Shown here: positions 1-54,279 of the stretch, piece by piece
Position numbering within the stretch: position 1 is the stretch's first letter
How the letters are laid out: the number at the start of each line of letters is the position of its first letter
DNA from: Candidatus Thorarchaeota archaeon
GTDB lineage: Archaea > Asgardarchaeota > Thorarchaeia > Thorarchaeales > Thorarchaeaceae
DNA: 54,279 bases
Direction: 5' to 3'
Assembly (NCBI GenBank): GCA_038893995.1
Contig: JAWAQK010000009.1
Coordinates: 1 to 54,279 of the forward strand
Notes under the pieces: model-generated
What the model was told of the DNA's origin: nothing
Database searches by the model: none
The model's input: the letters and a program-made list of their open reading frames with translations, nothing else
Program-made: the position numbers and the translations under genes

Positions 1-789
1 CTGCTCGTTTATCTCCTTGAGCATGAAGTGAGGAAAGCCTCCTCTCTCGGCCGAGCGTGGGTCAACGGGGCTGGGCTGCGGCTTCCTATCAAGCGGCCTG
101 CCGTCCTCAATCCTGTAGACGCGTACGTTCTCAGGAGTGAGAACGACCATCTCACCGTCCTGCAAGTATACCACGTTGTTGGTCACGGGAAGGACTGACG
201 GGAGATCGCTGGAAACAATGGTGTCATTGAAACCCACTCCAGCTACTAGAGATGAGCCCATCTTGACTGCATAGATCTCACGCGTGTCGGCTCTTCCAAC
301 TGCAAATGCGTAGGCTCCTTTCAGGTCCCTCGTGGAGAGCCTCACTGCCTCAAACATGTCCCCAGTCTTCTCGTAGTACTTGTCGACTGCGTGGACGCAC
401 AGCTCGCCATCATTCTCAGACCTGACGACATGACCTGTGTCGATCAGCTCCCGTCTATACTCGACATAATTGTGTATGTTTCCGTTATGGGCCCCGTAGA
501 ACATCTCATTACAGCCGAAGTGTGGTTGTGCGTTGACCTTGGTCGGAGCACCATAGGTAGCCCATCTCAGCTGAGATATACCGCGATCTCCCCTCATCTT
601 GGACAGGCCCAGTGATCTGTCAACCTCATCGAGAGTGCCAACGTCCTTTCGCAGGTCGACGCTACCATTCCTGACAACGGCCAACCCGACAGAGTCGTAT
701 CCCCTGTAGGTCAGCTTTCGACTACATTCGACAAGCACCCGTCCTATGTCATCACGTTCCTTGCTGACGACACCAGTGATGCCACACAC
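1..789 (-). CDS. glmS: Glutamine--fructose-6-phosphate aminotransferase, N-terminal part (runs off the left edge)
   Basis: Not in the ORF track. Manual translation from GTG at 789 gives (M)CGITGVVSKERDDIGRVLVECSRKLTYRGYDSVGLAVV..., which has the Ntn-amidotransferase Cys1 and the YRGYDS motif. LRWATYG and HNGNI-like motifs follow. Confidence 0.93.
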   Translation of the reverse strand, partial: MCGITGVVSKERDDIGRVLVECSRKLTYRGYDSVGLAVVRNGSVDLRKDVGTLDEVDRSLGLSKMRGDRGISQLRWATYGAPTKVNAQPHFGCNEMFYGAHNGNIHNYVEYRRELIDTGHVVRSENDGELCVHAVDKYYEKTGDMFEAVRLSTRDLKGAYAFAVGRADTREIYAVKMGSSLVAGVGFNDTIVSSDLPSVLPVTNNVVYLQDGEMVVLTPENVRVYRIEDGRPLDRKPQPSPVDPRSAERGGFPHFMLKEINEQ

Positions 790-924
790 GTCCATGGACC
801 ACCGAGAGTTCTGACAGACACACAAACTGACCGATATTAAGAGTTACGTTGGCCCAATGCCCGGGCGCGAAGCTCTTTTATCGTTGTTTGGAGCATCGTA
901 TTTCCCTGTCGAGGAGTGTGCTGG

Positions 925-1617
925 ATGAGTCGTCAGAAGAGACTCTCACTGCTCCTGCATCCGCTGAGGAGAGAGTTATATACGGTTCTCTGCGAGAATC
1001 CAGGGTCTTACCTCCTCGATTTGGTCAAGATTCTAGAGTCGCCTCCCGGCACGATAACGTGGCATCTCCGGATGCTGGAGAAAGATGGACTGGTCAAATC
1101 AGTCAAGTTTGCTGGAAAGAGGCTATACTTCCCCAAGATGCTCAGATCAGGGGAGGCGGAGAAGGCCTTTTCAGTCCTGAGGAGTGCTACTTCTCGCAGA
1201 ATATTCTCATACGTGATCAATCATCTCGGGTGTCATCAGGAGCAGATAGCTCAGGCCCTAGGTATGCACCATGACACCATTCAGTGGCATACCTCAAGGA
1301 TGGTGCAGGCAGGGCTCATACGCACCGAACAGGATGGCAGGAAGAAGAAACACTACTTGGACTGGCTGGGAGAGGCGCTGATTCAGGGCGGTGTAAACAC
1401 CATAACTGAGGCGTATATCAGATTCCTCATGGATAAGCTCCAAGACGGATGTCTCAACCCAGAGATAGTGGAGAAGACTCCAGAGAAGGTGACAATCCTG
1501 ATTGACTGTCCAGACAAACGACGCAGGTGTCATATAACCATCCGACTCGTCGAGTGGGACTTCCAGGAGATCCCGCAGGACGAAGACAACAGCAGCGCTG
1601 AGAGTCAGTCGGCATGA
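925..1617 (+). CDS. Tandem winged helix-turn-helix (ArsR/COG3398-like) transcriptional regulator
   Basis: Two wHTH repeats (LHPLRRELYTVLCENPG...TITWHLRMLEKDGLV and TSRRIFSYVINHLG...TIQWHTSRMVQAGLI). SD-like GAGGAG at 911-916 lies before ATG 925; the ORF track starts at GTG 916. Confidence 0.85.
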   Translation: MSRQKRLSLLLHPLRRELYTVLCENPGSYLLDLVKILESPPGTITWHLRMLEKDGLVKSVKFAGKRLYFPKMLRSGEAEKAFSVLRSATSRRIFSYVINHLGCHQEQIAQALGMHHDTIQWHTSRMVQAGLIRTEQDGRKKKHYLDWLGEALIQGGVNTITEAYIRFLMDKLQDGCLNPEIVEKTPEKVTILIDCPDKRRRCHITIRLVEWDFQEIPQDEDNSSAESQSA

Positions 1618-1624
1618 CCGGACT

Positions 1625-2347
1625 CTACACCGACTCACCGCGGGCAATCATGAGAGTGCGCTGAATTACTCCAGGCCTACCAAGACCTGCACCTGCAACT
1701 AGGAGCAGTCTACTGCTGTCGAGGCGTGCCACCAGAACAGTCATGTTCTCTGAACCCATGATAAGATGATCCGTCTGCTCCGAGAAGGTAATACCATTCG
1801 CAAACGCAGAACCCGCAAGCGCAGCCACCTCAATATCATCCGGTAGATTCAGGGAACTCAGAGGGAGCCCGTCTGCTGTGAGCACCATCACATGTTCGGC
1901 CTCAGGTATCCTCTGAGATATGAGCGTTGCCAAGTCTCTCTGAACAGGCCCTATCTGCGAACATACAATTTCCTGGACTCGCTCCGCAAGCGTGTGCAAC
2001 CTCGCAACATACGACATCATCTCGACGCCGGGCGGGGAAGCTCTGGTGTCAAGTAAGAACACCAGGTAGCAGTCTGGTTCCAGCAGTACTACGAGCGATT
2101 CCTGATGGTTGACGAGCAATATGTGGTTGGGCCCCTTTTTCCCGAGATGCAACAACAGACTGCTGGCCGCCCACGCGGTCGCAGCAGAGACCGTAGCTAT
2201 GGGCCTGGGGTCAATCTCGGTGTCACGGTGGATCGCAGTGATGACTATCCCTTCCCGATTGCACAGCAGCACCCTGGTAATGCCAGGATACGTAATCATG
2301 GCTTCGCGCAACAGACTCGATACTTCTGCGATAGGACCAGCAGCCAT
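1625..2347 (-). CDS. Protein with two tandem Roadblock/LC7 domains
   Basis: Two repeats of the roadblock pattern: YPGITRVLLCNREGIVITA...IATVSAA and IPEAEHVMVLTADGLPLSS...VAALAGSAF. Confidence 0.8.
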   Translation of the reverse strand: MAAGPIAEVSSLLREAMITYPGITRVLLCNREGIVITAIHRDTEIDPRPIATVSAATAWAASSLLLHLGKKGPNHILLVNHQESLVVLLEPDCYLVFLLDTRASPPGVEMMSYVARLHTLAERVQEIVCSQIGPVQRDLATLISQRIPEAEHVMVLTADGLPLSSLNLPDDIEVAALAGSAFANGITFSEQTDHLIMGSENMTVLVARLDSSRLLLVAGAGLGRPGVIQRTLMIARGESV

Positions 2348-2497
2348 AGTTCAAGGTGGGACATGACGGACTTTTAAGCATTTGACAAGCAGGGAGGCGG
2401 GGGCTCGAGTTCATCGTATCTCCCCATGCGAACGCGATGAACGACATCTTTAAATCAAGCATTCAGCGACCTCACCCAACGCACTGGAGGCAGCATA

Positions 2498-3589
2498 GTG
2501 AGCTCGAGAAGGAGCATACTCGGTTCAATCTTGATAGTTTCTGTCCTGTTTGCCGGAGTCACGGGGATGGTTGTCATCTCCAATCAGTACGATCCCCCCA
2601 GGCTTGCGGTCTTCGTGACGGGTGTCGGACTGGAAGACTATGGCTTTGCCGCCCAGACTGAATCGGGCATCAAGATGGCCCAGAAGGAAACGACCCTTTA
2701 CTATGATGTGTTCGTTACTACTCCCGCACAGGCAGTGCAAATGATGAAGGATGTCTCGGGACAGGAGCGGTACGAGCTTGTGATCGCCATAGGTAATGAT
2801 CTCGCGACAGCCGTAAGCACGGTAGCCCAACTCTATCCAAGACAGAAATTTGCGTTGATTGGAGGAAATGCAACCGAGGCCACAAATGTCTTCTCAGCAT
2901 ACTTCGCTGTTGAACAGGCTGCGTATCTCTCAGGAATTGTAGCGGCACACCTGGTAGCTCAGAGCGGGTACACAAGAGTGATCGGCATTCTGGCGTCGTT
3001 TCAGACAGACCCCGAGATCAGCAAGATCGTGACTGCCTTCAAGAACGGAGTCACGAGGGCAAATACGACATACGGTCTCAATGTCAGGTTTGGACCGGAG
3101 ACCTATCTCCAGAGCACAAGGGACACGACGATGGCCCAATTCTACGCCTATCAGATGTTCACCACACAGAATGTTTCCCTGATATTCGCACCCGTCCGGG
3201 CCAGTCTACCTGGAGTCAGGACAGCAATGGAGAATGCCAGGGCATACTTCCAGACTCACGGACAGCCGAACCGGTTGCCTCTCGTCATCGCAGAGGGAAT
3301 GAATCATGAGATATATGGCCTGCCCAACCCTAGTGTCCTGACAGGCCAGACCTGGATACCGACGAGTGTGGTGACAGCTGCCAATAACGTCACGAATATG
3401 ATAGTAAGCGCCACACTCTGGAACGAATTCATGAGTGGCACATTCGTCTATGGACTCTCGAATTCAGGGGTTGGAATCACGCCATTCGTGTACAGCACGA
3501 CATACATTCAGAACCTACAATTGTTGATGGAGAGGATCAATGAGCACAAGCAAGCGATCATCAATGGTCTGATCGATCCGCTTGCCTAG
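2498..3589 (+). CDS. BMP (basic membrane protein, PnrA/Med-like) substrate-binding protein with N-terminal membrane anchor
   Basis: GLEDYGF...ESGI, YELVIAIG, VAQLYPRQKFALI and FAVEQAAYLSGIVAA motifs; hydrophobic N-terminus. Confidence 0.82.
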   Translation: MSSRRSILGSILIVSVLFAGVTGMVVISNQYDPPRLAVFVTGVGLEDYGFAAQTESGIKMAQKETTLYYDVFVTTPAQAVQMMKDVSGQERYELVIAIGNDLATAVSTVAQLYPRQKFALIGGNATEATNVFSAYFAVEQAAYLSGIVAAHLVAQSGYTRVIGILASFQTDPEISKIVTAFKNGVTRANTTYGLNVRFGPETYLQSTRDTTMAQFYAYQMFTTQNVSLIFAPVRASLPGVRTAMENARAYFQTHGQPNRLPLVIAEGMNHEIYGLPNPSVLTGQTWIPTSVVTAANNVTNMIVSATLWNEFMSGTFVYGLSNSGVGITPFVYSTTYIQNLQLLMERINEHKQAIINGLIDPLA

Positions 3590-3606
3590 CCAATGCAACA
3601 ACCAAG

Positions 3607-4212
3607 ATGGGCAATGAAATGCAAGAAACCCCCGCAGGGCCTGAAGGCGCCAGCCTGGAAGAGTTGACGAGGCTGTGTGAGCGGTCGCAGCTGCTAAAGA
3701 GCATCCAGCGAGCAGGCTGGAGAGTGGCGACTGCAATGGAGGGGCTGGAGTCCGTTGCAGACCATTGCTGGGGGGTAGCGCTCGTATCCATGCTACTCGT
3801 GCGTCAGCTACAGGCCAGTGGTCATCATGTAGATATGGCAAAGACCCTCCAGATGGCCATCCTACACGATCTGTCCGAGAGCGTCATCTCAGACATTCCA
3901 CATAGCGCACTTCAGAGAAGTGACCATCTCCTCCGAATGAAGAGGGAGGCAGAAAGAGCCGCCAACGAGAGGCTACTGCATCAATATGAAGACCTGCTGA
4001 AATTGGTAGAGGAGTACTCTGAACGAGAGACACTCGAGTCTCGGATTGTCGCGGCGGCAGACTTGCTGGACCTCTTGCTGTACGCCAGAAGACTTGAGAG
4101 GTCAGGCGTGCCACACGAGAGTCTTGCTGAGTTCTACAGTTCTGTCGCCGAAGAGGTCGCAGACCTTGACATCGAGATCGTTTCACAGATCGTCAGGCTC
4201 ATCGTCCGTTGA
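3607..4212 (+). CDS. HD-domain 5'-deoxynucleotidase (YfbR/HDDC2-like)
   Basis: LKSIQRAGW, ESVADH, MAILHDLSESVISDIP and ESRIVAAADLLD motifs. Confidence 0.9.
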   Translation: MGNEMQETPAGPEGASLEELTRLCERSQLLKSIQRAGWRVATAMEGLESVADHCWGVALVSMLLVRQLQASGHHVDMAKTLQMAILHDLSESVISDIPHSALQRSDHLLRMKREAERAANERLLHQYEDLLKLVEEYSERETLESRIVAAADLLDLLLYARRLERSGVPHESLAEFYSSVAEEVADLDIEIVSQIVRLIVR

Positions 4213-4848
4213 CGCTGGTTCCAGAAGCCACGGAAAGTCCCGTCTGATCCCTGCTGCGAATTGACGTGCAAGTCTTATCGGCTCGGGTATTCGTCCCTCA
4301 ATGACGAACATGTTGATCACATGTCGGGCGGTGTCACGGTCCATACCAACCACGTTGAGGTACACAGAGTGACCTGTCCTAATCGGAACAAGAATTCTCT
4401 CTCCATTACGACGGATGATCTCCGCCCTTTGATGCCAGTCAGTCGGGAAATATTCTCGAAGATAGTCGTCAACACCGTCAGACGAAGAATAGGAAACGCA
4501 GATCACAGGCATGCCCGATTCTGCGTGTAGTCGGTTCAGGTCAACGACATTGAACCATGACACGATGCTGCCCCCGAGCATCCACGCTCGGACATCGGGC
4601 CTGTTGAGTCGACCAGACATCTGTAGGAGCTCATCTGTGATGTCCATTCCACCGACTCTGGGCCTGCAGAACCCTACTCCGTCGATGCGAAGGTCGCTTC
4701 TCATGACAACTCCCGCAACTATGCTCCGTCCAGCGCTCGGTGAGAAGCTCTCTGCAACACCAAGAACCCTTGCTCCTCTCTTCCAAGACCGGGTCACGGA
4801 ACATACGCCTGGTTCGGTCAGATTCAATCGTTCAACCACAGGGCACAC
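4183..4848 (-). CDS. DUF99 family protein (endonuclease V-like / endonuclease dU)
   Basis: RVLGVAESF, GVVMRSDLRIDG, VGGMDIT, LGGSIVSWFNVVD and GRIPEPIRLA motifs. True start uncertain. Confidence 0.88.
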   Translation of the reverse strand: MCPVVERLNLTEPGVCSVTRSWKRGARVLGVAESFSPSAGRSIVAGVVMRSDLRIDGVGFCRPRVGGMDITDELLQMSGRLNRPDVRAWMLGGSIVSWFNVVDLNRLHAESGMPVICVSYSSSDGVDDYLREYFPTDWHQRAEIIRRNGERILVPIRTGHSVYLNVVGMDRDTARHVINMFVIEGRIPEPIRLARQFAAGIRRDFPWLLEPASTDDEPDDL

Positions 4849-4949
4849 ACCACATAGTCTGCTGGTAGATACGGGTCGTCAGACCAAAGTAACTTTATTA
4901 ATATCAAACCGATGGACGGGTGACAGAGTCTTCCTGGGAGAGTGCCTCC

Positions 4950-5333
4950 ATGTTCGATATGGACTTCGAGCAGCTGCAGGGAAAGCTGAGGCAGATAATG
5001 GAAGAGGCGATATCAGTCACTGCGGGGATAAAAGCATGGATGCTGCTCGCCAGGGAGGGGCTGCCAATATCATATGCTCTGCCGCAAGGTCTTGAAGAGG
5101 CCGAGATTGCCGCCATGGCCGCATCTATCCTTGGTGTTGCAGACCTTGCTGCTGAGAGAATGGAGCAGGGGGCACTGGAGGAGGTCTTACTCACCAACGA
5201 GAATGGCTACGTGATAATGAAGAGCGGCGGCGAGAAGGCGATCCTAGTGATGGCTGCAAACAAGTCTGTAAAGACGGGACTGTTGGTATACGCAGCCAAG
5301 ATGGCATGCGAGAAGATAGCAGCCATACTGTAG
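4950..5333 (+). CDS. Roadblock/LC7 (MglB-like) protein
   Basis: GIKAWMLLAREGLPISY...IAAMAASILGVADLAAERMEQGALEEVLLTNENGYVIM...TGLLVY. ATG 4950 is preferred over GTG 4920. Confidence 0.92.
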   Translation: MFDMDFEQLQGKLRQIMEEAISVTAGIKAWMLLAREGLPISYALPQGLEEAEIAAMAASILGVADLAAERMEQGALEEVLLTNENGYVIMKSGGEKAILVMAANKSVKTGLLVYAAKMACEKIAAIL

Positions 5334-7319
5334 TCAGGACAGGTGGGCCAACCACTGCAATATCTGCCGAACCAACAGGTAGTTTCCAGTTATGCTGTGA
5401 TATACATCTGATAGACCGAAGTTATCCAGAAAGTAGTTCGAACCAGTGATGAGAAGACGACCCCCCATCCCAGATTCTCCAGCGACCATAACGGTCTTGT
5501 TTACTCGACTCACCCCAGCAGCGTCCTGGATCGTGACTGTCGCCCACGCAATCGGCATGAGCGGACTCGAGTAGTTTAGTGTCGAGCCAAGGTAGTCGAA
5601 ACACATCACGTTCAGCGTTACCGGATGCGGTCCTGTCCCGTAGATGAGCATGGTTGAGTCAATGCCGTTCACTACGATCCTGATCGGAGGGAGTGAGTCA
5701 TCCGTGAGCGAGGCATTGAATGCACCGAGCAGTTGGTTGACTGAGACAACACTGGTAGAGCCTGCTCCTGCCACGACAATGAACAGACTCCCGCCAGCTC
5801 TGTAGTAGTCGAGATAGGCCTGGATCTCGGCTAGGGTGTAGTAGAGACTCTCAGTGGTGATCCCAGACCCATATGAGATGACTTTCGAGCACGGGTCGAG
5901 CACTATGACTGCATCGTATCTCGACAAGAGCTGAAAGGTGATCCGCTCCTCCTCCCGAATCTCCTCGACCGATATCCCGAGGGATGTTGCAATACCATAG
6001 AAGAGTCGAAACTGACCATAGATGGAGTCCATCTGCCAGCTGGAACGACTAGTGTCGAAGGCGATCCTTGCAATACTGCGATGTGGTGTGAACGACACCC
6101 GCGTATACATGCCACTGTAGCCACGAGAAGCCATGAACACACCGACATCAAATTCACCAAGAACGAAGTCAACGGGCACCTCGACCCGCAGTTCAAATGA
6201 TGCGGTCTGGTCTATCGTCATCTGCGAGGGACCAACGACAAACTCCGACCCGGGTCCTACATATGAGATGTTCCAACTGTCGAGGCTACTCGAGAAGACC
6301 GATATCCGAACGCTGTACGTACTATTGGTGAACCATCTCTCAAACTGGTACGGGGCTCTACGCGGTGTCACGTAGGAGAGCAACGGAAGCCCATCCCGCC
6401 TGGATGCCATGCGAACACACTCAGCAGATGCCTGTGGGTCTATCAGTCCCTGTCCCACTAGGTACTCAGGATGTTGAAGAGGTCTTGCGCCGGCAAGTAC
6501 TGCAGCCTTCACCATACCTGGGCTCCACCTCCAGCCGTTCATGACACACAATGTGATCAGAGAAACGACTGCCGACGTCACCCGGGGTGCAGCAAAGGAC
6601 GTCCCATAGGACCTACCTTGGTTGTCCACATAGAATCCAGGTGCCGACACGTCGGGCTTCAGAGACCCGTCCCGTAGTGGACCTTGCACAGACCAGTCGT
6701 ATGGATGTAGGTTCTCGTCAACAGCTGCTACAGATATCACCTCCAGCATGGTGGCTGGCACTTTCACAGTTGCAAGGGCCAAGTTGGCAAGATGTGCATT
6801 CCCCACTGCAGCCACCACCGAAACTCCACGCTTGTGGGCATAGCGAATAGCATCCACCACGGGGTCGTGCAAGATATGGGGTCCCCCAATGCTGAGGTTG
6901 ATCACAGTACAGCCCTCCTCGACGCACCACTGCACAGCCTCGGAGATGGCCCACGGCGTTGCTGTGTTGTCCTCAGATACCACCTTGGCATTGACAATCA
7001 CGGCATTGGGTGAGGACTGTATCACGATCCTTGCCACATTGGTACCGTGACGTGTCCCGTTTGGCCTCGAGTCGACTGTGGAGATGTCGTCTGATGAATA
7101 CCCGTTGCTGATCGATATGAAGCTCCTCTGCGCAACTGTCCTCAGCATCAGGTCTTGATCCATGTCGATACCACTGTCAATCACTCCTATTCTGACAGAC
7201 AGGAGCACGTTGCTCGCAACTGGGGACAAGAGAACAAGGGACAGACCCGCAACAAAGATGATGGTTGCTAACAGAACTGCGGTGCCTCGTCGGTATCTGA
7301 GAGAGCCAATTGCTGACAC
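5334..7319 (-). CDS. Membrane-anchored S8 subtilase with C-terminal domains resembling Site-1 protease (SKI-1/MBTPS1)
   Basis: Catalytic triad motifs IGVIDSG, HGTNVA and GTSFAAP, oxyanion AAVGN, and KPDVSAPG. N-terminal TM helix and a C-terminal GATase-like domain. Confidence 0.88.
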   Translation of the reverse strand: MSAIGSLRYRRGTAVLLATIIFVAGLSLVLLSPVASNVLLSVRIGVIDSGIDMDQDLMLRTVAQRSFISISNGYSSDDISTVDSRPNGTRHGTNVARIVIQSSPNAVIVNAKVVSEDNTATPWAISEAVQWCVEEGCTVINLSIGGPHILHDPVVDAIRYAHKRGVSVVAAVGNAHLANLALATVKVPATMLEVISVAAVDENLHPYDWSVQGPLRDGSLKPDVSAPGFYVDNQGRSYGTSFAAPRVTSAVVSLITLCVMNGWRWSPGMVKAAVLAGARPLQHPEYLVGQGLIDPQASAECVRMASRRDGLPLLSYVTPRRAPYQFERWFTNSTYSVRISVFSSSLDSWNISYVGPGSEFVVGPSQMTIDQTASFELRVEVPVDFVLGEFDVGVFMASRGYSGMYTRVSFTPHRSIARIAFDTSRSSWQMDSIYGQFRLFYGIATSLGISVEEIREEERITFQLLSRYDAVIVLDPCSKVISYGSGITTESLYYTLAEIQAYLDYYRAGGSLFIVVAGAGSTSVVSVNQLLGAFNASLTDDSLPPIRIVVNGIDSTMLIYGTGPHPVTLNVMCFDYLGSTLNYSSPLMPIAWATVTIQDAAGVSRVNKTVMVAGESGMGGRLLITGSNYFLDNFGLSDVYHSITGNYLLVRQILQWLAHLS

Positions 7320-7437
7320 CAGAGTGGACCCTGTTGTGATAGGTCCACTGGCATATAAAGCTCAACCGACACGGGAGATCATGACCGCAGACCAAAGCCT
7401 TATCATACCTGAAAGGATGAGGGGGAAATGAAAGACC

Positions 7438-8238
7438 ATGATAGAAGACCCCGACATAGAGGAACTCAACGAAGCATCGACCATACACCTGTTCGTTCCT
7501 GGACAGTTTCTCGAGAGAGAGATCAGTGGTGGTAGGATGCTTGTCGTCATGGGGGTCGTGGGGCTGGCTCTCGTCGGAATGACTCTGATCACGCTGTTGC
7601 TGATTGTGCCACTCATGCAGGCGGGGCTAGTTGAGTTCGACTACGTCCATGGGACCATCAGGATAGCCCCTGAAGCATTTCTGACAATGACGATGGCTGA
7701 ACTCTTCTTTCTGGTCGCCGTGCTTGGATACGTCAGGTACTACAGACTACCCCTATCATCGGTAGGGTTCAAGACAATGTCATTCCCACGAGAGAGCTTG
7801 CTCGGCCTTGGAGTTGGAGGGGTCATGCTGCTCGCCAACATTGCAGTGAATCTCTTCGTGTACACAGCATCAGGATCATCTCCGGAGTCCGTGGATATGC
7901 TTCTGGCACCCACTCCGGCACACCTCCTGGCATGGGTGCTGGTGATGTTCCTGGTCGTTGGACTCGCAGAGGAGGCTCTATTTCGGGGGCTACTTCAGAG
8001 GAGGATGGAGATGTTCCTGAGGCGACGCACGGCAAGCAACAGGTCCTGGGCTCTAGTCATCTCCTCCTTCATATTTGCAGCCGTTCATGGAGACATACTG
8101 GGCATCCCATCCCGCTTCGTCCTTGGCCTGTTTCTCGGCCTTCTCGCACAGAAGACTAGATACTCACTCGTAGCTCCTACTGTGGCTCATGGGCTTAATA
8201 ACTCAGTCGTGGTCCTACTGTCGTATCTCGGATTCTGA
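7438..8238 (+). CDS. CPBP (CAAX/Rce1/Abi) family intramembrane glutamic endopeptidase
   Basis: AEEALFRG, FAAVH and AHGLNN motifs; multiple TM helices. Confidence 0.92.
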   Translation: MIEDPDIEELNEASTIHLFVPGQFLEREISGGRMLVVMGVVGLALVGMTLITLLLIVPLMQAGLVEFDYVHGTIRIAPEAFLTMTMAELFFLVAVLGYVRYYRLPLSSVGFKTMSFPRESLLGLGVGGVMLLANIAVNLFVYTASGSSPESVDMLLAPTPAHLLAWVLVMFLVVGLAEEALFRGLLQRRMEMFLRRRTASNRSWALVISSFIFAAVHGDILGIPSRFVLGLFLGLLAQKTRYSLVAPTVAHGLNNSVVVLLSYLGF

Positions 8239-8257
8239 ATACCCCACAGTGGAGCCG

Positions 8258-9418
8258 TCACGCCAACACACGTTTCATCGAGAACAACAACCAGCCGAGA
8301 AAGACAAGGACTACAGATTCGACCAGAAGTAATGCCACTTCTCCCGAGAATTCTGCGAGCTCTATGCCCTTGAAGGACATGTCTATTATCATTCTTCTGC
8401 CGAGGTTTATGGGATAGACGTCGTCGACAATGCCTACGTCCATGAAACCGGTACCCACGATCAGGGAGGCGAACAGGATGAAGAGGAAGGACTGATTTGC
8501 CTGTAGCCGAGTTGTGACGATAGTCGATATCAACACTCCCAGAGAAGAACCCGATATTGACATCAGGGCCAGTATGAGGTAGATGTTCAGTAGGCTCGTA
8601 TTGGGACGAATACCAAATAGTACCAACCATAGCACCAGCAGAAACAGTCCCTGTACCAGACCTACCGCAAAGTAGGCAAGGGTCTTGGACACTATGGCCT
8701 CCATCTTGGTTGCAGGTGTGAGCAACATACGTCCTAGCGGATCGTCACCAACTATCGCCTGTGCGGCTGTTGCCGACACCGCCACAAAGACCGCAAACAC
8801 GATCATGAATGAACCGAAGGTCGCAGCAATGTAGTTCCCCGACGGCTGAAACTCAAGGACCCGATTGAGTCTGATGTCACGTTGGAGCCAACCATGGTCT
8901 GTCCGAAACTTGGTCACCACGTCGCTGAAGGCAGAGAAGACAGCAGACTGACTCTCGAAGTTTGTGCTGCTGATGTGTATGATAACGAAGGCAGGAATAT
9001 CGTTCGTGATGTTTCCCTCGAAACCGTACGGGATAACTGCATACGCATCAACAAGATCCAGGTATAGATTTCTGAGGGCTTCTTCCTCTGTCTCGACCAG
9101 CTCCACAATGAAATCAGGACTTGCCGCGAGATACTGGGCAAAAGCGGCGGAGAGGTCCTTGTTGGGATAGCCTCCTGATGTATCGAGATCGACTACGTCA
9201 AGCCGTATAGCGTTCTCGCTCTTTCCGCTCTCACCAATGATGGCCGCAGTCGCAGTGTTCTGGTAGATCGCAACATACATCGTGGCCATGACCATTGTGG
9301 GGAGTATGAAGACGAGGACCAGCGCGAACCTGTCATTCTTTATCAGATGGAGTTCCTTCAGGAACATGGACCAGATTCGCCATAGCTTCGAGTTCTTCCT
9401 GCTGGACACCGACGCCAC
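8258..9418 (-). CDS. ABC-2 type transporter permease
   Basis: KELHLIKNDRFALVLVFILP N-terminus, extracytoplasmic VVDLD domain, RMLLTPATKMEAIVSK motif, about six TM helices. Confidence 0.88.
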   Translation of the reverse strand: MASVSSRKNSKLWRIWSMFLKELHLIKNDRFALVLVFILPTMVMATMYVAIYQNTATAAIIGESGKSENAIRLDVVDLDTSGGYPNKDLSAAFAQYLAASPDFIVELVETEEEALRNLYLDLVDAYAVIPYGFEGNITNDIPAFVIIHISSTNFESQSAVFSAFSDVVTKFRTDHGWLQRDIRLNRVLEFQPSGNYIAATFGSFMIVFAVFVAVSATAAQAIVGDDPLGRMLLTPATKMEAIVSKTLAYFAVGLVQGLFLLVLWLVLFGIRPNTSLLNIYLILALMSISGSSLGVLISTIVTTRLQANQSFLFILFASLIVGTGFMDVGIVDDVYPINLGRRMIIDMSFKGIELAEFSGEVALLLVESVVLVFLGWLLFSMKRVLA

Positions 9419-9421
9419 GAC

Positions 9422-10363
9422 CTAGCTAGCTAGGTCAGTACTGAGCTCTTTTATGCGTTTTCGCGAGGCACCAGCAACCAGACCGAGGACGTCAGCACAC
9501 ATGAGCAGATACAGAGCCATCGGTCCGTGTTCCCCCATCGAATCGGCCCATCTCTCTACTTCGACTGCACTCATCCGGGTACCACCCTTGTATAGGCGAC
9601 CCAGCAGGTTTCTGATGCCCAGGTCAGAATACGGAAACACGTCAAACATCTTCAGGGAGGCAATCGCAAGAGTCTGAACTGTCCACTCACCGACACCTCG
9701 TATGGGCAGCAGCACCTCACGCACCTCCCCGTACGTCATGTTGCGGAGCGACTCGGGCTCGAGATCGCCTCTGCACACCATGCTCGAGATACCATGCAGG
9801 TACTGGGCCTTGTATCCCAGACCAATGCTCCTAAGCTTGTCAACACCGGCTGCAGACACCATCTGAGGCGTCGGGAAGGCGAAGACTGTCCGTCCGTCGT
9901 GCTTTGTCTGCGAGCCGAGCAGGGTAACGAACCTCGATGTCAAGATGCAGGCAGCCCGGTAGGACACCTGCTGTTGGATGACGGACTTCATCAGACCCTC
10001 GTAGACAGTGTCACTTGAGTAAGGTCTTATTCTGGACAGAAGAGGTGCTAGTCTTCCAACCGTCCCGTCGTGGATCAATCGGTTGATGCAGGGTCGAGTG
10101 TCATGGTCGAGCCCGAGGACCCAACGCATCTTCTCCTTCAGGTCAGTCATACGGACAGTCGTAGGACCCGTACGGACAATCAGTGGGCGTCCAGGACTAT
10201 CCTGGAGGACCGTCACTGGCACAGTATCAGTACCAACAGTCACAACGCGCCTGAGTTCTCCTCGAGTGAAGCACTCTGGCGCCGGCGATATGTCGGGATA
10301 GACCCACGCCTGAACACTCATGTTCATGTCGTACTCATGTGGAACCGCCAGTGACATCATCAT
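9422..10363 (-). CDS. AlkA-like DNA-3-methyladenine glycosylase (HhH-GPD superfamily)
   Basis: YEGLMKSVIQQQVS, FPTPQ, LGYKAQY, HhH motif LLPIRGVGEWT and FPYSDLGI. Confidence 0.9.
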   Translation of the reverse strand: MMMSLAVPHEYDMNMSVQAWVYPDISPAPECFTRGELRRVVTVGTDTVPVTVLQDSPGRPLIVRTGPTTVRMTDLKEKMRWVLGLDHDTRPCINRLIHDGTVGRLAPLLSRIRPYSSDTVYEGLMKSVIQQQVSYRAACILTSRFVTLLGSQTKHDGRTVFAFPTPQMVSAAGVDKLRSIGLGYKAQYLHGISSMVCRGDLEPESLRNMTYGEVREVLLPIRGVGEWTVQTLAIASLKMFDVFPYSDLGIRNLLGRLYKGGTRMSAVEVERWADSMGEHGPMALYLLMCADVLGLVAGASRKRIKELSTDLAS

Positions 10364-10619
10364 ACACTGATCCCCATTGCGAACTGAGAGGGGCTGTACC
10401 CGGGTGACGACCTGTGTTCCCGGATTGGTACCATGACTGACAGCGAAGGCATCCTAGACCTGTGCACACTGACGCGTGGCGCTCGCTCTACGAACATCGC
10501 TGCACGTAATGCGCCCAGGACCTCTGTTCACATCGTGTCGGGCGTTAGCGCCATGGCTACGGTCACATATTTATGAGTGTTCTGCGAAGCATAGTCATCA
10601 AGACATCGCTGGGACACAG

Positions 10620-10973
10620 ATGGGCAAGCCTGATAGGTCCGTAGACGGTTCTACCAGCTACAGTTTGAGTGGCGGCAGGTCCAGGTTCGTCCTACTTAGC
10701 ATTGCTACCCTGCTACTGAACATAGGACTGTTCCCAGTCTTTGCAATACTGAGCCCGTTCATGGTCGGTCTTGCAACCGGTCACCTGGCTCGTCACGCAC
10801 TCTTGGCCCTCCTGATGAACGCTCTCGTCGCCCTCATTGGATACGGAATTCTGTTCTTCCTCGTCCTCGGCAGCACTGATCTACTACTATTACTCCAGGG
10901 TGCTGCACTCATGGCGGTGATTGCAGGTCTAGGAGGCCTTGCAGGATCACTGACCGTAAGGAAAGGAGAATAG
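10620..10973 (+). CDS. Small four-TM membrane protein of unknown function
   Basis: Four hydrophobic segments. ATG 10620 is preferred over GTG 10476. Confidence 0.65.
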   Translation: MGKPDRSVDGSTSYSLSGGRSRFVLLSIATLLLNIGLFPVFAILSPFMVGLATGHLARHALLALLMNALVALIGYGILFFLVLGSTDLLLLLQGAALMAVIAGLGGLAGSLTVRKGE

Positions 10974-11042
10974 TCCCGCTGACCCATGCGGCTCCCAGAG
11001 AATCCGCCCAGGAACGATGTGACTTCACAGTCGACGCAGGGG

Positions 11043-12179
11043 TCATCGGAGTAGGTCTCTCATCGTACTGATAATCTGCTCGATCTCGCTCTCGGTGAGC
11101 ATGGGATGCACTGGCAAGTCAAAGTGTCGAGCGCCTATCTCTTCGCATATGGGCAGCCTTACCTTCGAGTAGTCCGGGTATTTCACGAACTTGGACCATC
11201 TCCACCGATCGATGTTAAGATAGGTGTCCTGCTTGTGGCACGGAATCGCATATACCGATCTCGAACCAACTCCTCGATCCCGAAATGCTTGGACGAGCTC
11301 GTCCCTCGAGATCTTGTCTGACTCCAGGCAGGGGACGTAGAGATGATAGGAGGACTTCATACCATCTATCTCGAGCTGTGGACGTGCTGTGCCGATCTCT
11401 GACAGCACCTTGTCGTACAGTCGTGCATTGCGCCTCCTGACCTCGACCAACCTATCGAGCCGCTCTAGTTGGACCAGACCTATTGCGGCTACGAGGTCCA
11501 TCATACGATTGTTGTAGCCCACGCGGTAGTGACTGTATCCTCCATGTTTGCCACGTCCGTGATTCTTGATCATGTTGATCTTGTCCAGTAGCTCTTCGTC
11601 GTTTGTTGTGATGATCCCACCTTCGCCAGTCATCATGTTCTTGGTTGCATAGAACGAGAACGCCGCAGCGTGACCGAAGGAGCCTACACTCTTACCGTCA
11701 ATCTTCGCCCCATGTGCCTGACAGGCATCCTCAATGACAAGCAGGTCGTGCGCCTCGGCGATCTCCATGATTCTCTTCATGTCACATGGGTTGCCGAATA
11801 TGTGGACTGGCATTATTGCCCTCGTGCGGCTTGTTATGGCCGCCTCGATGCGTTCTGGATCAATGTTGTAGGTCCTGCGGTCCACATCCACAAAGACGGG
11901 GATTGCGCCAAGCATCGTGATGGTATTCGCAGATGCTATGAACGTGAACGCAGTGGTAATGACCTCATCGCCGGGCTGGATTTCCATTGCCTCGAGGGCT
12001 GTGCTCAGCGCTGTGGTGCCGCTGTTCGTGACCGCCGCAAACTTCGTTCCCACGTAGCGGGAGAACTTCTCCTCGAGCTCGCGAGCAACCTTTCCCTCTG
12101 CTAGCATGCCGGACCGAAGAACCTTAGTCACTGCCTCTATCTCAGAGTCTTCCACAATGGGCTTGGTAAACGGAATCAT
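11043..12179 (-). CDS. DegT/DnrJ/EryC1/StrS family PLP-dependent sugar aminotransferase
   Basis: NSGTTAL, IEDACQAHG and FSFYATKNMMTGEGG (PLP lysine). Confidence 0.95.
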   Translation of the reverse strand: MIPFTKPIVEDSEIEAVTKVLRSGMLAEGKVARELEEKFSRYVGTKFAAVTNSGTTALSTALEAMEIQPGDEVITTAFTFIASANTITMLGAIPVFVDVDRRTYNIDPERIEAAITSRTRAIMPVHIFGNPCDMKRIMEIAEAHDLLVIEDACQAHGAKIDGKSVGSFGHAAAFSFYATKNMMTGEGGIITTNDEELLDKINMIKNHGRGKHGGYSHYRVGYNNRMMDLVAAIGLVQLERLDRLVEVRRRNARLYDKVLSEIGTARPQLEIDGMKSSYHLYVPCLESDKISRDELVQAFRDRGVGSRSVYAIPCHKQDTYLNIDRWRWSKFVKYPDYSKVRLPICEEIGARHFDLPVHPMLTESEIEQIISTMRDLLR

Positions 12180-12233
12180 GAAGGACTACCGCCTGGAGCG
12201 GCATCGTCCCCATTGAAAAAGATACCCATTCAA

Positions 12234-12821
12234 TCACACGCTGGTATCTGGATCCGGGACATGGATGACTTCTGTGAGATGCTGGTCTCGTTCCTCGAAT
12301 AGGGTGACGAGACCTACCGATGCAAACATGATCACCACTGCCACAAGGAGGAACAGGAGATCCCTGAGTAGAAACACTATCGCCAGTCCTGCTCCGCTGA
12401 CGATGCCTGTGGCGAATCTGATACGGACCGTTGTCTTGCGGGGAAGAAGCCTCTGAGTCATCCAGTCGGTGACTGTGAACAGACCCATGCAGAGTGCCAC
12501 GGAGAACCAGAGCCAGGGAGGCTCCAGCTGTACGCCTGCAAAGAGGATGACTGCAATCCCAATGAACAGGCCTAGATACAGCCCAGTGCATCGGCCACAC
12601 AGGTACAACGAATGGGAGCCCAACTTCACCCTGATGCAGTGTCCGTAAAGACGTGGCGTGTGATGTGACAACAGTCCACTTATGAAATCCTTGATCACCT
12701 GGAGCCTGGTGCTCTGATAGAGCTCTTGCAGGTCAGCTGCAGCATCTGAATCAGGCACGTCTTTCAATGTATCCTCTGCCAACCCTAAGACATGGTCTCC
12801 TGGCTCTTTGAACGATCCCAA
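12234..12821 (-). CDS. DUF2085-like membrane protein
   Basis: HH...LCGRCTGLYLG motif, then TM helices and RFATG. Confidence 0.78.
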   Translation of the reverse strand: MGSFKEPGDHVLGLAEDTLKDVPDSDAAADLQELYQSTRLQVIKDFISGLLSHHTPRLYGHCIRVKLGSHSLYLCGRCTGLYLGLFIGIAVILFAGVQLEPPWLWFSVALCMGLFTVTDWMTQRLLPRKTTVRIRFATGIVSGAGLAIVFLLRDLLFLLVAVVIMFASVGLVTLFEERDQHLTEVIHVPDPDTSV

Positions 12822-13384
12822 TCGGATGAATCAGGTGAAATCAGTCGGTCGAGACCGCGTTTCCATCTCCTAAAAAGGTTTGCAGGAGACCCGTATCATC
12901 GAGGCAGCTGTACCGCTCCAGAGACCCATGCAGTCGCGTCCATGAGGTTCAGCGTTGCAGGCAAAACGTGGGAAACAGTCCAGACAGAGACAGGGAATCA
13001 GCCTGATTCCAGTGAGTCAAGTAGTACACTCGAATACAATGGCACGAAGCAACCACTATTCTTGAGAAGATCAGGTTGCATGTGCAGCCAATCTATCGAC
13101 TCCCCATCAACTCTGCGCCAACAGATCGGTTTCCCTGGCACACTCCAATCAGCTCCAGTCCCGTTGAGATGACTGTCGAACTTGACTTACCATCCGTCAG
13201 ACCTCATACTCATGGGCCCTCCGCATGACTCTCTTCTCAGACCATCTTCGGCCCGGTCCTGAGGTAGGGAGAGTCAACGTGACGTGTCTAGAGCTGAGCA
13301 GCCGGCGACGGCCTGAACTGAGTTATCAGGGAGAAACAACTAAAACCACCATTTGACGTCAGAGCGAGAGAGGTTGAAGACACA

Positions 13385-13711
13385 TTGAGCGATGACCTAC
13401 TCACCCTCATGAGAGAGAGGATAGCAGTAGGACTCGCCAGGCCCAAGACTATCGAGGCGATCGAGGGCTGGCAGAGGACTGCAGAGCTGACTCTCAGTGA
13501 CGGACGAAAGTACAGGTTTCATGTTGCCAACAACAACATCACTGTTGAGGCGGGAGAGGCACCAGACGCAGAGATGAGGATAGAGAGCGACGAGGATACC
13601 ATCAGGAAGCTCTTCCTCGAGCAAATGAGCGCAGCGTCTGCCCTGCTTACCAGGAAACTTAAGGTAAAAGGTTCAGCAAGTGACCTGATGAAGATACGAC
13701 ACATATTCTGA
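13385..13711 (+). CDS. SCP2 sterol/lipid-binding domain protein
   Basis: GEAPDAEMRI...MSAASALLTRKLKVKGSASDLMKI is a typical SCP2 C-terminus. TTG start with upstream GAGG. Confidence 0.85.
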   Translation: MSDDLLTLMRERIAVGLARPKTIEAIEGWQRTAELTLSDGRKYRFHVANNNITVEAGEAPDAEMRIESDEDTIRKLFLEQMSAASALLTRKLKVKGSASDLMKIRHIF

Positions 13712-13729
13712 CGGCGGGGGGGCTCCTGA

Positions 13730-15136
13730 TTGGACGACAGAACGATCAGTGAACTTGCCAACATAGTGGGAGAGGAGAATCTCTCGACCAGGAGGGACGT
13801 GCTGCTCACTTACTCGGTGTCCGCGTCGACAGGGTACGACGCAGCAACGCCCGATGTGGTTGTCAGACCAGCAACCCCAGAGGAGGTGTCACAGATACTT
13901 AGACTCGCCAATAGAGAAAGGATCCCAGTGACACCTAGGTCGGGCGGTTCGAGCCTTCAGGGAGAGGTCATTCCAAGGAGAGGTGGAATCGTGGTCGACC
14001 TAATGCGTATGGACGACATTGTTCTGTATCAGGAGCTCCGCTCGGTCAGAGTGGGTGCGGGTGTGACCTTCGGAATGCTCGACAAGTTCCTCAACCCATT
14101 TGACCTCTGGGTGCCGGTCTATCCAGAATCATCCCTGGTGTGCACGGTCGCAGGCAATGTCGCTGTCAATGGAGCCGGGCCTGGCAGTAGCCTCTATGGT
14201 TGCATAGCAGAGATGGTACTTGGTCTGGAGGTGGTCCTTCCCACGGGGGAGATCGTCCAGACAGGATCTGAGGCCAATCCCAGCGCGCCGGGGCCGTTCA
14301 CGAGGTACGCGTTCGGGCCGGACCTGACCGGGCTGTTCATCGGCGCACTCGGAAGTCTTGGCATTGTGACAGCGGTATCACTGAAGACCTACAAGAGGAT
14401 GAGACACCTTGACTACAACACGTATGGCTTTGACAGAGCAGAGCAGGCAGAGGAGTTCCTGCTGAAGCTCAGAGAGAACGACGTCAATACCCTCTTCGCA
14501 TCGATCTACGAGGGTAGAATACTCGAGTTTTTCCTCGATATGCTTGGCGAGGAATATGGTATCCCGAAGCACCAGTGGCCTGAATTCACCGTTTCCGTCA
14601 CATTCGGAAGGGTGAGGAGGGATATGCTGGAGAGCGATGTCAGACTAGCGGGAGAGATATGTCAGGCCCTTGGGGGTCAAGTCATAGGAATAAAGGAACT
14701 GCCCAGGGGAGAGTGGGAGGACCGCATGAGGACATTCGCGAGATCAAGCTACGCCCACGGATGGCATTGGCGGATACTCTACCATCATCAGACACCATCC
14801 AACTGGCACGCCTCCGTAGAGGAGATCTGGTCCGCGATGGACAGATTTGGACTACTTGGCCATACCGCCGGCTTCTTCACTGACCACGCGTCCTACAACT
14901 TCTACCCGCACCTGTATTTTGACCCGGCTGACCCGGCTGAAGAATCAAAGGTCAGAGCGGCCCATGAGGACCTGGCCGACAGGCTATTCAAGACTGGAGC
15001 CGTGCCGTTCAAGCTGGCCCCATACTGGGCAAGAGACATGCCCATGGTTGGAGCATATCGAGGACTCCTTGAAACCCTCAAGAAGACACTCGATCCTAAC
15101 GGGATCATGAACCCCGGTGTCATGGGAGGCATCTGA
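13730..15136 (+). CDS. FAD-binding oxidoreductase (VAO/PCMH superfamily; GlcD/D-lactate dehydrogenase-like)
   Basis: PDVVVRP, VTPRSGGSSLQG, TVAGNVAVNGAG, GLEVVLPTG, GPDLTGLFIG and DPNGIMNPG. Confidence 0.92.
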   Translation: MDDRTISELANIVGEENLSTRRDVLLTYSVSASTGYDAATPDVVVRPATPEEVSQILRLANRERIPVTPRSGGSSLQGEVIPRRGGIVVDLMRMDDIVLYQELRSVRVGAGVTFGMLDKFLNPFDLWVPVYPESSLVCTVAGNVAVNGAGPGSSLYGCIAEMVLGLEVVLPTGEIVQTGSEANPSAPGPFTRYAFGPDLTGLFIGALGSLGIVTAVSLKTYKRMRHLDYNTYGFDRAEQAEEFLLKLRENDVNTLFASIYEGRILEFFLDMLGEEYGIPKHQWPEFTVSVTFGRVRRDMLESDVRLAGEICQALGGQVIGIKELPRGEWEDRMRTFARSSYAHGWHWRILYHHQTPSNWHASVEEIWSAMDRFGLLGHTAGFFTDHASYNFYPHLYFDPADPAEESKVRAAHEDLADRLFKTGAVPFKLAPYWARDMPMVGAYRGLLETLKKTLDPNGIMNPGVMGGI

Positions 15137-15137
15137 G

Positions 15138-16328
15138 ATGGCGACCAGTGACATCAACGCTCTGCACGAGGAACTCTTACAGTGCCGAAGATGCGGGATA
15201 TGTAGGAATGCTGTGTACGAAGCAAGAGGATTTGATGGTATCTGCCCCGTCTGGAAGAACGGAGGCGGTTTCGAAACGGACTTCATGCGCGGAAAGATCG
15301 TGGTCGCACTTGCATTACTGAGTGGTCAGCTCGACAGAAGCAGCGAGAACATGGAATCACTATTCAGATGCACTCTCTGCGGCAACTGCGCACAGATATG
15401 CCCAGCGGGATTCAATCCCACCAAGTCCCTAGAAACTGTCCGAAGTCTACTGTCCGACGTCCCGATCAGAACACGAGATGAGATCGCAGACAGGATCATG
15501 CACCACGACAACCCATACACGGAGGACTCTGCTGACAAGCGAGCATGGGTGAGCAGACTTGGTTTCGAAGTACCTCGGGTCGGAGAATTCGTCTACTTTG
15601 CAGGGTGTACCTCGGCACTCAGACTGCCTGAGGTTGCGCTGAACACTGCGAGGATCCTCAGAGCAGCAGGGATCGACTTTGCCGTGATGGAGGACGAACC
15701 CTGTTGTGGCTCGGTCATGCTCCGGACCGGAAGGCTCAGTGATGCTAAGAGTAACGCAATGCGAGTCGCAGAGAAGATACACAATACAGGCGCGAGTACC
15801 ATCGTGGTGTCCTGCGCCGGTTGCCTCAAGACACTGAGAGAGGACCTCAGCCACATGGGCATCGGGATTCCGAGAGTGGTCCACATTACTGAATTGGCAC
15901 TCGAGCTGATACGGGAGGGACGTCTGACTCCGAGGATTTCAGGGCAGCCAATGCGGGTGACTTACCACGATCCATGCCATCTCGGCCGCGGCACTGGCAT
16001 CTACGAGGAACCTCGGGAGATACTGAAGGCCATCGCAGGCATTGACTTCGTCGAGATGGAAACAAACAGAGGCACGGCGATGTGTTGTGGGGCAGGGGGT
16101 GGAGTCAGGGCGTTCGATAGTCAGCTGGCTCTCAAGATTGCCTCGGACAGGATACGCACTGCCGAGCGTACAGGTGCCACACACCTGGTTACAGCGTGTC
16201 CGTTCTGCGAGCACAACCTGTCCTCTGGGAGGAACTCAATAGGCAGTGCCCTGAGTGTGGTGGATATCACCGAGTTGTTGGCTCAGTGCCTCGAAGAAGA
16301 CGACCGCAACCACAGACCAGGACATTGA
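15138..16328 (+). CDS. Fe-S oxidoreductase with two [4Fe-4S] motifs and two CCG domains (GlcF/GlpC/HdrD-like)
   Basis: CRRCGIC..CP, CTLCGNCAQICP, YFAGC, EPCCG, YHDPCHLGR, CCGAGGG and ACPFC. ATG lies 1 nt after the upstream stop. Confidence 0.92.
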   Translation: MATSDINALHEELLQCRRCGICRNAVYEARGFDGICPVWKNGGGFETDFMRGKIVVALALLSGQLDRSSENMESLFRCTLCGNCAQICPAGFNPTKSLETVRSLLSDVPIRTRDEIADRIMHHDNPYTEDSADKRAWVSRLGFEVPRVGEFVYFAGCTSALRLPEVALNTARILRAAGIDFAVMEDEPCCGSVMLRTGRLSDAKSNAMRVAEKIHNTGASTIVVSCAGCLKTLREDLSHMGIGIPRVVHITELALELIREGRLTPRISGQPMRVTYHDPCHLGRGTGIYEEPREILKAIAGIDFVEMETNRGTAMCCGAGGGVRAFDSQLALKIASDRIRTAERTGATHLVTACPFCEHNLSSGRNSIGSALSVVDITELLAQCLEEDDRNHRPGH

Positions 16329-16816
16329 CCACAGTCATCAGGGTGGGCAGCCGGCAGCGTCTAGCAACCCTTTCGCTGGATCAGTAGACATGCGGCGACT
16401 GGATCAGATGAGTGACTCGGAGAACAGCATGGGGACGCTGGCAGACACACGAGTATCGCCCCGAGGGCTTGGACCTCGTCACACTCGATAACCGTAATTG
16501 ACCGCTCCCATCATTTGATTGGCTCGTACTCTCTCTGAACCCTTTCGGTGAGAAGCGAGTCTCGCCCAGGAGATTCGCATCGTACGACCACCACGGACCC
16601 CGGCCCCATCAATCCGATGCCGGACAAGGAGCCTCAGTCGTCTGCCAGTCGTCCGTTATATATTGGCAACAAGACCACATAAGCATTTCCAATCTCCAGA
16701 ATGGCATACAGGCTGCTAGGAATGACGCTCACAGCTATTCTATAGCTGTAGAATAGCTTATAAGCAGACCATTGGGACTCCACAGAGTGACTGCGTACAT
16801 CATAGGGGCGTCTCAT

Positions 16817-17884
16817 ATGGAAGACATCAAGGTCGCTCTAATTGGAGTAGGCAACTGTGCCAGCGCGCTGGTACAGGGCGTTGAGTTCTACAAGAATGCC
16901 ATCTCGCCTGATGATGCAGTGGGTCTCAGTCATCCTGACTTCGCAGGATACCATGTCAAGGACATTCGATTCGTGGCCGCCTTTGATGTGACACAGGACA
17001 AGGTCGGTCTGGATCTTGCAGATGCCATATTTGCCCCACCCAACAATGTCCTGAGATTCGCCACTGTTCCAAAGCTTGGTGTGAGCGTGGTGCGAGGACC
17101 AACTCACGATGGCATCGATGAGAATCTCGCCTCGGTGGTCAAGATATCACACACAAAAGAGGTAGATGTTGTCAAGGTCCTGAGAAACTCCGGAACAGAG
17201 ATAGCGATCAACCTGTTACCAGGTTCATCTGCTAGCGCCACGGCGTTCTACGCAAACGCCTGTCTCGAGGCGGGCTGTGCATTTGTCAATGCAACACCCA
17301 TCAGGATAGCATCGGACCCCGAATGGGGCAGAAGATTCGCAGAACGCGGCATTCCGTTGGTCGGAGACGATCTGCAGGACCAGCTGGGTTCCACCATCAT
17401 TCACAGGAACCTCATGCAGCTGTTAGTCGCAAGAGGGGTCCTCATAGAGAAGAGCTACCAGCTGGATGTGGGTGGCGGAACCGAATCGATAGACTCCCAC
17501 TATCGCGGTAGGATGATGAAGCGGGAGATCAAGAGTGCGGCAGTCAGCCAGGATGTTCCATACCCAGTTCCTGTAGTCGCAGGTTCATCGGACTACGTTC
17601 CTTTCCTCAACAACGGACGCGAGTCTTACTTCTACATCCACGGAAGACAGTTTGGAGGCGCGCCGGTGACAATCGACATCCGACTGGAAGCGACTGACGG
17701 ACCAAATGCCGGGCCCGTATTGCTTGATGTCATTCGCGGTGTCAAGCTTGCATTGAAACGCAAGTTAGCCGGCCCACTCGAGTCGTTATCTGCATATGGT
17801 TTCAAGTCTCCCCCGAAGTCCACAACAATATACCAGGCTGAGAGAATGGTAGAAGAGTTCCTGCTGGGCAAGAGGCGCAGCTAG
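16817..17884 (+). CDS. ino1: Inositol-3-phosphate synthase (myo-inositol-1-phosphate synthase)
   Basis: GVGNCASALVQG, FVAAFDV, FVNATP, VGDDLQDQLGST and FKSPP. Confidence 0.92.
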   Translation: MEDIKVALIGVGNCASALVQGVEFYKNAISPDDAVGLSHPDFAGYHVKDIRFVAAFDVTQDKVGLDLADAIFAPPNNVLRFATVPKLGVSVVRGPTHDGIDENLASVVKISHTKEVDVVKVLRNSGTEIAINLLPGSSASATAFYANACLEAGCAFVNATPIRIASDPEWGRRFAERGIPLVGDDLQDQLGSTIIHRNLMQLLVARGVLIEKSYQLDVGGGTESIDSHYRGRMMKREIKSAAVSQDVPYPVPVVAGSSDYVPFLNNGRESYFYIHGRQFGGAPVTIDIRLEATDGPNAGPVLLDVIRGVKLALKRKLAGPLESLSAYGFKSPPKSTTIYQAERMVEEFLLGKRRS

Positions 17885-18282
17885 GACAGACCATGCTTCT
17901 GCGCATAGTCGTCGAGCAGCGTTGTGAGTTCGTCCATGGAGGTGACAATCCTGAAATCGATCTCGTGGGCTGTCTCCTCAAGGATCTCATTGAATCTCAC
18001 AACGCTGTCATAGATTCTCCTGATCTCAGCCCTGTCCTCCTCGGACTTCAACTGAGGATCGTAAAGGACAATCAGATTCTCCGGCTCGAAGTTCAACACG
18101 ACGCTCGTGTCCATCTGCATGACCTTCTTGCACTTGGGGCACTGCACTTGTGAGAGTCTGTTTGCCTTGAGTAGTTTGACCGACTCGGTGTCAGAACCAA
18201 CATCAATGTGGTCCACTACCTGAACCTCATACTCGTGTTGACACCTCTCACACTTCACGGTAATGGTGCTCGTTCCGACCAT
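17881..18282 (-). CDS. CpXC-domain (zinc-binding) protein
   Basis: CERC and CPKC pairs with CpXC-like spacing. SD GAGGAG precedes ATG 18282. Confidence 0.78.
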   Translation of the reverse strand: MVGTSTITVKCERCQHEYEVQVVDHIDVGSDTESVKLLKANRLSQVQCPKCKKVMQMDTSVVLNFEPENLIVLYDPQLKSEEDRAEIRRIYDSVVRFNEILEETAHEIDFRIVTSMDELTTLLDDYAQKHGLS

Positions 18283-18323
18283 ACAAAGCTCCTCGGTCAA
18301 GACGTCGGTGTGTCAATGACGAC

Positions 18324-18923
18324 TTAAGACTGTTTAGGTCCGTTGTAGTCAGGATCTGTACCCGGCGAGTCTGGACGTGGAACAGCCTCGACTCGACGCC
18401 GTAGTATCCAGCCAGTGATGAGGGCCGTCAGTGCAATAGATGCGACCACGATCGTGGCGGACTCGAAATAGCTGGCGGCCTCGAAGCCAATCAGGGCACC
18501 AGCCAGGGTCACTATTGCCTTCCCTGAGAAGTAGCTAGCCAGAAACCTATACATACTGTACTTCGTCAGACCCACATAGACGATCAGGGGGTCGTCAGGA
18601 ACGGGCGATGCGGCTGCAACAAAGAGCGCCAGAGATCCCCATCGTTCCACTCTGCGTTTCTCCGATTCAAGTGACGTGAGCCTCTCCTCTGAGAGAACTG
18701 CGCGCGAGGATCGGACTACGAGATAGTGTACAAACTTTGCCAGAGTCGCCGAGGTCGCAACAATCAGTCCGATTGGGACCCAGCCCATCTGGGGAAAGGC
18801 CAGAGAGACTACTCCGGCCAAGACCATGTTGCTGGGACTGAGGAAGGGGATCATATTGATGATGAAACAGGCAAGAAAGAGTCCCAGGTATCCCTGGTTC
18901 AGTAGGATGTTCACTAACGACAC
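18324..18923 (-). CDS. VTT/DedA (SNARE-associated, YqaA-like) membrane protein
   Basis: GYLGLF...NMIPF, AAASPVPDD and RFLASYFSGK. Confidence 0.82.
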   Translation of the reverse strand: MSLVNILLNQGYLGLFLACFIINMIPFLSPSNMVLAGVVSLAFPQMGWVPIGLIVATSATLAKFVHYLVVRSSRAVLSEERLTSLESEKRRVERWGSLALFVAAASPVPDDPLIVYVGLTKYSMYRFLASYFSGKAIVTLAGALIGFEAASYFESATIVVASIALTALITGWILRRRVEAVPRPDSPGTDPDYNGPKQS

Positions 18924-18998
18924 TAGATCCTGCAGACCACACCACCATCCAACGCATCTCTGTCAAGGAGGGGCACAGTCGGGATCTTCTGACTGACC

Positions 18999-19421
18999 TC
19001 AGGTGACCTTGTGCAGGACGACCACCTTTACCCCGTCAAGGTTCTCTAGGCTCTTCTTGAGTTCATCAAGCGATACGACGATCTGCTCGGGCGAGAAGTA
19101 GCACTCGTAGAAGCACCTAGTGCCTCTCAGACATACTCCCGTAGAGAATAGTAGGTCCACGAGCCCGACGTTTCGGAAGACCTGAGAGAGCCTCGTGAGA
19201 AAGTCGTTTGTGAGCTTGCCTATCTCTACGGATAGGAAATAGACATCATCTGTCTGAATTGGATACACCTTGATCTGTTTGTCCTTATACACCATGACCA
19301 TGAGACCGGCCTTTGTCCCCAGCGCCTCTACAAACTCTGCTGGGATCGTTGGCGGCTTACTCCCATCAAACAGCAGAAGGCGACCCGCTGTCGCACCCTC
19401 ATAATGCTCGTAATCTGTCAT
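18999..19421 (-). CDS. Hypothetical protein, possible AbrB-like N-terminus plus ACT-like C-terminus
   Basis: TIPAEFVEALG (AbrB-like). FLTRLSQVFRNVGL...LDELKKSLENLDGVKVVVL has an ACT-like pattern. Confidence 0.6.
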   Translation of the reverse strand: MTDYEHYEGATAGRLLLFDGSKPPTIPAEFVEALGTKAGLMVMVYKDKQIKVYPIQTDDVYFLSVEIGKLTNDFLTRLSQVFRNVGLVDLLFSTGVCLRGTRCFYECYFSPEQIVVSLDELKKSLENLDGVKVVVLHKVT

Positions 19422-19563
19422 TGGCAACACAGCCCTGGTCGTCGGTTCAGACTCCAGCTTCAATAGGATTGAGATGCAAATAAATCTCTCTGGTCTAGAT
19501 TGCACCTACGGAAGAAACTAGTGGTGTTCATCTGGTAGTGCGCCTGACATACCATGGGTCGAC

Positions 19564-19791
19564 TTGACTACACATACGATCAGAAGAGTATCGGACCTTC
19601 GCATTCAGCACATGTGTGAGTATCGATATGTGCTGATGAAGATGATTGGAGAAACCGACAGCTGTCTTGCATCGGCTGGAAGCGAGTTGCATGGGATGGC
19701 TGCGTCTAGACCTCGCCATCAGACTCCAGTCTTGCCCTGGATCCTGATGGCGGCCCTGATGGCCCTCGTGACCTGCATGCTACTTGGATAA
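19564..19791 (+). CDS. Small protein: Cas4-like N-terminal segment plus C-terminal TM helix
   Basis: VSDLRIQHMCEYRYVL...AGSELH matches the Cas4/AddB N-terminal motif. It ends in hydrophobic VLPWILMAALMALVTCMLLG. Confidence 0.7.
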   Translation: MTTHTIRRVSDLRIQHMCEYRYVLMKMIGETDSCLASAGSELHGMAASRPRHQTPVLPWILMAALMALVTCMLLG

Positions 19792-19817
19792 CGTGGAGTG
19801 GGGGGAGCGAACAGAGA

Positions 19818-20468
19818 ATGGATGTCCTATCTATCATCACCCTGCTACTTGTGGCTATACTGGTGATACTTGCCTGGACAGAATACATGGAGATACTCAA
19901 TCTCAGGGAGATCATTGTGAAGTCGACCTCTGTTGAGATGAGCCCAGTCTCATTTGTTGAACAACACGGTCAAGAAACTGAACTTGGTCGGTATCTCTCC
20001 TTTCATGAACAGCCTGTTCAATCGATAGTCAACAGAATCGCGGGCATACCAGACTCCGTCTACATGCACATCAAGGACAGACCTGTTGTCGATATCGTCG
20101 TCGAGAGAAAGTACCCGAGTCGATCCTTGCCGAGGAAAGCATACCCAGAGGACGTGTTTCAGGCATCACTATATGCGCTCGCGCTCTCAGACAATGGGAT
20201 GGACTGCCGCCAGACAAGACTAGCCCTCATCTACTGTCTTCAGGACCGTGCCAGACGGTGCATGTCAGGTGAGCGAAACCTGTGCATAGGGTGTCGATAC
20301 GGCAGGGTGTTCATATCGTCCTTCAATCGAGAACGGACGCTGTCTGACCTCCTCAGACTAGACGAGATATGGTTCCGAATGAGAACACCAAGACCTAGCT
20401 CGAGAAAGGATACATGCGCGAGATGCCCCTACTCAGACCGCAGGGTCTGTCCATACTCTAGGGCGTAG
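19818..20468 (+). CDS. Membrane-anchored Cas4-like PD-(D/E)XK nuclease (C-terminal part; not CRISPR-associated here)
   Basis: N-terminal TM, IAGIPD, VVERK, QASLYAL and C-terminal CARCPYSDRRVC. Confidence 0.82.
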   Translation: MDVLSIITLLLVAILVILAWTEYMEILNLREIIVKSTSVEMSPVSFVEQHGQETELGRYLSFHEQPVQSIVNRIAGIPDSVYMHIKDRPVVDIVVERKYPSRSLPRKAYPEDVFQASLYALALSDNGMDCRQTRLALIYCLQDRARRCMSGERNLCIGCRYGRVFISSFNRERTLSDLLRLDEIWFRMRTPRPSSRKDTCARCPYSDRRVCPYSRA

Positions 20469-20509
20469 ATGCCAAAAGAGTCATCTCATCGTGTTACACA
20501 TCCACACAC

Positions 20510-20923
20510 ATGGACGACCTAGAGGAGTTCCTCACGAGCATTGTCAACGCGAAGAGAAAACTGAAGATGATATACTATACTGGCCGAAACTCCGATCAGA
20601 GGAACGACGCCAAGGAACTCATTGCATTCCTAATCGAGCTGGGGACAAAGGCAGACCGACTGGTCCAGATCACGAGTGAGTCTCCAATTGCAAGGAAGCT
20701 CATGAGCGACAGGAAGGCAGAGCTGGAGCTGCATAGGTGGTCACAGGGACTCCTCAATAGGACATCTGACTACGTCAGCAAGGCAAAGGACCTGTCGTAC
20801 GAACATGCCCACCGCTATCAGTTAGTGATGATGGAGTACTTGGAAACGATAGAGTCCGAACTCTCGAAGTGGATCGAGGAGATAGAAACAGCCACGGGAG
20901 TTCCCCGCCCCCCAAAGGACTGA
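20510..20923 (+). CDS. Hypothetical helical protein
   Basis: 137-aa ORF with coding-like composition, co-directional with the Cas4-like genes; no family recognised. Confidence 0.7.
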   Translation: MDDLEEFLTSIVNAKRKLKMIYYTGRNSDQRNDAKELIAFLIELGTKADRLVQITSESPIARKLMSDRKAELELHRWSQGLLNRTSDYVSKAKDLSYEHAHRYQLVMMEYLETIESELSKWIEEIETATGVPRPPKD

Positions 20924-20938
20924 TTTCGGATATGGCTC

Positions 20939-22015
20939 CTACCATCTGAGCCTTGCAGCAATGCCACCAAATGCCTTCAACTGGGCGCCAGACTCGGTCT
21001 GGGTTGAGAAGACCAGCAGTTCTGTTCCATACTTGTCAACATCGTCGACCACCTGATCGAGTAGTGGCGAGTCCTCGAGGATCATCAACGTGGCGACCCG
21101 ACCATCCCTGAGGGCGTTCAGCACCTCATCCTTGCCATATGTCACGGTCTGCATGCCCTTCATCAGGTCCTGCATGAACTGGTCCCATGCCTCACGCTCG
21201 GCGTAGATCTCGGTCTCCCTGAGAATCCTCGACGCCTCCTTGACCGCCTCGTAGAGACCAGTTTCGTCGACCTCGCCGATAGGGAGGATCTTCTCAGCAA
21301 CCTTCTCGCGCAGTCGATAGTCCAGCTCTCCCTTCTCCAGGAACTCTTGCGCTCGGATCGTGTTCCCACCCACGACTATCGCATCGACCTGGTCAAGCTT
21401 GTCAAGAAGAAGCTGGTTCAGGGTGCTTCCTGCATGCCGGTAGAACTCCAGCATCTTCTCATCCCGAATACGCTCGTACCGACGTGCACTCTGTCCTCCC
21501 GCACGAGTCTTGCCCATTATGTAGAAGTCCTCATCAACCACCATCTCGAGATGCTTGCCTCTCAGATAGCCCACAGTCAGTTTTCCACCCTCGATCAGGA
21601 CTATGACGACCATGCTCTTTGGTTGGACCATTCCCTCTAGCTCCCCGGTCACGAACTCACGTCCACAGATGTACAGATACTGTGTGATCGGCGCTGGAGG
21701 GACCACGATCTCTCGGATCTCGGTGTTTGTACCGCCCTCCTCCAGGATCCCGTAGAAGAAGGCGATACCCGTCGGCGGTAGTTCCCTTATCTTCGTGAGC
21801 TCGTTGAGGATGGCCGTGAGGTTATCGATCACGTTCTTGCGGTTGGCCTTGCTCTTGATGTTCTCGGCGCCTGCGATCTCTGTCCTCAGAAAGGTCATAA
21901 CATCGGTCAGACTCTTGTAAGGAGGAATGTACAGAGTCGTGAAGGAACTGTGTCTCCCCTGTAGTCCCTTGAGATACGCTATCTTCTTCTTGAGTTGATG
22001 TCGAGTCATCGTCAT
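20939..22015 (-). CDS. prf1: Peptide chain release factor aRF1
   Basis: NIKS, YxCxxxF (YICGREF) and GGQS motifs; C-terminal AFGGIAARLRW. Confidence 0.93.
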   Translation of the reverse strand: MTMTRHQLKKKIAYLKGLQGRHSSFTTLYIPPYKSLTDVMTFLRTEIAGAENIKSKANRKNVIDNLTAILNELTKIRELPPTGIAFFYGILEEGGTNTEIREIVVPPAPITQYLYICGREFVTGELEGMVQPKSMVVIVLIEGGKLTVGYLRGKHLEMVVDEDFYIMGKTRAGGQSARRYERIRDEKMLEFYRHAGSTLNQLLLDKLDQVDAIVVGGNTIRAQEFLEKGELDYRLREKVAEKILPIGEVDETGLYEAVKEASRILRETEIYAEREAWDQFMQDLMKGMQTVTYGKDEVLNALRDGRVATLMILEDSPLLDQVVDDVDKYGTELLVFSTQTESGAQLKAFGGIAARLRW

Positions 22016-22443
22016 ATCAGCGTCATCCCATGGGTCCTGTCGGGGGCTAAGATCCCGGTGATGGGGCCTCCGCTAGGCAGGCGGCACGTCAAGGCTGGGG
22101 TCTACCTATTTAACATTGTGCTGAGTCGCCAGTCTGAATCCTGGAAACTGGCATTCGAATAGTCGTACTCCAGGCGTGACTCAGGGGAGGGCTCAGGATA
22201 CACACAATGGCCCCGTGGCATCCCGCGTTCATGCCAAGGGCCAAGAGGTCTGTTCCGAGAGGCGTGTCCGTCGACTCCTAATGGCAGTCAATCTGGTCAG
22301 TCCGAAATCTATATGTGCTGACTGAACCCGGCATCCATCTCATAGAGTTTTGAGACCTAGAGAGAGGTGCCCTCCTTGAGTAATCGTCATGACCTGACCG
22401 AGATTCGTCGACACCCGTCTTCATACTTCCTACGGAGGAAAAT

Positions 22444-25197
22444 GTGTTGAACGCCTGGCATGCCATCGAAGCAGATGATGTGATCAGGATTCTGGGTAGC
22501 TCGGAGGACGGACTAAGCCAGGGCGAGGCTGCAGGCCGACTTGCAAAGTATGGACCCAACGAGATCTCCCTACGGACGCGTACATCCCCACTGACGATAT
22601 TCCTCAGACAGTTCAAGAACACACTGACTATCATCTTGATCATAGCTGCACTGCTCTCTATCCTTGTGGAGGAACCCATAGATGCTATTCTGATAATTGC
22701 CATCGTGATTGCAGCCGCTGCCCTCGGGTTCGTCCAAGAGTATCGTGCTGAGAGAGCGCTGGAGGCCCTGCAGAGCATGTTGGATCCCACAGTCACCGTC
22801 CTGAGGGGGGGTTCATCTCATGTCATCTCAACAAGGGAGGTCGTACCTGGTGACATCATAGTGCTCAAGGAGGGCGACAGAATTCCCGCAGATGCGCGTC
22901 TCGTTCAGTCCGTGAATCTGAAGGTGGACGAGGCGATATTGACCGGCGAATCCATTCCTGTCCAGAAGACGACCGACCCTCTACCAGCCGACACACCGAT
23001 AAGTGATCGCAGGAACATGGTCATGTCCGGTACGGTGGCCACCTATGGGAAGGGTGTTGCCGTAGTGGTCGCTACGGGGATGTCAACCGAATTCGGTAAG
23101 ATAGCAGAGTCTGTTGCAACCGTTCAGAAGGAGGCAACTCCCCTCGAGAAGAGGACTGCCGAGATCGGTTTCTGGTTGGGTGCAATCGCGATCTCCGTCT
23201 GTGCTATCGTAGTAGGCATCGCAGTCCTGCGGGAGCTCATCATGTACGGAGCGGTTTCCGCGGAGTTCTTGGTTACCATGCTCTTGTTCGGCATAGCTCT
23301 TGCTGTGGCCGTAGTACCAGAGGCGCTAGCAGGAGTGGTCACAGGCAGCCTGGCCATCGGTATGCAGAGGATGGCACGTGAGAACGCGCTTGTCCGCAAG
23401 ATGTCCGCCGTAGAAACGCTTGGCTGTACGAGTGTCATATGTTCAGACAAGACCGGCACCATAACCCGTGGGGAGATGACAGTACGCGAAGTGGTCTTCC
23501 CTGATACAGTACTAGCAGTAGAGGGGGAGGGCTACCAGCCGGAGGGAAACATACGCATTCAGAAGGGAGACGGACAGATCAAGGAGCAAGATAGGTATCG
23601 TATTCTGATGGAGGCCTGTGTGCTCTGTGGAGACGCGGACGTCATCCTCTCCGACGGAAGGTGGAAGTTGGTTGGAGACCCAACCGAGGGGGCTCTCGTG
23701 ACGCTGGCCATGAAGGCAGGGATCGATCCCCAGAGTCTCAGGAAACAACGTCCCAGGACAGGCGAGGTCCCATTCAGTTCTGAGAGAAAAAGAATGACCA
23801 CTGTGCACTCAGCTGAACACGGCCCGACAATACTGTACATGAAGGGGGCCCCAGAGGCCGTGCTGGACCGTTGTACGTACATGCACGGCGCGAATGATGT
23901 GAAAAGACTCACGGACAAAGACAGAGAGATGATTCTGTTAGAGAACTCACAGATGGCGGCACGTGCACTCCGCGTACTGGGCATAGCCTACAAGGTAAAT
24001 GATGATGATGTCGATACCACAAGGGAAGACAAAGTCGAGTCCGAATTCATCTTTCTGGGCCTTGCTGGAATGATAGACCCAGCTAGGAAGGAGGCAATAG
24101 AGGCCATTTCAGCCTGCAGGGCTGTTGGAATCCGACCCATTATGATAACTGGTGACCACAAGCTGACTGCAACGGCCATCGCTGATGAGGTGGGCATCCG
24201 CAGACCTGGTGATGTGGTACTCACTGACACCGAGATGCAGCCATTGTCGGATGACGAGTTTGCGAATATGGTCGACAGAGTCTCTGTCTACGCACGAGTG
24301 TCCCCCGGAAGCAAGCTGAAGATAGTTCGGGCCTGGCAGAAGCGAGGAGAGATCGTCGCAATGACAGGGGATGGTGTCAACGACGCTCCAGCCCTGAAGC
24401 AGGCCAACATAGGTGTTGCGATGGGAATCACAGGGACAGAGGTCACAAAGGAAGCGGCAGACCTCGTCTTGGCTGACGATAACTTTGCCACCATCACGAG
24501 AGCAGTAGAGCTGGGGCGATGGATCTATGATAACATCAAGAAGTATCTGGCATATCTTCTCAGGGCCAACTTGATCGAGATAGTCGTCCTTTCATTTGCC
24601 ATACTGGTAGGATACCCACTGCCTCTTCTGCCTGCGCAGATCCTGTACATCAATCTGGTGACAGACGGTCTGCCTGCGATTGCGCTCGGCCTCAGTCCGC
24701 CTGACCCCGACATCATGAAGAGGCCGCCCAGGAACCCTAGCGAGAGTATATTCTCGCGAGAAGTCAGGCGGTTCATCAAAGTTGCCATGTTGGTCGAGGT
24801 CCCTCTGTTTCTGGCAGTGTTCATGCTGAACGCCCCCCCAGGAACACCAGTGAATGATCCATCAATGACCGCCGCGCGCAGTCTCCTGTTCTATATCTTC
24901 ATATTCGGTGAACTCACGTTATCACTCACATTCAGGTCGCTCAAGTACCCAACATGGGAAGCTCCACCACACAGATTACTGGTTGCCACCGTCCTTGGTA
25001 GTGGACTGTTCAGCATTGTGCTCTTCGGAATGATTCCTGAAGCTTCACAGGTCTTCGAGATTGTACCACTGAGCCTCACAGGCATAGAAACGGTGATACT
25101 GGTCTGCGTCGTCTCGTTCCTGGCAATCGAAATAACAAAGGTCATAGCACGTCGCAAACGATGGGATGATAATCCGGTCATTGTGAAGAATGCGTGA
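22444..25197 (+). CDS. P-type cation-translocating ATPase (P2A, Ca2+-ATPase-like)
   Basis: TGES, PEAL, CSDKTGT, KGAPE, TGDGVNDAP and QILYINLVTDG. Confidence 0.95.
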   Translation: MLNAWHAIEADDVIRILGSSEDGLSQGEAAGRLAKYGPNEISLRTRTSPLTIFLRQFKNTLTIILIIAALLSILVEEPIDAILIIAIVIAAAALGFVQEYRAERALEALQSMLDPTVTVLRGGSSHVISTREVVPGDIIVLKEGDRIPADARLVQSVNLKVDEAILTGESIPVQKTTDPLPADTPISDRRNMVMSGTVATYGKGVAVVVATGMSTEFGKIAESVATVQKEATPLEKRTAEIGFWLGAIAISVCAIVVGIAVLRELIMYGAVSAEFLVTMLLFGIALAVAVVPEALAGVVTGSLAIGMQRMARENALVRKMSAVETLGCTSVICSDKTGTITRGEMTVREVVFPDTVLAVEGEGYQPEGNIRIQKGDGQIKEQDRYRILMEACVLCGDADVILSDGRWKLVGDPTEGALVTLAMKAGIDPQSLRKQRPRTGEVPFSSERKRMTTVHSAEHGPTILYMKGAPEAVLDRCTYMHGANDVKRLTDKDREMILLENSQMAARALRVLGIAYKVNDDDVDTTREDKVESEFIFLGLAGMIDPARKEAIEAISACRAVGIRPIMITGDHKLTATAIADEVGIRRPGDVVLTDTEMQPLSDDEFANMVDRVSVYARVSPGSKLKIVRAWQKRGEIVAMTGDGVNDAPALKQANIGVAMGITGTEVTKEAADLVLADDNFATITRAVELGRWIYDNIKKYLAYLLRANLIEIVVLSFAILVGYPLPLLPAQILYINLVTDGLPAIALGLSPPDPDIMKRPPRNPSESIFSREVRRFIKVAMLVEVPLFLAVFMLNAPPGTPVNDPSMTAARSLLFYIFIFGELTLSLTFRSLKYPTWEAPPHRLLVATVLGSGLFSIVLFGMIPEASQVFEIVPLSLTGIETVILVCVVSFLAIEITKVIARRKRWDDNPVIVKNA

Positions 25198-25463
25198 TAC
25201 TGCAATGCTGGACCTGAGGCAGACGACGACTCAGAACTCACCATGATCCGTGAAACGTCGATGAGATCTGAATCGGAGGACAGAGGTGAGCCTGCGACCG
25301 ACAGCAGCAGCGTGATCCCTAGAGAAGAGGGTGGGTCCGGCCACGATCAGAGAGATAGTCTTGATATGTGACTCTAGTGTTCTACGTAAATACCATCGAT
25401 CGTATCCCACATGACGCTCACCTGCCAAGCAGATGAGCCGTCATGCTCTCCAGGTAACCCTGT

Positions 25464-26306
25464 TCATGCGGGAATGCGCCTCTCCAACCACTCCATCATG
25501 TCATGCAACACTTGATCCTTATCAATCTCGGAGTGGAGCTCGTGGTAGAGTCCTTCGTAGAACTTGAACGTCTTGTCACCAGACGCAAGTTGATCAAAGA
25601 ACTTCTTTGTCCTCTCGGGGTCCACATATCGGTCATCTCCAGCCTGCTGGACAAGCGTGGGGAGGGTGATCATGGAGGCGGCTCTCATCCCCCGAGAGGT
25701 CGCCCGAAGTCCTTCAATCCCGAACCGAGGGGTGACCATGTCAAAACGGAGGGGGTCTCTAGCATGGGCCTCCGCCACACGCGGGTCATGACTCGCATAC
25801 TCGAAGCTGATACCACTGCTGAAGTAGCGTCTGACATTGAGGAGTGACAGTATCTCACCAGCCACACGTTTCCAAGAGGGTACAGGAAGTCGTTGAGACA
25901 CTGCGGGACAGGACAAGACAAGTCCGTCAAGGTCGCGCTGATAGTGGAGTGCTGTGAGGATGGCGACCAGACCGCCCATGGAATGACCGAACAGGAAGAG
26001 GATATCGGACCGATAATGATCCCTGGCCATTCTTACGAGATTGTGAATGTCCTCCACATACTCCATGAATCTCATCACGTGCCCCTTGGGGGCGGGATTG
26101 TGGCCAAACCCTCTGAGGTCGGGTGCAAGGACGGCGAGCCCACGCTCGCAAAAGTACTCGCCGATGTTCTTGAGTGCCTGCCCATGGCTTCCCAGACCGT
26201 GCAGGGCCACCAGCAGGGCCCTCGGCTTGTCCCTATCAGGTAACCAGGCTGTGAGGAACAGCCTCTCACCATCGTATCCAATGTATTGTGACTCCTCAAC
26301 TCGCAT
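25464..26306 (-). CDS. Alpha/beta hydrolase (lysophospholipase/monoglyceride lipase-like)
   Basis: HGLGSH, DLRGFG, GHSMGG, DRYVD and YHELHSE. Confidence 0.92.
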   Translation of the reverse strand: MRVEESQYIGYDGERLFLTAWLPDRDKPRALLVALHGLGSHGQALKNIGEYFCERGLAVLAPDLRGFGHNPAPKGHVMRFMEYVEDIHNLVRMARDHYRSDILFLFGHSMGGLVAILTALHYQRDLDGLVLSCPAVSQRLPVPSWKRVAGEILSLLNVRRYFSSGISFEYASHDPRVAEAHARDPLRFDMVTPRFGIEGLRATSRGMRAASMITLPTLVQQAGDDRYVDPERTKKFFDQLASGDKTFKFYEGLYHELHSEIDKDQVLHDMMEWLERRIPA

Positions 26307-26351
26307 TCGGTGTCACGCTCCTCGCCCTCTCAATGTACTGATGAGACAGGA

Positions 26352-28526
26352 TCAGATCCAGTCGCCAGTCTCAAGTTTCCTCGGGATGTACTCATCTGTC
26401 AGGTACTCAAAACTGTGGCTGGCAAACGCCTGTATCTCAGCCTTTTCCTTGATCTTCAGCATCAGCTCAAGGTCTTCGACCCATCTACGGTTGCTTGCGA
26501 CGAACGGCTCTTTCAGCATGTCCTTCACTCGCTTGATGTCAGCGGGTTCCATCGGTATCCTGACGGCCTTCGGGACATTGTACTCGTCCAGGTCTCTTGA
26601 CAAGACACCGAGAAGCTTGAGCTCGGGCGTTGCTATGAATGGAGACTCATAGCTTAGACGTTTGCTACCTCTCAGAAAGACTGAGTAGATGTAGTGTCCG
26701 TATGGGTCAGAGTCCACCAGTGCAAACGCTGGTATCTCCAGTTCCTTCACCAGCCGCTTCAGGAAGGCCCTAGTGGCCATGTCTCCTGAACCCTTACCGG
26801 TTATCACGATGCAGGGTTGCCTATTCCAGTAACGTGCTTCAGCCAGTCTCATGACAGCAGCGTCCTTCTCAGAGAGTATGATGAATTCCGCATCGCTCTC
26901 GACAATCTCCACCTGATCCAAGAAGGGCGTGATGGCCCATCCTCCGGTACCCATCTTCGTGAGATCGATCAGGTCACCTGCGTCGCGAATCACGACTCGT
27001 CCCATTGCGGAGCCTCTGGCCGCGGCCACAACATGGATACTGTCTCGAGTGGTCTGGAGCATTGAGGCGACATCCTCGATGATCTTGTCACTGTATTTCT
27101 GGTCTCGGAAGAGATTGACGTCGCTGTAGTACACCTCTCGTTTTGTTGCGTGGAGACCTGCACGAAGCAGATCGAAGACGATCTCCATCACTCGTGCAGT
27201 CCTGGTGGCGTCGACAACGGATGCCAGAGAGTGGTACGGTCGCGAGATGGTCTTGAGACCGAGCAACAACAGGTCACGGACCTCGTCCCACACTATGTTA
27301 TCGCTTGACCTGCTTGGAATCTCGAAGGCAGGTCGCCCTGTTGTCATGGACTCATTGAGTATCTCGACGGCAACATCCACCAACCTGTCTATGGTCTCGT
27401 CTCGCCCGAGGTTGACGACCTCGTAAGTGGCGACTGTCTGTGACTTCTGGCTCTGCTCTTCAGCACGTGCCCACTGCTCCTTCATCTTGGCTGCCAGGTC
27501 TAGGACTGGCTGCGGAACTGGGAGATTCGACTTGTACCTTCTGGGCTTCTTCCTATCGGCTGATTTCTTCTTGGTCTCTGCAAACCTGACCTTTCGGACC
27601 GGCGTCGGTGCCGTTGTCTGTTGTGTAGTAGTCTCCTTCCCTGTCTTTTCCATAGGCGGCTCCTCTGTCTTCTCTGGTCTCTTTGTTGTCTTCTTCTCAG
27701 GAGTCGGTCTTGACTCAGTGACTTCTGAGGGGGAACTCTCGGTCACCCTCTGAAGTTCCCGCTGCTGAATGATCTTCTTGGCCGCGTCGACAATCTCGGC
27801 AGCCTTTTGAACGCTTAGCCCATCGATGGCCTGTGCAAGACCCTGTGGTCGTGCACGGGAGAGTCTCTCAGCGGAGTCGTAACCGGCTGATGCAAGTCTG
27901 ATTGCAAGTTTGGGACCAACACCTCTGATGCTCTCGAGAGACGCAAGCTGATCTGCGGCTCCACCGGCATCCTCACTCTCGACGGCGCCCTGTAGCATCT
28001 CTCTTGCAGAGCTGATGATACGCCTTGCACCCTCGACGCTTATTCCCTCCACTCTCCGACTCAGCGCCTCAGGACGGGCCCGGGAAATCTGTTCTACAGT
28101 CGTGTATCCGGACGAGACCAGCCGCTCGCGAAGACGATCTCCCACACCCGGTAACTGTCTCATAAGAGGATCCTCTGGTGGCGGTGTCTCTGTTTTCGCC
28201 TTGCTGGGCATGGGTTTCTCCTGTTTCCTTGCTGCAGGGGGTTCCTTCGGTGATTGTACTCTCTTTGGTCTCGAGACGCCCCTTGGGGCCATGCCTGTCT
28301 CATTCTGCCTCTTACCGCTCTTCTTGGCCGTGGTCGCTGACTTGGAGCTGCTTCCGCTCTCCTTCGCTGGCTTCTTACTCTCAGACGTCTTCTTGTCACG
28401 ACTATCACTTTCGGTACTGTGGCCAGATACCTCCTCTCGCTGCGCCTTACTGGGGGTCTTACCTCTCGAATCGACAAGTGTTGACTGGACTGTCGTTTCG
28501 TCTGCAGGTCTCTTCTTCTTACTCAT
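26352..28526 (-). CDS. top6A: DNA topoisomerase VI subunit A (Spo11 homologue) with long N-terminal extension bearing two HhH domains
   Basis: TKREVYY (catalytic Tyr), toprim SEKDA, ITGKG, VDSDPYG and KAEIQA; overlaps the top6B stop (ATGA). Confidence 0.95.
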   Translation of the reverse strand: MSKKKRPADETTVQSTLVDSRGKTPSKAQREEVSGHSTESDSRDKKTSESKKPAKESGSSSKSATTAKKSGKRQNETGMAPRGVSRPKRVQSPKEPPAARKQEKPMPSKAKTETPPPEDPLMRQLPGVGDRLRERLVSSGYTTVEQISRARPEALSRRVEGISVEGARRIISSAREMLQGAVESEDAGGAADQLASLESIRGVGPKLAIRLASAGYDSAERLSRARPQGLAQAIDGLSVQKAAEIVDAAKKIIQQRELQRVTESSPSEVTESRPTPEKKTTKRPEKTEEPPMEKTGKETTTQQTTAPTPVRKVRFAETKKKSADRKKPRRYKSNLPVPQPVLDLAAKMKEQWARAEEQSQKSQTVATYEVVNLGRDETIDRLVDVAVEILNESMTTGRPAFEIPSRSSDNIVWDEVRDLLLLGLKTISRPYHSLASVVDATRTARVMEIVFDLLRAGLHATKREVYYSDVNLFRDQKYSDKIIEDVASMLQTTRDSIHVVAAARGSAMGRVVIRDAGDLIDLTKMGTGGWAITPFLDQVEIVESDAEFIILSEKDAAVMRLAEARYWNRQPCIVITGKGSGDMATRAFLKRLVKELEIPAFALVDSDPYGHYIYSVFLRGSKRLSYESPFIATPELKLLGVLSRDLDEYNVPKAVRIPMEPADIKRVKDMLKEPFVASNRRWVEDLELMLKIKEKAEIQAFASHSFEYLTDEYIPRKLETGDWI

Positions 28527-30562
28527 TCGAGGCCTCCCTCTTCATCGACCAAGAAGGACTCGTCCTCCGGACTTGCCTCAACATCCTCCTGTTCTGCCTC
28601 TTCCTCATCCTCAACCTGCTCAAAGCCGGTGATTGCATCCCGTATCTTCGATGCAACTGTTTCTGCGTCAAATACCTTCTTCTGCTTGGATGTGTTGACT
28701 ATCTTGGTCAGACTCTCTGCAAACTGGTCTGCGTACATGGCCAGAATGCCGGCCCTCTTTGCCTTCCTGCGTGCGGTCTCTCGACGTGTTATGTATCGTC
28801 TGAACTTCCTACCGACATCCTCAAGTGCGAGCTTTATCTCGCGAATGAGCACTTCATCCTCTGCTAGTGCCTGCTTGCTCTGGCCCTTGAACATGACATG
28901 CACATATGCACCGCAGACGTGAATGAAGAGCATCACGGGACCGCGAGGAATACCGTTCTCGAATGTGTCAATCTTGTAGTTCTTCCAGTTGACCATTGTG
29001 GTGGCCTTCCAGGTCGCACAGTCACTGTTGTCTCGGAGCTTGGGCACACGATTGACGAACCTCCACAGGACAAATGGCGCCGAAGTCGCAGGCTTGATCT
29101 CGCCCCCATAGGCCACACACACTTCGACCGCGAATGACAATCCCTTGCCGGACGTTGGTTTTCGGGTGACAGCGGCTACGAAGTCAGGCTTGTAGGCCTT
29201 TCTTATAGTATCTTCGAAGACCTCCTCTCCAACTGGGACAACGGTGTCAGTAGGTGGTGCAATGTATTCCTCGCTGGCAAAGTACTTGTAGAGCAGCTCC
29301 ACCTCTACCTGCGAAAGGGAGTCTGTGGGCGTCCTGAGGCTTATCTTGCCCAGTCGCCTTCTCGCAAGCTCTGCATTAGTGGCTTCAATGATCGCCTCCG
29401 CCTTGCTGAGGCTCATGCGACAGAAGGCGCGTGTCAGGAACCCCCCTAGGGTGCGCTCGGGGCTCTCACGCAAGAGGTCCTGGAACTCGCCGATGCGGAT
29501 ACTGGCAGGATGGGGCTGAGCGTACTTGGGCTCCTCTGGGAAGACACCCACACGCCTCGGATGGATATGCACTTCGCCATAGGGATCGATGAAGATTATG
29601 GTCACGTGTGAGTTGAGTAGCGAGGCCATCTCACAGTATGTGTCAGCATATCCCCTCTTGTACTGGATATTCAGGTAGTTCAGCCTGACGTACGTCCCAT
29701 GATCGAAGGGCAGATCCATGTCGATAGGACCATTCACATACTCCTTCGTATTTGCGGTTGTCGTGTAGAACTCTGCCACAGTTGCAAGCTGAGAGGTGAA
29801 TCTCTTCGTGACTGCAAATATGGGCTTTCCAGTCGTATTCTGAGCGTCACTGAATGCAGAGGGCGCACCGAATCCCTGACTGCCTCGGGTCTGTCTGAGC
29901 TTTTCCGACTTACTTGAGGCAAGGTATATACCATACTTCTCGAGATCAGCAGGGACCATTCCCACACCATTGTCAAAACATACAAACTCGTATACCTTGA
30001 AACCCTCTGGGTCATTGATAGGTACCAGATCTGGCATCTGTACCTCTGTGAGCTGTATTGCTACGAATGGCTCGTCCTTCTTGATGAGCGTCCTGAATGG
30101 TGTGATGAACTTCCTGAATCGCTTCAGCCTCTCCTCGAGGTCCTCCTTTGGTGCTGGGGGGATAGTGACGGGTTTACCCTCCGAGAGATCCTTCTCGAGC
30201 TGCTTCCCGATGGCGATGGAGTCGGGCAACTGGCCGATCTTCTCTCGTATCTCAGCAACTACCTCAGGCTCTAGCTGGTCGCTGAGCTTACGGCGCTTCT
30301 TGTTCTTCCACCAATAGCTCTCAAGTGCGTCTATTGCATTGTCAAGGAATTCTATTGCATACTGGGTGTGCTTGTTGAGACCAATCTCGAAGCCGACCAG
30401 TTGAGTCCTTTTCCTCATGAACTTGGCTATGGTGCCCTCTCTGATGTCGCCCTCTACTCGCTTGGCTTCGCTGATACCCGATCCGTCACGACCCAATGAA
30501 TCACACTTCCTTGTCTCTCGGCAGACTTCTCCAGCAAAGATAGTCCGAGGCTGGAGGGCCAC
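28523..30562 (-). CDS. top6B: DNA topoisomerase VI subunit B
   Basis: GHKL motifs EFLDNAIDA, DNGVG, QTRGSQGFG and GT; transducer RFVNRVP and SKQA. The true start is probably later (e.g. TTG 30496). Confidence 0.94.
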   Translation of the reverse strand: MALQPRTIFAGEVCRETRKCDSLGRDGSGISEAKRVEGDIREGTIAKFMRKRTQLVGFEIGLNKHTQYAIEFLDNAIDALESYWWKNKKRRKLSDQLEPEVVAEIREKIGQLPDSIAIGKQLEKDLSEGKPVTIPPAPKEDLEERLKRFRKFITPFRTLIKKDEPFVAIQLTEVQMPDLVPINDPEGFKVYEFVCFDNGVGMVPADLEKYGIYLASSKSEKLRQTRGSQGFGAPSAFSDAQNTTGKPIFAVTKRFTSQLATVAEFYTTTANTKEYVNGPIDMDLPFDHGTYVRLNYLNIQYKRGYADTYCEMASLLNSHVTIIFIDPYGEVHIHPRRVGVFPEEPKYAQPHPASIRIGEFQDLLRESPERTLGGFLTRAFCRMSLSKAEAIIEATNAELARRRLGKISLRTPTDSLSQVEVELLYKYFASEEYIAPPTDTVVPVGEEVFEDTIRKAYKPDFVAAVTRKPTSGKGLSFAVEVCVAYGGEIKPATSAPFVLWRFVNRVPKLRDNSDCATWKATTMVNWKNYKIDTFENGIPRGPVMLFIHVCGAYVHVMFKGQSKQALAEDEVLIREIKLALEDVGRKFRRYITRRETARRKAKRAGILAMYADQFAESLTKIVNTSKQKKVFDAETVASKIRDAITGFEQVEDEEEAEQEDVEASPEDESFLVDEEGGLE

Positions 30563-30833
30563 TCCGTATTGTGGCTTACGGTCCTTTCAAGCCCACTCTG
30601 TCATCGGATTTGCATTTATCACTTTTCCGTTGGGCCTCAATGACTTTTGAGGACCACGTAATAGGCTCGACCGTTGTTTCTGGTGGACGAATGCGACAGC
30701 CGAAGCCTATTGAGGTCGAAGCAGGTATCAACTCTCATGATCCGCCCGCAGCAGACAATCATCTTTGAGTCTCGCTATACTGGTCACAGAGATAGAGTCA
30801 ATAGCAAGCCTGGTAGTGTTCCCTCAGCGATAG

Positions 30834-31577
30834 ATGATAGAGATCATTGGTCTGTCCGGCATGGGGCTGCTCAGGCCTGGAGATGACATCATCGAGTTCA
30901 TCATAGAGGCCACGTCCAAGAACTGCTTCGCACTGCAGGACGATGACATTCTCGTGATTGCAAGCAAGGTGGTGTCCAAGTCCGAGGGACGCGTCGTGCA
31001 TCGCAGCATGATAAGTGTGTCAGAACGGGCGAGAGAGATCGCCACGCGGAATGGATTTGACGAATACCAAGTCCAGCTTGCCCTTGACGAGTCAACAAGG
31101 GTACTGAGGGATTCTGGGGTCCTGATAACAGAGCGTCATGACGGGCTTGTGTGCAACTTCGCTGGTGTTGACAAGTCGAATGTCGACAAGGACGAGTATG
31201 TGTTATTGCCTGTAGACCCGGACCAGAGTGCAAAGAGGATAGCAGACGGACTATACGATCGGACTCGCTGCAGAGTTGCGGTCATTGTTTCTGACACACA
31301 GGGCCGCCCCTGGCGTCGAGGCATCGTGAATGTTGCAATCGGATGTTCAGGGATAGGAGTTTTCAAGTACAACCGGGGCAGGAGAGACCTGTATGATAGA
31401 ACGCTTGAACACTCAACTGTGTGTCAGGCTGACGAGATTGCTGCCGCAGTCGGTCCTGTGATGGGGCAGGCGGACGAGGGAGTTCCTCTGGCGGTTGTCA
31501 GGGGTCTTAGGATTGAGGGTGACAAAGGACGCGCGTCGGAGATCGTCCGGCCCCGCTCCCAGGACATGTTCAGGTAG
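30834..31577 (+). CDS. cofE: Coenzyme F420-0:L-glutamate ligase
   Basis: IASKVVSKSEG, NFAGVDKSN, LLPVDPD, SDTQGRPWRRG and DEIAAA...MGQADEG. Confidence 0.93.
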   Translation: MIEIIGLSGMGLLRPGDDIIEFIIEATSKNCFALQDDDILVIASKVVSKSEGRVVHRSMISVSERAREIATRNGFDEYQVQLALDESTRVLRDSGVLITERHDGLVCNFAGVDKSNVDKDEYVLLPVDPDQSAKRIADGLYDRTRCRVAVIVSDTQGRPWRRGIVNVAIGCSGIGVFKYNRGRRDLYDRTLEHSTVCQADEIAAAVGPVMGQADEGVPLAVVRGLRIEGDKGRASEIVRPRSQDMFR

Positions 31578-31631
31578 AGATGTAGCGCCTCCCATGGGGA
31601 CTGCCCCACAGGGGGGCCGCCGTTTCATCAA

Positions 31632-32336
31632 CTAGAGCTTCTGTCCACAGTTTCCGCAGAACTTGGCTCCTGCCGGGACGGGACTGCCGCAGTTAATACA
31701 GAAACCGCCTCCCGTGTTCGGCTGGTATTGGATTGTGACAGACGCGGGCCCAACTGCTGGGGCACGCCCAGTGCCACCAGGAGACTCAATTGGTGCTCCA
31801 CACTTGGGACAGGAGGTAGCGCCACCCGCATGAGCACCACAATAGGGACACTTCCCCACCTGCTGTGCCTGGTTGATGTTTGCGACGACCAGTGGAATGA
31901 CCTTGCTCTGTTTGAAAGCGAAGGTCATGTTGCCTCCGGACTTGAGGTCGATTACAAGGTTGTTTCCGCTCTGAGCCGCGCTGGCAATGGCGACTATTGG
32001 CACCGCAAGACTCTCAGTGTTTCCATTTGCGTCTCTGTTGTAGAAGTTGTCGGCGGTCCAGGAGGTAAATGCAGAGTGGATGGTGGCAGCCGCGATACCG
32101 TGTCCTATGCCCCGGACTACCCTACCGCCAATCCCCCCCATCTGTCGGCCCATGCCTTCCAGCACCGCTGCTCCAGCGATAGCTCCTGCAATCATGCCAA
32201 ATTTCTTCAGTTTCTCTTTCTTTGTGGATCCGGGCTTTCGATACCAGACAAGCCGCACATCGGTAAGTTCAAGAGACCCGTCTTCCCCATCGAACTTCAC
32301 ATCGTTTTCTCGCACCATCTTCTTCTCATGGCTCAT
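31632..32336 (-). CDS. PH/GRAM-like domain with Gly-rich helical insert and two C-terminal double-CxxC zinc ribbons
   Basis: GSLELTDVRLVW...LAVPIVAIASA...LVIDLK (PH-like); CPYCG..CPKCG and CINCG..CGNCG. Confidence 0.72.
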   Translation of the reverse strand: MSHEKKMVRENDVKFDGEDGSLELTDVRLVWYRKPGSTKKEKLKKFGMIAGAIAGAAVLEGMGRQMGGIGGRVVRGIGHGIAAATIHSAFTSWTADNFYNRDANGNTESLAVPIVAIASAAQSGNNLVIDLKSGGNMTFAFKQSKVIPLVVANINQAQQVGKCPYCGAHAGGATSCPKCGAPIESPGGTGRAPAVGPASVTIQYQPNTGGGFCINCGSPVPAGAKFCGNCGQKL

Positions 32337-32658
32337 GGTCTCAAGACCAGATGAACCATAGGTGACAGTCAAGAATGCTGGTCTTTCAGACACCTTGAAC
32401 AACCTCGGCAGTCAATGTCATCGTTGCCTTTAATCTCTTTGTCGGATGGCATGGTTACAGGTAGCGTGGCAGCGACTGTGTCACTGGTGAGGGGACTGGT
32501 ACCGAGAGAGGGGGAATGACCGGTTCCAGTTTCCGCTGGTGTCGCCCAATTGAATCCTCGTTACATGCACATATTCTGATGTGTTTCAGCACCTTGCCAT
32601 GCCCCTCGCCAGCAGTACACAACTGTTCGACAGCATGCTGTCGGGCATCAACGTATGG

Positions 32659-34062
32659 CTAACCAGCGGCCTCCAGGGTCTGTCTTCGGACTCTCAGTGC
32701 CTCTGCGACTGTCACTGCCCCCACCAACGATACGACCCCTGTTAATACCATTGAAGTTGGGAAACCAAGAAACTGGGCAGTCCATCCAAATATGGCGACC
32801 TGGGGCACTGCCACCAGTGTTGAGAGAGCTGGAGTGAGAGAGTAGACGCTGTTGCGTATTCTGTCTGGGATGGCATCCAACAGGATTCGCTGGGAGAGTA
32901 TTCCAAACAGGGAGCCGAAGATCCCACATACCAGGAAGACGGCAAAGATTAGTATCAGCGGCACAATCGAGCCTGCAGGTATCTGCATCACGGCCACTGC
33001 TGTGAAGGGGAGATAGAGAGTCACCGGGTCTCCGCCAACAGGTACGAAGAAGTACATGACTGCCGCTATACACACGAAGAACACGGAACCGGTGGACATC
33101 AGCATTGCAGATCTCGGTAACCATCGAGAGATATCTAGCTTGGCGGACCATACGGCGGCACGCTGGATCTGCACTACTGACAACCAGAACAGCAGAGTTC
33201 TGTATGTAGAGACTGCAAGATCGCTGTCGAGATATGTGTAGTACATCGGAAAGAGGTAGATCATACCCCACACCGCAGACGTACCGAACAGGACCGACTG
33301 GCCAACTATCATCAGGGCAAGGAATCTATCGCGAGCCACATGTGCGAGCCCTTCGCGCAGGAGCTGTCCATAGCCGCTCATCGTCTTGCTACGGATCCTT
33401 GCATTTCTGACCTCAGGCAGGTCCTGGATCACTCGTAGGGATAGAAGCCCAACAATGAGCAGGAGGACCGCCTCCAGCCTAAAGACCCAGGTCCTACCGA
33501 TCAGCCCAGCAAGGAGGCCTCCTGGGATGAGGGCCATGGTTCCCGCCACCTGGAACAGGGCGTTCAGATTGCCGAGAATCACACCGTACCTCTTCTTCTC
33601 AGTGTCATGCGGAGCGACGACCCTGTAGTTGTTGTCAAACCACGAGCTCACCGAGCCTGACATCTGTGAGTTCCCAATACCGTTGAGCACAAACACGAAC
33701 GCAAACACCGACAGCGGCGTCAACGAATCAGTCATCGATATCGTCAACATGGCAGCAGCATAGCACAAGTGAGCGCAGCAGATTATGTATCTCTGACCAA
33801 TCCAGTCTCCAATGACGCTGCTTGGATAGTCCAGAATCGTCTGGACACCCATCTCGAGTGCCATCAGCATTCCCACAATGGCCATTCCCTCAATGAATGA
33901 GCCACCTCCCAGTGTCTCAGCTATCGAGATCATGAAGAATGTCGTAGTGAGCTGAGTGGCTATCGCGGAGAGGATCGCGATCCCAATCATACGACCAACA
34001 AGAGACTTGAGGCGCTCGTTAGACCTCTCTTCTCCCAGTAGCCTGGACAACAGGGACATCAC
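32659..34062 (-). CDS. MFS transporter
   Basis: LDYPSSVIGDWIGQR (motif A-like), about 12 TM helices and IPDRIRNSVYS. Confidence 0.88.
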   Translation of the reverse strand: MMSLLSRLLGEERSNERLKSLVGRMIGIAILSAIATQLTTTFFMISIAETLGGGSFIEGMAIVGMLMALEMGVQTILDYPSSVIGDWIGQRYIICCAHLCYAAAMLTISMTDSLTPLSVFAFVFVLNGIGNSQMSGSVSSWFDNNYRVVAPHDTEKKRYGVILGNLNALFQVAGTMALIPGGLLAGLIGRTWVFRLEAVLLLIVGLLSLRVIQDLPEVRNARIRSKTMSGYGQLLREGLAHVARDRFLALMIVGQSVLFGTSAVWGMIYLFPMYYTYLDSDLAVSTYRTLLFWLSVVQIQRAAVWSAKLDISRWLPRSAMLMSTGSVFFVCIAAVMYFFVPVGGDPVTLYLPFTAVAVMQIPAGSIVPLILIFAVFLVCGIFGSLFGILSQRILLDAIPDRIRNSVYSLTPALSTLVAVPQVAIFGWTAQFLGFPTSMVLTGVVSLVGAVTVAEALRVRRQTLEAAG

Positions 34063-34441
34063 CGCGTACCTCCCACAGGGACAGTTGGCAACTGCACACT
34101 GGCCTTCCCGAGGCTCTCAGGTCTTTGAAGAGAGGGGGCGGGCAGATTCTGTCCGACTCCGTCGTCTATCGCAACACGGGGACCGAGCCATAGCTCATCT
34201 TGGCAGTCTGACTCAGTCATCGTGAGACGCATATCGAACGACGATTCCTTCCAGAGAGCCGAATTGCTTGTGCTGTGCATGCCGATTATCATGCATCAGT
34301 CTGGATGGTGTCAATATAAGGCGGCGTCACAGATCGAGGTCACAAGACAGAGTCACAACATGATACTACATTGACCCGACAGACATATTACTCCCGCAAC
34401 AAGCCGAAGACAAGACACACATCTCAGAAGGGAGAAACACC

Positions 34442-35323
34442 ATGGAGATCAAGAGGATCGCTGTCCTCGGAGCAGGGCAGATGGGTAATGGCATAGCGCA
34501 CGTGTGCGCACAGGCGGGATATGAAGTGCTCATGCGAGACATCGAGCAGAAGTTCCTCGACAACGGAATGAGCACAATAAGGAAGAATCTCGACAGGGGT
34601 GTTAGCAAGGGCAAGATTACAAAGGAGGAGGCCGACAGGATCGTGTCAAGGATCACTCCTGTGCTCGACCTCAAGGCTGCCGTCAAGGACGCAGACCTAG
34701 TCATAGAGGCAATACCTGAGGTCGTCAAGCTGAAGCTAGACACATGGAGGGAGGTTGACCAGTTGGCCCCGGAGAGGACAATCTTTGCCTCGAATACCTC
34801 AAGCATCAGCATCACGCAGATGGCGGCCGTCACCGGCAGGCCATCCAAGTTCATCGGGATGCACTTCTTCAACCCTGTGCCCGTGATGCAACTCGTCGAG
34901 ATAATCCGTGGTCAAGCGACGTCAGACGAGACCGTAGATGTGATCAAGGCAGTGTCTTCGAAGATAGGAAAGCAGACAGTGGTGGTGAAGGAGGCACCCG
35001 GATTCGCTGTCAACAGGCTCTTGGTGCCAGCACTCAACGAGGCAATCTTCGCAATTCAGGAGGGCGTTGCTACAGTCGAGGACATGGATCTTGCAATCAA
35101 GCTCGGTCTCAACTGGCCGATGGGACCATTGACGCTTGCAGACTTTGTAGGTCTCGACACGCTGCTATACATCTCTGATTACTTCGTCGATGAGTTCAGG
35201 GACTCAAAGTATAGAGCGCCTGCACTGCTCAGAAAGATGGTCAGGGCAGGATGGCTCGGCCGTAAGTCGGGCAGAGGCTTCTATGACTACTCGACCGACC
35301 CGCCCAGACCGATCAGATTCTGA
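34442..35323 (+). CDS. hbd: 3-hydroxybutyryl/3-hydroxyacyl-CoA dehydrogenase
   Basis: GAGQMGNGIA, VIEAIPE, ASNTSS, GMHFFNP, PGFAVNR and GRKSGRGFY. Confidence 0.94.
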   Translation: MEIKRIAVLGAGQMGNGIAHVCAQAGYEVLMRDIEQKFLDNGMSTIRKNLDRGVSKGKITKEEADRIVSRITPVLDLKAAVKDADLVIEAIPEVVKLKLDTWREVDQLAPERTIFASNTSSISITQMAAVTGRPSKFIGMHFFNPVPVMQLVEIIRGQATSDETVDVIKAVSSKIGKQTVVVKEAPGFAVNRLLVPALNEAIFAIQEGVATVEDMDLAIKLGLNWPMGPLTLADFVGLDTLLYISDYFVDEFRDSKYRAPALLRKMVRAGWLGRKSGRGFYDYSTDPPRPIRF

Positions 35324-35452
35324 AATCTACCGAAGTACGCGCCCCGCTAGACCTTAGCGGCTCAGCGGGGCCACCACCATTTCTCAAGTCTGTGACCCAA
35401 GATTTCAGGAACATCGACAGGAGGGGGATAGGACCGACTGGAGTGCGTGAGG

Positions 35453-36718
35453 TCAGACCTTGCGTATCTTCTTGTCAAGAGCTCGGAGCCTCTTGGTGTC
35501 GTCACCTAGCTTGTACTTCTCTCCTGCCATCTGATAACGCATGAGCGCGTCTCTGACGAATCCCTTCTTAGCAAGCGAATCACCCTCCTCCTCTATGTGC
35601 CTGCCCCATTCTGAGTAGACTTCCCGCACGCGCTCGTTGCACCTGGCACGGGCCCTTGCGTCTGCGGTCAGCATGTAGATCTCTCGTGCCTTCTTGAACT
35701 GCACAATCGACCATTCAAACTCACCTTCCTTCGCCAGCTTCTCACCCTGTGCGAAGTGGGTTGCAGCCATCGCTTCGTAACCCTCATCCACCCTCCTGGT
35801 GGCCTCCTCGATTATCTTCGGGTTCTCAGACTCCTCTGCGAGTCGCTTGGCCTTCTCAAACGACTCGATGGCCTTCTCATGCTGCCCCTCGCGGAGGAGC
35901 TGCAGCCCGGCCTCTAGCCTGGCTCGAGCCATTGCCTCAAACACATACGGAGGATAGGTGAACCCATCAGATACCATGGGAGTTCCACAGGTAGGACAGT
36001 TGAGACCCGTGGCCTCTGTCACCTGGACATCTGATCTCTTTCGGGGTTTGCCTACGATTGCCTCGATGAAGTCTCTTGACGTGGTACCTCGGCCGGCCGG
36101 AAACAGATGTTCCACTACTTGACGGTCGGCCTCGTCCATGACAGATGGAATCGTGTGCTCGTCGACATCGAGCACCGGTTGTTCGTCGTCCTCGTGATTG
36201 ACCTTAGGGGGCTCGATCTCGACAAATGGGTTTCCCTCCTTGATATCTTCTGACGATGACTCGATGATTCCGGATTCGTCCCAGTCAATCTCGGCTGGGG
36301 GAGATTGTGACTCGCTGTCCGCATCTCCCACAGCTGCCTCGACAATGTCTTCTGGAAGGGAGTCCGTGTGGCCCATCTCAACGTCCTGGGGCGTACCATC
36401 GTCGACAGGATTGGTTCCGTCGCGGTCCTGGTATGCTGCCGACACTGCAGGAAAGTCTACTCCCAGGTCAACCGATGATGGCGTATCCTCAGTCCCCTCT
36501 TCCAGCTCAAAGTCCCACGGCAGGGTGTCGACATTCTCGAGGGACTCGTTCATTCTGGCCGAGGTCTGTTCAAGACTGGCGGATACTGGTGTTGCTGCAT
36601 CTGCCTCTCTCTTCTTGACATCCATCGTACCGTCCAGTCTGCTTCCGCACTTGATGCAGTGCGTGGACCCCTTTCCGACAGATGCCCCACAGACAGGACA
36701 GATATTCTCTGGAACCAT
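35453..36718 (-). CDS. Zinc ribbon + acidic disordered linker + C-terminal TPR/SNAP-like helical repeats
   Basis: CPVCG..CIKCG, D/E-rich linker, CPTCG and TPR-like repeats (HEKAIESFEKAKRLA, FEWSIVQFKKAREIY, VRDALMRYQMAGEKY). Confidence 0.78.
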   Translation of the reverse strand: MVPENICPVCGASVGKGSTHCIKCGSRLDGTMDVKKREADAATPVSASLEQTSARMNESLENVDTLPWDFELEEGTEDTPSSVDLGVDFPAVSAAYQDRDGTNPVDDGTPQDVEMGHTDSLPEDIVEAAVGDADSESQSPPAEIDWDESGIIESSSEDIKEGNPFVEIEPPKVNHEDDEQPVLDVDEHTIPSVMDEADRQVVEHLFPAGRGTTSRDFIEAIVGKPRKRSDVQVTEATGLNCPTCGTPMVSDGFTYPPYVFEAMARARLEAGLQLLREGQHEKAIESFEKAKRLAEESENPKIIEEATRRVDEGYEAMAATHFAQGEKLAKEGEFEWSIVQFKKAREIYMLTADARARARCNERVREVYSEWGRHIEEEGDSLAKKGFVRDALMRYQMAGEKYKLGDDTKRLRALDKKIRKV

Positions 36719-36845
36719 TGTGAGATCTCCTTGGCATTACCAGTGAAGTAGGCGATCGAGCTGATCACCCAGAGGCTACATGACCATTTTGATTCTCCAA
36801 CCATCTTTCATAAGAGTTGCTAGTGTGTCTGAGGTTGGATACGTC

Positions 36846-37469
36846 CTAGTAGAATAGCATACAGACAGCGAGAGAGACGACGACTCCTATCGTTAGTCCC
36901 GCCACGCCTTCCGTCAGCGTGTGCTGCTGGAGGGCCGTGCGTGACCAGACTACCGCACACCATAGGGGTAAGAGAAAGCACAGCAGGACGGGACCATACA
37001 TGTAGATCAACACAGTCCCTGGTCCCCCGATTCCCGCCGCATGAACCGACACTTTCTCCCTGAGAGAGACCACCATCACCACAAACGTAACTGCAATGTA
37101 GGCCGCAGCAAGTGTCCGCATTACCAATGACTGGTAGATCAGGTACAACGCATAGGCACAGGAGTAGCACAGAAGCGCAGACAGAAAGAACGGGGCCCTC
37201 TTCGTCCTGTCAGAAACGTCCAGATCGATAATACCGCGCCACGCCTGAATGACAATCGGGGCAGCCGGTAGAACTACCATGAATACTAGGCATATTGCGA
37301 CAGACTCAACTGGACTGAGTATGGGCCCAAGGCCAGTGCCCGGGGGCACAAGAGACAGCAGTGTGCCAACGTAGAAGTTTATCAGTGGCGCAGGAGTCAG
37401 TCTTGAGATGACCCGTGCTGCAAGTACAGTGTTACCGCCAAGTCCGAGACCCTGATCGTGAAATCTCAT
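36846..37469 (-). CDS. PAP2-like membrane protein
   Basis: KVSVHAAG and WSRTALQQHTLTEGVAG resemble PAP2 C2/C3 motifs; multiple TM helices. Confidence 0.72.
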   Translation of the reverse strand: MRFHDQGLGLGGNTVLAARVISRLTPAPLINFYVGTLLSLVPPGTGLGPILSPVESVAICLVFMVVLPAAPIVIQAWRGIIDLDVSDRTKRAPFFLSALLCYSCAYALYLIYQSLVMRTLAAAYIAVTFVVMVVSLREKVSVHAAGIGGPGTVLIYMYGPVLLCFLLPLWCAVVWSRTALQQHTLTEGVAGLTIGVVVSLAVCMLFY

Positions 37470-37570
37470 AACGTTCCGCAGAGGGTCTCGTCACTGGTGA
37501 CCATATTAGTGTCCCTATTCCTGCGAATCGTCAACAACATCGACCGTAATAGACCCACAGGCGTCTACGT

Positions 37571-37879
37571 CTAGGACGTGGACATTGTCACAAGGATGAA
37601 CTCCTCTTGGGGTGCAATCCTTATTCCGCCCTGATTCGTCTGGATCTGAATGAACTGCATCTCAGCCCCCTCATTCATCTGACAGATTATCTCTTTGGTC
37701 TTGCCTATCAGAGAACTCAGGAGCGCCGATACCTCCTCTGCCCTCTCCATGGTCACACCCCAAGTATTGATCGGAAAGCCCTCCGGACTGATGAATAGGG
37801 CTGCATATACGTCGGGGAATCGTGATGTGAGGTTCTGGATGATGCGTTCGAAGATCTCACGCTTTGGCATGACGGGCAT
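37571..37879 (-). CDS. Roadblock/LC7 protein resembling dynein light chain DYNLRB
   Basis: ISPEGFPINT...SALLSSLIGKTKEII...MQFIQIQTNQGGIRIAPQEEFILVT. Confidence 0.85.
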   Translation of the reverse strand: MPVMPKREIFERIIQNLTSRFPDVYAALFISPEGFPINTWGVTMERAEEVSALLSSLIGKTKEIICQMNEGAEMQFIQIQTNQGGIRIAPQEEFILVTMSTS

Positions 37880-38150
37880 ATTGACACACTTCCACTCCTT
37901 TAGGAGTCCGCTGTCCTGAGTGAGGGAGGCTAATTCAAAGAAAAGGTTTGTGCCTGTGTAGACCACCGGTGCTCATCATCCCAGGGAAGACCGGTAACTA
38001 CCTGATACTGCCATTCATCGTTCCAGGAGGAGTCGTTCGCGGGGAGTCGTCTGTACCTCAGGGATTCCCGTTCATTTTCGCCGTCAGTGTGATTTTTATA
38101 TGTACTAGTGAGAATCAATCAGTGAACGTCCAGACGATCAGTCGACCCGA

Positions 38151-39239
38151 ATGGCGTTGATGGAGGTTTCTATCATACCCGCCAAGAAGAAACAAGTTGA
38201 CGATTCAGAATACTCGGAAGAGGATATTGATTACGAGGACTTTGAGAGAGAGCCTAGCGAAGTGAGTGACGAAACAACCGAGGCCGGCGAGACAGGAATA
38301 TCTGGGATTGATGTCACAGACCTGCCTGGTGTGGGGCCAGCCATTGGAAAACGGCTTGCAGAGGCAGGATACAGAAGCATCGAGGCAATTGCTGTCGCCT
38401 CTCCCGCAGAGCTAGCAGCAGCCGGTTCGATAGGTGAGTCCACAGCAACTAAGATCATCAAGGCAGCGCGAGAGATGCTCGATATAGGGTTCGAGACGGC
38501 AGACCAGCTTCTCGAACGTCGCAGGGTTGCAGGCCGTATCACGACTGGTTCCAAGAAACTGGATGAGCTCTTCGGTGGTGGTATCGAAACTCAGTCAATC
38601 ACCGAGGTCTACGGTCAGTTCAGGTCTGGGAAGACTCAGCTTGCTCACCAGCTTGCCGTCAACGTGCAGCTACCTCCAGAACGCGGAGGGCTCAGCGGCA
38701 CTGCAATATACGTGGACACGGAAGGTACCTTTAGGCCTGAGAGATTGGTGGACATGGCAATTGGCGTGGGGCTTGACCCAGCCAAGGTACTCAAGAACGT
38801 CGTCTGGGCCAGGGCATACAACTCGGACCATCAGATCTTGTTATGTGACCAGGCGATGGAGATGGCACAGGAGCGCAATGCAAGGCTGCTCGTGGTCGAC
38901 TCCATAACAGGCCACTTCAGGGCTGAATACACGGGCAGGGGGACACTGGCACCGAGACAACAGAAGCTCAACAAGCACCTTCACCACCTGCAGAGGGCGG
39001 CGGAGATCAATAACATGGCAGTCTACATTACCAACCAGGTCATGTCGAAGCCAGACACCTTCTTTGGGGACCCAACGTCTCCGGCTGGGGGACACATCCT
39101 TGCCCATGTTCCACAGACGAGGTGTTACCTCAGGAAGGCAAAGGGAGAGACTCGCATCTGTAGACTGGTTGACTCACCGAACCTACCCGAGGGGGAGGCA
39201 GTGTTCACGGTCCTCAAAGAGGGAATCAGAGATGTCTGA
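38151..39239 (+). CDS. radA: DNA repair and recombination protein RadA
   Basis: N-terminal HhH domain, FxxA (GFETA), Walker [26 protein letters not shown] and RLVDSP. Confidence 0.97.
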
Positions 39240-39280
39240 TCAGCCTCCTGTTCGATAAGAGACCAATCTGCGAGACAGGC

Positions 39281-40633
39281 CTACGAGAATCGGCATCTCT
39301 CGATCAGATCGAGTACTTCGGCGTTCCAGTGTTCCAGGTCCTCGGGCCTGGTTGGATAGTCGGAATACAACCGATTCATTCTCTTCATGAGGGACACAGC
39401 CCTGTTCAGTTGAACAAGGAGACGTGGCCGACCTATCCCCCTTCGGAGCCTCTTGAGCTTGGCTAGGGGACCGAGTGATATTCCTTCGCCCTGGTTTGCC
39501 AGGATGAGATCTGATGGCTCCAATATTCGTCTTGCAAAACCGAAGTCCAGATCGTCATCGTCGACTGCCTGAAGGAACCTACGGAATACCTCAAGTGAGG
39601 CAAGTCTCCGCCCGACCCCCGCCATGAACCTAACATTGTAACTCCAGAGTCCCCTTACACTCGTGTCTCTCCTAGCGATGGCCTCCTTTGCGGCTTCCCC
39701 TAGAACAGTGGCCGCGCGCATCCCGACGCCAATACCGCCGCCATGAATGGGATTAGCCTGTAGAGCCGCGTCGCCTACAAATGCAACCCCGTTGCCAACA
39801 CAACTCTTCAGAGGCCTTCTTACGGGTACTGCACCGCCTCCACTATGGATGACTTCCGACCCATAGAACAGAGGATTGTCCTCTCTGAACTTGAGCATCA
39901 GTTGTCGAGGGGAAGCACCTGCCCGCCCTCCGCCGATGCCCACCCCAGCATTGACCTCATTTGGACCTCTTGGGAACACCCATGCGTAGCCTCCGGGGGC
40001 AAAAGTGCTTCCTAGGTATACATGCGCAACTTCAGGCTCAGCAAGTGGCATACTCAGCCTGAGTATCTCCCTATGACAGAGAGCAACATCAGAACTGTCA
40101 ACGTATTTCTCGACGTACTCGTCATCAATCTTGTTCCGTATGACTGCCGCAAAGCCGGACGCATCTACGACAAGCTTGGCGTTCACAGATACACTCTGGT
40201 CGGTGTTCAGTCTCTGGTACTCGACGCCGACCACACGACTACCCTGGACCAGCGGTTCAGTAACATGACACTCGCACTCAACGCGCACACCAGCCTGGAC
40301 TGCCTCCAGAAGCAACCGCTGACCAAATCTCAGGCGATTGAGGGTCCATCCGTCGAAGTCTGCCCATCCACGTACTTTCATCTCTCCAGTCATGGATGGC
40401 GGGTATACATCGGCGCCTGCTATCCTGCCCGCCACCTCGTCGCCCATGGGATAATCGATCCCCGTCGCGTCGAAATGTGACTTACTGACTTCGTCACCGC
40501 ATACTTTGTTTCCGACCAGCTCACGTGACTTGCGGTCGAGAAGAAGAGTCTTCAGTCCCAGCTCCGCACATCGCCTGGCAGTCACGCATCCTGCCGAACC
40601 AGCGCCTACAACGACGACATCAACTCGTTCCAA
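39281..40633 (-). CDS. Geranylgeranyl reductase family (digeranylgeranylglycerophospholipid reductase-like)
   Basis: VVGAGSAG, KVCGD, PGGYAWVFP and VGDAA..ANPIHGGGI. Confidence 0.92.
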   Translation of the reverse strand: MERVDVVVVGAGSAGCVTARRCAELGLKTLLLDRKSRELVGNKVCGDEVSKSHFDATGIDYPMGDEVAGRIAGADVYPPSMTGEMKVRGWADFDGWTLNRLRFGQRLLLEAVQAGVRVECECHVTEPLVQGSRVVGVEYQRLNTDQSVSVNAKLVVDASGFAAVIRNKIDDEYVEKYVDSSDVALCHREILRLSMPLAEPEVAHVYLGSTFAPGGYAWVFPRGPNEVNAGVGIGGGRAGASPRQLMLKFREDNPLFYGSEVIHSGGGAVPVRRPLKSCVGNGVAFVGDAALQANPIHGGGIGVGMRAATVLGEAAKEAIARRDTSVRGLWSYNVRFMAGVGRRLASLEVFRRFLQAVDDDDLDFGFARRILEPSDLILANQGEGISLGPLAKLKRLRRGIGRPRLLVQLNRAVSLMKRMNRLYSDYPTRPEDLEHWNAEVLDLIERCRFS

Positions 40634-40742
40634 GGTTCCCTCGGCCTGAGGGATGTTGGGCCGAGATATAAATCAGAGGGCAGGACCTGAACAAGAGTGG
40701 TCTAGCAAGCGTTATCAACCGAGCGAGACATTCAGGGGATCG

Positions 40743-42047
40743 GTGCTGAGAGTGCGTAGCCTAGTAGTTGTCGGACTGCAATGGGGCGACGAGGGCAAAG
40801 GAAAGATCGTCGATTGGTTGGCTGAGAAGTTCGATGTGGTCTCGCGGTTCCAAGGCGGTCCAAACGCGGGTCACACCCTCGTGGTGGGGAAGGACACATT
40901 CCGCTTCAGGATGTTGCCATCTGGAGCTGCAAGAGGAAAGAAACTAGTGATTGGTAACGGCGTGGTTGTCGATCCACAGATCCTGCTCGACGAAATCGAG
41001 CAGGTAGAATCACGTGGCTTTCATGTTGATCTCCTGCTCAGCGAGAGAGCTCACGTGATCACACCATACCATGCTCGACTCGATGCGATCTACGAGTCAC
41101 ATAGAGCCCAGTCGAAGGTGGGAACCACGCTGAAGGGTGTTGGACCAACATACTCTCAGAAGGCCTCCAGGGTCGGGGTGAGGATCTGTGACCTGTTGCA
41201 GCCCAGAGATGCACAACAATGGTCATTACACGAGTCAGTCTCTCTCCGCGAGATCGGAGGGACCGTTGGACAGTCAGACACTGTTCCCAGGGATGTGTAC
41301 GAGGCGTGCGTCCGGGCAGTGACCAGGCTTGCAGGCTACGTTGGGGACAGCGGGGAATTCCTCAGGAGATCGATAGAGTCAGGCAAGAGTGTGCTCTTCG
41401 AGGGAGCCCAGGGGACAATGCTAGACATCGACCACGGGACCTATCCCTTTGTCACGAGCTCAAACTGTGTAGCGGCAGCTGCCTCAACAGGTACGGGTGT
41501 ACCATTCTCCATGTTGGACCGCATCATCGGCGTGTCAAAGGCATACACCACCAGAGTTGGCAGTGGGCCATTTCCAACTGAACTGAATGACGATGTAGGA
41601 GAGGCCATTCGGAGAAGAGGTAATGAATTTGGGACGGTCACAGGTAGGCCGCGGAGATGCGGATGGCTAGATCTGGTCGCACTCCGGTATGCCGTACGGG
41701 TGAACGGAGCAGCAGGGATAGCATTGACCAAGATAGATGTGCTGGAAGGCCTGAAGCCTCTCAGAGTCTGTGTGGCCTATGACATAGATGGGACGGAGTT
41801 CACGACCGTTCCGGCTCGGATAGAGGACTACTCAAGAGCAGTCCCAGTATACGAGGAATTGAGAGGATGGTCACATTCGGACTACAGTCGCGGCTCCACC
41901 GACCAGCTCCAGGACCTACTTCCCCCAGGGCTGAGTGAGTATGTACATCTTGTAGAGAGGTACACCGGCGCCCGGGTGTCTCTCATTTCTCTCGGTCCGG
42001 AAAGATCACAGACAGTCGTCATAGATGACGGACTGCTTGGCCCCTAA
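40743..42047 (+). CDS. purA: Adenylosuccinate synthetase
   Basis: GLQWGDEGKGK, GGPNAGHT, EGAQG, GTYPFVTSS and GTVTGRPRRCGW. Start is probably GTG 40743 or 40752. Confidence 0.97.
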   Translation: MLRVRSLVVVGLQWGDEGKGKIVDWLAEKFDVVSRFQGGPNAGHTLVVGKDTFRFRMLPSGAARGKKLVIGNGVVVDPQILLDEIEQVESRGFHVDLLLSERAHVITPYHARLDAIYESHRAQSKVGTTLKGVGPTYSQKASRVGVRICDLLQPRDAQQWSLHESVSLREIGGTVGQSDTVPRDVYEACVRAVTRLAGYVGDSGEFLRRSIESGKSVLFEGAQGTMLDIDHGTYPFVTSSNCVAAAASTGTGVPFSMLDRIIGVSKAYTTRVGSGPFPTELNDDVGEAIRRRGNEFGTVTGRPRRCGWLDLVALRYAVRVNGAAGIALTKIDVLEGLKPLRVCVAYDIDGTEFTTVPARIEDYSRAVPVYEELRGWSHSDYSRGSTDQLQDLLPPGLSEYVHLVERYTGARVSLISLGPERSQTVVIDDGLLGP

Positions 42048-42598
42048 CGGTGATATAGCTCCACAGCCAAGACCGAAACGACAACGATGGTCACAACGAT
42101 GACGAGAACCGGTGCCATCAGCTGACTGAGAAGACGACCGAACAGGTCCGTAAGGACGGATGGCTCGAGGATACTGAGTGGGTTCGGAAGATACTCACCG
42201 AGGTAGGCAACTGCGTAGAGGAAACCATAGACAGCAAAGATCGGATAGAAGATGGGGCCACCGGTGACTATCAGCAACAGTATCAGGACTGCAAGATAGC
42301 TCCTGGTGGGGTCCAGTATCCTGACTGGAACGCTCTCTTCATTTTCCAGTCTGAAGTAGTAGGCAATCAGGACTGTCGGTCTCTTGAGTCGGAGGACCTC
42401 AAGGATCTGTACTGCTAGCTGAACCGAGAGTAGACATGATGTGTGTGCCATCACGAAGAGCAGTATTAGCAGATTCAGGATCGGCAACGGATCACTAAGC
42501 ACCCTGACACTCATGACCAGTCCGACAAAGACGCAGAAGTTTATGAAGAACAGTGCGAGATGGAGGAGGGCTCCGGGCACCAACGACCTGGTCTTCAT
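42044..42598 (-). CDS. Hypothetical multi-pass membrane protein
   Basis: Four to five hydrophobic segments; co-directional with and 23 nt downstream of the GTPase gene. Confidence 0.72.
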   Translation of the reverse strand: MKTRSLVPGALLHLALFFINFCVFVGLVMSVRVLSDPLPILNLLILLFVMAHTSCLLSVQLAVQILEVLRLKRPTVLIAYYFRLENEESVPVRILDPTRSYLAVLILLLIVTGGPIFYPIFAVYGFLYAVAYLGEYLPNPLSILEPSVLTDLFGRLLSQLMAPVLVIVVTIVVVSVLAVELYHR

Positions 42599-42621
42599 CT
42601 CTCAGAGCTCCGAGTACAGTG

Positions 42622-43224
42622 TCACAGTGTTGATTCATGCAGATCTTCGGTCGATCCCATACCAGGTATCGACAGGGGATGTCCGATCTGTCGCTGCTTC
42701 TGCAGAGCAGAAACCACCATGTCGCTAAACATCTGTTCGACGTTATCTCCGGTCTTTGCAGAAGTCTCATAGTACATTACGTCGAGCCATTTCCGGACCA
42801 TCTCTCCTGCCTCAGGAGGTACGAGTCTGTCTGACCTGTCAATCTTGTTTGCCACGATGCTCACTACAGCGTTGGGACAGACAGTAATGAACCTCGTATA
42901 CCATTCACCAATATCAAGGAAGGTCTGAGGCCGGGTCACGTCGTACACTATCATGGCCATCGAAGCTCCCGCCATGAAGCGTCGTCTGAGTTCGTTGTAT
43001 GTCTTCTGTCCCGCAAGGTCCCAGATGACCACACGAGCAATAATCCGGCTGCCGTTGCTACTGTCGATCGTCACTGTCTTCAGAGCGATCGTCGTACCGA
43101 TAGTTTCTATGTACTTCTCACTGAAGCTCCCATCAGTGTACCTTCGGATCAGCGACGTCTTTCCGACGGCACCGTTTCCCAGGGCGACCAACTTGAACAT
43201 GTGCGAGGCGGATTCAGTGGCCAT
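42622..43224 (-). CDS. Rab-like small GTPase (Ras superfamily)
   Basis: G1 GNGAVGKTS, G2 TIG, G3 WDLAGQ, G4 NKID, G5 ETSAK. Confidence 0.95.
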   Translation of the reverse strand: MATESASHMFKLVALGNGAVGKTSLIRRYTDGSFSEKYIETIGTTIALKTVTIDSSNGSRIIARVVIWDLAGQKTYNELRRRFMAGASMAMIVYDVTRPQTFLDIGEWYTRFITVCPNAVVSIVANKIDRSDRLVPPEAGEMVRKWLDVMYYETSAKTGDNVEQMFSDMVVSALQKQRQIGHPLSIPGMGSTEDLHESTL

Positions 43225-43347
43225 CGCTTATCAGTCCGGTATCTTGCTTGCATTCGAGTCTGTCGTACACCCATTTAATAGTTCTTGTGACAATCATCGA
43301 GAAAGTAATATAGCCATTGTTGGAAACTCCTGAAACGAGTGATGTAG

Positions 43348-44112
43348 ATGGCAGAGCAGTTTCTCAATCGCCTGGCAGAGATCGAGAGGCGAGTGATTTC
43401 GCTCGAAGAGATGCTCAAACGCATGGTCACAATCCTCACGTCTGTCAATGAACTGAGATCTGAGCTCAAGGTGACACGAGACGAGATCTTGGGAGCAATT
43501 TCCTCTGGTAGCGGCGCCGCTGGAGACTCAAGCGTGGCCGAGGAAGTAGCAGGCCTCGTGGTCTCTGAACTTCAAGCAGTGAAGGATCAGTTGCTCACAT
43601 CCATGGCGGACGTCACTTCGTCGGTGGCAAAGATCAGTGCCGCGGGCGAAGGGCCTGCCACCCCCCAGGTCAACACAGACGAACTCAAGAGGATGATTCG
43701 TGACATGTTTGATGAATATAAGCTCGAGCTGGCTGAGCTGGTCGAGTCAGGTCTGTCACGGACAAGCACAGCCGTAGCTGAGCCTGCGTCGGCTGCTAGC
43801 GCCCAGTCCGCAACGACAACACAGCCTCCCGTTTCAGTGCCTCCTGACAAGTCAATGAAGATCGCCGCGGAACTCGACAAGATAGTGGAGTCTCTGAAGA
43901 TGGGGTGCATCGCGGGAGACGTGCTTGACACAATGGAGCAGGCCAAGACACAGATAACGAAGATAGTGCCCAGCGATCAGATCATGGTCAAGATAGATAA
44001 GTGGGCAGGACTCCTCACAGGATACTCAAGGCGGCACCAGGTCCAGGCCAAGGACATCATGAAACTGAAAAAAGAGATCAAGGACGAGATAGTCAGGTAC
44101 CGACCTAGCTAA
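43348..44112 (+). CDS. Hypothetical coiled-coil protein with flexible linkers and C-terminal helical bundle
   Basis: Heptad-like N-terminus, Ala/Ser/Pro/Thr linkers and an ~90-aa helical C-terminal domain. Confidence 0.78.
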   Translation: MAEQFLNRLAEIERRVISLEEMLKRMVTILTSVNELRSELKVTRDEILGAISSGSGAAGDSSVAEEVAGLVVSELQAVKDQLLTSMADVTSSVAKISAAGEGPATPQVNTDELKRMIRDMFDEYKLELAELVESGLSRTSTAVAEPASAASAQSATTTQPPVSVPPDKSMKIAAELDKIVESLKMGCIAGDVLDTMEQAKTQITKIVPSDQIMVKIDKWAGLLTGYSRRHQVQAKDIMKLKKEIKDEIVRYRPS

Positions 44113-44531
44113 TCACAGGAACCCTCTTCCACAAGTCTTATGGTTGCGAGTGCACGTATGATGTCACTCGCCGTGACTATTCCAATGGCCGCGCTGCCAC
44201 TGACAACAGGGATATGATGTTTCCCAGTATTGTCCATCAGCTTGACGACCTCCCAGAGGTCGGCGTCAGGAGTGACACTGACCAGAGGCGAACTCATTAT
44301 ATCACGGACCACTAGTGAGTGGAATGTCTGGTCGGAGAGTAACTGAGCCGAGATCACATCCCTCATGGTCAGTATGCCCACGAGCACATCATTTCTCATG
44401 ACCAGTAGACTGCCAATGTCCTCGACAGCCATGAGTTTGGCCGCCTCTGTCACCGGCGTATCCTCGTCTACCGCTACTATATCCGGGGTCATGAAGTGTT
44501 CAGTCAGTATCCGGACCATGATTCTGCTCAC
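44109..44531 (-). CDS. Stand-alone CBS-domain pair protein
   Basis: MTPDIVAV..TPVTEAAKLM...GILTMRD and IMSSPLVSV..ADL...GIVTASD. Confidence 0.93.
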   Translation of the reverse strand: MSRIMVRILTEHFMTPDIVAVDEDTPVTEAAKLMAVEDIGSLLVMRNDVLVGILTMRDVISAQLLSDQTFHSLVVRDIMSSPLVSVTPDADLWEVVKLMDNTGKHHIPVVSGSAAIGIVTASDIIRALATIRLVEEGSCD

Positions 44532-44534
44532 CTG

Positions 44535-45122
44535 CTAATCGCTGGTAGAGAAATACCGGTCATGAGTAAGCTTGACAAGCATGAGAAAGGCTTCTGAGAC
44601 ATTCTGGCCGTTCTCTGCTGACGTCTCGAAGTAGTCCGCCTGTAGCCATTTCTGAAGCATGACTCCGGTTTCAAACGGGACCATCCGCTTGTCCTTCAGG
44701 TCGACCTTGTTCGCGCATATGACCAGACACGCATCAGGACAAGAGTCACGAAAGGTTTCATACCAGTTGTTCATTGCCATGAAGGTTTCCGGACGCGTGA
44801 CGTCATAGACAAGGACAGCACCGTGAGCTCCCTTCATGAACTGTCGTCTGAGCTCCCTGTAGGTGCCCCGACCACCCATGTCCATGAGTCTTACGGTGAC
44901 CTCTCTCTGTGTGCCCCTGCTATCACGAATAGAGATCCTCTTCTCAGTGACAGTGGTTCCCATGCTCTGCCTGTACTGTCCATCGAATGTTCCGGTGACA
45001 AAGCGGGTAATGAGTGCGGTCTTGCCCACACCGGCCTCCCCTAGCATCACAATGCGGAGTTCAGGGTTGGTTCCAGATGGCACATCTGCCACTGACGCTG
45101 ATATATGGCCATCAATGACCAT
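44535..45122 (-). CDS. Rab-like small GTPase with atypical switch motifs
   Basis: G1 GEAGVGKTA, G2 region QSMG, G3 MDMGGR, G4 NKVD, G5 ETSAE. ATG 45122 is preferred because the longer ORF overlaps pheT. Confidence 0.92.
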   Translation of the reverse strand: MVIDGHISASVADVPSGTNPELRIVMLGEAGVGKTALITRFVTGTFDGQYRQSMGTTVTEKRISIRDSRGTQREVTVRLMDMGGRGTYRELRRQFMKGAHGAVLVYDVTRPETFMAMNNWYETFRDSCPDACLVICANKVDLKDKRMVPFETGVMLQKWLQADYFETSAENGQNVSEAFLMLVKLTHDRYFSTSD

Positions 45123-45216
45123 GGGGGAACACCTCAAGGGCCTTGCCGAGCAACAGCTACCAGATTCGTTGGGCCGTATATATCCTTTCTGCGAGCGTAT
45201 GACGATGGAGACTCTG

Positions 45217-46890
45217 CTACCAAGTCCCAGCGTGGGGTAACTGAATCTCAAAGGCCACAGCCGGTCTGGCGATACCGAATTTAGTAAGAACATCGGGGTC
45301 GAGTTCCCCGAACAGACCTACCTCATCATCATCTACGATGATGGTGCCGGATCTCCCCTCAATGAAAGAGGCATGCGGAGAGGCCCGAAACTTGAACCTG
45401 CCATCGAGTCCCAGGTTCCTGAGGACAAAGGCGATCTCGGACATCATCTGAGTGAGATTCACCCTGTCATCAATCGTCAGGCCACTCACTGATGGCACCT
45501 GCAGAGACCTTGTCTCTTTCGAGCTGTCCGGGATGACGATGTCGCCGACCTCGAAGAGCCTCTGCGGGTATCCCGCATGCTGATTCCTGGATGCAAAGTC
45601 CAGCAGGACCGGAAGGAGCGCATTCCTGAGCACACAGTACTCGCTGCTCTTCGGATTGGCCACACTGATCATGGGTGTGGCTCGATTCATTCTCGCATTC
45701 AAGACATCAGGGGAGGTCATGATGTAGTTCATGATCTCCTGATATGAACAACCTACCATCAGGTCGCGCACCTTGTTCTTGAGGCGGGTGCGGGGAAGCA
45801 GCTTGCCAGATGTCATGGTTGATGGAAACGACGGCTCAATTCGGTCAAATCCGTATCCTATTGCAACATCCTCGATGACGTCTACGTCATGCATTATGTC
45901 TGTCCGGTAGGCAGGGACCTCTAAGGAGACCACACCCTGCTCTGTGACCTGAGCTCCGTAACACATGCGGCTCAGACAGCGTACGGTCTCCTCGTCAGTG
46001 AGCCCGAGCCCAGTCAGCTCATTGATCCTTGCCGTACTGATCTTCCGCCGCTGGGGTTCAAGTTGAGGCGTTTCGTGAACATCTCCGCTGGGATACAGGA
46101 CCTTGACAGACTCAAGACGCCCCCCGACCTCTGCAAAAGACGTCATCATTATGTTGAGGGCCTGGAATACCGTCTGCAGATGTGTACCGGTCACCTCGAC
46201 GAAAATGTCCCTGTCATCCTCGGTCACTCGTCCGATGTCGTTGCTATTTATGATAGGCGGCAGACTCAGTGTCTTTCCCTCTGCGTCGGTGAGTATGGGC
46301 CATTTGCTGAACCCCGAGATGATATGCCCGTACAGCTGACCCTTGTCATGTTTCTCAAGGATCTCTGGGCCTGACATTGGAGCCTCATGACCCAGCGGTA
46401 CGAAACGAATCCGCTCCGGTCTTGATACAGAGTAGGTCACTGGAAAGACTATCTGGTCAAACACATACAGACCGATACTAGCCTTTCTCCTGTTCCTGCC
46501 ATGAGTGTCCGTGAGACGCTCCTGTAGGCGCATGTAGTCCCTGATGATCTCGTCGCTGATCTCGATGTCCCGGACTACCCCGCATGCGATGAATGGTCTG
46601 ATCTTCTCGAGCCCTCTGGTGACGATTACCTCCTTACCAGAGCTTCTCACCTGGTACCTCGCCGGTACCACTCCCAGGCCCATAAACGCTCTCAGGGCCC
46701 GAGATATCCCCTCAGTCGAGAGCATGTCCTGCCTGTCGGGGTTGACTTCGACGGCCAGAGTGTTGTCGTCAAGTCTCTCAGACTCGCACTTCAATAGAAA
46801 CAGAGCATCTTCTATCTGGTCGATCTTCACTTGGCCACCAAGTAGGCGCAGCAATCTCCCGATGTTGACATCGACTATCAATAGTATCAC
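45217..46890 (-). CDS. pheT: Phenylalanine--tRNA ligase beta subunit (archaeal/eukaryotic type)
   Basis: EVNPDRQDMLSTEGISR, GRNRRKASIG, LSLPPIINS and YRTDIMHDVDVIEDVAIGYG. Confidence 0.95.
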   Translation of the reverse strand: MILLIVDVNIGRLLRLLGGQVKIDQIEDALFLLKCESERLDDNTLAVEVNPDRQDMLSTEGISRALRAFMGLGVVPARYQVRSSGKEVIVTRGLEKIRPFIACGVVRDIEISDEIIRDYMRLQERLTDTHGRNRRKASIGLYVFDQIVFPVTYSVSRPERIRFVPLGHEAPMSGPEILEKHDKGQLYGHIISGFSKWPILTDAEGKTLSLPPIINSNDIGRVTEDDRDIFVEVTGTHLQTVFQALNIMMTSFAEVGGRLESVKVLYPSGDVHETPQLEPQRRKISTARINELTGLGLTDEETVRCLSRMCYGAQVTEQGVVSLEVPAYRTDIMHDVDVIEDVAIGYGFDRIEPSFPSTMTSGKLLPRTRLKNKVRDLMVGCSYQEIMNYIMTSPDVLNARMNRATPMISVANPKSSEYCVLRNALLPVLLDFASRNQHAGYPQRLFEVGDIVIPDSSKETRSLQVPSVSGLTIDDRVNLTQMMSEIAFVLRNLGLDGRFKFRASPHASFIEGRSGTIIVDDDEVGLFGELDPDVLTKFGIARPAVAFEIQLPHAGTW

Positions 46891-48410
46891 CTCACAAAAT
46901 ACTGTCTACGAATCCAGTTCAGGTCCCTTGAGAAGAGGTCTCTGATGTCATTGATGCCCATCGCAGCCATGTAGAGCCTTCCTGAACCAATACCCCATGC
47001 CAGGACAGGGTCGTGAATCCCCAGTGGGTAGGTGACCTCTGGTCTGAAGATTCCTCCCGGAGCGACCTCGATCCAACCGAGTACGTCGTGTTTAGCGTAG
47101 GTTTCGACACTGGGTTCCGTGAATGGAAACTGTCCGGGCTTGAACTTGACCTTCCGGACCCCGACTCTCCGACATATCTCAGATAGATATCCCATCAGGT
47201 CTCTCAGAGTCAGTCCACGGTCCAGAATTATCCCCTCACACTGGTCGAACTCCTGAGCGTGACGGGCATCCAGCGACTCAGCACGAAAATTCCGATCAAC
47301 GATAAACATCTTTTGCGGCGGGTCTCGGTGCTCCCATAGATACCTGACCGAGACAGCAGTCGTGTGGGCCCTCAGACAGAGCCTTGTCGCTACGTCCCTA
47401 CTGAATGCACTCTGCCAGCCAGTGGAGCCCGTTTCGAAGCCGTTCTCATGTGCAGCCTTGACAGCTCTGTAGTGCTTCTCATCGATTATGTCACCGTGGT
47501 CGTAGGGAGAGGCCACCTTGAACTGGTCCTGGACCTCCCTTGCAACATGGTCCTGTGGCACGAAGAGCGCGTCGTTGTTCCAGAACTCGGTCTCGACGTA
47601 TGGACCAAACCATTCTGTGAACCCCAGTCCGACAAGGACTTCTCTCAGCCAGTCGTTGAACTCAGCGTAGGGATGCTTTCTGCCCATATGCACGACGGGC
47701 GGTTCGATGTCGACGTTGTACGGCCTGAATCTCCTGCCCCTGTATCCTCCGCTCACTATCATCTCTGGTGTGAGATCGCCTATAGTCTCGTCCTCAAGTT
47801 TGATGAGCGTCTGGGCGACAGGTCTCATCTCATCAGGGATCCACGCCTCAAATCGCTTTACTGTGACCCGTTCGAGTAGTTTCCGGCTCAGGGCCTGTTC
47901 CACTGCCTGGCTGAGTTGTGGTGGTACCTCACCCGCACCTCTCAGGACAAGTGTCAGAACATCAGCCAGATCGGACCTGATCTGATCAGTCACTACACGA
48001 ACTGTCGTATGACCCTGCTCCTTAGTGATAGTCAGCCAGCCGTTCTTCCTTGCCCAGGAGATCGCTATTCCCCGTTCGCTATCTTTCAGACCTGCTTGTG
48101 TGGTTGCGGCATCAATGTCAGCTGTTCCGCCAAGCCTCGAGACAGCATCAAGCAGCCTGGCTTCTGGAAGTCCTCCCCTGGCATAGTCTTCACCCTCCGG
48201 TGTGAGTCTGAGAACATGTGATTCTTTCACCTCTAGTCGTATCAGAGACTTATCGGCCAGCAGGTTCAGTATGGATATGATACCATGTTCCCTCTCGCGG
48301 AGAGAGGCCGCAAGAGAGGCCGCGGTCATCCTATTGTCTGCCTCAAGAAGGCCTCTCAGTACCTTTCGCTCACCCTCGCTCAACTGGACCTGACTACTCA
48401 ATGTCAACAA
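46887..48410 (-). CDS. pheS: Phenylalanine--tRNA ligase alpha subunit (long archaeal/eukaryotic type)
   Basis: FWNNDALFVPQDHVAR, LRAHTT, FRAESLDARH, FPFTEPS and GIFRPE. Confidence 0.96.
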   Translation of the reverse strand: MLTLSSQVQLSEGERKVLRGLLEADNRMTAASLAASLREREHGIISILNLLADKSLIRLEVKESHVLRLTPEGEDYARGGLPEARLLDAVSRLGGTADIDAATTQAGLKDSERGIAISWARKNGWLTITKEQGHTTVRVVTDQIRSDLADVLTLVLRGAGEVPPQLSQAVEQALSRKLLERVTVKRFEAWIPDEMRPVAQTLIKLEDETIGDLTPEMIVSGGYRGRRFRPYNVDIEPPVVHMGRKHPYAEFNDWLREVLVGLGFTEWFGPYVETEFWNNDALFVPQDHVAREVQDQFKVASPYDHGDIIDEKHYRAVKAAHENGFETGSTGWQSAFSRDVATRLCLRAHTTAVSVRYLWEHRDPPQKMFIVDRNFRAESLDARHAQEFDQCEGIILDRGLTLRDLMGYLSEICRRVGVRKVKFKPGQFPFTEPSVETYAKHDVLGWIEVAPGGIFRPEVTYPLGIHDPVLAWGIGSGRLYMAAMGINDIRDLFSRDLNWIRRQYFVR

Positions 48411-48886
48411 CTCCTAGGCGTGACCCCTCGCGGGCGTCATGACGGATTCTCTGATTGAGTCGCCGTGAGAAAGAGCACCCTATCGTGCGTCGATAAATTG
48501 GCGGGGATCCATCCGTCCGTTCACCTGTGGAGTCGCTAACCTACGGACCGACCTTTTTAAGTTGTCGGCACGATAATCACAGAGGGTCGTCTCGACCGAC
48601 AAGGTCGCAAGGACACTTCCGACAGGTCCTGCCGCGTCATGGCATGACAGGGGCGGACCGAGGACGCCAGAATGAACTGATCGCTGCGAACAGACGTGGT
48701 GATCGTGTTGACGACAGCCAACATGTCTGTGTTGTCACCATGTTCCTCGAATGACGATTGCGGGTCACGAAGATTGACACCTGAGAACTGATAATTAGAA
48801 ACGACCCTCATTATGGCCCTTTGGGCGAAACAAAAGGATTAAGTCGGCTCTGTATGGAGCCGCGCTGTGCTGTGGAGGTGTTCACA

Positions 48887-49498
48887 GTGCCAGAGAAATA
48901 CAGCTTCAGGTGTTCAGAACAGGAATGCAGCAACAGGGTGTGCTGTACGCGAGAACACGTGAATGTGACGATCTCTGACCTTTCTAGATGGACGACTCAG
49001 GGATACCTCGAGAACATTATATATGGCCTCACGCTGGTGACCGACGACACCGTCTCGATCGAAACCATGAGGAAACCCCTGTCAAAGGATCCACAGAAGA
49101 CGGTATGCATCTTCTACGTGGAGGACTCCAATGCATGCTCCATCCGGTATTCTAGACCCATATCGTGCAGGACCTTTCCCCTGAACTACAATGGAGAGAA
49201 GTTCTACGTCAGTGACAAGGCGTGCCCCGGTATTGGAAAGGGCGAGGTGACACGCGAGGCACTCAAGGAACTCAGAGACCTCGCAGAGCAAGAATACCGG
49301 GAGCGAACAGAGACAGCATCCTCCCTTCCGCCCATCTATACCGTTGTCATGGCCCACGTCCTCAGGAGGTCTGCGGAGGCCATGCGCTCACTCTCCGAGG
49401 AGGACCGCAAGAAGGTAGAGGAGATACTGTCTAGGGGCAAGGCAACAACCAACGAAGAGCCCGGTCACGCCTCCGCGTCTGACGAGAGACCGATGTGA
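48887..49498 (+). CDS. YkgJ/CxxCxxCC family cysteine-cluster protein
   Basis: FRC...C...CC, CIFY, CSIRYSRPISCRTFP and CPGIG. SD GGAGGTG at 48874-48880 precedes GTG 48887. Confidence 0.87.
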   Translation: MPEKYSFRCSEQECSNRVCCTREHVNVTISDLSRWTTQGYLENIIYGLTLVTDDTVSIETMRKPLSKDPQKTVCIFYVEDSNACSIRYSRPISCRTFPLNYNGEKFYVSDKACPGIGKGEVTREALKELRDLAEQEYRERTETASSLPPIYTVVMAHVLRRSAEAMRSLSEEDRKKVEEILSRGKATTNEEPGHASASDERPM

Positions 49499-49516
49499 CA
49501 GTTCTCTAGGACTGAG

Positions 49517-49546
49517 GTTCGGGATGTCGCGGAGGTCGACCCGAAC
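49517..49546 (+). terminator. Inverted repeat downstream of the YkgJ-like gene (possible 3' stem-loop)
   Basis: GTTCGGG...CCCGAAC perfect 7-bp arms starting 18 nt after the stop. Function is inferred. Confidence 0.3.
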
Positions 49547-50197
49547 ATATATCACTATCAATAGCTTCGAGATGCCTGCTGGTAGAAGAGCTGTCAGGGG
49601 AGGCAAGAGACTGTCTTCACAGACAAGAGAAGCATCCTAGTTCCGACCACCAGCGCTGCGCTTCAATCTCTGACTGAGAGCAACTAACAAGTAGTGTCAC
49701 CAGTAACCTCGGGATCGATAGAGGCCCATCATTCGTCTCAGGGCATGTCATATTGGCCCGACCAGCCTCTACTAATACATGGATCTGGGACTCAGGCCGA
49801 ACCCATAGCTCCGACTGTCTAGCACTCGCGCCATCCTTCAGGACATCCAAACCAAGCCGAATACAGACGCACCCGAGCGCTCTCCCGAGGAAGATTCAGT
49901 CGCATTTGACGGCAAGACGGCTATCATCGATGGGCGCATCACTGTTAATCCAGAGCCTATCTCTCTCGGCAGGGGAGAGGTCATCCTGGAGGGCGGGCTC
50001 CAAGTCTCCCGTGTGAACGCCCTCCACCCTTCGTGACTGGCCTCACCAAGGAGCCCAGAGAGGAAGGGTATACGATGAGATAGTACCTCGTCCCGCAACA
50101 GATACGGACTCTGACCTAGAGTGAACTCTCCAACATCTCTTCCGTACCTACCAGGTATCTTCTCAGAAGATGTGCACGAGTACCTTTCAGGGGCCCC

Positions 50198-51334
50198 CTA
50201 ACGGCCAAGAACTGTCAGATCTCTCGATGTGAAAGTCAGGAGCTCGCAGTGGTTATCTCGGACACACACGAGGTCCTCTATCCTTACCCCAAACTGCCCT
50301 GGCAGATAGACACCGGGCTCGACGCTATGAGTCATGCCAGACTCGAGAGACATGGAGTTACCACTGACCAGGTAGGGCGGCTCGTGGACCTCTAGTCCGA
50401 CACCGTGACCGAGCCTATGTGTGAAGTAGGACCCGTAACCCGCGGAGCTGATCACAGTCCTGGCCAGTGAGTCGGCGTTCTCGCAGGTCAGGCCAGCCGA
50501 GAGCCTGGATAGCACGGTCTCCTGCGCTCTGAGTACGAGTGAGTACACAGACCTATGCCTATCGTCGGCCTCGCCGTAGAAGAACGTACGAGTCATGTCG
50601 GTGTTGTAACCGTCAACACTACACCCGCAGTCCAGCAGGACTGTGTCGCCCCGTCGCAGTCTTCTTCCACTGGGAACGGCATGCGGCTGAGCCGAGTCCT
50701 CTCCAAACTGCACGATGGAGAAGGTAGGAGTCGCATCAAGCCGTACAATCTCAGTCTGTATTGCGTGACTGAGCTCACGCTCAGAGATACCGGGATCAAT
50801 ATTGTGGACTGCATTGGAGATTGCCTCATCGATCACATGCCCGGCCCTCCTCATGGCGGCCAGTTCAGACTCGGACTTGTGGAGCCGCATCAGCGATAAC
50901 ACCTGACTGATTGAGCCGACATCCTCGATGCCAGGGTTCCGCTCTAGGAGGTTTCTGTAGACCCAGAGTGGCATGTTGTCATCAAAGCACGCACGGATAC
51001 TGCGGCGGGGTGTTTCCAGGACTTCGCGCACCAGATCCCAGGGTCCCGAGGCGTCTTCCCAGCCACGAACATCACGTATCCAGGTGGAGCTGGAAACAGT
51101 AGGCGCCTCAAAGGAGGGAACTATGAGTGCAGGGTCCCGATCGCGAGACATGACAAGTAGAACCAGTCGCTCTCGCATCTCACAGTTCGCACCGGACAGG
51201 TAGAAGAAGTTCGCCGATGGGGTTAGCAGTGCCACATCTGCCCCACGCTCCGCAAGGAAGTCGTTCACCTCTGTCGCACGTCTCTTGAACTCGGACTCCA
51301 CCAATCTCATTCGGCTCACAGAAGTCATCCTCAT
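50198..51334 (-). CDS. Xaa-Pro peptidase (M24B, PepQ-like)
   Basis: Creatinase-like N-domain, AQPH, LLDCG...TDMTRT, HRLGHGVGLEVHE, VEPG and GVRIED. Start uncertain. Confidence 0.94.
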   Translation of the reverse strand: MRMTSVSRMRLVESEFKRRATEVNDFLAERGADVALLTPSANFFYLSGANCEMRERLVLLVMSRDRDPALIVPSFEAPTVSSSTWIRDVRGWEDASGPWDLVREVLETPRRSIRACFDDNMPLWVYRNLLERNPGIEDVGSISQVLSLMRLHKSESELAAMRRAGHVIDEAISNAVHNIDPGISERELSHAIQTEIVRLDATPTFSIVQFGEDSAQPHAVPSGRRLRRGDTVLLDCGCSVDGYNTDMTRTFFYGEADDRHRSVYSLVLRAQETVLSRLSAGLTCENADSLARTVISSAGYGSYFTHRLGHGVGLEVHEPPYLVSGNSMSLESGMTHSVEPGVYLPGQFGVRIEDLVCVRDNHCELLTFTSRDLTVLGR

Positions 51335-51429
51335 GATTCGTCCAGATAATTGGTTCGGTGGCATAGTACCTAAGACTACAGTTAAATCTCACAGGTTGAG
51401 TCCGCTGCCGTCGGGCGAACCTCGACCGC

Positions 51430-52797
51430 ATGGATAATAAACAGACCAATAATGGCTCAACGATCCCACGGACTGCCTATCTTGCAGGCTCACTTGTGCA
51501 ATTTGCACTGGGACTACATGGGCCTTTCCTGAGCGCCTACGTCCGACAGATGGGGGCGAACTACGCAGAGCTCGGTGCCTTCCGCAGTGTCGGAAACATT
51601 GCGCCTACCATTCTCCAGCCTGTCTGGGGACCGGTCTCTGACCGCATTGGTCACAGGAAGGTATTCGTAGCATTTGGCACTCTTACGGGTCTTGTCACAG
51701 TTGCCCTATTCCTGTGGACATCAACTCCCACGGACATGATAGTCCTCTATGCGGTCCAGTCGATCCTCTTCAGCATTCAGACACCAGCCTGGACATCCCT
51801 CATAGGAGGGCTTGTGAGGGAGGACAGAAGGGGAATAGAGCTTGGAAGACTCGGTGTCGTCACCAATCTGGCATCGCTGTTGGCCACGATAGTGACAGGG
51901 GTATTGGCCGGGGCAACAGTGCTGGTGCCCCTGTTGAGGCAGGCTCTTGGCGATCTCGGCCCGGTGCTATTTCCCGTCCTGCCATCAGATCAGACCTGGA
52001 AGGACGCATACTACCTGCCCTTCTACCTTACGGCTGTGTTTGGCATTGCCGCCTCGTTGTTCGCCCTAGCGATCAAGGAGAAGACCCCTGCAAGAAAGGC
52101 GGCATCATTCCCACCAGTGCTGAAGCTGCTCTCAAGGCCGGGGGACTTTCGAAGATTCTGTGGCGCTGCTACCTTCTTCTCCTTCGGTATGTCAATGGCG
52201 TGGCCGTACTTCGTGGTGGTCCAGCTCGAATGGCTCGGCAATACACTGTTCGAGATAGCGGTCGCCTCTGCCTTAATGACCCTCACGACCGTCATTCTAT
52301 CAATTCCGTTCGGAAAGCTCAGTGACAGGATCGGGCGCAAACCGCTCATAATCATGGGTAGAGCCCTACTAGTGCTCGTTCCTCTACTCTACGCCCTTGT
52401 GCTGTTCGTTCCAAGCACGATGATGATCTATGTCAGCAACCTGGTTGCGGGAGTCGCAACTGCAGCATCAGGCAATGCCAGCGTGGCGTATGTATATGAT
52501 ATCTCTCCAGAGCACGAGAGAGGGTCTCACGTATCTGTGTACAATGTGTTCACCGGGTTCATATTTCTGCTAGGATCGTTCGTCGCAGGTATACTGGGGG
52601 ACTTGCTGCAACCCACAACGGGACCTGTTATGGCAGCGTTTGCCATGCTCATGCTCAGCTCTGTCTTGAGGGCCTTTGGCTCCATGGTATACACCACGAT
52701 TAGAGAGCCTCGCGAGTATACGTCGAGTCTTTGGCGAGAGGTAAATGGCATGCTCCACCGACGGAGGCATGACATGGATGGTCCCCCGCATGCGTGA
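51430..52797 (+). CDS. MFS transporter
   Basis: WGPVSDRIGHRK and FGKLSDRIGRK (motif A in both halves); about 12 TM helices. Confidence 0.92.
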   Translation: MDNKQTNNGSTIPRTAYLAGSLVQFALGLHGPFLSAYVRQMGANYAELGAFRSVGNIAPTILQPVWGPVSDRIGHRKVFVAFGTLTGLVTVALFLWTSTPTDMIVLYAVQSILFSIQTPAWTSLIGGLVREDRRGIELGRLGVVTNLASLLATIVTGVLAGATVLVPLLRQALGDLGPVLFPVLPSDQTWKDAYYLPFYLTAVFGIAASLFALAIKEKTPARKAASFPPVLKLLSRPGDFRRFCGAATFFSFGMSMAWPYFVVVQLEWLGNTLFEIAVASALMTLTTVILSIPFGKLSDRIGRKPLIIMGRALLVLVPLLYALVLFVPSTMMIYVSNLVAGVATAASGNASVAYVYDISPEHERGSHVSVYNVFTGFIFLLGSFVAGILGDLLQPTTGPVMAAFAMLMLSSVLRAFGSMVYTTIREPREYTSSLWREVNGMLHRRRHDMDGPPHA

Positions 52798-53076
52798 GAA
52801 GGACAGTCGATGAACGACAGACAATCGGAATCGTCCAGATGCGGATACGGTCGTCTGGGGAGGCCAGGACTACAGAAAGCCTTAATCGCGTTGATCGTAG
52901 GCAGGCGTCGAGGTTCAGATCAAGACTGCACTCGCGCATGGATGAATCTCAGCCCATTCAGAGAGATGCGGTACCAGAGATACGACGACTGAGTGTTGTA
53001 GTCGATCCGTGCGCGGACATAGCTGTGGTGCTAGTCGGCGCAGTCCTAATGTATACATGAGGTCAGGGTGCCGTTC

Positions 53077-53646
53077 ATGAGAGTGGACACAGTGTACTTT
53101 GAGGACGTGTCAACGGACCACACGTCCTCGGTAATCGAATACGTCCGCAGATTTCTAGATGCGGGTCCCTCTGTGAGGTCTATCGTTGTTGCGTCCACTA
53201 CGGGGACCACGGGCCTCAGATTTGCGAAGGCGTTTCCGGACAGGAGAGTCGTCGTCGTCTCGCACCAGTGCGGTTTCTCACATCCTGATGTGAATGAACT
53301 CAGCGACGAGAAGAGGACTGAGATCGAACGCAGTGGAGCCAGAGTATTGACTGCCACTCACGCATTTGCCGGGGTTGCGAGAGGCATTAGGAAGGCACTG
53401 GGCACCTGGACCGAACCCGAGCTGCTTGCACTGGCCTATAGGACGCTGGGTCAGGGCACGAAGGTCTGTGCTGAGATATCCATGATGGCGGCGGATGCCG
53501 GCCTGGTGTCCGTATCCGAGGACATTGTGGCAGTCGGGGGCACGGGGAGGGGTGCAGACACAGCGTGGGTCATCAGACCGGCATACACGAGTTCGTTCGC
53601 CGAACTCAAGATGAGAGCATGCATATGCAAGCCACTCGAATTCTAG
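53077..53646 (+). CDS. Stand-alone pyruvate-kinase C-terminal-like domain protein (COG1751-type)
   Basis: IVVASTTGTTG, LGQGTKVCAEISMMAADAG and AVGGTGRGADTA. Confidence 0.87.
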   Translation: MRVDTVYFEDVSTDHTSSVIEYVRRFLDAGPSVRSIVVASTTGTTGLRFAKAFPDRRVVVVSHQCGFSHPDVNELSDEKRTEIERSGARVLTATHAFAGVARGIRKALGTWTEPELLALAYRTLGQGTKVCAEISMMAADAGLVSVSEDIVAVGGTGRGADTAWVIRPAYTSSFAELKMRACICKPLEF

Positions 53647-54278
53647 CGGAAGATCTGATCAAACTGCTCGAGATATTTCCGCTGCTCGTCGTTGAGCTTC
53701 TTGGGCACCTGGATAGAGACCCGGACAAGCTGGTCTCCCTGACGCCCATCGTCAGTATGGACTCCCTTTCCCTTCATGCGGAAGAGAGCACCTCCCTCAG
53801 TTCCCGGAGGCACTCGGATCTTTGATGGGCCCCACATGGTCGGGACCTCCACCTCTCCCCCAAGCACCGCAACTGAGAAGGGAATATCAGTCTCCAAGTA
53901 GACGTGGAGTCCCCTCCTGACGAACTTTTCATGGTTCCGGACATTGAAGACTATGATCAGGTCGCCATACGGACCTCCCCTTGGACCGGCATTGCCACCT
54001 CCGCGGATCCTCTGAGCCATTCCATCCTCTACACCTGCAGGGACAGGGATCTTGAGCTGCCTTTTCTCTGTTTCAACTCCGGTCCCGTTGCACTTGGGAC
54101 AGGGCGTATCGATCATCTCGCCCATGCCCATACATGTCGGACAGGTCTGCGATACGGACATGAATCCCATGGAACGGAACACCTGTCCCCTACCACCACA
54201 GGTCTTACACCTCTTCGGAGTCGTACCGGGCTTGGCACCAGACCCCCTACAACTGGTACAGGTGACCTTCCTCTTGAA
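53643..54278 (-). CDS. dnaJ: Chaperone DnaJ, zinc-finger and C-terminal part (start beyond the right edge)
   Basis: Manual extension gives four CxxCxGxG repeats (CTSCRGSG, CKTCGGRG, CPTCMGMG, CPKCNGTG), then IPVPAGVEDG, GDL and AVLGGEVEVPT. Confidence 0.95.
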   Translation of the reverse strand, partial: FKRKVTCTSCRGSGAKPGTTPKRCKTCGGRGQVFRSMGFMSVSQTCPTCMGMGEMIDTPCPKCNGTGVETEKRQLKIPVPAGVEDGMAQRIRGGGNAGPRGGPYGDLIIVFNVRNHEKFVRRGLHVYLETDIPFSVAVLGGEVEVPTMWGPSKIRVPPGTEGGALFRMKGKGVHTDDGRQGDQLVRVSIQVPKKLNDEQRKYLEQFDQIFR

Positions 54279-54279
54279 C

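Follow-up and report, generated by a model that had tools for sequence, protein, structure and literature searches.

Two adjacent reading frames in a Thorarchaeota genome raise the question of whether one nuclease can be built from two membrane-bound polypeptides. In the Cas4, EXO5, AddB, and Dna2 nucleases a [4Fe-4S] cluster holds the fold together through four cysteines of a single chain, one N-terminal and three C-terminal, and to our knowledge all members are soluble. A literature search turned up no description of a Cas4 or EXO5 that is split or anchored in the membrane. The original prediction for the stretch of 54,279 nucleotides analyzed here (the window) was that ORF1 and ORF2 are two membrane-tethered proteins that together make a single Fe-S PD-(D/E)xK nuclease, as if a transmembrane hairpin had been cut through its loop. 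This central idea holds up. We consider it probable that the two proteins are subunits of one membrane-anchored [4Fe-4S] PD-(D/E)xK DNA nuclease of the EXO5/Cas4 clan, split between the N-terminal helices and the core. The case for two chains rests on the conserved two-gene layout, the coupled gene junctions, purifying selection, colinear mapping onto single-chain relatives, the charge topology, and a complex model compared with controls. Judged from their sequences, the two are separate, coupled, and conserved genes that align colinearly with single-chain relatives and keep all of the family-defining residues.

The reading frames, motifs, and terminal helices were found where they had been predicted (Table 1), and the motifs are invariant in 20 to 21 homologues. 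The translation of ORF1 in the window contains V-S-D-L-R-I-Q-H-M-C18-E-Y-R and G39-S-E-L-H43. In an alignment of 20 homologues L12, Q15, C18, L24, G39, L42, and H43 are invariant. The window ORF2 has G76-I-P-D79, E96-R-K98, Q115...Y119, and C200-x2-C203-x7-C211, and the catalytic residues D79, E96, K98, Q115, and Y119 are the same in all 21 sequences, as in a PD-(D/E)xK nuclease with the Q-x-x-x-Y motif. Identity between the window proteins and their homologues is 24-40% for ORF1 and 31-37% for ORF2, and at these levels the invariance of the motifs is not due to chance. Both genes are under purifying selection (omega 0.32 for ORF1 and 0.11 for ORF2). The ORF1 family has 66 members of 75-147 amino acids, nearly all of them 76-105. 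Every member is annotated as hypothetical, and all named entries are of the Thorarchaeota type.

Table 1. Coordinates of the two nuclease genes, their motifs, and the neighboring gene in the window.
Feature	Position	Strand	Description
ORF1	19564..19791	+	75 aa, TTG start; N-terminal nuclease piece, predicted tail-anchored membrane protein
ORF1 soluble core, residues 8-44	19585..19695	+	R-V-S-D-L-R-x-Q-x-x-C18-E-Y-R helix and G39-x-x-L-H43
ORF1 C-terminal transmembrane helix, residues 56-74	19729..19785	+	single residue after the helix
Intercistronic spacer	19792..19817	+	26 nt; purine-rich Shine-Dalgarno-like GGAG/GGGGGGAG
ORF2	19818..20468	+	216 aa, ATG start; N-terminal signal-anchor helix and PD-(D/E)xK catalytic core
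ORF2 N-terminal transmembrane helix, residues 3-21	19824..19880	+	predicted N-out / C-in
ORF2 catalytic motifs G76-x-x-D79, E96-x-K98, D112, F114-Q115-x-x-L118-Y119	20043..20174	+	invariant in 21 sequences
ORF2 extra Cys cluster C140, C148, C156, C159	20235..20294	+	invariant in 21 sequences; candidate second metal site
ORF2 C200-x2-C203-x7-C211	20415..20450	+	invariant; three putative Fe-S ligands
ORF3	20510..20923	+	137 aa; conserved downstream neighbor, helical bundle model; not counted as part of the nuclease

The two proteins correspond to successive parts of single-chain nucleases. Residues 8-48 of ORF1 align with residues 45-85 of the single-chain relatives (hhalign probability 96%, E 1.5e-9), and residues 73-216 of ORF2 align with their residues 122-270 (hhalign probability 99.6%). 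Residues 45-85 of the single-chain proteins align in turn with V-T-D-L-A-T-Q-N-W-C...G-A-S-I-H of human EXO5, while the G-x-x-D, E-x-K, and Q-x-x-x-Y motifs of ORF2 fall on columns that do not vary among the single-chain proteins. The single-chain relatives match the Pfam families Exo5 and PDDEXK_1, and they match human EXO5 at E 7.6e-19. The AlphaFold2 model of ORF2 has a pLDDT of 87, with residues 3-35 modeled as a helix (pLDDT about 94). In structure comparisons the fold of ORF2 matches a Cas4 domain (Z 10.8), MGME1 (9.4), EXO5 (8.3), and AdnAB and SSO0001 (7.8); the match to 7MI4 covers 141 aligned residues (VIA Z 10.8, rmsd 3.4), and 8D3L is matched with a Foldseek E of 5.5e-5. The fold matches to Cas4, MGME1, EXO5, and AdnAB span Z 7.4-10.8 and start at residues 52-63 of Cas4 and at about residue 146 of EXO5, so ORF2 is without exactly the part that ORF1 resembles. 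The ORF1 profile gave nothing beyond chance matches in the PDB.

A model of the complex supports the docking of ORF1 on ORF2. The pair scored 0.83 and the best control 0.00; of 80 solved complexes 58 attain this mark, and of 110 mismatched pairs 2 do. Agreement between the runs is at least 84% of contacts, and the pLDDT of the partners is at least 68. The modeled interface joins ORF1 residues 5-47 to ORF2 residues 63-76, 79, 97, 99, 109-122, 140-149, 177-194, and 199-213. Within it, ORF1 residues 12-25 contact ORF2 199-213, the region of the C-terminal cysteines, and ORF1 also touches 140-149, which is part of the extra Cys cluster region. The original prediction had proposed such a model as a check. 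Docking next to the C-terminal cysteines was obtained, but pairing of the transmembrane helices was not confidently predicted, and neither helix is in the confident part of the interface. The high score may reflect how closely the pair resembles single-chain Cas4 and EXO5 proteins of known structure.

ORF2 had been expected to have three C-terminal cysteines. C200, C203, and C211 are indeed invariant, but they are part of a total of seven invariant cysteines that fall into two clusters. The other four, C140, C148, C156, and C159, are likely to form a second metal site, which is new here. In the nearest single-chain relatives (P0023, P0024, P0030, and P0055) an insert with four cysteines occupies the corresponding position.

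A mechanism can be proposed for the two-chain enzyme. The cytoplasmic N-domain of tail-anchored ORF1 would provide C18, as the first cysteine of the cluster, and the histidine H43. By analogy H43 may be an active-site metal ligand, since we take His62 of Cas4 SSO0001 to be such a ligand and the counterpart of the G..LH histidine of ORF1. ORF2, inserted N-out / C-in, would provide D79, E96, K98, Q115, Y119, three cluster cysteines, and the second four-Cys site. The predicted Fe-S cluster would bridge the two chains, and the enzyme would be active only where the two come together at the cytoplasmic side of the membrane. Its substrate would be DNA with a free single-stranded 5' end, as for its relatives. 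The membrane tether would confine activity to DNA near the membrane, away from the bulk of the chromosome.

The distribution of the pair is narrow and bears on its role. Strong matches are found in 70 of 85 genomes of one archaeal family, and 315 genomes from the rest of the phylum gave none. The pair occurs as a single copy, keeps its synteny, and is inherited vertically; its flanking genes are of housekeeping type, and its conserved neighbors are ORF3 and an aRF1-like gene. It is dispensable: genera g13 and g15 are cleanly without it, and in genus g4 it has decayed or been interrupted by insertion elements. ORF3 adjoins the pair in all 21 relatives, but it was rejected as part of the system because g13, g15, G003, and the sister family have it without ORF1 and ORF2. 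It matches no Pfam family, no fold comes up for it with an E below 0.1, and its protein-atlas matches were uninformative. An MFS transporter gene lies upstream in several relatives; it is absent from the window and was regarded as incidental. A viral or mobile origin was also rejected, as there were no relatives on viral contigs and no meaningful PHROG match. The EXO5-like matches that were read among the 315 Asgard genomes of other families are all single-chain proteins without a hydrophobic helix. Three N-terminal-only EXO5-like matches of 74-75 amino acids sit at contig ends, and the short proteins among 76 representative matches are fragment-like and have no N-terminal membrane helix.

The role that we tentatively prefer, at less than even odds, is the processing or destruction of linear DNA entering or touching the membrane. 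SNIPE is a precedent for a membrane-bound defense nuclease (PMC13190303). The single-copy, syntenic, and vertical distribution, however, is not typical of a defense island and fits a housekeeping enzyme better than a typical defense gene. The lack of relatives on viral contigs also speaks against the preferred role, as do the matches in the defense library (PADLOC), all of them weak ones to Cas4. The same two-chain enzyme might instead be the only EXO5-like enzyme of its lineage, acting in repair, replication restart, or end resection at membrane-attached DNA. This role is possible but doubtful. It would agree with the fixed position of the pair between housekeeping-type genes and with the lack of a full-length EXO5-like paralogue in the 85 family genomes, where the single-chain profile met only stretches the size of ORF1 or ORF2. 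The single-chain relatives also occur in ordinary, non-defense gene contexts, and EXO5 works in repair and replication restart (PMC12004521). On the other hand, the pair has been lost without replacement in several genera, and a housekeeping role gives no reason for confinement to the membrane. The function is not essential, since single-chain EXO5-like genes are patchy in the other Asgard families (40 of 315 genomes).

Membrane anchoring of both chains is predicted from hydropathy and charge. In the window the mean Kyte-Doolittle values are 2.4 for ORF1 residues 56-74 and 2.8 for the hydrophobic helix of ORF2 residues 3-21. The ORF1 helix has a mean of 2.2-3.5 over 19 residues in 20 of 20 homologues, and in all 20 it is followed by 0-3 uncharged residues, which is the layout of tail-anchored proteins. 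Summed over 21 ORF2 homologues, the 0-7 residues before the helix include 0 K/R and 14 D/E, and the 15 residues after it include 62 K/R and 11 D/E. The charge distribution of ORF1 and ORF2 suggests that the soluble parts of both are on the cytoplasmic side. ORF1 is predicted to be tail-anchored with a functional cytoplasmic N-domain, and ORF2 is predicted to be an N-out single-pass signal anchor with a cytoplasmic nuclease. It is very unlikely that the helices are a soluble heterodimerization zipper. Such a zipper would be compatible with their lack of confident placement in the complex model, but the segments are 19-22 residues long with mean hydropathies of 2.1-3.5 (1.5 in one ORF2 homologue), they lie at the extreme termini, and their strict positive-inside pattern is a signature of membrane insertion and not of a coiled coil.

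The pair had been described as Cas4-like and as having no CRISPR system with it. The fold and the motif logic are those of Cas4, but the sequence profiles are nearer to EXO5. The best PDB match by sequence profile for ORF2 (A1) is EXO5 (7LW7, E 0.0017). Neither ORF1 nor ORF2 of the window has a Pfam match, and both are below the cut-off of every curated family. Among the 21 ORF2 homologues one has a match to Exo5 (PF09810) at E 0.23, which is below the gathering cut-off and leaves the link to profiles only, and two match Pfam Cas4 at E 0.023 or weaker. These comparisons place the family nearer to EXO5 (PF09810 lineage) than to the Cas4 of CRISPR systems. Neither cas genes nor a tandem repeat array is present in the window, but the genome has two ordinary Cas1-Cas4 modules elsewhere, on contigs C48 and C72.

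That the pair is a CRISPR adaptation Cas4 working in trans with Cas1-Cas2 encoded elsewhere is, in our judgment, highly improbable. The window protein matches the Cas4 model TIGR00372 at E 1.4e-4 and a PADLOC Cas4 model at E 3.4e-6, the highest fold Z is the one for a Cas4 domain, and JGI labels some homologues Cas4. The TIGR00372 match, however, scores 21.7 bits, far under the cut-off of 65. Each of the two genomic Cas1 genes has its own canonical Cas4 alongside, the pair never adjoins cas genes in the loci examined, and its profiles group with EXO5-like proteins.

ORF1 and ORF2 are real, separate, and translationally coupled genes. The original prediction suggested looking for the same split in other genomes, and it is widespread: in 20 of 21 relatives ORF2 is immediately preceded by an ORF1 homologue, and the split is found in 55 of 57 species-level Thorarchaeota loci and is never replaced by a fusion. 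In 35 of 41 loci ORF2 starts within -4 to +5 nt of the ORF1 stop. Stop/start overlaps such as TGATG, TAATG, and ATGA are common at the junctions, and the last ORF1 codon with the TGA stop reads GGTGA in 22 of 42 loci. Gene callers call both families as separate proteins, and in many species there is a stop in the ORF2 frame within a few nucleotides of the ORF1 stop. An exhaustive profile search of 1.84 billion representatives found no member longer than 252 amino acids at E<1e-30, and a protein search for longer homologues found no fused form. The window copy is an outlier of the family. It has GIPD where 20 of 21 sequences have GR[FA]D, its ORF1 is the shortest of 20 aligned, and its gap between the genes is the widest of the loci scored. 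This gap contains the predicted Shine-Dalgarno-like stretch, with GGAG and GGGGGGAG upstream of the ATG at 19818.

Programmed frameshifting or stop read-through could in principle give one polypeptide with an internal transmembrane hairpin, but there is very little chance that it does. The genes are contiguous, and in 1 of 46 species loci and 2 of 21 relatives they are in frame with a single TGA between them. The offset from ORF1 to ORF2 in the 46 scored loci, however, is +1 in 23, +2 in 22, and in frame with a stop in 1, and no one mechanism or slippery site serves all of these. ORF2 also has its own ATG and Shine-Dalgarno-like signal, and in the window it is separated from ORF1 by 26 nt. The last alternative, foreseen as a caveat, is a sequencing or assembly frameshift in a fused gene or a pseudogene of a former single gene; the ORF2 frame of the window is open beyond the ORF1 stop, to 19710, so that it extends 108 nt upstream of its ATG, overlaps the end of ORF1, and could be fused by one indel, and this copy is the most divergent (GIPD, TTG start, 26-nt gap), but artefact or decay is refuted for the family as a whole, and is almost certainly wrong here, by the same split with varying offsets in 55 of 57 independent species assemblies, the conserved start codons and Shine-Dalgarno-like signals, the omega values below 1, the zero fused forms among 1.84 billion representatives, and the frequent ORF2-frame stops near the ORF1 stop.

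Of the known systems EXO5 is the closest. EXO5 (PDB 7LW7-7LWA) and its single-chain archaeal and bacterial relatives of 226-280 amino acids (for example P0023, P0024, and P0039) have the same motif order as the pair: N-terminal D-L-x-x-Q-x-x-C-E, G-x-x-x-H, G-x-x-D, E-x-K, Q-x-x-x-Y, and C-x2-C-xn-C. However, EXO5 is one soluble chain, while the pair is two polypeptides, both of which have a membrane helix where the chain is cut. This break comes after G..LH and before the core; by a hand count of residues it coincides with the alpha-4 stretch of EXO5 (residues 107-131) or lies just beyond it. The C-terminal cysteine columns are aligned, but the second spacing is x7 in the pair and x5 in EXO5 (C-x2-C-x5-C). 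The pair is also confined to one Asgard family, and it is below the Pfam cut-off for EXO5. The [4Fe-4S] ligands of EXO5 are C92, C356, C359, and C365, and most activity is lost without the cluster (PMC12004521); the Mg ligands are not named in that paper.

Other nucleases share parts of this arrangement. Cas4 (PF01930 / TIGR00372; 4IC1 SSO0001, 8D3L type I-C, and 7MI4 Cas4-Cas1) has the same fold, catalytic motifs, and one-plus-three cysteines, but the pair differs in being split, membrane-anchored, unlinked to cas1, cas2, or an array, and below the family cut-offs. Solo-Cas4 and pfam12705 Cas4-like proteins are, like the pair, stand-alone nucleases of the Cas4 clan outside CRISPR loci (PMC5704561). 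The words "transmembrane" and "split" do not occur in the main text of the solo-Cas4 survey (Hudaiberdiev et al. 2017; PMC5704561). SNIPE, or PD-lambda-1, of E. coli is a membrane-bound anti-phage nuclease whose anchor prevents self-damage (Saxton et al. 2026; PMC13190303). It resembles the predicted form of ORF2 in that a short external N-terminus is joined by a single membrane helix to a nuclease in the cytoplasm, and the idea of a membrane tether that limits a nuclease to membrane DNA is common to both systems. However, SNIPE is a bacterial single chain with DUF4041 and GIY-YIG domains and demonstrated anti-phage activity, while the pair has the unrelated PD-(D/E)xK fold and a predicted nuclease activity.

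The position of the cut allows a more specific and rather unlikely proposal. The cut and its helices may replace the helical segment of EXO5 that closes over the single-stranded DNA channel, and the channel would then be closed by the membrane and the inter-chain cluster. The enzyme could thread or assemble around DNA just where it crosses or touches the membrane, and in this way act as a gatekeeper of DNA entry by virus injection, transfer, or uptake. If this is true, the cluster between the subunits would make assembly dependent on iron or redox state.

The two-chain enzyme would have consequences for the clan as well as for the organism. If the proposal is correct, the pair would be the first membrane-tethered member of the Cas4/EXO5/AddB/Dna2 clan, and the cluster and probably the active site would be common to two chains that are both pinned to the membrane. 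It would provide a natural test of whether the purpose of the cluster is assembly or catalysis, and it would give the Asgard archaea a counterpart to SNIPE and similar membrane-bound nucleases of bacteria. The pair is a family-wide trait of Thorarchaeota that is presently annotated as two hypothetical proteins.

Alignment with single-chain relatives shows that the products of ORF1 and ORF2 jointly hold all the residues that define an EXO5/Cas4-type nuclease, carried on two coupled and conserved genes. ORF1 has the N-terminal motif R-V-S-D-L-R-I-Q-H-M-C18-E-Y-R followed by G39-S-E-L-H43, and it ends with a 19-residue hydrophobic helix and one further residue. ORF2 begins with a hydrophobic helix (residues 3-21) and contains the motifs G76-I-P-D79, E96-R-K98, Q115...Y119, and C200-x2-C203-x7-C211. 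Neither protein reaches a Pfam model, and the NCBIfam cas4 model gives ORF2 21.7 bits, far below its cut-off of 65. In the next tier of profile matches are single-chain proteins, 226-280 aa long, that score above the cut-offs of Pfam Exo5 and PDDEXK_1, and the profile of this family matches human EXO5 (E 7.6e-19) and Cas4 SSO0001 (E 2.5e-4). In profile-profile comparisons, ORF1 8-48 maps onto single-chain residues 45-85 (probability 96%, E 1.5e-9), while ORF2 73-216 maps onto residues 122-270 (probability 99.6%, E 1e-23). The two mappings are colinear, and every invariant column of the single chain has its counterpart in the pair: Q..C-E and G...H are found in ORF1 (Q15, C18, E19; G39, H43), and G..D, E.K, Q...Y, and C..C.....C in ORF2 (G76, D79; E96, K98; Q115, Y119; C200, C203, C211).

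The predicted ORF2 structure is consistent with half of such an enzyme. Its AlphaFold2 model (pLDDT 87) matches the fold of Cas4 domains (Z 10.8, rmsd 3.4, 141 residues) and resembles MGME1 (Z 9.4), EXO5 (Z 8.3), and AdnAB and SSO0001 (Z 7.8). The structural alignments begin at Cas4 residues 52-63 and at EXO5 residue ~146, so what ORF2 lacks is precisely the N-terminal region to which ORF1 is similar. The [4Fe-4S] cluster of human EXO5 is bound by C92, C356, C359, and C365, and most activity is gone without the cluster (PMC12004521). The C92 motif aligns with the C18 motif of ORF1. His62 of Cas4 SSO0001, as quoted in PMC13621843, is a reported active-site metal ligand, and ORF1 H43 would be its counterpart, judging from the motif.

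The split into two genes is conserved among relatives. The original prediction pointed out that the ORF2 frame is open upstream, as it is (to 19710), and that a single frameshift could therefore fuse ORF1 and ORF2. It also suggested looking for the same split in other genomes, where it was found. Of 24 genomes sampled from the same family, 21 have a single ORF2 homologue (34-43% identity), and 20 of the 21 loci have an ORF1 homologue immediately upstream, with its stop codon at the ORF2 start. The same layout occurs in 55 of 57 species-level loci of the genome collection. Relative to ORF1, ORF2 is in the +1 frame in 23 loci, in the +2 frame in 22, and in frame with a stop in one. TGATG, TAATG, and ATGA overlaps give the junctions the form typical for coupled cistrons; in 35 of 41 loci there is an ATG -4 to +5 nt from the ORF1 stop, and the last ORF1 codon and TGA stop form GGTGA, a Shine-Dalgarno core, in 22 of 42. 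Public collections contain the two as separate 'hypothetical' proteins: 66 are ORF1-like, with lengths of 75-147 aa (76-105 in nearly all), and 75 are ORF2-like, with lengths of 143-254 aa. When 1.84 billion representatives were searched exhaustively with the profile, 20 members had E<1e-30, with no fused form among them (none exceeds 252 aa) and the next matches starting at E 7e-9; a search limited to longer proteins gave no match. From 24 usable pairs, some of which are duplicates of the same genomes, the median pairwise dN/dS of the ORF2 core is 0.11 and that of ORF1 is 0.32. The conserved split, varying frames, coupled junctions, absence of a fused member from these searches, and low dN/dS exclude a frameshift artefact, a pseudogene, or a uniform recoding event for the family.

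The copy in the window (19564-20468) is an outlier of the family. Its ORF1 starts with TTG, is the shortest among 20 aligned, and stops with TAA without the usual GGTGA. The 26-nt spacer, which is purine-rich with GGAG/GGGGGGAG, is the largest gap of 41 loci, and ORF2 has GIPD where 20 of 21 homologues have GR[FA]D. Though an outlier, this copy retains all invariant residues.

The two chains are predicted to dock. Complex prediction with both alignments scored 0.83 against 0.00 for the best control, a mark that 58 of 80 solved complexes attained but only 2 of 110 mismatched pairs, and one that split-gene halves can pass through likeness to solved single-chain structures. The runs share at least 84% of contacts, with partner pLDDT of at least 68. 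The confident interface joins ORF1 5-47 to ORF2 63-76, 79, 97, 99, 109-122, 140-149, 177-194, and 199-213, which in the model sets the C18 helix of ORF1 against the three C-terminal Cys of ORF2 and the H43 stretch against the D79/E96/K98 site. The model thus supports the expected docking of ORF1 onto ORF2; it speaks neither for nor against the expected pairing of the helices, since both membrane helices lie outside the confident interface. ORF2 has seven invariant Cys, and those besides the C-terminal three (C140, C148, C156, C159) are a candidate second metal site for Zn or Fe-S. A four-Cys insert is found at the equivalent place in the nearest single-chain relatives, and ORF1 contacts ORF2 140-149 in the complex model.

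The charge pattern and helix positions predict that the soluble parts of both proteins face the cytoplasm. The hydrophobic helix of ORF1 is at the extreme end in 20 of 20 homologues (mean hydropathy 2.2-3.5) and is followed by 0-3 uncharged residues, suggesting that ORF1 is a tail-anchored protein. Across 21 homologues of ORF2, the stretch ahead of the helix (0-7 residues) includes 0 K/R and 14 D/E, and the 15 residues after it include 62 K/R and 11 D/E. This positive-inside pattern predicts that the N-terminus is outside and the nuclease core inside; ORF2 has no twin-arginine signal. The layout appears equivalent to the membrane hairpin cut in its loop that was first envisaged, with an outer loop of near-zero length.

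Conserved synteny and losses in several lineages show that the pair is vertically inherited yet dispensable. Within the window's family, 70 of 85 genomes have strong matches, and the 315 other genomes of the phylum have none; the pair is almost always single-copy. Genes for inositol-phosphate synthase, CpXC, a VTT/DedA membrane protein, and the 168-aa protein precede ORF1, and ORF1-ORF2-ORF3 are followed by the convergent aRF1-like gene. Genera g13 and g15 have the equivalent neighbourhood without ORF1 and ORF2. One genome, G003, has lost ORF2 and all of ORF1 beyond codon 46 (the retained part is at L082 2874-3011), and ~8 kb separates ORF1 from ORF2 in G397. Genus g4 seems to be losing the pair. 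In genome G018 and a related species (locus L052), a TnpB-type (IS605-like) insertion element has taken the place of the N-terminal half of ORF1, its gene ending right against the truncated ORF1, and in G018 the missing half sits on a different contig.

Coordinates of the pair, its neighbours, and related loci
Feature	Location	Strand	Description
168-aa ORF	18999-19505	-	weak MazE/AbrB-like match
ORF1	19564-19791	+	75 aa, TTG start
ORF2	19818-20468	+	216 aa; frame differs from ORF1
ORF3	20510-20923	+	137-aa helical-bundle protein, model pLDDT 92
aRF1/eRF1-like gene	20939-22015	-	short, 358 aa; all three eRF1 domains and GGQ motif
Cas4-Cas1 adaptation modules, window's genome (G000)	contig C48 1088-2405; contig C72 6442-7776		
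Solo Cas4-like gene, window's genome (G000)	contig C41 21617-21961		
Loci with a damaged pair, genus g4 relatives	L012 1-600; L052 2400-2950; L087/L114		

ORF3 is treated as a neighbour with a distribution wider than that of the nuclease and no recognisable family or fold. It is highly conserved (mean column identity 59%) but matches nothing in Pfam, PHROG, or the fold searches. It is present in 75 of 85 family genomes and extends to the sister family; some of the genomes that carry it lack the nuclease. In the inspected loci it is convergent with the aRF1-like gene, and this fixed synteny extends to the sister family (L083). For the 168-aa ORF, the ATG at 19421 (M-T-D-Y-E-H-Y-E-G-A-T-A-G) is the probable start, like that of its 141-146-aa relatives; in all inspected relatives it keeps its synteny with the genes for VTT/DedA, CpXC, and inositol-phosphate synthase.

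In other Asgard families, 40 of 315 genomes have EXO5-like proteins of the single-chain type, and none of nine inspected has a hydrophobic helix. The search turned up no full-length single-chain copy in the 85 family genomes, the single-chain profile matching only ORF1- or ORF2-sized stretches. In Asgard family f9, five loci (L097, L099, L101-L103) have single-chain EXO5-like domains within 540-560-aa open frames; the L097 protein has an N-terminal nuclease domain and a ~290-aa C-terminal extension. The window's genome has, on other contigs, two Cas1 genes with a canonical Cas4 adjoining each, and one solo Cas4-like gene. Since each Cas1 has its own Cas4, the split pair is not the CRISPR Cas4. 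No relatives turned up on viral contigs, and a defence library gave weak Cas4 matches only.

We propose that the ORF1 and ORF2 products enter the membrane with their soluble parts inside and dock, so that C18 of ORF1 and C200, C203, and C211 of ORF2 would bind a [4Fe-4S] cluster and H43 of ORF1 would complete the active site. Like its relatives, the enzyme would cut DNA having a free 5' single strand, and the membrane tether would restrict its activity to DNA near the membrane. Residues 107-131 of EXO5 fold over the DNA channel and unfold when DNA enters (PMC12004521). By our residue count the cut between G..LH and the core would fall at or just after the equivalent of this stretch, so one may speculate that the membrane helices help to close the channel.

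The pair could serve in defence or DNA uptake, or in repair. In E. coli, the membrane-bound nuclease SNIPE has been shown to cut phage DNA as it enters, and its anchor keeps the nuclease off the chromosome (PMC13190303). Its membrane layout is the one predicted for ORF2, although the folds are unrelated, and this precedent makes the defence or uptake role in the original prediction reasonable. We regard that role as possible and somewhat doubtful, and we give equally tentative weight to a housekeeping repair enzyme, which conserved synteny and vertical inheritance fit about as well. Full-text literature searches and the main Cas4 phylogenomics paper yielded no account of a membrane-anchored or split Cas4 or EXO5. 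Overall, the predicted nuclease pair is real and conserved, and it represents an architectural variant, apparently not described before, of an enzyme clan that is known.

What the first reader, a model, noticed from the sequence alone, without database searches (positions are those of the whole stretch)
27770..28166. Topo VI-A/Spo11 homologue fused to two RadA/Rad51-N-like HhH domains
Seen: Top6A is 724 aa, about twice the usual size. Its extension has two repeats, LRQLPGVG-like LMRQLPGVGDRLRERLVSSGYTTVEQISRARPEALS...GARRIISSARE and LESIRGVGPKLAIRLASAGYDSAERLSRARPQGLA...KAAEIVDAAKK. Both align by eye with the N-domain of this window's RadA ([35 protein letters not shown]...[11 protein letters not shown]). 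Known: Top6A is the ancestor of meiotic Spo11, and (HhH)2 domains bind DNA non-specifically, as in Topo V. Inference: added DNA-binding/processivity modules, or an interface linking a break-forming enzyme to the recombinase. This HhH type also occurs in unrelated proteins, so a RadA origin is not proven.
Basis: partly seen in the sequence, partly recalled or inferred. Interest (0 to 1): 0.75.

Follow-up and report, generated by a model that had tools for sequence, protein, structure and literature searches.

The report
Thorarchaeal topoisomerase VI with HhH arm
In this Asgard archaeon (Thorarchaeota) the DNA-cutting subunit of topoisomerase VI carries a long, positively charged, mostly disordered N-terminal arm with two small helix-hairpin-helix domains and a clamp-docking-like tip, which most likely holds the enzyme on DNA and shows no special tie to the RadA recombinase.

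Summary
The ORF at 26352-28526 (-) encodes a 724-aa Top6A. Residues 121-252 (27770-28166) hold two HHH_5 (HhH)2 units, 40% identical to each other and 38-40% to this window's RadA N-domain.

The arm is coding and constrained:
- Its ATG overlaps the top6B stop.
- dN/dS of the units is 0.03-0.18.
- A tip motif, [VI]Q.TL, lies about 12 residues after the start in nearly all relatives.

All 24 same-family genomes searched, and every evaluable one of 71 further Thorarchaeota loci, carry the arm with 2 to 7 units. The sister family and the other Asgard families searched lack it. Only two 50%-identity clusters among 1.84 billion representatives share the design.

RadA is not the closest relative of the units. 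The same module is also fused to Rpo6, eL32, a HEAT protein and a membrane protein in this lineage, and those copies score higher.

The arm is strongly basic (about +26). The models show two folded units on disordered linkers, and a predicted complex puts the tip in the PCNA PIP pocket. My reading is a non-specific DNA tether, perhaps clamp-linked, on an otherwise intact topoisomerase.

I found no paper that describes it. This scan had already noted the same design in five other Thorarchaeota genomes.

The parts
28523..30562 (-). top6B (679 aa as listed from a GTG; the true start is uncertain), Asgard-type B subunit with an acidic C-terminal tail
   Evidence: NCBIfam PRK04184 scores 340.8 bits against a cut-off of 274, and Pfam finds the Topo-VIb transducer at 436-602. 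The GHKL motifs EFLDNAIDA, DNGVGM and GSQGFG can be read in the translation. Its stop overlaps the top6A ATG (ATGA).
26352..28526 (-). top6A, 724 aa, whole gene including the stop codon
28473..28496 (-). PIP-like tip motif, residues 11-18 (TTVQSTLV). Q14, T16 and L17 are conserved in the family. Positions +6 and +7 are S and R here, but aliphatic in most relatives.
   Evidence: Q14, T16 and L17 are invariant in A1. The motif [VI]Q.TL lies about 12 residues after the start in 56 of 58 distinct relatives. The predicted complex places residues 11-18 against PCNA residues 40, 43-47, 127, 227 and 243-250.
28173..28526 (-). Basic tail 1, residues 1-118, rich in K, S, T and P, net charge +14, predicted disordered
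   Evidence: Charge count. pLDDT is 34-46 over residues 1-113. dN/dS is mostly 0.1-0.3.
27987..28172 (-). (HhH)2 unit 1, residues 119-180
   Evidence: Pfam HHH_5. The AF2 model gives five helices with pLDDT 93-97. dN/dS of the units is 0.03-0.18.
27951..27986 (-). Acidic inter-unit linker, residues 181-192, disordered
   Evidence: pLDDT below 50 at 184-191. Net charge -4.
27765..27950 (-). (HhH)2 unit 2, residues 193-254
   Evidence: Pfam HHH_5, and NCBIfam RadA models hit 195-260. pLDDT is 96-98.
27537..27764 (-). Basic tail 2, residues 255-330, net charge +9, predicted disordered
27402..27536 (-). Conserved pre-core segment, residues 331-375, with helix 339-359. S333, V337, W352, A355 and E356 are invariant in A1.
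26355..27401 (-). Canonical Top6A core, residues 376-724 (winged-helix/5Y-CAP and Toprim). R463, Y467, E553, D605 and D607 are conserved.
   Evidence: invariant columns. The best solved match is S. shibatae 2zbk_A, E 1.9e-59.
38151..39239 (+). radA of the window (comparison only, not part of the system). Its HHH_5 N-domain is at residues 54-108.
   Evidence: Pfam Rad51 E 1.8e-95 and HHH_5 at 54-108.

Best explanation
This is the conserved, eukaryote-related Asgard copy of topoisomerase VI, an A2B2 type IIB enzyme with an intact ATPase subunit and intact cleavage residues. In the Thorarchaeota family its A subunit has gained a roughly 375-residue N-terminal arm.

The arm has four parts. A short PIP-like tip comes first, then a lysine-rich disordered tail. 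Two positively charged (HhH)2 domains on flexible linkers follow, and a second basic tail joins them to the core.

I infer that the arm binds duplex DNA without sequence preference and so keeps the enzyme on the chromosome. That would raise its local concentration, its processivity or its chance of capturing a second duplex, much as the (HhH)2 array does for topoisomerase V. The tip probably docks on the PCNA sliding clamp and would bring the enzyme to replication forks.

Shown: the architecture, its conservation, the purifying selection, the charge, the predicted fold and the confinement to one family. Inferred: DNA binding, the tethering effect and clamp docking.
For: Architecture
- HHH_5 occurs twice ahead of a full Top6A core.
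- The AF2 models show two confident five-helix units (pLDDT 93-98) between disordered segments 1-113, 184-191 and 265-320.

The arm is translated and constrained
- The top6A ATG overlaps the top6B stop here.
- The overlap is 4 nt in 27 of 60 loci and 1 nt in 13.
- The tip motif lies about 12 residues after the start in 56 of 58 distinct relatives.
- dN/dS is 0.03-0.18 for the units, mostly 0.1-0.4 for the tails and 0.01-0.03 for the core.

Distribution
- All 24 same-family genomes have long frames.
- The related loci carry 2, 3, 4, 5 or 7 units.
- The sister family (420-aa Top6A) and the other Asgard families searched lack the arm.
- Only 2 clusters among 1.84 billion representatives share the design.

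Charge
- The arm is about +26 here and the core -10.
- The family median for the arm is +40.5. Top6A units average +3.6, against -1.3 for RadA N-domains and -3.7 for Rpo6 modules.

Fold relatives that bind DNA
- Topo V (HhH)2, PolX, LigA and the RadA N-domain appear in both the sequence and the fold searches.
- Engineered HhH fusions raise the salt tolerance and performance of a DNA polymerase (PMC8313265, by title and abstract).

Clamp docking
- The predicted complex of this genome's PCNA with Top6A residues 1-45 scored 0.70, against a best of 3 controls of 0.00.
- That mark was reached by 58 of 80 solved complexes and 2 of 110 mismatched pairs.
- The runs agree in at least 65% of their contacts, and the partner's pLDDT is at least 47.
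- The contacts are Top6A 11-18 with PCNA 40, 43-47, 127, 227 and 243-250.
- Many PIP-PCNA complexes are solved, so this pass may only reflect likeness to them.

The enzyme is intact
- R463, Y467, E553, D605 and D607 are invariant.
- Top6B scores above the NCBIfam cut-off.
Against: No DNA-binding or activity measurement exists, so the function is inferred from fold, charge and analogy.

The second hairpin of each unit reads G-[LI]-S, not the classic G-h-G. HHH_5-type domains such as NusA AR1/AR2 bind proteins, and these were the top Foldseek matches for the tandem.

The same module sits on Rpo6, eL32, a HEAT protein and a membrane protein. That would also fit a shared protein or RNA partner.

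The PIP-like motif lacks the aromatic pair. In this genome positions +6 and +7 are S and R, so clamp binding may be weak or lost here.

The genome also has a second, arm-less topoisomerase VI, so the arm is not needed for type IIB activity as such.
Confidence: 0.65

Rival explanations
1. The HhH units are protein-protein adaptors, as NusA AR2 is for the RNA polymerase alpha-CTD. They would join Top6A to a partner that is shared with the other Thorarchaeota proteins carrying the same module (Rpo6, eL32, HEAT protein, membrane protein), or to those proteins themselves.
For: The best Foldseek matches for the tandem are NusA AR1-AR2 (E 2.6e-4), and single units fit NusA AR2 at 1.1-1.2 A. The module is fused to functionally unrelated proteins in the lineage. 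The second hairpin is degenerate (G-[LI]-S).
Against: NusA AR domains are acidic (known from the literature, not measured here). Top6A units are basic, +3.6 on average, and sit within strongly basic tails. Unit number varies from 2 to 7, which suits avidity for a polymer such as DNA better than a one-to-one partner. Most of the carriers are nucleic-acid enzymes.
Confidence: 0.15
2. The arm links the break-forming enzyme to the RadA recombinase, giving a Spo11-like coupling of cleavage and strand exchange.
For: The units are 38-40% identical to the window's RadA N-domain. In nine related loci radA lies about 2.7 kb downstream of top6A.
Against: RadA is the least similar of the Thorarchaeota modules to the Top6A unit profile (38 bits, against 44-67 for Rpo6, eL32 and the membrane protein; own-genome ranking). 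RadA N-domains have a one-residue deletion that the Top6A units lack. No FxxA motif or RecA core follows the units. In this window radA lies 9.6 kb away on the other strand. Top6B is an intact ATPase, so the enzyme is a strand-passage topoisomerase. The (HhH)2 domain of RadA/Rad51 is known as a DNA-binding element, not as a RadA-binding one (established knowledge).
Confidence: 0.05
3. The arm acts mainly as a histone-H1-like chromatin or condensate element. The basic disordered tails would drive nucleoid association or phase separation, and the HhH units would be secondary.
For: Tails 1 and 2 carry +23 of the +26 net charge of the arm here and are predicted disordered. The family median arm charge is +40.5.
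Against: The units are under much stronger constraint than the tails (dN/dS 0.03-0.18 against 0.1-0.4), and they were multiplied up to seven-fold in some lineages. Selection therefore acts on the folded modules. This rival overlaps the best explanation, since both tether the enzyme to DNA.
Confidence: 0.1
4. The extension is an annotation artefact, and translation starts near the core.
Against: The frame is open in every evaluable relative. dN/dS is well below 1 throughout the arm. A conserved motif follows the start codon directly, and that codon overlaps the top6B stop.
Confidence: 0.02

Closest known systems
Canonical archaeal topoisomerase VI A subunit (S. shibatae 2zbk_A, 389 aa; M. jannaschii 1d3y; M. 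mazei 2q2e/9o0g)
   Same: Residues 376-724 match end to end (E 1.9e-59 to 2zbk_A). The catalytic Tyr/Arg and the Toprim E and DxD residues are conserved. The gene sits in an operon with top6B.
   Different: The solved enzymes have no N-terminal arm. This protein adds about 375 residues: a PIP-like tip, two basic disordered tails and two (HhH)2 domains.
Conserved Asgard-type Top6A, sister of eukaryotic Top6A/Spo11 (Nat Ecol Evol 2025, PMC12680538)
   Same: Orthologues at 40-63% core identity occur in 13 of 14 Asgard families searched. A diatom Top6A is the fourth-best representative (44% identity, E 5.7e-98). The genome also holds the divergent second copy that the paper describes.
   Different: The paper's main text does not mention HhH domains. 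The arm exists only in the Thorarchaeota family. The sister family and the other Asgard families searched have 397-479-aa frames.
Methanopyrus kandleri topoisomerase V (type IC) with 12 tandem (HhH)2 domains
   Same: A topoisomerase is fused to a variable tandem array of (HhH)2 domains. Unit 1 aligns to Topo V residues 611-683 (E 1.7e-6), and Topo V appears among the fold matches.
   Different: The catalytic fold and the mechanism are unrelated (type IC against type IIB). In Topo V the array is C-terminal, has 12 contiguous domains and carries lyase sites. Here 2-7 units lie N-terminal on long disordered basic linkers with a PIP-like tip.
RadA/Rad51 N-terminal domain
   Same: Same Pfam family (HHH_5), 38-40% identity and rmsd 0.8-0.9 A over 56 residues.
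   Different: No polymerisation motif or ATPase core follows. RadA N-domains have a one-residue deletion and a net negative charge. They are not the nearest relative of the Top6A units.
Haloarchaeal eL32 with an N-terminal HhH domain (e.g. 1s72_Y, 9l94_Q)
   Same: An HHH_5 module is appended to a housekeeping nucleic-acid protein. Thorarchaeota eL32 carries 2-4 such units.
   Different: The carrier protein is different. It shows that the module is a mobile appendage and not specific to Top6A.

Membership tests
Topoisomerase VI subunit A (Top6A/Spo11 family) | Winged-helix/5Y-CAP domain with the catalytic tyrosine | tested here: met
   Pfam TP6A_N at 441-499, E 3.4e-20. R463 and Y467 are invariant in 61 sequences.
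Topoisomerase VI subunit A (Top6A/Spo11 family) | Toprim domain with the acidic metal-binding residues (E, DxD) | tested here: met
   PF21180 at 548-718, E 1.1e-53. E553, D605 and D607 are invariant.
Topoisomerase VI subunit A (Top6A/Spo11 family) | Partner Top6B with a GHKL ATPase and transducer, making a true topoisomerase and not a Spo11-type nuclease | tested here: met
   The adjacent, overlapping top6B scores 340.8 bits against NCBIfam PRK04184 (cut-off 274). The GHKL N, G1 and G2 boxes can be read in the sequence. ATPase activity is not testable here.
(HhH)2 domain, Pfam HHH_5 | Two helix-hairpin-helix motifs joined by a connector helix, forming a five-helix pseudo-symmetric bundle | tested here: met
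   HHH_5 occurs twice. AF2 gives five helices per unit at pLDDT 93-98. Foldseek matches RadA NTD and NusA AR2 at about 1 A.
(HhH)2 domain, Pfam HHH_5 | G-h-G hairpins that contact the DNA backbone | tested here: inconclusive
   The first hairpin, PGVG-x-K, is conserved in both units. The second hairpin reads G-[LI]-S. DNA binding itself cannot be tested with these tools.
RadA/Rad51 N-terminal domain (as a specific origin or partner) | Followed by an FxxA polymerisation motif and a RecA-type ATPase core | tested here: not met
   No Rad51/RecA domain in P0001. No conserved FxxA after either unit.
RadA/Rad51 N-terminal domain (as a specific origin or partner) | Closer to RadA N-domains than to other HHH_5 modules of the same lineage | tested here: not met
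   Own-genome ranking: Rpo6 module 2.4e-12, membrane protein 1.1e-8, RadA 5.6e-6. Unit-profile scores: RadA 38 bits against 44-67 for the others. RadA has a specific one-residue deletion. The domain tree is unresolved.
PIP box (PCNA-interacting peptide) | Q-x-x-[LIVM]-x-x-[FYW]-[FYW] at a protein terminus, flanked by basic residues | tested here: inconclusive
   Q14 and L17 are invariant, the position is terminal and a KKK flank is present. The aromatic pair is replaced by aliphatic residues in most relatives and by S and R here.
PIP box (PCNA-interacting peptide) | Docks in the hydrophobic pocket under the interdomain connector loop and zips to the PCNA C-terminus | tested here: met
   This is a prediction only. 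Score 0.70 against a best of 3 controls of 0.00. The mark was reached by 58 of 80 solved complexes and 2 of 110 mismatched pairs. Runs agree in at least 65% of contacts, and the partner's pLDDT is at least 47. Contacts are Top6A 11-18 with PCNA 40, 43-47, 127, 227 and 243-250. The pass may come from likeness to solved PIP-PCNA complexes.
Topoisomerase V-type (HhH)2 array | Type IC topoisomerase domain followed by 12 contiguous (HhH)2 domains | tested here: not met
   The catalytic core is type IIB. There are 2 units here and 2-7 in relatives, all N-terminal and separated by disordered linkers. The likeness is in design only.

The most novel reading that the evidence does not exclude
The arm makes this the first type IIB topoisomerase that is physically tied to the replisome. 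The N-terminal PIP-like tip would dock on PCNA, while the (HhH)2 modules (2 to 7, by lineage) hold the flanking duplex. Decatenation and relaxation would then take place directly at forks. Together with the HhH modules on Rpo6, eL32 and a membrane protein, this would mark a Thorarchaeota-wide habit of tethering core machines to nucleic acid through one mobile domain.
Probability: 0.3. Interest if true: 0.7.

Novelty: new variant of a known kind. Interest (0 to 1): 0.5.

Why it matters
Topoisomerase VI is the archaeal relative of plant Top6 and of the meiotic nuclease Spo11. The copy studied here is the Asgard lineage closest to the eukaryotic genes. Solved Topo VI enzymes engage DNA only through their cores and through elements of the B subunit.

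A family-wide arm on the A subunit, under selection and variable in unit number, with (HhH)2 modules and a clamp-docking-like tip, would be a new way to tune a type IIB enzyme. It is a natural counterpart of the topoisomerase V array and of engineered HhH fusions. It can be tested directly by comparing enzyme with and without the arm.

It also corrects a tempting over-reading. The fusion is a derived Thorarchaeota trait built from a promiscuous module, so it is not evidence for an ancestral Spo11-Rad51 link. Public records name these proteins only 'hypothetical protein' or 'SPO11'.

Tried and rejected
- Domain tree of 104 HHH_5 units (FastTree). The last unit of the array, the one next to the core, forms one group. 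The first-unit type and the extra units form another. RadA N-domains sit on a long branch inside the multi-unit cluster. With 60 residues and no support values I draw no origin from it.
- Between-group identities are all 0.30-0.40, so identity alone cannot name a donor.
- Two loci seemed to lack units. L069 has a run of N just upstream of the core, and L073 starts 56 nt before the frame at a contig edge. Neither is evidence of absence.
- The long open frames at the Top6A of G030 and G040 (1109 and 859 aa) are top6B and top6A read through. The A subunit there is 441 aa with no arm.
- Other long Top6A representatives carry inteins (P0029) or N-extensions with no Pfam match (P0120, P0124, P0081) and no HhH.
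- The supplements of PMC12680538 are not held.
- Five literature searches (and reading) found no description of the fusion. Subscription journals are not covered.
- I did not test RadA against the arm with complex prediction. The single job went to PCNA, the more plausible partner.
Full report
**1. What is in the sequence**

The ORF at 26352..28526 on the minus strand encodes 724 residues. Its ATG overlaps the stop of the upstream gene in the sequence ATGA. The upstream gene (28523..30562) is Top6B: NCBIfam PRK04184 scores 340.8 bits against a cut-off of 274, and Pfam finds the transducer domain.

In the 724-aa protein, Pfam finds TP6A_N at 441-499 and the Top6A Toprim domain at 548-718. It also finds two HHH_5 domains, with best stretch 123-176 and whole-protein E 1.7e-20. 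NCBIfam Top6A models cover only residues 376-724. The next best models are RadA models that hit the two repeats.

The repeats are 40% identical to each other (E 4e-16). Each is 38-40% identical to the N-domain of the RadA encoded at 38151..39239.

**2. Organism and which copy this is**

The titles of 71 related loci name Candidatus Thorarchaeota, an Asgard group.

The genome holds a second topoisomerase VI operon of ordinary size on another contig, with Top6B at 504 aa and Top6A at 364 aa (about 30% identity).

The copy with the arm has orthologues at 40-63% core identity in 13 of 14 other Asgard families searched. A diatom Top6A is its fourth-best hit among 1.84 billion representatives (44% identity, E 5.7e-98). 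This fits the conserved, eukaryote-related Asgard Top6A of PMC12680538, which also reports extra copies in Thorarchaeia. That paper's main text does not mention HhH domains.

**3. The arm is real, translated and under selection**

- All 24 same-family genomes have long open frames at this gene.
- In the related loci the tip motif [VI]Q.TL lies about 12 residues after a start codon in 56 of 58 distinct sequences.
- That start codon overlaps the top6B stop by 4 nt in 27 of 60 loci and by 1 nt in 13.
- Nei-Gojobori dN/dS between moderately diverged pairs is 0.03-0.18 for the HhH units, mostly 0.1-0.4 for the tails and 0.01-0.03 for the core.

**4. Distribution**

Most relatives have two units. 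Some have three (L009, L076), four (L048, L050, L056, L057, L064, L070), five (L049) or seven (L061, 954-aa frame). Two apparent exceptions are an assembly gap and a contig edge.

The one genome from the sister family of the same order has Top6B of 700 aa and Top6A of 420 aa, with no HhH and no tip motif. The other Asgard families searched have Top6A frames of 397-479 aa; in G030 and G040 the longer frames are two genes, and the A subunit is 441 aa.

An exhaustive HMMER search of 1.84 billion representatives found only two clusters with HhH plus Top6A: P0012 with 4 units and P0013 with 7 units. Other long forms carry inteins or N-extensions with no Pfam match. The tip motif is absent from Top6A representatives outside the Thorarchaeota. 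The whole arm is therefore an innovation of this one family.

**5. Anatomy of the arm**

| Residues | Element | Net charge | Model |
|---|---|---|---|
| 1-118 | Tail 1, rich in K, S, T and P; tip motif at 11-18 | +14 | disordered (pLDDT about 35) |
| 119-180 | (HhH)2 unit 1 | +3 | five helices, pLDDT 93-97 |
| 181-192 | Acidic linker | -4 | disordered |
| 193-254 | (HhH)2 unit 2 | +3 | five helices, pLDDT 96-98 |
| 255-330 | Tail 2 | +9 | disordered |
| 331-375 | Conserved pre-core segment, helix 339-359 | +1 | confident |
| 376-724 | Core | -10 | pLDDT above 90 |

The charge counts are and the models. Across the family the arm has a median net charge of +40.5. Top6A units average +3.6, against -1.3 for RadA N-domains, -3.7 for Rpo6 modules and -1.1 for eL32 modules.

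**6. What the units resemble**

By sequence against solved structures, the matches are:
- PolX (E 1e-6)
- topoisomerase V residues 611-683 (1.7e-6)
- P. furiosus RadA (1e-4)
- NusA
- Hel308/Hjm
- other RadA entries
- eL32

By fold, the tandem matches NusA AR1-AR2 and Topo V. Single units fit RadA N-domains at 0.8-0.9 A over 56 residues and NusA AR2 at 1.1-1.2 A. 'RadA-N-like' is therefore right at the level of family and fold, but it is not specific to RadA.

**7. Relation to RadA**

Within this genome the nearest relatives of the units rank as follows:

| Carrier | E-value |
|---|---|
| HHH_5 module at the N-terminus of Rpo6/Rpb6 | 2.4e-12 |
| C-terminal module of a 538-aa membrane protein | 1.1e-8 |
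| RadA | 5.6e-6 |

In relatives the same module also precedes eL32 (2-4 units), a HEAT-repeat protein and a 576-aa protein. Against a profile built from the Top6A units these modules score 44-67 bits, and RadA scores 38.

RadA N-domains share a one-residue deletion that 96% of the other modules, the Top6A units included, lack. Between-group identities are all 0.30-0.40, and the 60-residue tree is unresolved. The donor cannot be named, but nothing singles out RadA.

No FxxA motif or RecA core follows the units. radA lies about 2.7 kb downstream of top6A in nine related loci. In this window it is 9.6 kb away on the other strand. Related genomes share inherited gene order, so this is weak evidence for a functional link.

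**8. The tip**

I had already seen the invariant Q14, T16 and L17. Notes from earlier work in this scan on other genomes called the tip clamp-docking-like, so I tested that idea.

I took this genome's PCNA (contig 5, 251 aa) as an alignment of 18 sequences, and Top6A residues 1-45 as an alignment of 30. The predicted complex passed:
- Score 0.70, against a best of 3 controls of 0.00.
- That mark was reached by 58 of 80 solved complexes and 2 of 110 mismatched pairs.
- The runs agree in at least 65% of their contacts, and the partner's pLDDT is at least 47.
- Top6A residues 11-18 lie against PCNA residues 40, 43-47, 127, 227 and 243-250, which is the canonical PIP site.

Many PIP-PCNA complexes are solved, so the pass shows likeness to them and does not show binding. 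The motif also lacks the aromatic pair. In this genome positions +6 and +7 are S and R, where most relatives have aliphatic residues.

**9. Mechanism**

The enzyme keeps its catalytic residues (R463, Y467, E553, D605 and D607 are invariant) and an intact B subunit. It is a working strand-passage topoisomerase.

The most likely role of the arm is a flexible, non-specific DNA tether that raises residence time or processivity, or helps capture a second duplex. Two precedents make this plausible: the (HhH)2 array of topoisomerase V (PMC3592480) and engineered HhH fusions that improve a polymerase (PMC8313265). Recruitment to the clamp is a probable addition.

I put the tether at about 0.65 and, within it, clamp docking at about 0.4. 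The rivals are a protein-adaptor role (0.15), a mainly tail-driven chromatin role (0.1), RadA coupling (0.05) and an artefact (0.02).

**10. Novelty**

I found no paper describing the fusion. Public records call these proteins 'hypothetical protein' or 'SPO11'.

This scan had already reported the same design in five other Thorarchaeota genomes, and large HhH arrays on Top6B in Heimdall-group genomes. I did not test the Heimdall claim.

It is a new variant of a known enzyme and not a new kind of system.

Noticed in passing
L086:2051-4619 (G000 contig 52): A second topoisomerase VI operon of ordinary size in the same genome: Top6B 504 aa (3105-4619, -) and Top6A 364 aa (2051-3145, -), about 30% identical to the arm-bearing copy. 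Pfam confirms both.
   Followed up: partly
L088:1450-2148 (G000 contig 43): RNA polymerase subunit Rpo6/Rpb6 (232 aa) has an acidic N-terminal tail and one HHH_5 module ahead of the Rpb6 domain. Five relatives have the same layout (L095, L096, L098-L100). It is the closest in-genome relative of the Top6A units.
   Followed up: partly
L106-L108, L110-L112 (relatives G023, G009, G006, G001, G016, G012): Ribosomal protein eL32 of related Thorarchaeota carries 2 to 4 N-terminal HHH_5 units (344-453-aa frames). No such eL32 was found in G000 with this query.
   Followed up: partly
L089:1480-3096 (-) (G000 contig 38): A 538-aa multi-pass membrane protein ends in a basic HHH_5 module. It is conserved in relatives (L101-L104, L109) and could be a membrane anchor for DNA.
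   Followed up: no
L094:988-1671, L097, L105:232-1959 (-): A HEAT-repeat protein of about 225 aa and a 576-aa protein with no other Pfam domain each begin with one HHH_5 module in relatives.
   Followed up: no
window 28523-28620 (-), and the Top6B C-termini of L002-L015: Top6B ends in a strongly acidic tail. In many relatives the tail holds a conserved motif [ST]DL[VI]AD[IV]PL. Here it is degenerate (SFLVDEE). It might pair with the basic arm of Top6A or with another partner.
   Followed up: no
window 30070-30320 (-), about Top6B residues 83-165: This Top6B has an insertion of roughly 85 residues between the GHKL N box (EFLDNAIDA) and the G1 box (DNGVGM). The sister-family Top6B (L084:1103-3205) has it too. 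Pfam sees the ATPase fold only weakly.
   Followed up: no
L015:8551-9624 and eight other loci (L021, L026, L033, L038, L066, L077-L079): radA (82% identical to the window's) lies about 2.7 kb downstream of top6A on the same strand in nine related loci. In this window it is 9.6 kb away on the opposite strand.
   Followed up: partly
window 38151-38310 (+): The window's RadA has an acidic N-terminal stretch of about 50 residues ([16 protein letters not shown]...) ahead of its HhH domain. The L015 orthologue has it too.
   Followed up: no
P0014 (461 aa), P0021 (470 aa): Two Top6A representatives outside the Thorarchaeota have N-terminal regions of about 110 residues that look ubiquitin-like by eye. 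Pfam finds nothing there, and this was not checked by folding.
   Followed up: no
P0029 and about ten other representatives of 767-947 aa: These Top6A proteins are split by an intein (Intein_splicing plus LAGLIDADG) inside the Toprim domain. That accounts for most other 'long' Top6A forms.
   Followed up: partly
L069:3700-3860: A 'complete' Thorarchaeota chromosome (CP070658.1) has a run of N exactly where the repeat-bearing arm of top6A should be. The repeats probably broke the assembly.
   Followed up: partly
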